Made by a program: the position numbers and the translations under genes. From positions 6,510,001-6,574,000 of the forward strand of contig OX597818.1 of assembly GCA_951406725.2 (NCBI GenBank): a stretch of DNA of 64,000 nucleotides, given 5' to 3'. Below the pieces are notes generated by a model. It made no database searches and had not been told where the DNA came from. It saw only the letters and a list, made by a program, of their open reading frames with translations. The stretch's first letter is position 1, and each line of letters begins with the position of its first letter. Source of the DNA: Octopus vulgaris. Taxonomy: Eukaryota. This document shows positions 1 to 64,000 of the stretch, piece after piece.

Positions 1-658
1 ATTAAGCTTCTAGGAAATGGTTGAAACATGGGGCACCGCCGTTAGCTTCACTCTACCTTCACTGCTTGTAAACTCCTCTGATATGTGGCATTTGATAAAT
101 GAGTGGGTTTTATGCTACTGCTGCCCTCATTTGCGTTTCCTGTCGTAAGATAGGCTCTTCAGGATCACTTGACTTTAAAGAATAAGCTTGGAAAACATGG
201 ACACGCTTTTCCCCCTATCCAGATGATTGGGGAAATGCACGTCTCACTAACAATAAAAAATATATGTAAACATGTACATAAGATGTACGTAAATATATAT
301 GTAAACTATATGTAAAGTTGTACAGATATTGGCAATGATGTTAGAAATAATATAATTTCATATAAAAAGAAAACTGTTTGAGGGAAATCTTATTTGTGCA
401 AATGAAATACTAATATTATTTCACGATTGCTTTTTGGACGATAGATATACAGAATTGCCAAAATGTCGGAAAACACCACACGCTATCTTTTTACGTTTTT
501 TACCGCCCGAATTCAAATTCACTCGTACTAAACTTCGCTTCCATCCATTTTGTAGGGGTCAATAATCTAAAAGTACTGAGTATAAGCAATTAAAGTAAAG
601 TACTGAATACAATGCCATTATCACCCAAAAAGTCTTGTGCCATTTTAACCGTGTGTTC

Positions 659-1063
659 TTAGATACAAACATACACACAAGAATGTGGAGAATATTTTGC
701 AGTTTCATCAATTACATTTGATAACATAGTAATTACGTGAAAAAAGGTGACTTTCCTTTTTTCTGCTATGATATAATAAATACCACAATCAAGCACTGCA
801 ATCAATACAGAAATGTAATCGAATATCAACACCTTTGGCCCTGCCACGGTTATTGCTGACAGCTTCAAAACCAATAAAATTATTTGTCTTGTGAATGCTT
901 GTGTGTCGCTGTAAGAAAGAAAGTATGCCTGTGTGTACATATGTAGGTTTCTGTTGAATGGAAACGTAGTAAAATGTACGACAGAGAAAACGTTTAATTC
1001 ACAATAATCAAACCCAAAACATATTGGAATTATAATTGAAGGTAGGGTGTCAGCAGTGACTGA
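659..1063 (-). pseudogene. Possible decayed class A GPCR/chemoreceptor fragment (TM1-TM4-like)
   Basis: The frame of ORF 659..940 stays open upstream to 1063, with no Met. It reads IIIPICFG..LNVFSVV (TM1-like), YFLSYSDT (LxxxD-like TM2) and ISVLIAVLDC (TM3-end-like). Resemblance is by eye only. Confidence 0.25.
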
Positions 1064-2167
1064 CTATACTGGATGTTATATCCATATATATATATAGTTA
1101 TAGACCAAAACGTGATAATTACAAGCGGTATATTTCCCGCATATGTGAAACTTTTACTGTAATTTTATTAGTATGGATGTTAATTACAACTTAGATTTTT
1201 GTTGCAAGATATTTAATATATATAAGCTATTTATATTTCATTCACTTTCCGCTGATGGGAAAAGAATGCGACAGTGCTGAGTTGACTATTTACTTACCAT
1301 AAAAATTATTCGAAAATTCGATGCCTTGCAGTGAAAGGCAACAGATGTCAGTTGTTACATTTCCTTCCACGTGATATTTTTCCATTATCAAACAACTAAA
1401 TGAAAACGTTTATTGCCAGTACTTTTTTCAGATACCAACAGTCATTTTCCATACCCTATGTACGTGCTTTGATTGAAGATCTCTACTCAATATCATCAAC
1501 GACTTTAACTACCTAAGAATCTCCTCACGTTCGCTAATGAAAACAACACCAGAAACACATGAGAATTTGAATACTTTTTGTATATACTCGAGAGCCTTTC
1601 CAATACATATAAATGAGCATTAGGGCTTCGTTTTTAAATCCATATAATACTGTTCATATGTATTAATGCAAGTCAAGTTATGCAGTTTATTTATCATGGG
1701 TGATAGGACCATTCCAAACCTTCAAATAACTTCTTTTGTTATCACATTTCCAAGATTGCAGATCTTTCAGATTTATTACATCTATTAAATCAGTATATTT
1801 CATCATCATTTTGAATTGATTCAATTTCTACTTTGTTTACCGGATTGATTGAAAATTATTTTAAAAAGCTTCTTATTTCTGCTTGATGCTTGTCTTACGG
1901 TATTATTGATAGAATCGACACCACAAACGCATTCAGACCAAGAGTAGATACATTTCCAATGGTTTTCAAAGAAATAGATAATTCGGAGTCGTATGTGAGG
2001 ACACTTAGATTTTGTATATCAAGGGAAAAATTATTTAGAAAGTGTTTTATTTTACTTTTGAAAAATTATTTTTCTATATGTAGTCTTCCACGTTTTAATC
2101 ATGCTCTCAAATGTCTCTTCTACATTAATGCCTTTAACAATAATAATAATAATTACAATAATACTTA

Positions 2168-2305
2168 TTATTTCTACTATGGGTACAAGGCCTGTAATCT
2201 GGGGTAGGTGGGTAGTCGATTTCATCGACCCTACTGCTTGATTGGTACTCATTTTATTGACCCCCAAAGAGTGAGAGGCAAAGACAACCGCGACGGAATT
2301 TGAGA
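2168..2305 (-). mobile_element. Degenerate 3' part of tRNA-derived SINE (family B, Nin/Deu-domain-like)
   Basis: Matches the 12459-12688 copy (gtcgat..atcgacccc..tggtact..ttatcgacccc..aaag..ggaatttga). Confidence 0.7.
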
Positions 2306-3290
2306 ATTTGAGTTTAGAAAGAGATAGACTTGGACTCACTCCTTATATTTTTTTACCATTTGTAAAAAATATTCCTGAAATATTATTTCTGCGATACTCA
2401 AGTCTGTCTCTTTCTTTTTTGCCTCACTTTTACCTTCCCCTCTCTCTCTCTGCGTCTTTGTCTCTATTTCCTTCCCAAATATTCTTCTGTTTATTCTTCC
2501 CCTCTGCGATCCACGGCTCTTTTTCGCTCTCCTCCCACTACCACGTGACCCGTGGCCAACTAATTCCCTGCCATTCTTTTTCATTTGGCCGCTGACTAGC
2601 TCGGTCACGATTCCTTGTGTTCCTTCATTCTTTTCCTCCAGAGTTTGTTTACTTCTTCCTTCGTTCTCCCCTTCTTCTGCCTCCAGTCCTTTAGGAAATT
2701 TTCATTTCCTTTTGTGTTTCCCATATTCGTCTGTCTGATAGCCCCACAGTTCTCAATGATACTGTGTCGTATTGCCAGCTGGAGACGATGTTTTCTGGGG
2801 CTAAATAACACCAACATTCATCCCAACAGGGACTTCCACATTATTTTGGCAAAAAATCTTTACATTTGAGTACTGATTTTGAATGTCCCTCGTTGAGAAA
2901 TTTAGAAATAATGATGCTTTTATTTATCAGATCAGTAAGTATGTGTCACTTTGAAAATTATATATATTTTTGAACAGGAGTTTAGCAGCGCCATCTATAG
3001 CCAATCAGTTATTCTGTACTGAGGAAGAGAAAAATATAAGGAAACAAAGAGTGTGTCGTATAGCCAGCTGGAGACGATGTTATCTGGTGCTAAATGACAG
3101 TAGCATTCGTCCTAAATGAGACTGTCACGTTATGTTGGCAACTAAACTTTGCTACTATTTTTCTTTTATAAAAATCAGTGAAATATTATTTATGTAACGC
3201 AACGAACTCCCTGTTTTTTTTTACTTTTATATATATGTGTGTATGTGTGTGTGTGTGTATGTGTGTGTGTGTGTATGTATGTATATTATT

Positions 3291-4143
3291 CAGGATGCGG
3301 TAAATATATTACCGTCTAAATTACGCAAAAAGTGAAAATAACATTGACATCTCATTTAGCAGATATATTTACCAAAATTAGATGAAAATATCTTGAAATA
3401 CTGAATAGGAAATTTATTCAATAAAATCGCCATTGGCTTCAACCACGCCCTCCAGACGCCTTCGGGATCTCCTGCAATTCTTCTGAATCCTCTCCTTGTT
3501 TAAGTTCGTGAATGCTGTCATAATCCTTACCTTCATTTAATCTTTGGTGTTACAAGGAGTTTTGTTGGTTTCTTGCTGATCTGCGCCTCACACAGTCTAG
3601 GGAGTTAGGTGGCCAGATATTAGGGGCGATGTGGTCGCAGAAATTGCCTGACCGCAATGACTACGTTCTCCTACTTGTGTGGCATGGTGCAGAGTCTTGT
3701 TGCCAGACATAGGATCTTCCAGCAGCCAACCTCTTGTCACAGGGCGCCACTACCTCCTTTAGGCATTTGATGTAGGCCTCCGTGTTGAGTTTGAGGACGT
3801 GTTGTAAGATGAATAGAATCAAAACTCCGCCATCACTAGGGAACACCACAAACACCATGATGTTGACTGGATTTCTGATTTTTATCACTCTCAGTACATG
3901 TTTTGAAGACAAAGCAAGCCAACGGTTGTTCTGTGTGTTTACCATTTGTTCATATTGGAGCTTCCGGTACGATACCAACCAGTACAAATTTCTGGAAGAG
4001 TAAATTGCGTCATGATGGCGTTTTTCTCACACATGGTACCTAACTAACCCTACTACACTGTGTTGTCGATAAAATGAAAAACAAATTATGTGCATGCGCA
4101 AAATTAGAAGTATAACATGGCAACAATTTACAAATCACACCCT
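3291..4143 (-). mobile_element. Internally deleted Tc1/mariner element, maT/DD37D-like
   Basis: ORF 3661..3987 has 'LKLNTEAYIKCL..YVWQQDSAPCHTSR', followed by a WPPNS remnant. The ends are diverged CAGG(G/A)TG-type TIRs next to TA-rich flanks. Confidence 0.75.
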
Positions 4144-4229
4144 ATATATTACATACACACACACTCACACACACATATGCATATATAGATATATATATAT
4201 ATATATACACACATACATATATATTTATA

Positions 4230-4305
4230 GGCGCAGGCGTAAGTGTCTACTATAGCCTCGGGCCGACCAAAGTGGATTTGGCAGACGGAAACTGAAAGAA
4301 GCCCG

Positions 4306-4340
<35 letters not shown>

Positions 4341-4573
4341 TGTGTGTGTGCGTGTGTATGCGTGTTTGTATGTGTCTGTGTTTGTCCCCCACCATCACTT
4401 GAGAACCGATGTTGGTGTGTTTATGTCCCCGTAACTTAGCGGTTTAGCAAAAGAGACCGATAGAATAAGCATCAGGCTTACAACGAATAAGTCCTGGGGT
4501 CAATTTGTTCGACTAAAGTCGGTGCTCCAGTATGGCCGTTGTCAAATGACTGAAACATATAACAGGATAAAAG
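4230..4573 (+). mobile_element. tRNA-derived SINE family A, internally deleted copy
   Basis: Shares ggcgcagg start, tatagcctcgggccgaccaaag, gacggaaactgaaagaagcccgtc, internal (TA)n/(TG)n and gtcaaatgactgaaaca tail with the full copy at 17862-18273. Confidence 0.85.
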
Positions 4574-4794
4574 GATGTATACACACACACACATATGTAT
4601 ACATATGCACGTGTGCGTGTATGTGTGTATGTGTGTGTATGCGTGTGTGTGTGTGTGGTTCAATTGCAGGATTTTTTAGAATATAGATATATCAAAATGT
4701 AAGGTGCCAGGTCAGCTGGGTATTTAGCATTTGTCATTGAAACAACTCATATATGTGTTTTGTTGGTAGCATATAGCAATTATATATTCATGTA

Positions 4795-6084
4795 CGATTG
4801 ACGTTCAATAAGTAATGCCCCTGACCCACTTGCAGTTGTTTGATCTAGCTGAAATTTTGCATGTGCAATTATTTATATCCCTATAGATTAAGTAGCAAAT
4901 TACAGCTCTGAACTAATTGTGGTTTCTGATTCACAGGTGTTTGAACTGAGTCAAGTGTGAAATGGAGCCTGTTGAGTGTCGAGCAGTGATCCGTTTTTAT
5001 ATTTGAAAAGACGCACACCACGGGAGACTTTTGATGAAATGAAAGTAACTTATGGTGATGATGCCCCATCATATGACCTTGTAAAACGCTGGCATCGTGA
5101 ATTCAAACATGGTGGGAAATCTGTGGAAACAGCCCCCAGATCTGGTCGCCCTCCTTCTGCCATTGATGAGGCATCTGCCCGAGAAGTTGAGGCTGCCATT
5201 TTGGAAGATCGATGCATAACTATTCGCCAAATAGCCCATGAGGTCAAGATTAGTACTGGGTCTGTGGAAACTATCATTCATGACCATTTGCATATGCAAA
5301 AGGTGTCTGCCAGATGTATTCCTAGGTTGCTCACACCTTTCCAGAAGCAAGAACGCGTCGAGTGCTCGAAGATGAATTTGGAGATGTGCCAAGAAGATGA
5401 GTCAACATTATTCAAAAGACTGATTACACAGGATGAAACCTGGCTCCATCACTATGATCCAGAGACCAAAGCCCAGTCAATGCAACAGAAGCACCGTGAC
5501 TCACCTCCTCCAAAGAAGGCAAGGGTGCAGCCCTCTGCTGGCAAGGTCATGCTCACATTCTTCTGGGACCAGGACGGAGTAGTAATGACAGATTTCCTGG
5601 CAAAGGGTACCACAATTACAGGAGCCTATTATGCTTCACTTTTAAGGAAATTAAGAGAAGCTATCAAAATCAAGAGGCGGGGCAAGATCAGCAAAGGCAT
5701 CCTCCTCCTACAGGACAACGCTCCGGTCCACAACTCGCGTGTCGCCAGATCAGAAGCACAGGCCTGTGGCTATGAACTCCTCCCCCATCCCCCTACTCTC
5801 CTGACCTTGCACCTTCTGATTTTCACCTCTTCCCAGCCATGAAGTTGTTTTTGAAAGGAAAGCGTTTCCCAGATGATGCAGCCTTGATTTCTGAAGTCAC
5901 GTCGTGGTTGGAGGACCAAGCTGGGGTCTTCGACAAAAACGGTCTCCAAAGCTGCATCAAACGATGGTAAAAATGTGTAACTCTGGGTGGTTCCTATGTA
6001 GAAAAAGACTAATAATTGTGCCAAGTTTCGTTGCTCTACTGCTATAGGAAGTGGGTAGGGACATTACTTATTGAATGCCCCTCG
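4795..6084 (+). mobile_element. Full-length mariner transposon copy 1 (about 1.29 kb)
   Basis: TIRs cgattgacgttcaataagtaatgcccctgacccactt / aagtgggtagggacattacttattgaatgcccctcg, with TA on both sides (4793-4794, 6085-6086). Confidence 0.95.
4962..6012 (+). pseudogene. Mariner DD34D transposase, frameshifted
   Basis: Starts MEPVECRAVIRF at 4962 and shifts into ORF 4976..5842 (TQDETW, LLQDNAP). A second shift near 5790 interrupts PHPPYSPDLAPSDF, there is an internal TAA near 5968, and it ends GGSYVEKD*. Confidence 0.93.
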
Positions 6085-6397
6085 TATATATAGACATATA
6101 TCTCTCTATGTAAATGTATACGCTGACAGATACATATAAAGATTGGTACGCAAAACAATACAAACTGTAGATTCAAACCAGGGATGATTCAATATGTAGC
6201 AAATGTATAAAAGAATATAAGTGAGGTTTAAAATTCACTACAGCTGTTTTTGCAGCCCTTTTTTATGCATTCTGAGATTACTTCGTGAGGAGTCTTAACT
6301 AGCTAATTTGTTTGTTGTAAGTGCAGTGACTGTGCCACTGATTTCCTATATATTGCCATCTGAAGTCAGCTACTGCTATCTCTGACGAACGAATATC

Positions 6398-6446
6398 CAC
6401 CACCGATGATGACCACAAAGTGATCGAAACCGTGCGTTCTGATGGT
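6398..6446 (+). ncRNA. Degenerate Penelope-type hammerhead ribozyme relic
   Basis: cacca-CCGATGA-t-gaccac aaa gtgatc-GAAAC-cgtgc-GTT-ctgatgg. The core has a U4->C change, so it is probably inactive. Confidence 0.4.
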
Positions 6447-6599
6447 CTGGAAAGGTCCATGCATTACATGCATTTTCCGGCATTAAACTGTACATTGTCT
6501 TCCTCAGCTCAAATGTATATCGCATCCAACATGTATTGCAAGTGCACAGTATTTCCAGGATTTTGTATCTTAGCTAGCAAGGGTAGCTATCTAAGCAGC

Positions 6600-7200
6600 T
6601 GAGGGCATACTTAAGACACTGACCGTCTTCTTCTATCTTTTAGAACGCACCGTATTTTCCTAATTTTTCGACTAAGCCCAGGATCACGCATCGTGTGACA
6701 TATCATTCCATAGTCGACTTAATCAAAAGCTTTTGCGAAGTCGAGACTTATTATGTCCACATTTAATTTGTTGTGTAGGCGCGTTGACGCCGAATCGTAG
6801 TGCTATAAGAGGTGTTAAAAAACTTCAATCTGGTCGAAAACTCAAGAAGTCAGTCTCTTCAAGGAATGCAATTAATTTCCTGCAGAGTTTTCGTTCCATG
6901 ACTGCTGATGAGTGATGTCAGAGAGAGAGAGGCCTATAACTTTTATCACCTGCTCTGCTTTTTTCCGTTATGGACAAGGTATATTTTCCTTCGTTTACTT
7001 TGCCTGAGAGCTTACCGCTTGCGAGGAAGCTCTGAAAATGAAGCTGCAATGGTTTTGCAAGAGCTCGTTTACATGATTTGAGACGGATTGCTGCATTTGC
7101 GTTTACCTCGCCTATGGATAGTATTACATCTTCTTGAATGTTGATGTAATCAATTATTATCGCCTACTTGGTTACAGGTGTACTCCACTGGCTTGTTCAC
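6600..7200 (-). mobile_element. Decayed CR1-like LINE reverse transcriptase fragment
   Basis: Minus-strand translation shows YRPLSLTS and LDFAKAFD*VDYGMI motifs. Homologous to 33230-33700. Confidence 0.75.
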
Positions 7201-8786
7201 ATGCCTTATTATCTTACAAAAATTCGGCTTTTCATTGCGTTCATTAGACCTTCCGGAACACTTTCATGTGATTAGAGAAGAAAAAGGAGAAAGAAAAAGA
7301 GTGAGGAAGAAAAGGAAGAGAAAGAAGCGTCCATGACGTTAGGTAAAGGGATTGTAATTGTAATGTTTTTACTTGATTAGTTGAAGGGAAAGAGAACAAA
7401 AAGGAAAAAGGAGGTAGGAAAAGGGATAAGGCAAAAAGTGAGACAGAAAGTGGGAGAAAGAAAAAGAGGGATATACATGCGTCCATGATGTGAGGTAGGG
7501 GAACGTAATATTTATTACGTGGTAAAAAAATGTTAGTTGAAGGTAGAGTAGGAGAGTTAGAATTATAATTTTAGCAAATATATGATGTTCTTATGGTAAG
7601 GTTAAAGAAACGCAGTGATAGAGAGGGAAGAGAGAGGAGGAGAGAGATGATGATGATGATGATGGTAGAGGTGGTGGTGGCTGCATAGTGAAAAGTGTAT
7701 TTTTTAAAAAATTGATCATAGTGTTTTATATCACCTATCACTTAACGCTTACGCGGAAGTGCAATTCTGTAAAATAGTCATGCCTACTTACGTTGTGTAT
7801 ATATTTATATATATATGTGTGTGTGTGTGTATGTGTGTGTGTGTGTGTGTGTGTGTATGTTGGTATATATATATACATGTGTGTGTGTGTGTGTGTGTGT
7901 GTGCAATTGAATTAAGGATTGTATTATAAGTACTGGATAACTTTATTTTTTGTTTGTGGGGAAAATGAGAAAATAAGAGTGAATATTTATTTTATGAATG
8001 CTATGTATTATGTCTATAAAATTGTACATAAAGTATATAAAGTGCATTAAGTAATCATCGTATTCCAACTTCTTTCACTTTTCAATGAGTAGCAGATGAG
8101 CGACTATCTTTCCATAAAGACACAACACTGGCTACACTTTCAGGTTTTTTGGATAAAGTTTTCAGAAAATAATTCAATAGGTTTACCATTAATTCCGTGA
8201 ACCTTTTCTACGCATCTTATTGAATTACGGACTAAGTCATATTTCTAAATATTTTTTTCAAAATTACTCATATACAGTACAGATACGCGTTGCCTTTTGT
8301 TAATTAGTAATTTGTCTCATTGGGAAATGTTTATTGCATCATCAGGAATTTATTGGTTAAGGGAATTTTTAATGAGTAAAACCTTGTCTCTCATATTTTA
8401 TTCCTAGGAAGCATATGTCTTTTAAGTATTTTGTAACTTATTAGCATATGAAAAGAATGCAATCACCAACCAAGTGCTAGATTTGTGTGAAACTGTTTTG
8501 TCTATGTTAATGATTGACGTTATTTCTTGTGAAATTTATCAAGTATGTAAATTCATACCCTTCACTTCATTACGCACGTAAGAAAGAATTAAGCCATTCA
8601 CGCTAAAATAAAACAAAACAAGGATTTGTAAGTATTGCAAAATACGATAACACCTAACCATACTAATAATTAACAATGCACTTCCATATATATGTTTACT
8701 ATTTAGCACACAGAAGTAAAACTTATAATACATTCAGTGATGAAGACCTACTCAAGGAAATATAGAGCAGCACACGTAAACGCGCA

Positions 8787-8791
8787 AACAC

Positions 8792-8874
<83 letters not shown>

Positions 8875-8890
8875 CACACACACACACACA
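8787..8890. repeat. (CA)n microsatellite
   Basis: Direct reading. Confidence 0.95.
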
Positions 8891-9127
8891 CTTATTCATT
8901 GACTGACGCACATATACATATCATACAGATTCGTTTGTTGAAACAAATTTGTCGTAAATACTTCCCAAACTCTAATTTTCTCCAAATCTAAAAGAAAGGA
9001 TTAAATGTGAGTGCATGCTATAAAATCATCACGTCTCTCTGTAATACCTATTGTTATGATTATTTCCTGTGATACATTAACATGGAAGAAATAAAGAAAC
9101 ACAGATATATCATACAAAATGAAAATA

Positions 9128-9182
<55 letters not shown>

Positions 9183-9267
9183 GTAATGTAACATATTGTA
9201 TAGATAAATTTCCTCTATTTACATAATATTGAGGTCTCTTTCTTCTTTTGTTATCTTACCGTTTTAT

Positions 9268-9317
<50 letters not shown>

Positions 9318-10541
9318 TGCACGAATAATAGTACGAAAACATAAGACATATATGTATGTATCACAGCAATATAAAGAAATCTCATTGATCAGAAAATGGT
9401 GAAATGCGATGGAAAGAAAACTATATTGATCTGGAAACTAAGAAACCATTTAAATCTACGCTAAAAAAAATACAACGCCCTCTTTGCTGTTATTCTTGTA
9501 AAAAAATATATGTTCTGTTATATTTCTGTTGATGATGTCGCTTGTTTTACTATATTATTATGTTATTCCAAATTACATTGTTGGTTATTTCTATTCTTTG
9601 AATCAAACAACCATCGCAATTATATAATTACTGCTTTAAGGAAAAGATCTATATATAATTCCAATAGAATCTCTTCTCGAACATATGAACAAACCTTACA
9701 TAAAACTTGAGAAGGAAGCAAACATATTCGCATCCCAAACGTCAGATATAAAGATTTCTTTTTCCTTTGCTTATTTCTGTAAATGACGAAAGCTAGCACT
9801 CTTTCTATAAAAGATTATTCGCCCAAACCATCTCGTAGGAAGTAAATGAGATGAGAATATACATGAGTTCGACACAAATAATTATTTCCCATTGTATTCT
9901 TGTGTTGCTGTTCACCATTTTAAGATAATTTGAAGATGCAGGAATAAAAGTTCGAGGCCAGCAGATAAAGAAAATTACAGAATAGGGATAAAAAGGAAAA
10001 TGATATTTTGTTGCGAATAACAATTATATCGAATAAAATCTTACTTTCGAATTTTCAGTTGAATTACAGATACATTTTCCTCGGGGATTTAGTAGTAAAA
10101 AATGTCGAGAGACATCTTGGAACTATTATGAAACAAGGCAGAAGCATTTATGATAAAATATAGATAAGCGTATGTAAAGGACAAAACTAACAAATAACCG
10201 TTTGGAAATCGAGAAAAAAAGAGGGACAAGGACCATAATTTGAAAAATATCACAAAATGCATTACGAAATAACTAAACCTAAATGTAAAAAGAATTGTGG
10301 AATCGTACTAGCTTGAATAGAATGTGGTAAATAATTCGGTTTTCACTTTCGTATCTTAATAAGTGTATGATTAGATGCATAGAAGGAAAATAAAATCGAT
10401 AAAGTTGAGTATCGTGTAAAAATTGATCCTCCTTCTATATAGAATTTTTTAGGGAAATACATTTAAATAATTCACTGAATGTCGGTGTCTATCTAAAATG
10501 AATGAATTTTTTTCTCGGGTGGAGAGTGAATATAAACGCAT

Positions 10542-10593
<52 letters not shown>

Positions 10594-10794
10594 CCGTGTA
10601 AAAAATGATGCTGACATTAAATATACATATAGTGATATAACTGAAATAATTCAGAAATAAGCAAAGTAACGAGAAGCACCTATGCATATTTATGTATGCA
10701 TGTATATATACGCGTGTGTACGTGTGTGTGTGTGTTTGTGTGTGTGAGAGTGTGTGTGTACACAGACATGACATATGTAAACAGACACCCAATG

Positions 10795-11930
10795 GAACAG
10801 TTTTTTGTTTATTCCAACTTGTGATGGTCTTTATCTTTTATTAATTGACATTTTTATGTTTCAGGTTCTATATGTGACTGTTTATTCATGCCATGTATAA
10901 AAGAAACCTTGAAACTGTCTGAATTTCAATGAGGCTGTATTGTGGCTCATTCTGAAGGTGAGCATAGTCAGCGTAAAATCGCAAAAAATCTTGGGATCCA
11001 GCTTTCTGCAGTTAAAAGACTGATTGTGGAATTCATCAGAGAAGGGTAGGAGTTCACATCGCCTGGCCCAGATCAAGTAGGGCCCTCTGACAGTTCCCTA
11101 TATTTGCTAAGAGAAATGTGGAAGATAAACCTCGTTGCAGTGCTTCTGATATAGCAAAACAAGTTGATGTCAGTTCCAAAACGGCTGTCATGTATCTCCA
11201 CGAACTTTTTTACTATGGCAGATCAGCAAGAATGAAGTCACCTCTTCTACCAGCCAACATCCAGCGGAGAAAAGATTAGTTCAGTGAGATGGTGGGAAGG
11301 TCACTAGGAATTTCGGACACTGTTATATTCTCTGAGGAATTCAGATTTGCTGTATTTTCTGTCATTCGTCGAGTGTGGGTCTGGAGACACTGTGATCAAG
11401 AATTTGGTGTGAAAATATTGCAGCCAATAATGAAAAACTGCAGCTATTCCGTGATGGTCTGGGGATCAGTTTGAAGCAATGACTGGTCAGATAAATATAT
11501 GTCCATATTGCGGAGAGAACTCCTTCTAATCTTCTTCATTAGTGAAATGATTAAAGAATACTCTTTATTTATAAAAGATGGGACTACTTCTCACACGATT
11601 AAAATGGCACAAGATATTTTGGGTGAGAATGGCATTAAAAAACCTTCATGACCGAGCCAGTCACCAGATATGAACCCTATTACACACCTCTATGACATAA
11701 TAGACAATACATTTTATAAAAAGAACAAAAAAGCATCTTTAAAGCCAGATCTTTTGAGATTGCTGCATGAAACGTGGCAAGAATTTCCGCCAGAGAATAT
11801 TCTTCATTTGATCAGTAACATGCCTAATAGGGTCCTTGCATTGAAAAATGCAAAGGGTATGTCTATTAAATATTAAGTATTCACATTATAACAATTAATA
11901 ATTTGAATGTATAATTTCATATCTAAATAT
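10795..11930 (+). mobile_element. Decayed Tc1-like (DD34E) transposon
   Basis: Fragments VIFSEEFRF, SVMVWGSV, SQSPDMNPITHLYD and LISNMPNRVLALKNAKGMSIKY* occur in Tc1 order. Confidence 0.85.
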
Positions 11931-12125
11931 ATTTTGCTCTATATTTAAGATATGAGGAATTATGTACATTATTTACATTCGACGGATATTTGTCATCATC
12001 TTGTTTGTTGTTAACATAACGCTTCAGCTGATTTACCCTCCAGCCTTCTTCAGGTGTCTTGGAGAAATTTCGAAACTGGGTTCTCATTCCTAAAGTATTT
12101 TTCGATGTTGCTGCTGCTGTAGTTG

Positions 12126-12207
<82 letters not shown>

Positions 12208-12210
<3 letters not shown>

Positions 12211-12421
12211 TCTTTACTCTTTTACTTGTTTCAGTCATTTGACTGCGGCCATGCTGGAGCACCGCCTTTAGTCGAGCAAATCGACCCCAGGACTTATTCT
12301 TTGTAAGCTTAGTACGTATGCTATCGGTTTCTTTTGCCTAACCGCTTAGTTACAAGGACGTAAACACACCAGCATCTTCAAGCGATGTTGGGGAGACAAA
12401 CACAGACACACAAACATACAG

Positions 12422-12459
<38 letters not shown>

Positions 12460-12848
12460 TTCTTTACTACCCACAAGGAGCTAAACACAGAGGGGACAAA
12501 CAAGGACAGACAAACGGATTAAGTCGATTACATCGACCCCAGTGCGTAACTGGTACTTAATTTATCGACCCCGAAAGGATGAAAGGCAAAGTCGACCTCG
12601 GCGGAATTTGAACTCGGAACGTAACGACAGATGAAATGCGGCTACGCATTTCGCCCGACGCGGTAACGTTTCTGCCAGCTCACCGCCTGGCATATACATA
12701 TAAAACGGGCTTCTTTCAGTTTCCGTCTACCAAATCCACTCACAAGGCTTTGGTCGGCCCGAGGCTATAGTAGAAGACAGTTGCACAAGGTGCCACGCAG
12801 TGGGACTGAACCCGGAACCATGTGGTTGGTAAGCAAGCTACTTACCAC
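12208..12848 (-). mobile_element. SINE family A inserted in the (TAA)n of family H
   Basis: Reverse complement of the 17862-18273 copy, interrupted by a family B SINE. Confidence 0.9.
12459..12688 (-). mobile_element. SINE family B (Nin/Deu-domain-like), nested
   Basis: Reverse complement reads aggcggtgagctggcagaaacgtta..gagttcaaattccgccgaggtcgactttgcctttcatcctttcggggtcgataaattaagtaccag. It sits in the internal CA/TA tract of family A. Confidence 0.9.
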
Positions 12849-12849
12849 A

Positions 12850-12972
<123 letters not shown>

Positions 12973-13419
12973 CCAGGTCACTGCTTGGAATCGAACTCGG
13001 AATCTTGGGGTTAGAAGCCCGGACTCTTAACCACTATGCCAATTATGGAGTGAATTTTAGGGTCTATAAATCTAATATTTTTCTATCCTTCCTTAATACC
13101 AGAGAAATATGCGAAACAATATCATTTAAGGAAATATGGACGTACCTCGTCGCAGGGAAGTTAAATAGCTGCATACGTTTGAGATTGTGAGATAAAAATA
13201 TTCAGGGATAGATAGCAATATGCTAGAGTACATATGAGAAGCTATAAGCGTGTGTGTGTGTGTCCATGCTTTTGTGGGCGCGCGTGTGTGCGCATATATA
13301 CATATATACATATGCACTCACACACTTACACACACACACGCTACCGATATAGGGAAAGGAAGACTGAACAGTCACTGGTGTTGCAATTAGCTACCCATTG
13401 GTTGGCAATGGTTACATGC

Positions 13420-13900
13420 TACTAACTAAACTTAACGAGACATCATTATCTGTTGCTGCTGGGCGATTTTCGTTTGCTAAATATTTGTAAGTGTCGTGCT
13501 TTTGATCAAATCAGCGGAATAGGTTCTTATTTCAGTTCAAATACGGAACGTCTTTGAGTGATAATGTCTCCTGTCTATTAATGGTATGAATTTGGTTTTT
13601 CCCGATGTAGCTAGGACTTGTAGAAATGTAACAGTTTTAATATAATATTGTTTTTGTTGCATATAAGGGATTTAGTTATAGCCGAGTGGCCAATTGCAAC
13701 TCTAGTTAATGTTTAGTCTCTGTTTTCCTACATGGATAGTGAAATATTTCCTTTTAGGATGCGGTTGTCTCTGAGTATATATTACTGACAATGACCAATG
13801 CGGTAGAAATACGCATCTAGTATTATCGCCTCAAAGTATGGATAGTCTTAGAGTACCAGCTACTTCTGGCTAAGGAGACACAACGTATAAAATACTCGTG
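13420..13900 (-). mobile_element. Possible decayed Penelope GIY-YIG remnant
   Basis: Minus translation near 13580-13640 gives CYISTSPSYIGKTK, resembling the C..C...YIGxT motif. Boundaries are uncertain. Confidence 0.35.
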
Positions 13901-16225
13901 TACTAGAATGCGGTGCACAAACGAGTACTGTTGAACGCATTGATGTATAAGGAGGAACTTATTCCCTTAATACATACACTACTTGCCTAGCATATTTTGT
14001 GTCTCAAAAGCATAGTTGTGCTAAGAATAATTAAGCAAATGTTCAATTCAGATCTCGCTGTAGACGGTACAAATAACGATATCCTATATATCGTGTGCCT
14101 ACATATTTGTGTATGTCTTATGTATTTGGATCCAAAATTCTTTTTGTTTATATACTCTTGTGTTCGTCGTAAATTCTAACTAATGATTGTTCTTCATGCT
14201 ATTTTGACTAAGAAGTTTTTATAATCGTTAATGTTAAGTTGTTCTACTTTCATGAATTTGATAGAATACTCTTACAATCCATATCGCATAACTTATTTTA
14301 TAACTCCTTTTACTTTACAATTTATAACTGTATGCAGACTATATTTCTGCCACTCATCTTACTGAATGGATCTTTCATACTTTTGGCGAAATATTAATAT
14401 ATCTCACTGCACCCAGTTCATTATTTCTCATAACATTTCTGATAAGGTAACAAGCAAAATCGTTATGTAGATTTAATATTATAATTATGTAACTGTCGCC
14501 GAAACATGTGTAATGAGGTTATAAATAATAAATTTCGCACTGCATTCTCATGCCTTGTACTATACAAATTCTTGTTTAAAGGTGTAGGTGTCTCTGTGTT
14601 TTTATTTTTGTTTTTAAGTGAGACTAAATCTGGTGCAGTAACTGATTATTTCTGTAGACGGTCTAAACAATGGTGTATTTTATATTAAAGCAATTTACTC
14701 CTGACTTATTTCTTGCTCCAATATGATCACCAAAGGTCTTGAACACTGTACACTTTCGGTCACTTAAAGCGACTGAGACAAATAAATTAAGAAATATATT
14801 CATAATAATACTCTCCAATAACGAGTTCGTAATTCTACTCTGTTCACGCTTTTAAGAAAATAGTTGATGTTGTCATAAGCGAAGCAATGGAAATAATAAT
14901 CGTAGATGTACTCCGATTATATTGTAAACAAATTGTTAAAGGCGAATAAGAGCACAGAAAAAAGAGAAACAACGATGAAGTGTCAATAAATATTTTTTTA
15001 CGAATATCCTGTGTAGAAAAAACTTATAAAATGATGGAAATTCTGACACTATTTATTACTTCGTATTTCAACTCAAATCAGACGAATAGGGTGTTATATA
15101 AATACTAGAATATATTTTGTAATATTAATAATACAAATACATTGCCCAAAACTTTAAAGCAAAGGACTCAAACGTTTAGGAAATTAAGTAAAGCCTATGC
15201 AGAAGTAGACACACTCGTAAACACACACACATATACACACACACGCGTATACATACATTCATACATACATAAAAACGTACATACATACATGCATGTATAA
15301 AGTGTAGCGTAGGACATGTGTTTCAATGGCTCGAATATTGTATATTACTTGTTCATCAAATTAGCGTGTTAGAGTCTAAGTATATTATAGTCAGCACGTT
15401 TTGGGGAAGCAAAACATTTAACTTTTAACTACCTGCGCACATTCAGGCCATCGAGAACACTTAGGCCATCGAGAACATTTTGAAGTCGTTCGATTATGTG
15501 CGCACTATAATGCTATTTGTGGTGATAATGCTATTTGTGGCAAAAATTCCTCTAGGATGGAGCGGTAAACACCAACTTTATGTTAAATCTACCCCCTGAG
15601 GATCGCATGCTGTATAGTAGCTGTGATTCTGTCGTTGAAGTGGGTTAGTTTAAGGAATCACATGTCAGATTCCGTACTGTAGGCCTTCTTATATGATTTA
15701 ATCACTATGAGGTTGTTTAACCATAGTCGTTTGGAGGATAGCAGGTTTTTAGGGTTAGGGTTCTTCAGGAACTGCTTGGCTTGGTAGACTTATCAGCATT
15801 GTCGCTGTACCTGTCGCTTATAGCGCGACTTCGTACGCGTGTGGATTTGGCTTTCTGTGAGAGGGTTAACTCGCAGTACTCAAATAGCTTCCTACACGCA
15901 AATTTCCTGTAAAGCTGGTACGGGCGGAACCGTCCTATTTAATGCTGAGTTGAAAATCGAGCAAAGAGAGAATTCTGGACACGTCTGGGATTTCACTTTC
16001 AAACTTTATATGCTGGTCGACGTTATTAACTTCCTGGCGTATGTCGATCATCTCGTCCCTGGAGGAGGTAAGCATCAGAATATCGCCAACTATCTGGAGA
16101 AAAAGACTCATGAGAGGTAGGTGTAAATGCTGTGCTCTCCAGTTGGTCTAGCATGGGCGGCTAGATCTCATCAGCAGACCTGATACCAGCTTGTATGATA
16201 CACCGTTGTACTGCAAGTAGTGAGA

Positions 16226-16360
16226 GAAGAAGAAGAAGAAGAAGAAGAAGAAGAAGAAGAAGAAGAAGAAGAAGAAGAAGAAGAAGAAGAAGAAGAAGAA
16301 GAAGAAGAAGAAGAAGAAGAAGAAGAAGAAGAAGAAGAAGAAGAAGAAGAAGAAGAAGAA
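16226..16360. repeat. (GAA)n microsatellite
   Basis: Direct reading. It may be the tail of a decayed retroelement upstream. Confidence 0.95.
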
Positions 16361-17684
16361 GGAGAGAAGGGGAGTACATGAAGAAAATCTACGTGGCTCC
16401 TTCTTAAATGATCGGATATGTTATGTGAAATAGAACTTCTGAGGACAAGGTAATTTATATTATACTTCGATGCATATATTTCCATGCAATCGTTCTTCAA
16501 ATGTATTCCTTTCACAAATATATCTTGTAAACTGCAAAAACCAACAAAAGCCATTTTTTTAATACAGCTTATATAACATTGCGTGCCAAGTGGAAATATC
16601 GGTAAACAACATTCTCATGTTTGAATTGTGGTTTATGAGATTATTTCAATGAATATTGAAAACTGATTATTTGCCCGTCGGAAATTGCAATAGTTAATTA
16701 TTCACAAGTCGTTTAAATTTCCTTAACCTCCCATTTCATTCAGCCGACCGTAAATGCAATATACAAAGTCCTTGAATAATCATGAAATATAGATCAGGTG
16801 CAAAACAGTTAAAATAATTTTACAGTTGTATTTCTAAATATCGTAAATATTTAACTAAAGGTTCAGAAATGTAGTTCATATGCTTATAGTAAATGCAAAA
16901 TGTGGTCATTAAATAGTTCCCAATCAATATTATGATAAAAAGAGGATATGATTTAATACATGACTTATTTTTTGCAATACATTAATCAAATCTGATGTGT
17001 TCTAAAACTTTTACTAAGATAAATCTAAGTGGCTCCCTTTTAACTGATCGGATGTTATATGTGGAATATAATGAACTTTTGAGCACAAGGTAATTTAGCT
17101 TTCTAAAACATAAAATCTCGATAATTACTAAACTATTGCAAAATAAATTAGCCTATTTAAATACAGAGGGCTCGGGTCTAATTAGAATAGCAGTTCCAAA
17201 TACTAATATCATGCATCAGCAATGCGTCTGTCCAACCATCTCAACAAATCACATTATAAATGTATTATGTCTGCTCTTGCTTGATTGTGATACACGTTTT
17301 GGTATTATATCATGTTTATGTTTCTGCGGTTTACAAGAGATATTTTGAAAAGAATTCATTGGAAGAACAATATATGCATGGAAATATCTGTATGGAAATA
17401 TATGAATCAAAGCATAATAACCATGGTGACGTTTGAATCGTTATAATGAAATGAATTTAATAAAGTTATTCTGATCGCTATACAGCTGTGACTTAGTGAA
17501 AGCTTCTGAAATAAAGATGTAAGTTTTAAGCGAAGATGTGCGTTTTAGGTATAACACATAATCGCAACCTCACCCCCACCCCTACAGACAGTCACACAGG
17601 TATATGGATATATATATACATATATATAGAGAGAGAGAGATAGGTAGATAGATATGTATATATGTATATATGTATATATACATG

Positions 17685-17721
<37 letters not shown>

Positions 17722-17861
17722 CTAATGTAGGATAAAAGTATTTCGAAAAAAAATTTTATCAATGGCCAGCATATTAAAAAATGCCTTTAAAAGTTAAATT
17801 TATAAATAACTTATAAAATAAGGGCAAAAGAAAAATTCTAATGCCAAATATGCCAAATATA

Positions 17862-18273
17862 GGCGCAGGAGTGGCTGTGTGGTAAGTAGCTTGTCTACCA
17901 GCCACATGGTTCTGGGTTCAGTCCCACTGCGTGGCACCTTGGGCAAGTGTCTTCTACTATAGCCTCGGGTCGACCAAAGCCTTGTGAGTGGATTTGGTAG
18001 ACGGAAACTGAAAGAAGCCCGTCGGATATATATATATATATGTATATATATGCGTGTTTGTGTTTGTGTGTCTGTGTTTGTCCCCTAGCATTGCTTGACA
18101 ACCGACGCTGGTGTGTTTATGTCCCCGTTACTTATCGGTTCAGCAAAAGAGACCGATAGAATAAGTACTGGGCTTACAAAAGAATAAGTCCCGGGGTCGA
18201 GTTGCTCGATTAAAGGCGGTGCTCCAGCATGGCCGCAGTCAAATGACTGAAACAAGTAAAAGAGTAAAGAGTA
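17862..18273 (+). mobile_element. Full-length tRNA-derived SINE family A
   Basis: A-box-like GTGGCTGTGTGG, B-box-like GGTTCAGTCC, CCTTGGGCAAG core, internal (TA)n/(TG)n and an (aaagagt)n tail. Confidence 0.92.
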
Positions 18274-19180
18274 TGCCGAAAATAGACAAAATTGTCAATA
18301 ACCATTGTAATTTATGCGTCTCGAAACAAGCCGATTGAAACTTCTAAAACATTCCGTTATTACCGTATTGGTCCCAATTTCAGAGTTAATTCATAAGAAT
18401 TTTCTCCTCCTCACCGATAAATACGTAAGACATAAATGAAATACTTACTCATACCCATGGAAAAAGCAGACACTAAGTCCTGAGCAGACCTATGTAGCCC
18501 AAATATATCCAAAATAGAAAATCTTCAGCATATCTCGAGACATTAACTCTGAAATTGGGACATTCTTTCCACACCTATACCCATAACCACGGACACACGC
18601 ACACACGTACACACGCACACACCCAGATGCATTAAAGTCTTGTGAAAGTTACTTCACTCCTGCCTAACTCCTCTCTTCCTTATTAACTACCATTCACCCT
18701 CACCACCCTACTTTACCACCCCACACTGCCACCCACCATCACCTAACACTTCACACCACACCACTACACACACTAGCACTAACCACTTCCCTGCACCCAC
18801 AATACACATAATCATCCACCCACCCACACCAGCACACGATCTTCAATAACGTCACCATACATACCACTATATAAGCACCCACACGTTACAGACGCTTACA
18901 CACAAACATGAACACACACACTTACACACGCAGACTTGCCAAAGACTTAACAAATCACTGGCCCTATCCACACACGCACACTTGCACATTCATACACACC
19001 ATTCTCACATATACCCACACTCACGCAAGCACACCTTTGGTTGTGAGTCAACGTCACTTTATTACGTCCCTTTCTTCCAACCTCTTCTTTCAAACACATT
19101 TTCTAGTCAGTCGCCAAGCTTGACCGATAAATCTACAGGTTTTTTTTTCATTCTCAATCTGTATTTTTCTCTTATTCTTT

Positions 19181-19212
19181 CTTTTGAAGAGTGTAGCCTC
19201 GAAACGTAAAAT
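19181..19212 (+). ncRNA. Minimal Penelope-type hammerhead-like motif
   Basis: ctt-TTGAAGA-gtgtagcctc-GAAACGTA-aaa, with palindromic ACGT stem III. It ends a CA-rich pseudo-LTR-like tract (about 17720-19300). Confidence 0.45.
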
Positions 19213-19462
19213 ACTTTTTGTCTTTCATTTTTACCGAGTGTCAATCTAATACACCTACTTGTTCATTTTATATAAATATCATCTATATATACGCTCAGTG
19301 GTCACTCCAGTTTTATCCTGCTTTAACATCCTACTTATTGGACCTGCATATCTCAACTACGTCCTGAACCTTCTGCACATCTCTTCATCTACAGACAGAT
19401 TACCACTGGGTATACGGACTCTAATCTCACGGATTTCCCTGGACTTTTTTTTCGTTGATATA

Positions 19463-19501
<39 letters not shown>

Positions 19502-19504
19502 GGA

Positions 19505-19760
19505 GTTGGAGTTGTGGCGTGCTCCTGTAATCTAGCTACTCGGAGGCTTGGTTGGTTGGCCGGTTTGAGGATGGAATCCTGGTAGTCGGTCTTCTATGGC
19601 GATCGGGTGTCCGCTCTAAGCTCGGCATCAATATGGTGCTGGAGAGGGAGCTCATCAGGACCAGGTTGTCTAAGGAGGCCCCGTGTCGAGCAGTAGTGGG
19701 ATCGCGCCTGTGAATAGTTGTCGGTTAGCAGCCCGTTCGATACTACTGAACACCAATCTA
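19505..19760 (+). pseudogene. RN7SL: 7SL (SRP) RNA copy with helix 8 deleted
   Basis: Recognisable metazoan 7SL blocks: GTGGCG..CCTGTAATC.AGCTACTCGGAGGCT, CGATCGGGTGTCCGC.CTAAG.TCGGCATCAATATGGTG, CCAGGTTG.CTAAGGAGG and CAGTAGTGGGATCGCGCCTGTGAATAG. About 40 nt are missing at 19678/19679, and TTTTT follows at 19762-19766. Confidence 0.9.
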
Positions 19761-19769
19761 ATTTTTATT

Positions 19770-20004
19770 GGCGCAGGAGTGGCTATAGGCGCAGGAGTGG
19801 CTATAGGCGCAGGAGTGGCTATAGGCGCAGGAGTGGCTATAGGCGCAGGAGTGGCTATAGGCGCAGGAGTGGCTGTGTGGTAAGTAGCTTGTTTACCAAC
19901 CACATGGTTCCGGGTTCAGTCCCACTGCGTCCCAGGGTCGAGTTGCTCGATTAAAGGCGGTGCTCCAGCATGGCCGCTGTCAAATGACTGAAACAAGTAA
20001 AAGA

Positions 20005-20007
<3 letters not shown>
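19770..20007 (+). mobile_element. Family A SINE with 5 tandem copies of its first 18 bp and a central deletion
   Basis: (ggcgcaggagtggctata)x5 at 19770-19859. The head (19860-19930) is joined directly to the 3' tail. Confidence 0.9.
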
Positions 20008-20040
<33 letters not shown>

Positions 20041-20044
<4 letters not shown>

Positions 20045-21417
20045 TGAGCCTTAAAAGGGATGTGATTTTTTCAAATGTCAACTTTTATACGGTAAATTCA
20101 AAGAACTTATTTCGAGGATGCAAGTGTAAATATTGCAAAATATGCTGGTTTATGACTGAGACCCCAATTGTAGGTAAACTTTCAACTTTCCCAAAAACGG
20201 GACGCAAAAACGCAGTTGCGTCGAATGCCATGGGTAACAGTCGCAAACAATTGTCATGAAAACGAAAATGCACGTGCATCTTGTGGAGGTTACAGGTATA
20301 ATAATCAACTTGAACTGAGTTCCTGGCATTCCTGACTTGGACCCTATTGTCAGCAGCACAGAGAGAACAAGCTATCGAATGAATGCAAGCAGGGCAGCCT
20401 ACCCTGGTTGGTGCGAAAGTTTACAATGTCCATGTCAGCACCGTCTATCCCCTGCAACTGCGATACAACACCAACAGCACTGCAGAGGGCACCCCAGCTA
20501 CTGGACAGCAACCCATCAGCGACGACACGTTACAATGTCGACTGGCTGCCAACAAACTTCGTTGCCGCCGTCCAGCTCGTGAGCCTGTCCTCACCGCCCG
20601 CCACCGTCAGGCACGACTACAAGGGCTACGCAGTACCGACATTAGCGGCATCAACAATAGAAATAGACAGTCTTCTCTGACGAGAGAAGAAACTGCGTTT
20701 CCTCTACGGATGGTAGAGTGAGTGTGTGACCCAGGAGAAGTGAACGGTAGAGAGACGCATGTATCATGGAAAGAGACTCGTGGTGTGGCCAAAGCATCAT
20801 GGTTTAGGGGCTATAGGCCTGAATTAGAGAATTGGGCGCCATGTGTTCCAAAATGTTGGTGCAAGCAAAGGAAATGACATCACAGCGCAGCGCTACGTTG
20901 ACCGTACCCTAAGACCTCACATCGTGCCCTTCTTCGCGCATCACCATAGCCACGTGTTCCAGTGGGACAATGCTCCTTCCCAGATGACCAGGGTCACCTT
21001 GGACTTCCAGCGTCATCATAACATAAGAAGCATGCCGTGGCCGGCTCTCAGCCTGGATTCGAACCCAACTAAACACCTATGGGGCGAAATCCAGAGGCAG
21101 CTAAACAAGGTGGTCCTATGGCCGACTACTCGTGTGGAACTGGAGGCAGCTTTCCTCAGGGTGTGGGCACAGGTACTAATGGCTTTTGTAAACCACCACA
21201 AGCATTCCATGTACCGACGATGTATACGGTATTGAACAGGTCACGCACGACAATCTCGATGTGTTGGATCCGCCTACTACCAGAACACATGACAACCAGT
21301 CGTAGACCATAGTCAAAGTTCTTCCAACAAATTTACTTTATCAAAATCTCTGACATAACGAAAGTAAAATATATTTCACAATCACACATGTTTCGCATTT
21401 CCTTGCGGTTTAGTTTA
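20041..21417 (+). mobile_element. Decayed Tc1-like (DD34E) transposon
   Basis: LRCRRPAREPVLTARHRQARL, FQWDNAP and WPALSLDSNPTKHLW fragments; diverged TIR-like ends in TA context. Confidence 0.85.
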
Positions 21418-21526
21418 CGTGTGTGTGTATATGTTTGTTTTTGTATATATATATATACACTCACACAAACAATTGTGAGTGTATATATGTATGTATACAT
21501 GAGTGCGTGTTTAAGCGCATATTTGC

Positions 21527-21596
<70 letters not shown>

Positions 21597-21598
21597 TG
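21527..21598. repeat. (GATA)n(GACA)n tetranucleotide repeat
   Basis: Direct reading. Confidence 0.95.
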
Positions 21599-22634
21599 AC
21601 AAATGTGTGATCGTTGGAATTATATAAAATGTAAATCTAAGCTTGACTTCAATTTATGTATTTACATTTCTATAAATATGCATACTATGCGTGTAGTAAA
21701 TCGTATTATTTGATAGGATTCGATTCTTGGCTCGCTGACTCACGATAGATATCTGTGCGCTGTAGGTTAATAGGAATATCTAATTTAAATTCTTTGAAAC
21801 TTCTAACACGAATATATCTACAAAACTCCATATACGTGGAAGAAAATAATTTTTAACGTATGTACGCTCAGGGTAATAGCTTTATTAATATATGAATTCA
21901 GTATGTTAATGTTTAATCATATAACTATAAGTAGAATATGTATATATAAGCTACAGAATGTAACACAAAATATTGTATATTTAAATTTCGATTGATATGT
22001 CTCGTTCTCACGCTTACTTTTTCCCTCTCTCCCTGTAGCCGTATGTCTTTTTTTCCTTGAATATTTTGATACCTATATACAAATCATGAACGAATGAAGT
22101 TAAAAGAAAATCCATTATTCCATTACCTATGGAGCAAATAGAAAATAAGTTATTTTATTAAAAAATATAGAAACATTTCTGAAAATATTTTAACGCATTC
22201 GATATTAAACGGAAAATATAGTCCAAGAAAGAAAAGCAGATAGAAATAATTTAGATTAATAGATGACGAAATTTCCTGTAAATAAGACGGCACCAAACAC
22301 ATTCAAATTATTGAAAGTTCATGTAGGTACTTAAAACAAATTGTAAAATATCAAACAGCCATATTTGGTATTTAGGATGGTCGCAAACAGGTGAGTGTTA
22401 GTGATGGCTTTAGCGTAAAATCATGTTTACAATGTATTATAAGATTGAAAATTGTCAGGTCAATTATCTCGTATTTAACCAATAAAGGAAAAATCACAAC
22501 TTTCAGGAGAGGTAAATTAATCTTGAAAATCAACAGTTGGTAGACGAAGTGCATCGAATGAATAAGGAAATTGCTAGAAACGTAAAAATTATACGGATAG
22601 TTACTAACAGTTTTTATGCTCCTTTACTACACTA

Positions 22635-22926
22635 CAAAGGTTCTCAAACTTTTGGGGCTACTGTCTCACTCATGGCCACATAATAGCCCTAGGAACTACC
22701 CCTATTTTTATGTACAAATAAATATTATATATTTTTCTAATATATATATACTATGAATCATTTGATATTTAATATATTATATAATTTGTATACAGTACTA
22801 TGATAATATTATAATAAATTTATAGCGTCCCCCAATCCACTGCCTACCTCCCAACGATTCCTTTTTCTCTACCTGGACTGTCTCAACGCTCACCGGGGGC
22901 GGTAGCACCTACTATAAGAACCTATG
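22635..22926. mobile_element. hAT/Charlie-like MITE
   Basis: Ends caaaggttctca.. / ..taagaacctatg form an imperfect TIR of the CAGxGGTTCTCAA type. No clean 8-bp TSD was found. Confidence 0.5.
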
Positions 22927-23214
22927 GTATAGTATGTTCTCAATGTTGAAATACGAATTTGACGTATGTTTGTGTGTGTATGTGTGTGTGAGTATGTGTG
23001 TGTGCATACATATTACCTATATGCTTACATATAAATATAGGCTCGGTGCGGTTGTGTTATTAAGAAGTAGCGCTTTAAGCTTACGTGATTCCGGCTTCAG
23101 ACTCACGGTGCGGAGATGTAGGCATGTGTCTTCTAGTAGTTTCCAGAGGAAACCAATGCATCTGGGTTATACTAGAATATTATACTATACCCATGAACAA
23201 CCTATATATATGTA

Positions 23215-23815
23215 CTGGCCTGCCCCGTCTTAAGGCAATTCGATTTAAGTCGTCCTCGATTATATGTCGGTTTTCAAAAATAATTATCAGGTTCAGTCAT
23301 TTTACAGGACTTTACGTCACAAATATTGCAGTCGCAAAGTCACTGGGAAACCTTTAAAAGCACAAAAAACCATGTCATTGTACAATAAATAAGAGTAAAA
23401 GCATATAAAATCATATTAACATATGTACAGTAAATGTTAAGATACACACCATAAAGTAGTGTAGCTTAGTGAACAAAATCATGAAGTGAGCTTCTGTCTT
23501 ATTTATCGATCTTTCATAATGCACTGTAGTTCCAATATCTATCATAAGGTGTCGTTGTCACTTGTGATTCCCGCAATTGTTTTGAATTCAGATTTGTTTA
23601 CGTCTGTTTGTCGCCAACTTTCTCATTCTCATTTATTTGTGACTTTATGTTTTGTCCCCATGACTCATGAAAATTCATAGTGAAAGTGTTTAGCGTCATG
23701 TTATAAAGCTGGAAGATAAACTGTCTATGATAAAACGCCATGAAGAAAGTGAATCAGTGAGCAATTGCACGATATTTTGGGATGGGTCGGACAACAGGTA
23801 TAATTATAGAATTCT
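23215..23815 (+). mobile_element. pogo/Tigger 5' fragment
   Basis: TA-C(T)GGCCTGCCCCGTCTTAAG start. 23694-23800 encodes RHVIKLEDKLSMIKRHEESESV/AIARYFGMGRTT, a psq-type HTH of Tigger/CENP-B. Confidence 0.6.
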
Positions 23816-24950
23816 AGACCCATTTTTCTTATTTCTCCAAAGCAGTGAAAACACTTAACACCGATGCTGTGGTTGTTGTCTCACTCATTGTTGTCTCACT
23901 GTCGATGGTGTTGTGTATTAGCATAATTCTGTGTCGATTTCTTTAAATCCTTATCCAACTTGTTGGGTGTTTTACTAGGATTACTATTTTCTCCGCCTGT
24001 TTTTCCTCCGCGACCCGACAATGTAATCTGTTCACTATTATTTAGAATTGATCGCGTCAAACCAGTGTTTTTATGCTGAAGAAAACCGAAATAAGATGGA
24101 TATGTAAGTGAATGTATTTGCAAGTGAATGTATTTGCGTATATTCTATGATTATGCTGCCGTGCAGAGGTAAGGGCAGGATCTCTTTAGATTATAGATGT
24201 TCTTTTTGCTTTCGTCTTCGTGTTGCAGTCGTATAAATTGCAGTTACGAAATTTGTTGATGTTATTAAAAAGGAGCTGCAACTGAAGCTTCTGGTGGTAG
24301 TACTGCTGCTGCTTTTGGACTGTACAGAGTTTTATGTAAAACAGCTAACATAATACAGTTATGCAAATAGTAATGCATTTCCTAGTTAAAGGATCAGTAA
24401 TAGATCTTGCTATCATTGTCACTCATTGTCACCAAATATGTTTACATCTACAATTAGAAGACATCATAAAAGAAAAGAAACGGAATTAAAAGTCTGCACA
24501 AATACTCTTAATCATATATTATTTAGCCAGTTGTGATAATGAAATATTGAATTTTTTCTTCCTGTCAAATGTTGAAATCAGTTCATGATGGAATAAATCT
24601 CAACGTTTAGATTCGATATTCATGTTACTTGCTTCCAAATCTGCTTCATTAATTTTTGCTTTCATTCAAGGTTATGTTGATATCAATGCTGTAGATTATA
24701 GGCATTCCATACTTATTTTTTGCTGTAAGACTATTTGCTGCGAATATTCTCTTCTAGATTGACATTTCTAAATCAATTTCTAGATAAAAGAGCAAATCTA
24801 ATAATCAGAAGTTGATTAAATAAAAAGTTTCGTCATATATTAAAGTCGTTCTGAAATATATGACGGTATTTAACTTGTATTCATTTTCTCATTCAATATA
24901 TTGTGTGTGCGCGTGTGTGTGTGGCATGTTTCTGTGTGTGTGTGTATGCA

Positions 24951-25295
24951 TACAGGTTATTTCGGCTAAACTATATTATGACTTCTTTTATCAGGAACAG
25001 CTCCATTAAATTGGTGAACAGTCAACCGTGTTAGAAAGCATAATGATTAAATTTGTAGTTTAGTAATGTTGGCTTAGATGGAAGAACGGAAGCCATCTGA
25101 ATATTGGAGATGATTTCCTTGTGTCACGATAATTTACGCCGGGCGACAAAATGCCGACATCTTGACTACTGCACAATGCAATGTGAACATTGTAAAGGCT
25201 ATAAAACGTAACATGAACTGCTGCAACGGAGACTACAAAGCCTTGGGCAGCAAGAAGGGTCACAGAAGGCGTTCTTACTACGTCTGCACGCCTAG
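24951..25295 (+). mobile_element. maT/DD37D-like transposon 5' fragment
   Basis: TA-CAGGTTATTTC start. NCCNGDYKALGSKKGHRRRSYYVCTP parallels the N-terminus of the 61505-62380 element. Confidence 0.5.
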
Positions 25296-25846
25296 GTACC
25301 TCACCATGTTTTCGAACAGAGCTTCGTTCATTTTAGATTGGTGTATACACAGATTGCTCATCTTCTCGGGCGAATGTCGTCACCGTGTGATTCCGTGTAG
25401 TCAATGACACTTCTGACTTTCGTCCATGACCTCTTAGATGAATTTACGATTCCGTTGTAAATCAGTCCAATTTGAAGCATAAATTACAGGTGAGTGCTAT
25501 AACTTACTGCGCGGTTCCAACACACATCCTTCCATCGTCAGAGCACGATCAGTAGATGGAATGAAAATTGAGATCATCACAAAGAGGTATCTAAATGTGA
25601 CTGGATTATAATTATAAACGCTTGCACAACGTAAGTGCCACTCTGAGTTTCTGTGAAGAATACCTACCTATCACGTGAAACCGCTAGATTTACATCAGAT
25701 TTCTATCTCACCTAACATGTCTCTGTGATAACTGTTCCGGATCCTTTACTCCCAGTAGTTTCACTGCGCCTACTGATACCACACAAGGTTATTTCTGCAT
25801 CCATTTCTGCGTCATAACCATGCTACCGGATGGAGTATAAAGTCCT

Positions 25847-25877
<31 letters not shown>

Positions 25878-25907
25878 TATGCGCGTACATATATACATAC
25901 AAATATA

Positions 25908-27198
25908 CGAGGGACGTTCAATAAGTAATGCCTCTGACCCACTTGCAGTTGTTTGATCTAGCTGAAATTTTGCATGTGCAATCATTTATATCTCTATAGA
26001 GTAAGTAGCAAATTACAGCTCTGAATTAATTGTGGTTTCTGATTTACAGGTGTTTGAACCGAGTCAAGTGTGAAATGGAGCCTGTTGAGTGTCGAGCAGT
26101 GATCCGGTTTTTGTATTTGAAAGGACGCACACCACGGGAGACTTTTGATGAAATGAAAGTAACTTATGGTGATGATGCCCCATCATATGACCTTGTAAAA
26201 CGCTGGCATCGTGAATTCAAACATGGTCGGAACTCTGTGGAAACAGCTCCCAGATCTGGTCGCCCCCTTCTGCCATTGATGAGGCATCTGTCCGTCAAGT
26301 TGAGGCTGCCATTTTGGAAGATCGACGCATAACTATTCGCCAAATAGCCCACGAGGTCAAGATTAGTACCGGTCTGTGGAAACTATCATTCATGACCATT
26401 TGCATATGCAAAAGGTGTCTGCCAGATGGATTCCAAGGTTGCTCACGCCTTTCCAGAAGCAAGAACGCGTCGAGTGCTCGAGGGTGAATTTGGAGATGTG
26501 CCAAGAAGATGAGTCAAAATTTTTCAAAAGACTGATTACACAGGATGAAACCTGGCTCCATCACGATGATCCAGAGACCAAAGCCCAGTCAATGCAGTGG
26601 AAGCACCGTGACTCACCCCCTCCAAAAAAGGCAAGGATGCAGCCCTCCGCTGGCAAGGTCATGCTCACAGTCTTCTGGGACCAGGACGGAGTAGTGATGA
26701 CAGATTTCCTGGCAAAGGGTACCACAATTGCAGGAGCCTATTATGCTTCACTTTTGAGGAAATTAAGAGAAGTTATCAAAATCCAGAGGCGGGGCAAGAT
26801 CAGCAAAGGCATCTCCTCCTGCAGGACAACGCTCCAGTCCACAACTCGCTTGTCGCCAGATCAGAAGCACAGGCGTATGGCTATGAACTCCTCCCCCTTT
26901 CCCCCCTACTTTCCTGACCTTGCACCCTTTAATTTTCACCTCTTCCCAGTCATGAAGTTGTTTTTGAAAGGAAAGCGTTTCCCAGATGATGCAGCCTTGA
27001 TTTCTGAAGTCGCGTTCAGGTTGGAGGACCAAGCTGGGGTCTTCTACAAAAACGGTCTCCAGAGCTGCATCAAACAATGGGAGAAATGCGTAACTCTGGG
27101 TGGTTCCTATGTAGAAAAAGACTAATAACTGTGCCAAGTGTCGTTGCTCTACTGCTATGGGAAGTGGGTCAGGGGCATTACTTATTGAACGCCCCCCG
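25908..27198 (+). mobile_element. Full-length mariner transposon copy 2 (same family as 4795-6084)
   Basis: TIRs cgagggacgttcaataagtaatgcctctgacccactt / aagtgggtcaggggcattacttattgaacgccccccg with TA TSD. Colinear with copy 1. Confidence 0.95.
26075..27125 (+). pseudogene. Mariner DD34D transposase, frameshifted
   Basis: MEPVECRAVIRFLYLKG, VSARWIPRLL, TQDETW and PPYFPDLAP. Indels near 26265, 26372, 26813 and 26900. Confidence 0.93.
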
Positions 27199-27234
27199 TA
27201 CATACATACATGCACGCATACATATATCATATGC

Positions 27235-27276
<42 letters not shown>

Positions 27277-27312
27277 GTGTGTGTGTGCGCGTGTGTGTGT
27301 CTGTGTGTGTGT

Positions 27313-27613
27313 GGAGGTGCAATGGGCCAGTGGTTAGGGCAGCGGACTTGCGGTCGTAGGATAGCGGTTTCGATTCCCAGACCGGTCGTTGTGAGTGTTT
27401 ATTGAGCGAAAACACCTAAATCTCGACGAGGCACCGATAGGGGGTGGTGGTGATGCCTACTGTACTCTTTCACTACAACTTTCTCTCACTCTTTCTTCTG
27501 TTGGCCTTCTCGCTTAGCCAGCGGGGTGGCGTCATTTGAAGACTAAAACAATACGAAGCGCATTGTGACTAGCAATGTGTAGTAACATCTGATAGCCTGG
27601 TCGATCACGTGAT

Positions 27614-27621
<8 letters not shown>
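27313..27621 (+). mobile_element. tRNA-derived SINE family C
   Basis: tRNA-like head (TGGGCCAGTGG A box, TTTCGATTCC B box) and a gatcacgtgatcacgtga tail running into (TA)n. Confidence 0.8.
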
Positions 27622-27672
<51 letters not shown>

Positions 27673-27697
27673 CATGTATATATGTATGCATATATAC

Positions 27698-27752
<55 letters not shown>

Positions 27753-27835
27753 GTGAAAAGGAACACACGAGTTGATATATATGAAAAAACAAGTCAAAAA
27801 TAGAAAATGCTAAGATAATTTTACAGTGAACGTTT

Positions 27836-27873
27836 CAGTACCGGTTTCGGTCATTTTTAGACCTTTTCAACTG
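27836..27873 (-). ncRNA. Type I hammerhead ribozyme, U3-A8 core variant
   Basis: cag-TTGAAAA-GGTC(7 nt)GACC-GAAA-CCGG-TA-ctg, with palindromic ACCGGT stem III. Confidence 0.7.
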
Positions 27874-28623
27874 TAACGATTAAATAATTAAATTTAGAAA
27901 AATTAGAAGAAAAGTTTTTTTAAAAGAATATTTCTATAGTAGTGTTCAGATTTAAGTGGCATTCTGCCTTTCTCTGACTCCCTTGTTTGCACTTGTGTGT
28001 CGGAGGTCGTTGTGAGTTCTTGGAAGGGTAGTAGAGGAAGAAGGCTGGTGGAGAAAGGGGGATGGGAGAATCTGGGAGTGCCCTGATGGTCGTATTTTGA
28101 ATGGTCAGTGGCGGCTAGCAGTCTCAGTTCAATTCAGGAGAATATTTATATTGACAGGCTTGTTTATAGAATTAGCGTAGGTGTTATACTAAAAACATTA
28201 GTGACAAAGTTAAGGGGTAGGGGATGGAGAAGTAGAAGAAGAAGAAGAAGAAGAAGAAGAAGAAGAAGAAGAAGAAGAAGAAGAAGAAGAAGGAGAAGAT
28301 GACGATGATGGTGGTGGTGGTGATGGTTATGACGACGATGATGATGATAATGATGATGATGAAGAAGAAGAAGAAGAAGAAGAAGAAGAGGAGAAGGAGA
28401 AGATGGTGGTGATGATGGTGGTGATGATGATGACGACGATGATGATGATAATGATGATGATGAAGAAGAAGAGGAAGAAGAAGAAGAAGAAAAAAACAGA
28501 GAAGGGGGAATATGAATGGGTGTAAGTATAGCTATGAAGGGGCTGATTAGTAATGGATTCTATGGAGTGTAATATTTGTGTGTGTATATATATTTTTTTC
28601 TTTTATTCTAAAGTTGAGGTATA

Positions 28624-29370
28624 TTAATTGTTTGTCGTAGACCCGTTTAGAAGTGGCTTGTATTTTGTAATAAAGAGATTTTCTTTACTTATTCGTTGTC
28701 TCGAGGTTGTATCGTCCCTAAATTGGTAGAGGGGGAAAATTCTGAAGTTTGGTGTTTTTTTGTTGGCGCAAGTATCTATGTGTTGGCTAAAAGCTATTTT
28801 TCTGTTTTGGGGAATTTTTATCTGGGATCTGTGCAGGGCCATTCGTTTACGCAAACCATTTTTTGTTTGGCCTATGTACTGCTCTTGACACCCGGAGCAG
28901 GTTAGTGAGTATATTAGGTTCTCCGAAGCACATGTGAAGTTGCTTTTCACTGTAAACCGTTGTCCCTGCTTGAAGGAGAACTCTGATCCCTCAATTAGAT
29001 AGTCGCATATCCCGCAATTGGGTCTTCCACATTTTTTTACTGTCGGCTTCTGTGTTGAGGAGTGAATTCGGGCTTGTGTAAGGAGACTTTTCATGGATCT
29101 AGGCTGTCTTTTGCTTTTTATGATCGTGTGTGTTTGGAGGATTGTGTTCATTCTGTGGTCTTTTTTTAGGAGGGGTATGTTGTGGAGGATGGTGTCGAAG
29201 GCTTCGTTATTGAGAGGGTTGTGTGTGGAGATGTATGGTAAGGTTTTTGGTTGTAAGTTTTTCTTTGATTTGGGATGTCTCAGTTCCTTGATGTTAAGTT
29301 GAAGGGCACGTTGAATGCACTTATCAATAAGTGAAGGTGGATAGTTCCTGGTGATTAGGGTATCTTTTAC
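28624..29370 (-). pseudogene. Penelope ORF C-terminus: RT thumb remnant, Cys linker, GIY-YIG endonuclease
   Basis: RNYP..LI, KCGRPNCGIC linker, NLIYSLTCSGCQEQYIGQT..LRKRMALH and E..FI..Y.P.LN. The frame is uninterrupted but 5'-truncated. Confidence 0.92.
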
Positions 29371-30183
29371 AAGATACAAGATACAAGAACGACTACAAGA
29401 TACAAGATACAAGAACGACTACAAGAACTAAAAGATACCCTAATCACCAGGAACTTTAGAATAAAAGAAAAAAAATATATATACACACACAAATATTACA
29501 CTCCATAGAATCCATTACTAATCAGCCCCTTCATAGCTATACTTACACCCATTCATATTCCCCCTTCTCTGTTTTTTTCTTCTTCTTCTTCTTCCTCTTC
29601 TTCTTCATCATCATCATTATCATCATCATCGTCGTCATCATCATCACCACCATCATCACCACCATCTTCTCCTTCTCCTCCTTCTTCTTCTTCATCTTCA
29701 TCATCATCATTATCATCATCATCGTCGTCATAATCATCACCACCACCACCATCATCGTCATCTTCTCCTTCTCCTTCTTCTTCTTCTTCTTCTTCTTCTT
29801 CTTCTTCTTCTTCTTCTTCTTCTACTTCTCCACCCCCTACCCCTTAACTTTGTCACTAATGTTTTTTAGTATAACACCTACGCTAATTCTATAAACAAGC
29901 CTGTCAATATAAATATTCTCCTGAATTGAACTGAGACTGCCAGCCGCCACTGACCATTCAAAATACGACCATCAGGGCACTCCCAGATTCTCCCATCCCC
30001 CTTTCCCCACCAGCCTTCTTCCTCTACTACCCTTCCAAGAACTCACAACGACCTCCGACACACAAGTGCAAACAAGGGAGTCAGAGAAAGGCAGAATGCC
30101 ACTTAAATCTGAACACTACTATAGAAATATTCTTTAAAAAAACTTTTCTTCTAATTTTTCTAAATTTAATTATTTAATCGTTA

Positions 30184-30221
30184 CAGTTGAAAAGGTCTCA
30201 AAATGACCGAAACCGGTACTG
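30184..30221 (+). ncRNA. Type I hammerhead ribozyme, U3-A8 core variant (inverted pseudo-LTR copy)
   Basis: cag-TTGAAAA-GGTC tcaaaat GACC-GAAA-CCGG-TA-ctg. Confidence 0.7.
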
Positions 30222-30270
30222 AAATGTTCACTATAAAATTATTTTAGCATTTTCTATTTTTGACTTGTTT

Positions 30271-30337
<67 letters not shown>

Positions 30338-30362
30338 GCATGCTTGTATGTATGTATATATA

Positions 30363-30477
<115 letters not shown>

Positions 30478-30732
30478 GAAAGAGATAAAAATCCTTTCAT
30501 CCGAGACGGTTGAGAAAATTGTTAAGCAATAGTTATTTTAGATAAGATATGAAATAGGGAGTGAATTAGAGGACTGAAAATAGCCCTGAGATATGCAGGG
30601 ATGTTGCCACTGTAGATCCATTATATAGGCAGAATGGTATACAAATAAGTTTCCAATTCTTTGTGAGTAATAACTGACACCTTTGGGTCTTATTGACACC
30701 ATTATCTCTCATACCCCTCTCTCTCTCTCACA

Positions 30733-30803
<71 letters not shown>

Positions 30804-31206
30804 CTGACACATATATACACGGTCATATTAACTGTTATTGACATAGGTTATACCATGTAAGTTTCAAAGATCTTCGTCTGTGAATCATGAATACGTAAAC
30901 ATTGGGCGTCCACATAAACAGAATGATTATTTGTAACAAGCGATTTTCTCTTTTTTGAGTTTAAGTTGACAACTTCATGTAAATTAAATTAAATGTAAAA
31001 TATTTTATCATCATGAGTTCAATGTTACTGTAGCAACAAAATTTAATTTTGTAAACATTAAAAGGTTGTTGTTAACCCAGGCTCTGCTCTATTTCTCTCT
31101 CTCTCTCTAACTATCGCCCTCTCTGTCCCCCTTTATTTATATATATATATATATATATTTATTCTCATCTAGAGACACTTGCACAACGCCCAAATATACA
31201 TGTACG

Positions 31207-31261
<55 letters not shown>

Positions 31262-32490
31262 AATCTAAGCATTCTTTAAATTTCTCCTGCCAAGCCTCCC
31301 ATATAAAATTGATTTGATCTTATTATTATTCTCTCTTTGGCAGTATTCCAGAAACGGCATCAAATATTATAACTGAATTCCGGCAACATTGACTGATTCT
31401 ACAGTCGCAAAGCTGAAAAATACCAAAGTAACGTTATTGGGGAAGATGCATATAAATGTAAATAACATAAAATATTCGCCCCATTATTGACAGTGACAGC
31501 ACTGTATGGCCTGAGAACTATCTGCTGTAATATATTAAATATAGTTGTCCAACAATACAGAAATATGACAAATCTGAATGCCTAAATGAGAATCTTTTGT
31601 TACAGATTCTGAAGACAATGTAGTTGCTTGTTATTTTTCTTTCTAATTACTCTTGCTTCAAAAGCTGGTTGACAAATAATTGTTTTGTGTGTATTAAAAG
31701 CTGGGAGTCTTTCTCCAATGTAGAAAACTTTACGTGTCCTGTGATTCTTTTGATTGCATTATCTTTTTTAACTTGCTCTTGCCTGTGACAATATTACACA
31801 TGTGGAATGTTGCATGACTACCTAATATATGGGAAACGTGTAAGACCAGTTGACATAAGACCGGTTGACATAAATTAGGAAAGAAATTCTTCCAAACACT
31901 CAATCGGATTACAGTGAAATTGCGAAGATCTGATAAACAAAGAAAACAAAATAAGTGCATCTCTAAAATGATATTTGAAGTTTCTAGCTTTTAAAAATTG
32001 CCCTTCTTGTACTTATTATTTCTTGATCAAATAACAGTGAGACATTGCATAGGTAGCATGAATTTGTTTAGAAACGATCAAGATATCATAAATGAGAGAC
32101 AAAGTAATATATAGGCGTGGTGACTATTAAGAAATGAAGCACAGAATAGTATGTTGTATAAGAAAATAACGTATGGTATTTTCAACTTTCCAAATTGGTT
32201 AATGACTCATAAAACAACTGTGAAGACAAATAATAGCTGAATTAAGAATGGAACCAAAGAAATTTTGTATAGTTCCTGGAAAAGTATGAAATATGCCGAC
32301 AGATTAGGAAGGAATTTAAATTTCAGTCGATTACATTCACAAAAATATCTATCTGCCATGGAGTGTTTTATATTGTGCTTGTTTATCGCGAAACTGATTC
32401 AAAGATTTTAATATCCGACAAATTTATCATGATAAGCGATTGTAAGGAAAATAAACATGCTTCTGAATGAGATCTACATGAAATTATATA

Positions 32491-32666
32491 CTGTATTTTA
32501 ACGTGTATAAGGAACCCTTGTGTACAAGGATCCCCTGATTTTGGGGGCTTAAAATTTGGAAAAAAGGTTTTGTAAGGGATTATGATACTATTCATGCATA
32601 AGAAACTCCCATATTTTAAACCTAATGTTTTCACAAAAAAGGTTCTTTATACACGATAGAATACGA
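32491..32666. mobile_element. Tc1/mariner-superfamily MITE
   Basis: TIRs ctgtattttaacgtgtataaggaacc / ggttctttatacacgatagaatacga, flanked by TA. Confidence 0.75.
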
Positions 32667-32839
32667 TAAGTAACAAAGTAATAGCTAAATTGTGCAGAAT
32701 GAGTTAAATTAATAAAATAGTTGGGTAACAAATGGAAACAAATTTGAATATATACCTATTTCAGTACAATGTATAGGTAACAAATTTTGTCTCATGTTTC
32801 CACGGTGTTTCTTAGTCTTCCCAGTAATCATATTTATTA

Positions 32840-33195
32840 AGGCAGCAAGCTGGCAGAAGCATTAGCACGCCGGGCGAAATGCTTAGTGGTATTTCGTCTG
32901 CCGCTACGTTATAAGTTCAAAGTCCACCGATGTCGAATTTGCCTTTCATTCTTTCGGGGTCGATTAAATAAGTACCAGTAACGCACTGGTGTCGATATAA
33001 TCGACTTAATCCCTTTGCCTGTCCTTGTTCGTCCCCTCTCTCTTTAGTCCCTTGTGGGTAGTAAAGAAATAGGTATTTACGTTCTGAGTTCAAATTCCGC
33101 CGAGGTCGACTATTCCGTTCATCCTTTCGGGGTCGATAAGTTAAGTACAGTTGCGTGCTGGGGTCGATATAATCGACTGGCCCCTTCCCCAAAAT
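32840..33195 (+). mobile_element. SINE family B with duplicated 3' module
   Basis: Full copy to about 33075, followed by a second tacgttctgagttcaaattccgccgaggtcgac..catcctttcggggtcgataa module. Confidence 0.85.
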
Positions 33196-33229
33196 CTTCT
33201 TACGAGCTGGGCCGTAATCTTCCAGTAAA

Positions 33230-33700
33230 TCATGTAAAAATGGATGGCCATAGTAAACAACTTATTTAATATTTCCATCTTTTACGAATACAATTTACAT
33301 AAGCGCTCCTCAGGCTCCACAATCATCTAAATGACTTTTCGAGAGAATTGGTGTGTTTATTAATTAGAAACATCGTATGCGGAACGAATGTCCATGACTT
33401 TGCTGTAGTGAGGTCACAGAAATAACCCTATAAATTTTAACTTCAGTTCTGCTTCCTCCTTTGTGAGTATAGCATAACATTCCTCGCTCCCACTTGCAAG
33501 GAAGCTATGAAAAATGAGCTGCAGTGGTTTTGCAAGGGCCCGTTGCATGATTTCATGAGGATTACTGGGAATCCGTCAGGGCCTGCATCTATGACCAGTA
33601 TTACATCTTCTTTAATGTCATTGTAATCAATTATCTGAAATTCCCTGGTTACGGGTGTATTGGAAAAAGAAACCCTACTGATTTTTTCCCTTTCTTGTGT
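33230..33700 (-). mobile_element. Decayed CR1-like LINE fragment
   Basis: Aligns by eye to 6890-7160 (gctgca.tggttttgcaag.gc.cgtt..catgattt; gtattacatcttctt.aatgt..tgtaatcaatt) and contains AGPDGFP. Confidence 0.7.
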
Positions 33701-33850
33701 CCTAAAAGGGTTCTTAAGACTCTTTTGAACGCTTCGTTCAATATTTCACATATATAAATGTTCGGTACTATACACTCATATGTGTATGCATGCATATATT
33801 GTAAACATATATATGTATGTATGTACTGTATGTATTGTATGTATGTATGT

Positions 33851-35676
33851 ACGAGAGATGCAATAATGGTGGTCCTGTATAAGGGAAAGGGCAACAGGAA
33901 TGATCGTGGTAATTATAGGGGAGTATCATTGCTGTCTGCCGTAGGAAAGGTTTTATGCAGGATACTTCTGGATTGTCTGCTGAAATACATTGCAGATTGT
34001 GTTCTTCCCCAAAGTCAATCTGGCTTTCGTTTGGGACGTGGCACTGCTGATATGATCTTTTCAGCAAGACAGCTTCAGAAGTGTGTGGAACAGGGTCTCA
34101 ATCTGACAAGAGTCTATGATACTGTCAATAGAAAAGCATTGTGGAAAGTCCTCCAGAAATTTGGGTATCCTGAAAAGTTCCTTGCTTTGGTTAGGCCTTT
34201 CTATGAAGACATGAATGGTAGGGTGAATGTTAGAGGGAAAATGTCGGAGTCCATTTCAATACAAAATGGAGTGAAACAGGGGGATATTCTGGCACCGACC
34301 CTATTTCCATATACTTTGCGATGGTGTTCTGTATTGCATTCAGAAACTGCAGATACGGTGTTTATGTCCATTATCGAACCTCTGGCAGCATATTTAATAT
34401 CAGGCACCTTGCTGCAAAAACAAAGGTATTTACCTCTATCATAAGAGATCTTTTGTATGCAGATGATTGTGAGCTAGTAGCCCACACAGAGATTGATATG
34501 CAACACATTTTGAATGCATTCTCTGATGCTTGCACTGCCTTAGGATTGACAGTCAATCTCAAGAAAATTATTGTCATGCATCAACCTGCCCCTGGTAAGC
34601 AGTATAGTGTACCAAATATCTATTTGTATGGTAAACGACTTGAATTAGTTGATCAGTTTGTCTACCTGGGAAGCACTATTAATAGATATAGCAAATTGGA
34701 TGATGAAATTCCATATAGAATTAGGAAAGCAAGTGTTGCTTTCGGAAGGCTAGAAAAGCGCCTCTGGAGTCGGCGAGACATACGCAGAAAGACGAAGATA
34801 AAGGTGTACAAGGCATGTGTGCTCCCTTCTCTTGTCTATGCCTGCGAGACGTGGGTCACATATCGATACCACCTTAAACAACTGGAACGTTTCCATCAGA
34901 TGTGCCTCAGACGGATCTATGGCATTAAGTGTAAGGACCCCGCATCAGTGATCTTGAAATATTGGAAGGCTCTCGGTGTGAAAGTATAGAAGCTCTTGTG
35001 TTAAAGTAAAGGCTCAGATGGAGTGGTCATCTGGTCAGGATGAAGGATTCAAGATGCCAAAACAACTCTTTTATGGAGAGTTAGCTAAAGGAGAACGACC
35101 TCCACATAAACCAAAAAAGAGGTATAAGGACTTGCTGAAGGCTTCCTTAAGAGATGCTTGCATCTCTCCTGACACATGGGAAGGCATAGCTATTGATCGT
35201 AGCAGGTGGAGAAGGTTTGTGCACGAGGGGACAGCCACTTTTGAGAAATCTCGAGTTGCACATGAGAAAGTAAGGAGGGATGTCAGGAAGGGCATCGCTG
35301 TTACATTTCCAGATGGAAAGGGTCTTCTTTTGATGCTGACATGCTATGTCTGTGCCTCAGTAAAGCTGGACTCAAGAGTCATCTTCGTAGTCATAAAGCG
35401 AGACAGATGAGTGACAACCTGGCCACTGGTGGTTGTGTAACACACCATACTAATCTTATCTATCGGGCATGTGGAAGAGAGTGTAATTCGGCAGGAGGAC
35501 TTAAACGACATGCAAAGATACATGAAGCCCAGTTACAACTACAGCCGGCTATTACCGGTAAAGGTTGCCAATTCTGTACAAGACATAGCTGGACTAAAAA
35601 GTCACATTCGATCACAGCACCAGTAACAGTTAAGCTTCGTGCAATGGCCATACTCGATAACGGGGGCGGGAAAGCC
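33851..35676 (+). mobile_element. 5'-truncated RTE-clade LINE
   Basis: LYKGKG..NYRGVSLLS, QSGFR.GRGTADMIF, GVKQG, LLYADD, FVYLGS, MPKQLFYGEL..G.RP and C-terminal CxxC..H fingers. It has several frameshifts and ends in a TA-rich tail. Confidence 0.92.
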
Positions 35677-35957
35677 ATATGTATATGTATATATATATAT
35701 ATATATATGTTTGTACGTATGTATTATGCATCTATGTATGTATGTAACATTTAGTGCGAAGGAAATAAAGTTACATTACTTAATCAATTCATCAGAAACT
35801 AGAAATCACTGTATTGAAATTGCATAAATTCACATATTATAAAATTAGGGATATATAATATTATGTTCCCGAGACTTTTACTGCGAATTTAGGAGAATAT
35901 ACAAAATTTACTAAACCTGATAATTTATTATGAACATGGATATCATCCCAAGAGAGT

Positions 35958-36004
<47 letters not shown>

Positions 36005-36322
36005 TTAAACACAGATATACATGTGTATTCGCATACCTACATATGTATGTGTGTATATATATATATTTAGTATATTTCAGATATTTGTCTTAAACATTCA
36101 GGCAAGCAAATACATAATTCAGATATATGACATGAGATATTATTCAATTCAAATAATCACATATTTATATTAAGACATAGACGATAGGAATATAGAAATA
36201 TAAGAATATAAACATAAAAAATAAAAGATAAAAATATATATAAAAACATATAGGGAGTACCATGAAAGTAGAAAATATAGTTAAAATAGGTTAAAGGAGA
36301 GGTCCCTGAAAGGATTAGTCCA

Positions 36323-36407
36323 AACCTACGGCCGTTTCAGAAATCTTTTAAGGGACTGCAGGAAATAATTCAACAAATATAAAATATATATTTCCTTCCT
36401 CAGGGTT
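36323..36407 (-). ncRNA. Type I hammerhead ribozyme with long stem II
   Basis: aacc-CTGAGGA-(58 nt)-GAAAC-GGCC-GTA-ggtt. Perfect 4-bp stem I and palindromic ACGGCCGT stem III. Confidence 0.7.
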
Positions 36408-36757
36408 CCCTTCTCGTGGTAAAATCCAGTAATGCACTACATGGCGAAATTTCAGTTGGTTGTTGAATACCGAATGGATGAAAAAGAATAAAATATAGAT
36501 GTTCTTTTTCTTGTATCTCCATATTTTGAATTAATTATATAAATACAGACGCATACACGCGCGCGCGCACATCAGTTTAAGCAACTAGCCACAATACAAA
36601 GTGAAATACGAAAACATTTAATCGCCTCTAATTGTGAATGTGGGTTCCAAAGGCGCGCTTATTGCTAGATATAAGGGTTAACAATTTGATAACTACCTGA
36701 AAAGCACATTCATATACATTAACGAGTGCAGATAGATACCTCATGAGCAAAGCTAGA

Positions 36758-36804
36758 ATAATGGACTGCGGTTTCGTCCTATAATTGGGACTCGTCAGCA
36801 ATAT
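36758..36804 (-). ncRNA. Canonical type I hammerhead ribozyme
   Basis: atattg-CTGACGA-GTCC caattata GGAC-GAAAC-cgca-GTC-cattat. All core nucleotides are present, with a GUC triplet. Confidence 0.8.
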
Positions 36805-37095
36805 GACTCCATTGCTCTAATAGAACAGTAAGATTTTTCAGTCAGTATATATATTTGCCATATAAATTCATAGCTGAGTTGGTGATATGCAAATATTTAT
36901 ATTAAAATTTAATTTAAGCAGTATGCCGCAATACAAATCCATATAGGAAACTACGGTACATACTAAATCAAAACCAATGGATAGTTTTTGAAAGATGCTA
37001 CACGCGTTTCAGTCCAATACATAGTTTAATAAATAATATCAGTATATTCGTTTTGTTATACGCAACCCATATGTGATTTTTAATATAATTTTATC

Positions 37096-37178
37096 TACAT
37101 TATTTACATTTGATGGATATTTCCCTCGTCTTGTTTGTTGTTGACAGAACGTTTCCGCTGTTCTCATTCCGATGGTAT
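37096..37178 (-). mobile_element. Family H SINE tail with internal deletion
   Basis: Matches 11965-12030 and 12081-12098. The CTGATGA half of the ribozyme is deleted at 37160/37161. Confidence 0.75.
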
Positions 37179-37195
37179 GTTGTTGTTGTTATTAA

Positions 37196-37261
<66 letters not shown>

Positions 37262-37263
<2 letters not shown>

Positions 37264-38560
37264 TATGTTTGACTTTTGCTTCACATTTGCACAAGCTAGC
37301 TCCAAGTCTCACCCAGAGACCTCAAGAGACAACAAGTTGGAAGTTCATGTTGGTGTTATGCCTATGGTGCCATATATTTGGTTTTGTACTTAGTGTTGTA
37401 CAAGTGAATGTCTAAAAAACCCTACGAAAATTATGTTTGTTTTAAAACTTGAGATTACAAAGAAAGTATTTTGCGTAGGATATGAGCAGTTCCCATGAGG
37501 ACTACCTTTTGAATGTCTGCTATTTTGGGGTTTCCTGGTATCTGAGTTAGGTAGAATTCAGCCCCTTTGCTATCAATCCCAGGGCACCTATGAAAACAGG
37601 TATTGTTTTACTCTTCAGGTTCCACATTTTGCTGATTTCTATTTCCATATCTTAATGTCAGGTCGTGACAGATACGTTTATATCGATTGGGACAGTCATG
37701 TCAATGAGGAGGCATGTCTTTTGTCTGATGTCTTTTACTATGATATCTGGCCTATTCGCGTCTATCTTTCTGTCAATTTGAATGGTGAAGTTCCAGAGGA
37801 GTGAGATGTGGTCATTTTCAAGCATTCGAGGTGGTTTGCGTTCCCACCAGTTTTTATCATGGGGCAAGTCCAGGCTTCTGCAAATTACCCAGTGAATATA
37901 TTGTGCAGCTCTATCATGCCTGTTGAGATACTCTGTAGGCGCAAGAAGATTGCACTTGGAGACAACATGATCAATGGTTTCATTTTGTTGTTGACATACA
38001 CAACATGTTGGGCTACTGCCGTTCTTTAGTATGTTTGTCTGGTAGTTCCTTGTAGGTAGGAATTGATCTTGAGCTGCTATGATAAACCCTTCTGTTTCAG
38101 ATTTTAAGCCAGAGGCCATTAGCCTTTGATGGGTCGGGGCTTTGTCAATATCTGCATTATTTGCTCTCTTTGGGTATTTGCCATTGAGAGGTTTTTCTTG
38201 CCAGTTAACATTCAGAATATCTAAGGCAGCAGTTTTAGCACGGGTTTTCATGCGCTTAGCTTTTTCTGTGCTTATTTCTTGTGTGTCTAATTCCGGAATT
38301 TGTTGTAATCGGAATTCACTTAGATATTCCTTTGCCTGTTTTTTTACTGAGTATGATGCTCTCTTGTCTTCATGTTTTGAGACAAGTTTTAACATCCAGT
38401 CCTCGGAGTTTTTCAGGTAGGTGTCTAGGCCAATTGTAGCAACCTTCATTGTTATTGCCAGTTGCAAAAGCACACGGCCTCCCTCCTTTCTTCGTAGATA
38501 AAATCGATCTATATCTGCCTTAGGGTGGTGCACTCAATGCATTGTCAACAGTTTTCGAAT
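37262..38560 (-). mobile_element. R4/Dong-type LINE family 1, 3' fragment (RLE endonuclease)
   Basis: ORF 37658..38533 has CCVC..ETIDHVVSKC, RHD and RPDII..LIDMTVP. The 3' end abuts (TTA)n and the 3' UTR is shared with 51277-55367. Confidence 0.9.
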
Positions 38561-38656
38561 TACTGCCTGGAATCGAACTCGGCATCTTGGGGTTAGTAGC
38601 CCGCGCTCTTCACCATTAACCCAAAGATTCCGCGTTCGATTCCAGGCAGTGTCCTG
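38561..38656. mobile_element. Two head-to-head family H tRNA-like heads
   Basis: 38561-38615 is a minus-strand head. 38617-38656 is a 5'-truncated plus-strand head (aagattccgcgttcgattccaggcagtgtcctg) followed by (TAA)n. Confidence 0.8.
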
Positions 38657-38666
38657 AATAATAGTA

Positions 38667-38727
<61 letters not shown>

Positions 38728-38733
38728 CAACAG

Positions 38734-38765
<32 letters not shown>

Positions 38766-38776
38766 ACAACAACAAC

Positions 38777-38846
<70 letters not shown>

Positions 38847-38862
38847 GGAATAATAATAATAA

Positions 38863-39974
38863 GTGGAAAATCACGAGAGACGAAAGAAGCTCCATTCTAT
38901 CATAAAGGAAAGCAAAAAATTTGCTATTGATCTCGTGCAGGATACCCAAACTGAACAACCCGAGGGAAGTACGGCAACTATTGTTGCAAAGAAGGTGAAA
39001 ATGATAGCAATGAAAAAAGCGCACGAGCAATTGGCTGATAGGTGGGAGGAGAAACCTCTGCACGGCAAATATGTGACCCGCAGCAAACAAGCTGATGTTG
39101 ACCAGAAGCAAACCCATCAGTGGCTACGGAGCTCAGGGCTAAAAGCAGAGAGCGAAGGTTTCATCCTGGCTGCTCAAGATCAAAGCCTATTAACCCGGAA
39201 CTACCAGGCCAATGTGATGAAAAATGGAGCGGACCCAAAATGCCGATTCTGCAATGATATGATTGAAACAGTGGACCACCTAATCTCTGGATGTAAAGTC
39301 TTAGCACCAGTGGAGTATAAATTAAGACATGACAGAGTTGGCCAATATCTCCACTGGCTAATAAGTCGGCATTACAATATCAAAACTGCCGACAAGTGGT
39401 ATAATCACCACCCTGAGGCTGTAACTGGAGGAGAAAATGTAACCATTCTGTGGGACTTTCCAGTACATACAGACCGAACCATCAAGGCCAATAAACCAGA
39501 TATTGTTGTGAAAGACCAAAACAATAAAGTTTGCTTATTGATCGACATGAGCATCCCCTGTGATCATAATATCTCAGCGAAAGAGTTTGACAAGCTCAGA
39601 AAATATAAAGACTTGCTCATTGAAATTGAGAAAATGTGGCATCTCAAGGCGGTTACAATACCAGTGATCGTAGGAGCACTAGGAATGATCAAGAAGGGAA
39701 CCGAAAATTATATGAGAATGATCCCTGGCTTACCATCCCTGCAAGAAGTACAAAAAATTGTCTTAACTAGTACATCACACGTATTGAGAAGAGCATTGTC
39801 GATGTGAGAACTGTTGCTGCTCATGTATTTTAATTTAACTTAAAAAAAAAAAAATTAACGAACTATTGAGTTTGGTTTAATGGCCTACCAATGTATACTA
39901 TGAGTTTCTTTGCCCTAGGAGTCGGGAAGACACTCGGCAAGAAATGGAAGCAAATTTGAAAGAAGAAAAAAAAA

Positions 39975-39975
<1 letters not shown>
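38863..39975 (+). mobile_element. R4/Dong-type LINE family 2, 3' fragment with open RLE domain
   Basis: 314-aa ORF with CRFC..ETVDHLISGC, RHD, KPDIVV..LIDMSIP and K..KY. (TAA)n on both sides. Confidence 0.92.
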
Positions 39976-40034
<59 letters not shown>

Positions 40035-40035
<1 letters not shown>

Positions 40036-43000
40036 TATGGAGAGAACACCGGGGACGGGAGAAAACACCGGGGACGTCTAACATGTGCGAGCGATAAAAC
40101 AATGCTCCGAAATCTATCCACAAACATCGGAAACAAAGACATCGTATGGAGCAAAAAAATAACTGAAAAATAATAAAACTATATCCGAGTAAGTAATACT
40201 CTTTGAAATTTATTGCTATATTCCAAACTCGATATCCTCTCCAACCATGTAAACATGATTGATAATTACGATCCATCAACAACAGATCATCTCCGGCCCC
40301 AAACACCATGTACAAAACGACTACGAATAAATTAGATAATACCGGTATTATTCAACCCAAGAATAACAATCGGGAAGTACGTGCTTTGAACCTGTTACGC
40401 AAAAGGTACGAAAAATTACATGTGCAAAGCAATGTGACAACAGAAATGAACGGACCGGTACCCTACGAAAATGACGACCGTCAAAATAATGGACCGGATG
40501 CTGCTCCTCATGTCCCGCAAATAAAACCAAAAAGGCATAAATGGACACGTGAGGAATACATTTCTATCCTACATGCTTACTTTACAGCAGTGCTCTACCC
40601 AAAGAACGAAAACACAACAACATATACATATAAAATATGGAAGAAAAATATCATAAATAAAGACTTGGATACAGCAATGAACTCTGATAAACTAGCTAAC
40701 GTACGCAGATATATTCTCAACACAAAAAAATATCAGAAATAGAAATAGAACATTTAAAAGAAAAAATACATCAGGAAAATATAGATAGAAGCCACACAAT
40801 AATGCCAAATAATATAAACTCTGAGATAGTAAAACACGAAGACAAACGTAACATTTCCAACAAAAACGATGTAAACAAAAAACAACAAACCCAGACCGTA
40901 AGGATGCATAATAATGCACGACAAGCAGCAAGCCAAAACACGACAGACAAACATACGAATGAGAAAGAAAGTGACACAAAACTAAAACCTGGAAATAACG
41001 AAGGGAAACCTAATGATTATGATACTATAAAAAGTAGAATAATCAAAGAATCGAAAAACACAGATCTCAAAATGGACCACCGACCATACATCCCAAAAAT
41101 CAAAATAGACAAAAAAAACAACAATTGTAAGCGCATAAACCTAGCCGTCGCAGAACTAATAGCCACCGAAACAAATAGCGATATCACTGAGCTAAATGAC
41201 TGCAGCCACAAAAGAAGCTGGATACTCCCTCAAACCCATCCAAGCAGGAGTACCACTACCCAAACAAAACCTGTGGATAAATAACATCCAAAGAAATACA
41301 AAAAATGAGAAAAGATCTGTCGATTTTTAATGAAATCAGTAGACAATCAACGCTACTAAGCAACAAAGAGAAAACAAAAATACTGTGCAAATACAACATC
41401 ACAGAAAAAGTTTTACCTGAGATAAGAGAAAAGCTAAAGCAAGATATCCTTGCCAAAGCGCAAAGGATCCGCCGGTATGAGAAACGCCAACGCTTCTTTG
41501 AACAAAACAAACAGTTCAACTCCAACCCCAAAAAGTTCTACCAAGAACTTGGCAAAAATAAAATAGAAATCACTGCAGCACCAACGGCAGAAGAAGTGGA
41601 AGAATTCTGGAAGGAAATATGGTCGGCGAATGAACAACCAAAAAAAGAAGTATTAAAACAACAAACTTAGCATCTGTGCAACTTTGGACCCCCATAACAA
41701 CTGAAGAGGTCACCCAGGCACTGCAACGACTAAGCAACTGGAAAGCACCTGGGCATGACGAGATCCCCAACTTCTGGTTGAAATATCTGACTGGAATGCA
41801 GAAAAGGCTGGCTGAAAACCTTAACAACATACTGGCAGAGCCAGAGACAATGCCTGAAAGTCTCACGAAGGGGAAAAAACCTTCTTAATACCCAAAACCA
41901 ATGAGACAGCAAAACCAGAAAACTACAGACCTATAACCTGTTTCCCTACAATGTACAAAGCATTCGCTGCAGTAATATCACAAAGATTGAACAAGCACCT
42001 GGACGAAAACAACCTGTTTCCAGAAGAGCAGAAGGGGTGCCGCAGAGGCTCATATGGCTGTAAAGATCAACTAATGATCAATAAAGCCATAACGGAAGAT
42101 AGCCACAGAATGATTAGAGGCCTCAGTATGGCCTGGATCGACAACCGAAAGGCGTTTGATAGCATCCCCCACACATGGATCCTCGAAACACTAGCCATTA
42201 ACAAAGTAGCACCAACAATCATAAAATTCATAGAGCACTCTATGAATAAATGGCAAACAGTCCTACACCTCCAAACAAAAGAGGGACTCATGAAAACCAA
42301 AGGCATCCCCATTAGAAGAGGAATATTCCAGGGAGACACGCTCTCTCCACTCCTTTTCTGGTTGGAACTGTAACCTCTATCTGATATGCTAAATAGAACT
42401 GGATGCGATATAAATGTTACGGCAAAACGATCAGCCATATTTTATATATGGATGACCTAAAACTATTCGCTGCAAATGACAAACAGCTGGAAACACTATT
42501 AAAGACAGTTCATGGATTCACCAGAGAAATAGATATGAAATTTGGATTAGAAAAATGCGCCAAAGTAACCCTGAAAAGAGGAAAACTAGTTAAGAGTAGC
42601 AACATCACACTAGATAAAGCCAATGAAATAAGAGAATTACACCAAAGACAAACTTACAAATACTTAGCAATCCATGAACTAGATAAGACACAACACACAC
42701 AAATGAAAGAGAAAATAAAGAAAAATACTATAGACGAGTTAAATCAATATTAAAAACAGAGCTCAATGCTAAAAACAAGATAATAGGTATTAACACTTTA
42801 CCCGTCCCTGTTATAAGTTACAACTACAATATCCTTAACTGGACGCTAAATGAACTAACCAAAATAGATAGGAAAACAAGAAAAAATAATGACAGGATCT
42901 AGTATGCATGACCCAAAATCTGACATAGAAAGACTATATATACAACGTATAAATGGTGTTAGAGGCCTATAAAGCTGGAACACTACTATAAAATAACCAC

Positions 43001-44194
43001 CATAGGACTGCAAAAAACCTACTTCAGAAGCAAGAAAAACTGATACATATAGCGGCAAAACACTAACAAAACAAAAAATTATTCTCAGTATTTAAGGAAG
43101 CTTACAAATACAAACAAGAAATCATACCACCTACCAAATATGAAGAAGAAGAAGAAGAAGAAGAAGAAGAAGAAGAAGAAGAAGAAGAAGAAGAAGAAGA
43201 AGAAGAAGAAGAAGAAGAAGAAGAAGAAGAAGAAGAAGAAGAAGAAGAAGAAGAAGAAGAAAAAGAAGAAGACACAACAAAATTATAAAGCAAATGAAAT
43301 CCAAACTAAAACTAGAACAGCAACGGACCATGATAAAACGATGGCAAGAAAAGCCCCTTCATGGCAAGTACTGGACTAAACTAAATGCAAAAGAAATAGA
43401 CAAAGAAAAATCCCAGCTGTGGTTGAGAAGCTCAGGACTGAAAGCAGAGACAGAAGGATTTTTAATTGCAGCACAAGACCAAAGCCTCCCCCCCCCCAGG
43501 AATTACAAAAAACATGTAATGAAAAGAAATATATCAAGTAACTGCAGAATATGTGGAGATGGACAAGAAACAATAAATCGTATTATCTCTGGCTGCCCAG
43601 TCCTAGCTAAGAAGGAATATATTCACAGACACGACAGAGTTGGGACCTACATACACTGGAAGCTATGCCAACATTATGGAATAACAACAGAAAAAAGATG
43701 GTATAGTCACACACCAGAAAAGGTCACAGAAAACGAGAAAGCAACCATACCCTGGGATATGCCGATACACACAGATAGAGAAATTAAGGTCAACAGACCA
43801 GATATAATTGTCAGAGATCATGAAGAAAAAAAAAACTTTCTAATTGATGTATCAATACCAGCAGATGACAACGTGTCTCTAAAAGAAATGGAGAAACTTT
43901 CAAAATACAAAGACCTGGAAATAGAGGTAACCCGAATGTGGAATCTAAAAACAGAAACAATTCCTATCATAGTAGGCGCATTAGGCATGATAAAAATTTT
44001 TCAGACAAATACATAACAAAAATACCAGGGCTTACAAATACATGTAACATACAGAAAATTGCACTACTGGGCACTGCTCACATCCTACGCAGAACACTTT
44101 CAATACAGTAACCATCAGAGCATCACAGTAACCATCAAGGCACACAGAGCTGCGCTCGGTTGTGAAGTGAAAGCACGTTATAAAAATAAAACTA

Positions 44195-44197
<3 letters not shown>
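40035..44197 (+). mobile_element. R4/Dong-type LINE family 3, near full length, inactivated
   Basis: KWTREE N-terminal motif, WKAPGHD, EQKGCRRGSYGCKDQL, GIFQGDTLSPLLF, LYMDDLKLF and CRIC..RHD..RPDII. Many frameshifts; (TAA)n on both sides. Confidence 0.93.
43142..43272. repeat. (GAA)n expansion inside the LINE ORF
   Basis: Direct reading. The same site is only a few GAA units long in the 55911-59088 copy (about 56807-56823). Confidence 0.9.
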
Positions 44198-44281
<84 letters not shown>

Positions 44282-44314
44282 AAGAAGAAGAAGAAAAACA
44301 ACAACAACAACAAC

Positions 44315-44480
44315 ACACCTTAGGAATGGGAACCTTGGTTCGTAATTTGCCCAAGACATCTGATGAAGCCTTGGGTGGTATGTCAGCCGAAACGTTGTGT
44401 TAACAACAAACAAGGTGAGGACAAATATTCATCAAATGTAAATAATGTACATAATTCCTCATCTCTTAAATATAGAACTG
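44315..44480 (+). mobile_element. Family H SINE tail containing a hammerhead motif (44355-44401)
   Basis: gacat-CTGATGA-agccttgggtggtatgtcagcc-GAAACGTT-gtgtt, with palindromic ACGT stem III. Stem II is partly mutated. Confidence 0.8.
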
Positions 44481-46750
44481 TATTATAATTTTATCTATTT
44501 GTACATTTTCACATACATTGCATCACAGAAACATATACACACCCACTAATATATTTCTTAATATTTCTTTATTCCATCACCAATTTCACTTTTTTTACAA
44601 CGCATGGGGATCATCGACTCGCAATGCTCTCCAGAACGATAAAAGACTGAATATATTTTAAAAGATACTGGTGAGAAATTCGCATAAACTTTACATTTAC
44701 ATATTTTACACTCACAGTTTTAATAGATACACTCTTTTTGAAACTATTCAACAACTTCCACATGATCTTTGCACAAAATATGTGATATTATCTTGATTGA
44801 TATTAATATTTATAAATGTTTAAACAAGAAGTCATGATAGTAACTACTGCGTTCAAACCTAAAGTGACATAAATCAATATATTCAAATTCATAAATGATT
44901 TCTATCTGTGTTTCTGTAGATTTTACATATATAGAGACTTCTACATTCGAAAATGTATATGTGCGAAGTTTCTACCAAACTGTGATTGATTAACGGAAAG
45001 GCAAGTTCTTTTATATGCAGACATACAGCAAAACAAAAACAGATATAAGTACATGCATTCGCATAATCGCACTCATGGACAGACGTATTTATGACCTAAC
45101 AATAGAAATCAAAAACTACAAATTCACTTATTTAATTCTGAGATTGTTAGTTCTTTAATTCATTGAATTCCTCATTTCCGAAATATTTTAACTTGAGGGC
45201 GTATGAAATCCGTTCATTATGTTTATTTTGGCAAATATAGTAAAAACATAACAGCTGTTGACTAAAATATTGTCACCAGCATTTTCATATTACATCTTAT
45301 ATTATTTTCTGTAGTCCATTTTTCGTCCATTTGCATTTAAGTTTACTTGAAATGTTAATTATATGAAACAAGATGTTTCGATAGTTTGAATTCCAGTTAG
45401 ATATAGAAATCGAACAAATGGGTATACACCATTGCTTCCATTAACAGCAGCTTTTTGCCAAGAGAAAAGCAATCAACGTTCTCTAAAGATAACTAATCTT
45501 GAACCATAATTCTTCAATATCTGGAATACGTTATGAACCAGTTTTTCATTGAATAGTATATACACATCAATAGGCAATTCAATTTTAATTTAAAAGTTCG
45601 AAATTACACAAAGCAACGGAAATACTCGAGTAAAGTTTCGAATTTACCATATTAAAATCTTCTCATAAAGAAAATTGATATTCCGTCAGTTTTGTTAAAA
45701 TGTAGAAGCAGAAAGCTATTTCTGAAACTGTCTCTTATAAAACTGTCCAAAGGGAGTAATATATTGTTTAGGAAATAAAATGCCTAGCATTCTTTTATGA
45801 TTTCTAGAACATTCTTCTGTGTGACGCATATCGTCTTTATTCGGTTTAATACTGTGTCAACTAATTGTCGATTTGCAAGTAAAAATAATCAACCTGCTTG
45901 ACCTATATTACGAACCAATACTTGCAGACAATATTCTAGCAATGCATTAATCATTGAGTCTTTAATCTATTTAATCTGAGTATTTCAAACAAGCAACTAA
46001 CTGAAATTACTTCATTCGCTGGCCTTTCTTGATTTGTATCTGTCGACATTTCGCAAATTTGACAGGACAAAGAGGCTGGGAAATTAAAATACATCTGCAT
46101 GCGAATCACACATATTCGTTTAGAGAAAATATTTAATGTGTATTTCAAGTTTAACTACCTCATTGATTAACGAGACACTTACACTTCTAGAAGAACATAA
46201 TTTTATTAGTCTTTCCCAAAGATATATCAGGTAATAAAACTTTCAATTCATGGAACATGACAAATCTAAATTTCAGATTATTGGGATTCTATTTCGTAAT
46301 AATAAAACAATATTTATAACTGATATAACAAAATAATTTTCAGAGTACTATATCCTGAATACCTCTCTATTCAATTAAATTTCTTTCTTGTCTATGTGTT
46401 CGATTGATTAAGCGAAACTTCATTTCAAGTTATACTCATGATCATTATTCTATTGACGTGCCACAGGCATGTGTAGGAATGTGCGTTGGAGATAGGGGTT
46501 GCGCAAAATATATGGATGATACCAACAAACATATAATGAATATTCATTATGGCCAATGAGATATTTTGTACAGACAAATTCTGCAAATATTGAACACTCT
46601 TTCTGTACATGTTGATGATTGAAAAATGATCATAGATTTTTAGGAATAATATTCTCCCCACTTACCTGATACTTAAAAACAATGTGCTATCCATGCCTGC
46701 CATTTAACTCAATAGACACAAAATGGACGTTTTTTATACATTTGCCTACG

Positions 46751-47287
46751 TTCACCTTTGAGTTTAAGTGAAAACTTGTGGTTCAGTTATTTTGACTGCT
46801 ATACATAGAATGCCGGTACTGCCTGTTAGTACCCTTAACTATTAATTGGTAATTTTTACCTTTATGAGTCTTTTTTTACACACGGTAAAATATTGATATT
46901 ATTATAAACAATAATGTCATATATATTTTGATAATTTCTATTCAATTCCAATGCCTTTTAAATTTGGTGCGGCATTAAAAACGCTCATCGCACACATTCG
47001 TTGAGATGAATAAACTCTACAGCCCTGGACTCAATAAGACTCGCTGACGATAAACTAAGAGTATTTCTCAATATTCGAAATCATGGTGATACGGGTATGT
47101 CTGACATTTTCAATTTCCCATTATTTTAGTCATTGTTACGGGATCTTAAGGCATTTATTCATTCTCCCGCTTTACCTTTGTGTTTAATTGGAAACTTATG
47201 GTTTAGTAATTTTGACTGCTATATTTAACATGCCGGTACTGCCTGTTAGTACACTTAATTATTCATTGGTAATATTTTACCTTTATG
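46751..47287 (+). repeat. Diverged ~115-bp direct repeats, period about 420 bp, enclosing a hammerhead motif
   Basis: 46751-46866 and 47171-47287 share tttgactgctata and tgccggtactgcctgttagtac. Confidence 0.85.
47040..47095 (+). ncRNA. Type I hammerhead-like motif
   Basis: ctcg-CTGACGA-taaactaa gagtatt tctc aatattc-GAAA-TCA tgg TGA-TA-cggg. Confidence 0.55.
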
Positions 47288-47329
47288 GTTTCTGATATTA
47301 TGATAAACGATAATATTCTCATATATGTA

Positions 47330-47400
<71 letters not shown>

Positions 47401-47465
47401 GTATATATCGTTTTGGGATTTGGTTTGCAAGATTTTTTATATGAGTTCGTGTGTTGAAGCATATT

Positions 47466-47716
47466 CTGTTGTGTCTGAGGAGAGTCATTCTCTTTTAGTG
47501 CCTTATTATTTAACACACTCACCGGTAAAATTTCCCCTTTTCTTTTATTTTTTTTATTTTCCTAAAAGTTTAGTTGCAACCTTTTCAAGAGTCAAGACTA
47601 TTGAAAAGGTTGCAAGACGCAACGAAAATTTTAGGAAAAATAAAGTTGAAATTTTACCGGTGAGTGTGTTAAATAATAAGGCACTAAAAGAGAATGACTC
47701 TCCTCAGACACAACAG
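47466..47716. repeat. Fold-back (inverted) pseudo-LTR-like mini-element in (TA)n
   Basis: ctgttgtgtctgaggagagtcattctc..accggtaaaattt is mirrored at 47649-47716. A TTGAAAA..GAAA hammerhead-like motif lies at 47598-47634. Confidence 0.85.
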
Positions 47717-47929
47717 TATATATATATATATATATATATATATAGGCATATATTTAAAATATGTGGGTTTAATTCACAGGCAATCTAAACGACTATGGAC
47801 GCTATGTAAGTGTTGTAGCGGATTACTAGGACTTCAAAGTTATAGCCGAGACGGTAGTTACGGAGCAATTGAAGATTTCCGACATAGCAGATATATAGTT
47901 GTTAAAGACGACAACAGATCTTAAGGCAA

Positions 47930-48575
47930 GGCAAATATTTCAAGTCATATACACTATTATTATTAGACAAAAATACAAAATCTCACAGCTGTTTCTGGGA
48001 TATCCCAGAGTATGGAATATTCCGTCAGAGAAAATGAGAAGGGTATACATAAATGAAATGACGACATAGAGGACAGGAGAGAAGGAATAAGCGCATGAAG
48101 AAAGGGAAGAAAAAAGAGGCACAAAAGCTCACAGTTCAACTTTCCGATCGTGTAGAAGGAAGTCCGTAAGTCCTTAGGTGCAATCCTGTGTAAATCTATG
48201 AGGGTTAAATTCCTGACAGTGTAAACATCCAGAAAAAAGACGCGAACGATCAACGCTCAATAACAGAATGATAGCAGTGGTGGTTATTAAGTGGTAAAAA
48301 GAAAGAAAAATTAATGAATAAAAAGAGAGCTAGACAGAGTGAGGGAGGAAATTAGACTGGCGTCAAAGATAAAATAATGTATATAAAAATATAGTGTCTA
48401 AGAATATAGTGTATAAAAGTAAACCAGAAGATAAATAAAAGGAAATAAGAAGAGATGAGGTAAAGTAAGACAGTGTAAAAAGAACAAATTAAACAAAAAG
48501 AAAAATGAAAGGAATTCAAAGAAAACAGTAGGTACCAGTGAAATTCTTCCGGTCTAAATCGTTTGGGGAGGAAAT
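47930..48575 (-). mobile_element. Penelope pseudo-LTR-like remnant with degenerate hammerhead (47981-48031)
   Basis: tct-CTGACGG..GAAACAGCTGT-G-aga, with palindromic stem III and two core deviations. Purine-skewed flank. Confidence 0.45.
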
Positions 48576-48586
48576 CTAGTATATAC

Positions 48587-48633
<47 letters not shown>

Positions 48634-48640
48634 TACATGT

Positions 48641-48676
<36 letters not shown>

Positions 48677-48789
48677 ATATATATATATATATATATATAC
48701 ATATATACATATATACATATATATACGTATATGCATATATATATATATATATGTATATATATATCTATATCTATATCTATATCTATCTA

Positions 48790-48860
<71 letters not shown>

Positions 48861-48900
48861 CCTAGGACCAATAAGTATATATATATATATGTATATATAA

Positions 48901-50050
48901 AACTTAGACTTAGATAAAACTTAGATATGTTTCGACCAGAGATTGGTCCAGGTCATGTCTAACTTAATAGCACCACCTGGTAGGATTATTCGAATCCTGT
49001 TTAAGTCAAGTTTTGTTCAAGTAGTGAGTTCTTGTTGGGTGAGTTGTATCCAGTTTTGTTCAAGTAGTGAGTTCTTGTTGGGTGAGTTGTATCCAAATAT
49101 GGGTGGCTTATCTGGTATTCTTTGAAGGAATTTATCCAGACTCTGTTTGAAGCTGATGGGATCCTTTTCCTCTTTGATCTCCCTCGGGACAATGTTAAAT
49201 AGGGCAGGGCCTGTTGAGGAAAAGAAATTATGTTGCAGGGGACGTATAGCCCGTGGTCCAAGTCTTGGATGAACCTTGAAGTTAATGTTTAGGTCGTTTG
49301 GGCAAAGTTGGCGGTATATTTTCCACATCGTACAAATGATGTACCGCTCACGGCGACGCTGGAGGGAGTAAAGTTTCAAGGCTTTAAGGCGATCCCAATA
49401 ATCGAGAGCAGCCATGCCTTCAATTTGTTTAGTGAGAGCCCTCTGGGGTGACTCAATTCTGGAGATGTTTTGTCTTGTGTGAGGAGACCACAGTGGGCAG
49501 CAGTATTCAAGGTGTGGCCGTACAAAGGAGGAAAAAAGTGGTATGATGACACCTTGAATTTGGCAGGGGACGTATAGCCCGTGGTCCAAGTCTTGGATGA
49601 ACCTTGAAGCTAATGTTTAGGTCGTTTGGGCAAAGTTGGCGGTATATTTTCCACATCGTACAAATGATGTACCGCTCACGGCGACGCTGGAGGGAGTAAA
49701 GTTTCAAGGCTTTAAGGCGATCCCAATAATCGAGAGCAGCCATGCCTTCAATTTGTTTAGTAAGAGCCCTCTGGGGTGACTCAATTCTGGAGATGTTTTG
49801 TCTTGTGTGAGGAGACCACAGTGGGCAGCAGTATTCAAGGTGTGGCCGTACAAAGGAGGAAAAAAGTGGTATGATGACACCTTGTTCTCTGGACCGGAAA
49901 GTTCTTAAGATCCAGGAACTCATCCTACGAGCTATTTCGACCTTCTTGTTGATGTGTGCACTCCAACTGAGATCGGCATCAACAATTACACCCAGGTCTC
50001 TGATATTGTTAGAGGATGTGAGCGGTTCCCCTGAAGGAAGAGAGTATGGT
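48901..50050 (-). mobile_element. CR1-like LINE 3' fragment with internal tandem duplications
   Basis: RDLGVIVDADLSW, FVRPHLEYCCPLWSP and LYSLQRRRER, with a short (tctaagt)-type tail. Duplications at 49235-49556/49563-49884 and 49009-49051/49052-49094. Confidence 0.9.
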
Positions 50051-50461
50051 TATACTTATTGGTCCTAGGCTAGATCCATTCAAAATTAGAAATTAATTGG
50101 TGCTGCAAAACCAAACAGAAGGGGAACTAATAAATGTGACCGCTATATAGAACACTTTGAGCAAAGTTTTACATCTGAAGTTTATTATATGCTTGCATGT
50201 GATAAAATTTATCTTTGCTCAATATAAATAAGTTACAAACATTTAAACAAGAACTATTTTGAAATAACTGAATGTAATATTGAATTAAAGAAAATTTGTG
50301 TTTAAATTAGCATACAAATCAACATCATAGAACTCAAAAAAATCAACATTAAATTTTAAACAATGAAGACTCTGAAGAAAGCGCAGCAGTATTATAGTAA
50401 AGTTGCAATTGCAAAGGTTATTAATCGATGCAGTATAAACATATGTAGGTATATTTGAGGC

Positions 50462-50530
<69 letters not shown>

Positions 50531-50547
50531 CATTATTATTGTTATAA

Positions 50548-50808
50548 TCCAATAGTATATTTTTTATAGCGTGCTTTCACTTCAATACCGAGCGCAGCTC
50601 TGTGTGCCTTGGGTATGTGCTGTGATTTGCTGTGATGCTCTGATGGTTATGGTATGGAAAATGTTCTGCAGAGGATGTGTGCAGTGCCCAGTAGTGCAAT
50701 TTTCTGTATGTTATATGTGTTTGTAAGTCCTGGAGCTTTTGTTATGTATTTGTTTGAATATTTTTTTTATCATGCCTAATGCTCCTATTATGATAGGAAT
50801 TGTTTCTG
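50548..50808 (-). mobile_element. R4/Dong family 3, short 3' fragment
   Basis: Reverse complement of 43950-44195 (gcacagagctgcgctcgg..gtgaaagcacg), between (TTA)n tracts. Confidence 0.85.
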
Positions 50809-51275
<467 letters not shown>

Positions 51276-51276
51276 T

Positions 51277-54200
51277 ATGTTTGATTTTGCTTTATGTTTG
51301 TACAAGTTGGTTCCAAGTCTCACCCAGGGACCTCAAGAGACAGCAGGTGGGAAGTTCACGTTGTTGTTATGCCTAGTGTGCCATATATTTTGGGGTGTTT
51401 TTTTGATGTTGTACTAGTGAATGTCTAATAAATAAATTTTTTTAAAAATTGTTTGCTTTAAACCTTGAGATTACATAGAGAGTATTTTGCGTAGGATATG
51501 AGCAGTTCCCATGAGCACTATCTTTTGAATTTCTGCCATTTTGGGGTTTCCTGGTATCTGAGTTAGGTAGCAATCAGCCCCTTTTCGCTACCATTCCCAG
51601 GGCACCTATGACAACAGGTATTGTTTTAGTCTTCAGGTTCCTCATTTTGCTGATTTCTATTTCCATATCTTTATATTTGCTCAGTTTTGGTAGGTCTTGA
51701 CAGATACGTTTATATCGATTGGAACAGTCATATCAATGAGGAGGAATGTTCTTTGTCTGAAGTCTTTCAATAAGATGTCTGGCCTATTTGCATCTATCTT
51801 TCAGTTTGAATGATGAAGGTCCAGAGGAGTGAGATGTGCTCATTTTCAAGCACTGGAGGTGGTTTGTGTTCCCACCAGTTTTTTTCATGGGGCAAATCCA
51901 GGTTTTTGTAAATTACCCAGTGAATATATTGTGCAGCTCTATCATGCCTGTTGAGATACTCTGTAGGCGCTAGAAGACTGCACTTGGAGACAACATGATC
52001 AATGGTTTCATTTTGTTGTCGACACACACGACATGTTGGGCTACTACCGTTCTTTAAGATGTTGGCCTTGTAGTTTCTTGTTGGTAGGCATTGATCTTGA
52101 GCTGCTATGATATACCCTTCTGTTACAGATTTTAAGCCAGAAGCCATTAGCCATTGATGGGTCAATATCTGCATTATTCGCTCTCTTTGGGTATTTGCCA
52201 TAGAGAGGTTTTTCTTGCCATTTGTCTTTCAAAATATCTAAGGCCGCAGTTTTAGCACGGGTTTTCATGCGCTTAGCTTTTTCTGTGCTTGTTTCTTGTA
52301 TGTCTATCTCTAATTCCGAAATTTGTTGTATTCGAAATTCACTTAGATATTCCTTTGCCTGTTTTGTTACTGAGTATGATGCTTTCTTGTTTTCATGTTT
52401 TGAGACAAGTTATAACATCCAGTCCTCAGACTTTTTCAGTTAGGTGTCTAGGCCAATTGTAGCAATCTTCATTGCTATTGCCAGTAGTAAAAGACCACTG
52501 CCTCCCCCTTTTCTTGGCAGATAAAGTCGTTCTGTATCTGCCTTAGGGTGGTGCATTCTATGCATTGTCAACAGTTTTCGTATTTTTCTGTCAAGCTGAC
52601 ATATTTCAGTAATTGACCAGTTAACGATATTGAAACTGTAAGTCACGACTGATACGGCTAATGCATTGATCGCTTCGATCCTGTTTCTTGCATTCAGCTC
52701 TGTCTTGAGTATTGCTCTCACTCTTCGATAACATTCTCTCCTTCATCTCTGAATGCCTTATTCCTTCTCCTTCAATTACCTCTAGGTACTTGTAGCTCTC
52801 CGCTGGGTCTAATTCTTTTATGACATTCTGTTGGTCAAGGTTAACGTTTGATGTTTCTGTCATTTTTCCTTTGATAAAAGTAGCTTTTGCACATTTATCG
52901 AGGCCAAATTGCATTCTGATGTCGTCACTGAATTGTTTGACAATCGCTAGTAAGCCCTTGAGTTGTTGATCATTTTTTGCAAAAAAGGTTTAAATCATCC
53001 ATGTAAATATTTATATTGTAAATTATTTATATTTTTATCAAACATTTTATATCCGTACTGCGCGTCATTGAGCAGTTTTGAGAGAGGTATTAAGGCTAAA
53101 CAGAAGAGGAGTGGTGATAGTGAGTCACCCTGGAAAATGCCACATGAAATTTTCACATCACCAGCATTTAGAGATTCATTGTCACTGTTCAAATTTAGTG
53201 TGGTTCTCCATGATCTCATACTCACAGTCAAAAAGTTTCGCAGAGTAGGTGCTATCTTATACATTTCCAGGCATTTCTTAATCCAACTATGTGGTAGGCT
53301 ATCAAAAGCCTTTTTATAGTCTATCCAGGCTATTGATAAGTTTTTGTGTCGTTTGTGACAATCTTCTAAGATAATCTTATTGATGAGTAGTTAATCTTTA
53401 CAACCATAGGATCCACGTTTACATCCTTTCTGTTCATTAGGGAATATGCTGCTGTCTGTTAAAAAACTATAAGTATATTCCGTCAGGACAGATGTTAGCG
53501 TTTAATACATAGTTGTTAAGAAGTTTATGGGTCTATAGTTTTTTGGTTCATTTGTTTCCTCACTTTTTGGAAGCAGGAATGTTAACCCATTACTAGACAA
53601 GGAGGCATCCTACTAGGGATGTTACAAAACATCATTGTAAAGTTCTGTTAGCAGTTCATGGCTCTCTGGGAAGGCATTCAACCAGAAGTTAGAAATTTTA
53701 TCCTTTCCTGGAGACTTCCATTTGCTTGACCTCCTGAGAGCAGATCTTATATCTTCTACCGTGACACACTCCCACTTTTGCTCTTCTAAGGAGTCCAGTC
53801 TAGATATTCTGTCAATCCAGGGAGCCTTTTTGTTGTGTGTTTTTTCTTCTGTCCAAATTTTATTCCAAAATCCCTGCACTTCTTTACAGTAACTGGTGTT
53901 TTTCCTATCTTCCTGTAAAAATTTTTTGGGTTATTTTTAAACATATTGTTGTCCTTGAAAAATCTTACACGCTTTGCATACCTCACTATCGGGAAGCTTT
54001 AGCAGATACCTTTTGCTTGATGATTTCAATGGTGGCATCAATATCAAGTATAGTTTTCATATATTTTTTCATTAATTCTTGGTTTTTTTTAGGTTTGGTA
54101 GTCTTGTGAACCTTAAGGTTTTTCAAATATTCAATGTCAGATCTAAATAGTTTAATTTCTTGTTGCAAACGCTCTTGCCAAGAAGGCTTTTTGTGGGAAT

Positions 54201-55367
54201 GTTGCCGTTTTCTAATCTTTTCACCACATAGGATCGTTGAGATTTTCGCGGATGCATAGTATAGGTGGTTGAGATCTGTGATATCAACATCATTAGCTGA
54301 AATTATATCCTTAAGTGCAAGCCGGATTTTACCAATTATTTTCATGTTTTGGTTAGAGTTGCGGATTTTAGGTAGTGTATCGCGTTCATCCATGTTGGTT
54401 CCTTTAATTTTCAGCCATTCAATCATGATTTGATTTTTTAGCTCATGTAGTTCTGTTGGGTCAATATTTGTGTGACTTTCTTTATCTATTTGATGTTCAT
54501 CTGTCTTAGTGTTTATGATTGTTTCAGGAAGTATTTCACTTTGCCTATCACTTATACTAACTCTTTCAATCCTTACTTAGTTTTTATCAGCCCTGGGCTG
54601 GTCTATAATTATTTCCTCTGTATTATCTTCTCTAGCTGCAGCTTCGTTCATTTTATCCGTTACTGCTTGTCTAACTTGATCAATCTCTACTTCAGTCAGT
54701 AATTTTTTTTAATAATGTTTCTTCTGACGTTGGCAAGTTTGTTACTGTCTACGTAGGGTCTTGCTTCAGGATGTTTCTGTCTCCAGTTTAAGTATGTTTG
54801 TACAGTGTTAGATTTGTATGTGGGGAAATATATGGCATGGTAGAAGGCCGCAAGAACTTCTTTATTATCTTCCCTAGACCATTTTTCCTTCTTTTTCTTT
54901 TGATTATTTGGCGACGATCATGGATGGCCATCTGTTGAAATATTCCGGTTGTGGGGTACGTCCAGCTCCTGTGTGTTGGGAAGAATTGATCCAGTAGCTG
55001 ATTTTCAATCAGAATTTGGTTCAATTTTCGGGTACGTGGTCTTTTGTAATCCGTGCGTTGACCATTGCGGTTTGTAGTTTGTTTTGTTGACATTGAAGCA
55101 TGACGAGCTTCCACTCTTACATTAGGAGATTGATCTGTCAGTTTAGGGTTCTCTACACGTAAACATTGCTCGTAGCGCAGCTTCTTAAGGCTAGCAGATC
55201 TGTATTCGTCTGTATTATTTTTGTTGATAGTTTTATCTCCGAACGTAGTTTTTTTCCCCCTTTCTTACCTTTTTTCCCCCTCCTCTTTTAAACTTATAAA
55301 AGGTTCACTCTGCCTGTATTAGTTCGAAAAAATGAGAATAAAATACTGGGGAAAAAGGATCTGTCAG
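51277..55367 (-). mobile_element. R4/Dong-type LINE family 1, near full length, inactivated
   Basis: WKSPGKD, GIFQGDSLSPLLF, YMDD near 53000, FGLDKCA and CRVC..ETIDH..RHD. Trinucleotide tracts at both ends. Confidence 0.92.
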
Positions 55368-55376
55368 TTATTATTG

Positions 55377-55472
<96 letters not shown>

Positions 55473-55523
55473 TTATTACTATTATTATTATCATCATCAC
55501 CATCAGCATCATCATCATCATCG

Positions 55524-55574
<51 letters not shown>

Positions 55575-55808
55575 ATGATATTGTTTTATGTGTAGTCACA
55601 GCAGTATCATATTATTGTTATTTTTGTTTTTATCATTATCACCATCACCACCACTATGACCATTGTTTGGGGAAGTAGTTGGTAATGAGGTCATGCTATA
55701 TGGGTCTATAAATAGATTCAGCAGATGGTGGAGAGATAGCCCAAGAGACAAAGGACATTAATGGACAGGAGAGGTCAAACCTGTTTACTTTTTTTTCTTT
55801 CCCTTTCC

Positions 55809-59088
<3,280 letters not shown>

Positions 59089-59090
59089 AC

Positions 59091-59168
<78 letters not shown>

Positions 59169-59307
59169 TACTATTACTATTACTATTATTATTATTATTA
59201 CTATTACTATTACTATTATTATTATTATTATCATCATCATCATCATCATCATCATCCTCATCCTCATCATCATCGTCATCATTATTATTATTATTATTAA
59301 TATTATT

Positions 59308-59835
59308 ATGTGAAAGAGCAGTGCATGCCATCAAAGTGACACTGGGGTAAAATATACGAAGCCCAGTATACCCATCATGACTCACCTCCTGATAAGGGTA
59401 CACTAGGCACATGCATCACAACCATATATGCGCGACATCGTCATCTCATATCAAGATAAACAGCACATGACCTTGCAGGTGGGGCCGAGTTAGAATGTTT
59501 TTCTGGTCGAGTAACCCATCCCGTTCAAAAGGTCCCTAAATAAGGGTTGTTTAAAGATGTTGAACAAAACACCCATGTTTCTAGATAAGAAATATTCAGT
59601 CCCCAAGAATCCTTCTCAACACATGGCTTTGATGCTTCCCCACTACCTCTGCTCGTGATCAGAGATGCACATATTGTCAGCCATGGTAAACTGGTCAAGG
59701 TCAAACAACTGGCAAGCAAATCTGTGGTATTGAGCAGAATATTTGCTGTAGCCGATCTGTTATACCAGGACAAAACAATGTACATGATAACCCTTCAAAT
59801 CAGTTAAGATCAGTAGCCATGAGAACCACAGCCTG

Positions 59836-59838
<3 letters not shown>
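59308..59838 (-). mobile_element. Non-coding ~530-bp retroposon-like insert within (TAA)n
   Basis: Complex, more GC-rich block with sharp edges, flanked by (ATT)n on both sides. No tRNA boxes or ORF recognised. Strand is inferred from the (TAA)n 3' tail. Confidence 0.5.
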
Positions 59839-59870
<32 letters not shown>

Positions 59871-60518
59871 GATCTCAAATACTCCTGTAATCCTATATGG
59901 TTAAAGTCGATATATTTAGAATAATCCAATGGAATAATTCTCTAAATTCTTATATGAAAATTATTATAAGTTTTATATGCTAACCTTGAAGAACTAAACG
60001 TGAGCTAACTGTGGTAACCACCCGGAGAAATCCCTTAGTAATTACGTATATGTGTGAATGTGCGTGTAACTGTGTATGTGTGTGTGGATCAAAACAGTTT
60101 GATTCAATTTCGTTGGTATTCCGAGTTTCAAGCATGATGCTAATATATTCAGCCATTTTGAATTTGAACAAAAGTGGCTGAGTGTTATTACAGTAAATTG
60201 GGTTGCGACTGGTTGAGGAACGTGACGTAGATTAGTGTTTTAGTATTGGTATACTAGTGATAATAATTTACTTGGAGAATACCGCATGGTGAACAGGATA
60301 TCAACCGCATTGTGGATAGGAAATGGGTCGCGTGGATGGAGGTTTAGTAGAAAAGGGTGGTGTGTGCAAGAATATATCTGCATATCTGAGTGTATGAACG
60401 TGCTTATATGGTTACACGTGTATCTCTGTATTTCTGCGAGGGTGTGCAGAAGCACGTCACTACACACACATACACGAATGAAAATGTGCGCATATATATA
60501 TAAGTATATATGTATATA

Positions 60519-60578
<60 letters not shown>

Positions 60579-60602
60579 TATATGTATATATGTATATATA
60601 CA

Positions 60603-60649
<47 letters not shown>

Positions 60650-60717
60650 TATATATCACGGGATTGCTTTGGAACGTAAGAACCGCAATAGTCGAGGGAT
60701 TACTGTATATGTATGCG

Positions 60718-60749
<32 letters not shown>

Positions 60750-60752
60750 TAC

Positions 60753-60817
<65 letters not shown>

Positions 60818-60996
60818 ATTACTAAGAAACAGCAAAAATATCACATAAAATTGTTATTCAGAGTTTTACGGGACCATGAACCTCGGAGTAACAGATTAGT
60901 TGATATTTTTGCTGCTTTTTAATAAAGCACATTACTCAACCTTTGGTATTCGAGTAATATATTTTCAAACTTGTTTCGCATTTATTTTTTTACACT

Positions 60997-61069
<73 letters not shown>

Positions 61070-61071
61070 CA

Positions 61072-61217
61072 TAGTCTGATATAATCTGATATGATATTTC
61101 GGAATAACATTCCTTCTTCGAACATTCTTAGAGTCGCTGCTATAATCGGGTAAACAGCGACACCATCTAAGATTACCTAAAGAAGGAATGTTATTTCGAA
61201 ATATCTTATCAGACTAT
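61072..61217. repeat. Fold-back mini-element with hammerhead-like arm
   Basis: gatatttcggaataacattccttctt / aagaaggaatgttatttcgaaatatc, plus outer tagtctgata / tatcagacta. Confidence 0.75.
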
Positions 61218-61295
61218 GGATGACAAAATTTCAACAGGTATATAGCCCATTGTCTGTATTATAGTGCAATGTTGTACCATCCAAAACATTTTATT

Positions 61296-61356
<61 letters not shown>

Positions 61357-61504
61357 CATACATTCATATATACATATATATATGTATATATAGCCACACA
61401 CACATATACACATATAAATCTATGTATATATACATGTATATATACATATATATGAATATATACATATATATGCATATGTATTTATATATATATATATACA
61501 CATA

Positions 61505-62380
61505 TCTTTGGTGTTATGAGCGTTTTCATTGACCTCTCTCTCAACAACGCTCCTCATATGATAGTCCAAATGGATTGAGATCTGGGGAATTAGGATTTCA
61601 AATGGTAGAGGTTATGTGATCATGAAAATTTTATGCCATCCGTTCTTATGTTACTAGACCCATCTGTGTTAGTGAAGAGTTATACTGAAACACATATTTC
61701 TTTCCATTGCATACAGTGACTATTGAGGGCTTAACAATTATTTCCATGACCTCGATGTAGGCGGCAGTGTTAACTCTAAGACCTTGTGGAAAGGAACTAG
61801 GAGTTACCACATCCTTCATTGCTGACAACCCCTGAAACCATGGTAGTTGCAGTAAATTTTGTATGAATAACACTTGGTACTTCAGAAGTATCTGTGCATA
61901 ACCATCTATTATTTCTTCTGTTAACTTTTTCATCTCAGTCGAAGTTTTTCTCGTTTGAGAGAAACCAAATTAAATCTTCTGTTGGATTTTTCAGTTTGTT
62001 TAAGGACCTTTCAGATCTGGTGTAGTGATTTTCTTCTGCTCTTTCTGACAAATTGACCTTTCCTCGTCATATACGACTTATATCTGATGTCCTCGTCAAC
62101 AACATTTCTGAGTGTTCCTTCTAACACATGGAGATCTTTTGCAATTGACCTCATGGACTTTCTAGGAATGTAATCAATGGTCACTTGAACTTGTTAGCTA
62201 AATTCAGACGTTCTGATTATTTCAGAGCGTTTAGAATGCTTCTTATGCTTTGATACTGGTGATACGTTTCCATATTCAGTCACTAACTCCTTACAAACTT
62301 TGTAGATGAAAGATCTGGCAAATTTTAAAAATCGAGATATTCATATCTTGAATAAGCTGATGTTCTCGGATAGCTTACGC
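61505..62380 (-). mobile_element. Decayed maT/DD37D-like Tc1/mariner transposase fragment
   Basis: MRSIAKDLHVLEGTLRNVVDEDIRYKSY, GLRVNTAAYIEVME..YVFQ and NPNSPDLNP. Confidence 0.8.
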
Positions 62381-62471
<91 letters not shown>

Positions 62472-62665
62472 TTAATCAATATATTCATAATTAATCAATA
62501 TATTGATTAATTATGAATTTTCTGTTTAATTCCGTAATGGAATCGGCAGCTTATATTTGCTGCCGATAAATTTGGCGCGAGTGCGATGATTTGAAAATTT
62601 TAGGTCAGATATTGCCGAGACAGTAGTGGAACTGCCTCGTGAAAATATCTGCCCCGATCTGGCTG

Positions 62666-62768
62666 ACTTTACTGATGAATCTACTGGCCTATGGAAGATT
62701 AGCTTGATTTAATTTAATCAGGTTGATTTACCATTAAAGATTAGACGAAACGATGCATCGTATAAAGT
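62666..62768 (+). ncRNA. Type I hammerhead ribozyme, copy 1
   Basis: acttta-CTGATGA-atcta..(long)..tagac-GAAA-CGATGCATCG-TA-taaagt. 6-bp stem I, 12-nt palindromic stem III, predicted cut after 62762. Confidence 0.8.
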
Positions 62769-63162
62769 ATTACAGGGTAAATGTTTTTTAAATTTTCTCC
62801 TGGTTTACGGAATTAATATTGTTTTGCGGTTGAAGCCTTGGCTGTTATTTCTAGTGGGTTGAATGGCCTATTATGGCCGTTCCTTAATTTTGCTGTTGAA
62901 TTTATAAATGGTCTATGACTATTTACTTTTTTCCCACTAGGCCGCTGGTGGCAAAAAAATTCTCCGAAATTTTTTGCCACCCTATATTGATTAATTATAT
63001 TGATTAATTATGAATTTTCTGTTTAATTCCGTAATGGAATCAGCAGCTTATATTTGCTGCCGATAAATTTGGCGCGAGTGCGATGATTTGAAAATTTTAG
63101 GTCAGATATTGCCGAGACAGTAGTGGAACTGCCTCGTAAAAATATCTGCCCCGATCTGGTTG

Positions 63163-63265
63163 ACTTTACTGATGAATCTACTGGCCTATGGAAGATTAGC
63201 TTGATTTAATTTAATCAGGTTGATTTACCATTAACGATTAGACGAAACGATGCATCGTATAAAGT
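63163..63265 (+). ncRNA. Type I hammerhead ribozyme, copy 2
   Basis: Same motif 497 nt downstream; predicted cut after 63259. Confidence 0.8.
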
Positions 63266-63395
63266 ATTACAGGGTAAATGTTTTTTAAATTTTCTCCTGG
63301 TTTACGGAATTAATATTGTTTTGCGGTTGAAGCCTTGGCTGTTATTTCTAGTGGGTTGAATAGCCTATTATGGCCGTTCCTTAATTTTGCTGTTG

Positions 63396-63488
<93 letters not shown>

Positions 63489-63499
63489 GTAGAAGTTTG

Positions 63500-63812
63500 A
63501 AAAGATACAAACGAGTTGATATATATGAAAAACAAGTCAAGATAGAAAATCCTAAAATAATTTTATAGAAACATTTCAGTACCGGTTTCAGTCATTGAGA
63601 CTTTTTCAACAGTACGTATAGAAAACATATAAATTTTGGAAAAATTAAAAGAAAAGATTTTTAAAAGAATATTTGCATAGTACTTTTCTTTTAATTTTTC
63701 TTTTAATGTTTTCAAAATTTAATTGTGCAGTTGAAAAGTCTCAATGACTGAAACCGGTAGTGAAATGTTTCTTATAAAATTATTTTAGCATTTTCTATCT
63801 TGACTTTTTTTC

Positions 63813-63815
<3 letters not shown>
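63500..63815. mobile_element. Fold-back of the Penelope pseudo-LTR end (same family as 27749-30275)
   Basis: Shares cgagttgatatatatgaaaaa.caagtcaa.atagaaaat.ctaa and cagtaccggtttc with 27768-27875. The arms are inverted, with U3-A8 hammerhead motifs at 63577-63613 (-) and 63728-63762 (+). Confidence 0.85.
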
Positions 63816-63885
<70 letters not shown>

Positions 63886-64000
63886 AAATTTAGCCTTAAA
63901 TTTACTGCATAGTGATCTGAAATATTAGATTGCAGTTTTCCCACCCTGAAGATGGAGGCTGAATTGTGGGTTATATTTATATGCATACACTACAGGTTGC

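Follow-up and report, generated by a model that had tools for sequence, protein, structure and literature searches.

A 507 bp insert lying between two TA microsatellites of the Octopus vulgaris genome joins a copy of 7SL (SRP) RNA without helix 8 to a stuttered and internally deleted SINE (Table 1). The structure is likely a one-off chimeric retrocopy that leads no further, and a skip-prone LINE reverse transcriptase probably produced it in one insertion event, a reading to which we assign a probability of about 0.6. The window, i.e. the whole stretch of 64,000 nucleotides that was analysed, has a G+C content of 35.5%, contains no N and is rich in microsatellites, with fragments of reverse transcriptase and mariner-type transposase genes elsewhere along its length.

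Table 1. Parts of the chimeric insert and of its immediate surroundings (positions within the window)
Feature	Position	Strand	Basis
Left (TA)21 microsatellite, insertion site	19458..19499	.	TRF
GG and extra GGAGTT at the 5' start of the insert	19500..19507	+	sequence
7SL (SRP) RNA copy that retains helices 5-7 and both ends of the Alu domain	19505..19761	+	Rfam RF00017
Junction without helix 8 (39-40 nt, GAAA-type tetraloop)	19678..19679	+	Rfam structure line, contigs
T5 run (19762-19766) plus ATT linker	19762..19769	+	sequence
18-bp array: five additional units from the SINE 5' end	19770..19859	+	TRF, pattern search
tRNA-like SINE head	19860..19930	+	identity to window copies, fold
SINE 3' tail	19929..20006	+	76/78 to copy at 18188-18265
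Right (TA)19 microsatellite	20006..20043	.	TRF

The 7SL part and its missing helix

The 7SL part matches the Rfam Metazoa_SRP model with 163.8 bits (gathering score 70) over model positions 1-299, and both ends of the Alu domain as well as helix 6 with its GGAG loop are aligned, so that the Alu domain is retained. Directly after CTAAGGAGG, a single letter stands in for 40 consensus positions. In the structure line of the model three pairs enclose this gap, and the letters that flank it form the paired foot of helix 8. Helix 8 is the binding site of SRP54, which needs it. A functional SRP RNA gene would have this helix, and the window copy is short of 39-40 nt there. A sequence-only reading of the window had already proposed a 7SL copy with Alu domain and GGAG loop from which about 40 nt of helix 8 were missing; the Rfam alignment and contigs of three public runs, which carry the missing piece at 19678/19679, bear out both points.

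Since contigs of three runs carry this piece, the intact 7SL gene has helix 8 and the window copy lost it. In run X13 (contigs, guessed to be of RNA origin), 9 contigs break off from the window behind 19678-19679 and 6 return to it before 19676-19679; all 15 loose-end contigs listed at 19676-19679 carry letters of helix 8, including the GAAA tetraloop, and two overlapping loose ends of 30 letters each give 39 letters missing between 19678 and 19679. A diverged DNA copy present in runs X1 and X4 has 40 letters at exactly this place. Besides the deletion, the window copy differs from X13 by four fixed differences over 190 covered positions (19572, 19576, 19615 and 19734), two of which fall at the position matching the 7SL B box, as placed from the available text of PMC7245038. 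The free-energy fold of the 7SL part is no better than that of shuffled sequences (z -0.35).

The insert begins with GG, followed by a doubled GGAGTT; tandem hexamers of this kind occur at 118 of 46,813 window positions. These letters likely represent a 6-nt stutter at the 5' end plus two untemplated G, with the qualification that the listed 7SL contigs begin to align at 19508-19509 and the first 5' letters of the native gene lie outside them.

The 18-bp array and the SINE part

The T5 run separates the 7SL part from the SINE tail, and nowhere else in the element do four or more T follow one another. Runs of T act as terminators of Pol III transcription. The SINE sequence starts three letters further on, where a 15-mer from the SINE start occurs six times at a spacing of 18 bp (19770-19860), corresponding to five extra units followed by the real head; TRF finds a period of 18 with 6.1 copies at 98%. 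The order of T run, five repeats and centrally deleted SINE with tail, the whole placed inside a TA repeat, is as the sequence-only reading had it. The head is identical to the full copy (at 17862) at 68 of 71 positions and to the copy at 12849 at 54 of 55, and the identities of the tail to these two window copies are 76/78 and 73/78. Head and tail join at a shared GT, with about 257 bp of the SINE body absent relative to the full copy at 17858-18272. A closing stem is predicted for the head (19861-19866 with 19925-19930), and the head stops exactly at the end of this stem. We take the head to be of tRNA origin, as judged by eye; ARAGORN and Rfam call no tRNA within it. Within the window the tail matches only SINE copies, and no partner LINE was found there. 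The 410-bp SINE of the window presumably resembles an octopus SINE: tRNA-derived octopus SINEs, OK, OR1 and OR2, were reportedly described by Ohshima and Okada in 1994. In O. vulgaris, SINEs make up 11.6% of the genome according to the available part of PMC13282606.

Errors of the same types are found at other SINE loci. The copy at 4226-4571 (+) has a tRNA-like head without its interior and further small deletions; one aligner opens gaps of 60, 12, 3 and 9 bp, the 60-bp gap taking out the inside of the tRNA-like stem, and MAFFT places one 75-bp gap with mismatches in the head plus a 9-bp gap. Stuttered SINE heads are also seen at other loci in the public runs, with 8 records each in X1 and X4 fitting two places, joints in X1 that go back by 35-36 letters, and diverged repeat units between the two sides of the joint in both runs. 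One X13 contig of depth 33 likewise carries a stuttered SINE head (on 19770-19806).

Further repeats of the window were recorded alongside. A 5'-truncated SINE copy lies within (TAA)n at 12849-12215 (-) and contains a nested 230-bp element (12688-12457) that is also present at 33071-32840. Another tRNA-like head, with a (TAA)n run directly after it, occurs at 13042-12980 (-) and at 38562-38624 (+); the two are 86% alike and possibly belong to another SINE family. A LINE-like fragment bears a near-perfect tandem duplication of 328 bp (49235-49884), and a type I hammerhead ribozyme is found at 36758-36804 (-), with 45.5 bits against an Rfam gathering score of 34.

Depth and copy number in public runs

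Four public runs were aligned to positions 19488-19806: X1 and X4, both contigs from DNA, the above-mentioned X13, and the raw run X22. Neither the helix-8 junction nor the 7SL-SINE junction is spanned by any of the 24 pieces listed, with 685 further pieces and 99 loose ends outside this list. From the 1934 million letters of X22 only 2 partial reads matched, far fewer than many 7SL genes should yield, which we take as loss by filtering.

The window's own letter at 19615 accounts for 60.1 of a depth of 4935.9 in X1, 145.7 of 3237.8 in X4 and 52.5 of 276,533 in X13, and that at 19576 for 148.6 of 4199.9, 144.4 of 2287.3 and 0 of 24,899, respectively. The median depth of long diverged 7SL records is 65.3 in X1 (7 records) and 46.5 in X4 (8 records). 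The window copy's own letters thus correspond roughly to 1-3 copies in the DNA runs, an upper bound, summed contig depth being no copy number and X1 having been read to about 80%. This bound holds for the point differences and not for the deletion, and within a family a single member might be the only one to carry these letters. The same letters contribute between 0 and 0.02% of the depth in X13, whose contigs drop rare variants and are guessed to derive from RNA. At 19734 the depth left over (58.4 in X1, 47.3 in X4) was at first read as coming from the window locus and then rejected as evidence for it: neighbouring rows point to an older copy, and at 19725 the window's letter is missing from every X1 contig that covers this position.

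At the border between the TA repeat and the 7SL part (19488-19498) the depth is 0 in X1 and 43.2, a one-copy-like value, in X4. Among the runs, X1 held the largest share of the 129 words sampled from 19100-20400, namely 0.69. The flanks constitute 0.55 of this interval, and runs of other organisms contain 0.17-0.19 of the words, as shared repeat words; runs with a share under 0.2 serve only as a rough background level. The share of X1 requires no junction words, because flanks and shared repeat words already explain it. With no depth at the TA-7SL border, X1 may lack the insert, which may be polymorphic.

With contig depths far above single-copy level in X1, X4 and X13 (19508-19760), 7SL looks like a multi-copy sequence in its own right, and depths near 2000 in X1 suggest, as a rough inference, tens of near-identical intact 7SL genes. 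Many diverged, dispersed 7SL copies are found in X1 and X4, several of them apparently common to both runs. X13 shows two variants at 19592 (75,115 of 175,118), and most of the X4 depth differs from X13 at 19719, 19725 and 19727. Each of X1 and X4 has one contig (depth about 52) that connects 19639 with 19682, the letters between being not known; it is possibly a second 7SL copy from which more of the S domain is deleted. In exact-pattern scans, the 7SL motif had no match in metagenome contigs and the SINE head none in metagenome, genome and viral contigs.

Origin of the insert

Junctions and parent sequences can be read directly, and from them we infer the order of steps and their belonging to a single event. 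Running from 3' to 5', synthesis would have been primed on the SINE tail at the (TA)n site; about 257 nt of the SINE body would then have been skipped as far as the end of the tRNA-like stem, by way of the GT microhomology, and the SINE 5' end copied again five times. An end-to-end jump would have led from the SINE RNA onto the U-rich 3' end of a 7SL RNA, where the base of helix 8 may have been crossed by another skip, and a final 6-nt stutter followed by two untemplated G would have completed the copy. Both internal deletions, that of the 7SL part and that of the SINE, end at helix feet, which supports skipping by the reverse transcriptase, and the stutters at other SINE loci in X1 and X4 together with the skips of the copy at 4226 support an enzyme prone to such errors. 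Template jumping and untemplated addition are activities of non-LTR reverse transcriptases (PMC8857657, in its available part). The 5' junctions of R2 are often imprecise, although the duplications found there are of target sequence, so that the parallel is a loose one (PMC3774820, likewise in part). Moreover, both halves look similarly young, given 4 differences over 190 positions between the 7SL part and X13 and the SINE identities of 68/71, 54/55 and 76/78. Since Pol III transcription from the 7SL part would stop at T5, before the SINE tail, the chimera would not spread as a unit. Of the two origins put forward in the sequence-only reading, the single retrotransposition with template switching fits best; the other, membership of an unreported 7SL-derived SINE family in molluscs, is disfavoured by the T5 stop and by the depth of 1-3 copies.

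A single insertion event is not proven, because no target-site duplication is readable: both flanks are TA repeat, and the longest word they share is TA repeat only. It is conceivable, if unlikely, that the insert arose in two or more events, a 7SL retrocopy landing in the TA repeat and a SINE later inserting at its T/A-rich end, with the deletions and the 18-bp array due in part to later DNA slippage. TATA or ATA usually stands ahead of a SINE head, and TTTTTATT is available at the 7SL end; many dispersed 7SL copies have no listed SINE partner (among the diverged records listed, 7 in X1 and 8 in X4), and the 18-bp units are perfect, as expected of recent slippage expansion. However, the longest shared word is of only 3 letters around the SINE alone and also around the 7SL part alone, indicating a duplication in neither case, unlike the full SINE copy at 17858, where ATGCC...ATA, found on either side, is a likely one. 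The two halves are not separated by a TA run, and they resemble each other in their low divergence and in the type of 5' stutter. The joints could instead have been made in assembly around the two TA repeats, for which the absence of any independent read over the joints among the listed pieces, the X1 depth of 0 at the left border and the best word share of 0.69 may be cited. Such an artefact is nonetheless very improbable, as N is absent from the window, point differences of its own set the copy apart from the intact genes, X4 has depth over the left border, and the joints coincide with RNA helix feet and RNA ends, features that a DNA assembler cannot know.

A young or low-copy 7SL-derived SINE family sharing the helix-8 deletion, with the point differences private to the window copy, would accord with the one-copy-like X4 depth over the TA-7SL border, with the second copy in X1 and X4 that has a different S-domain joint (19639 to 19682), and with the precedent of hagfish SINE1-1_EBu, which originated when 7SL sequence fused with an older tRNA SINE (PMC7245038, available text). 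We hold it to be improbable. With T5 ahead of the tail, the sequence predicts no single Pol III transcript reaching from the head to the LINE-recognised tail; known 7SL SINEs have lost 155-183 nt, the window copy 39-40 nt; the letters of helix 8 are present in each of the 15 X13 loose-end contigs listed at 19676-19679; two of the four point differences sit at the B-box position; and the depth of the copy's own letters, at 1-3 copies, compares with the at least 100 interspersed copies that SINEBase requires of a SINE, SINEs being kept apart there from RNA pseudogenes (PMC3531059, in the part available). A new Alu-like family is accordingly unlikely. It is tempting to speculate, at similarly long odds, on a nascent lineage of 7SL-derived SINEs in an invertebrate, the first outside vertebrates, in which a hairpin-skipping reverse transcriptase keeps making S-domain-deleted 7SL copies fused to the tail of the dominant tRNA SINE; such a lineage would possibly include the 19639-to-19682 copy, which two organisms share, and would replay early steps of Alu and of hagfish SINE1. 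Hardly credible is a working variant gene that gives SRP RNA without helix 8. The Alu domain, helix 6 and the T5 end are indeed kept, but the copy is located in a TA repeat, the flank of a gene is absent, and in X13, guessed to be RNA, its own letters amount to 0 of 24,899, at most 52.5 of 276,533, and 0 of 75,143. SRP54, moreover, needs helix 8. The GGAG loop is bound by SRP19, which acts as a clamp on helices 6 and 8 (PMC8185352, available part).

Relation to known elements

In a chimeric retrogene, a cellular RNA of nearly full length is directly joined, in the same orientation, to the 3' end of a retroelement that lies downstream of it (PMC2104539, in its accessible part). The octopus insert conforms in its 3' part, SINE head and tail both being on the plus strand and joined directly, 3 letters after T5; in its 5' part both ends of the model are matched, yet helix 8 is gone and the first letters are maybe a stutter. 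Human 7SL/LINE-1 chimeras have been reported, with template switching or RNA ligation as the routes (10.1101/2025.02.02.635956, available text). As far as the available texts go, the insert resembles these, the U6/L1 type and a tripartite Magnaporthe chimera in its anatomy and in several jumps per insert. It differs from chimeric retrogenes in that the 3' partner is a SINE with an intact and repeated 5' end instead of a 5'-truncated LINE, in that both halves are internally deleted, and in that the target-site duplication is not readable. 7SL retropseudogenes such as P7SL_MD of marsupials are likewise a cellular RNA copied to a dispersed site; P7SL_MD is full length with poly(A) (PMC7245038, available text), while the octopus copy is without helix 8 and ends in a SINE.

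Among amplified elements the closest likeness is to hagfish SINE1-1_EBu, in which a 7SL-derived 5' part is combined with tRNA-SINE sequence that supplies a LINE-recognised tail (Kojima 2020, PMC7245038, available text). Full-length copies of this element number 2363, its central deletion is FRAM-sized and its duplications measure about 17 bp; the octopus insert, in contrast, loses 39-40 nt, keeps the whole tRNA-like head, has T5 in between and shows no second copy. Known 7SL SINEs have a central S-domain deletion of 155-183 nt and are recorded only from supraprimates, hagfish and shrew moles in the available part of PMC13023118. Set against these the 'Alu-like' label of the sequence-only reading overreaches, since only 39-40 nt are lost and helices 5-7 are kept: relative to Alu/FLAM/FRAM, B1, Urop and 7SL-tRNA dimers (B1-dID), the deletion is four times smaller, there is no A-rich linker or poly(A) tail, and amplification is not seen. 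In the literature searched, which included few subscription papers and to which repeat databases or supplements could add an entry, no report of a 7SL-derived SINE from a mollusc was found. The term '7SL' occurs 0 times in the main text and one supplement of the O. vulgaris repeat annotation (PMC13282606) and in the available text of PMC8967140, and in that of PMC4758252 only in the introduction and references; the SINE motifs were found in none of the paper texts searched.

Significance

Most likely, then, the insert is a real, well-formed and single chimeric 7SL-SINE retrocopy, of a kind of chimera already known. As a one-off it is a tidy fossil of reverse transcriptase errors, with body skip, 5' stutter, end-to-end jump and hairpin skip preserved together in 507 bp. 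Only a multi-copy helix-8 junction would make it considerably more important, because 7SL SINEs are listed, in the part of PMC13023118 available, only from the three groups named above. The many dispersed 7SL copies of the public runs could show whether deletions of the S domain arise in reverse transcription.
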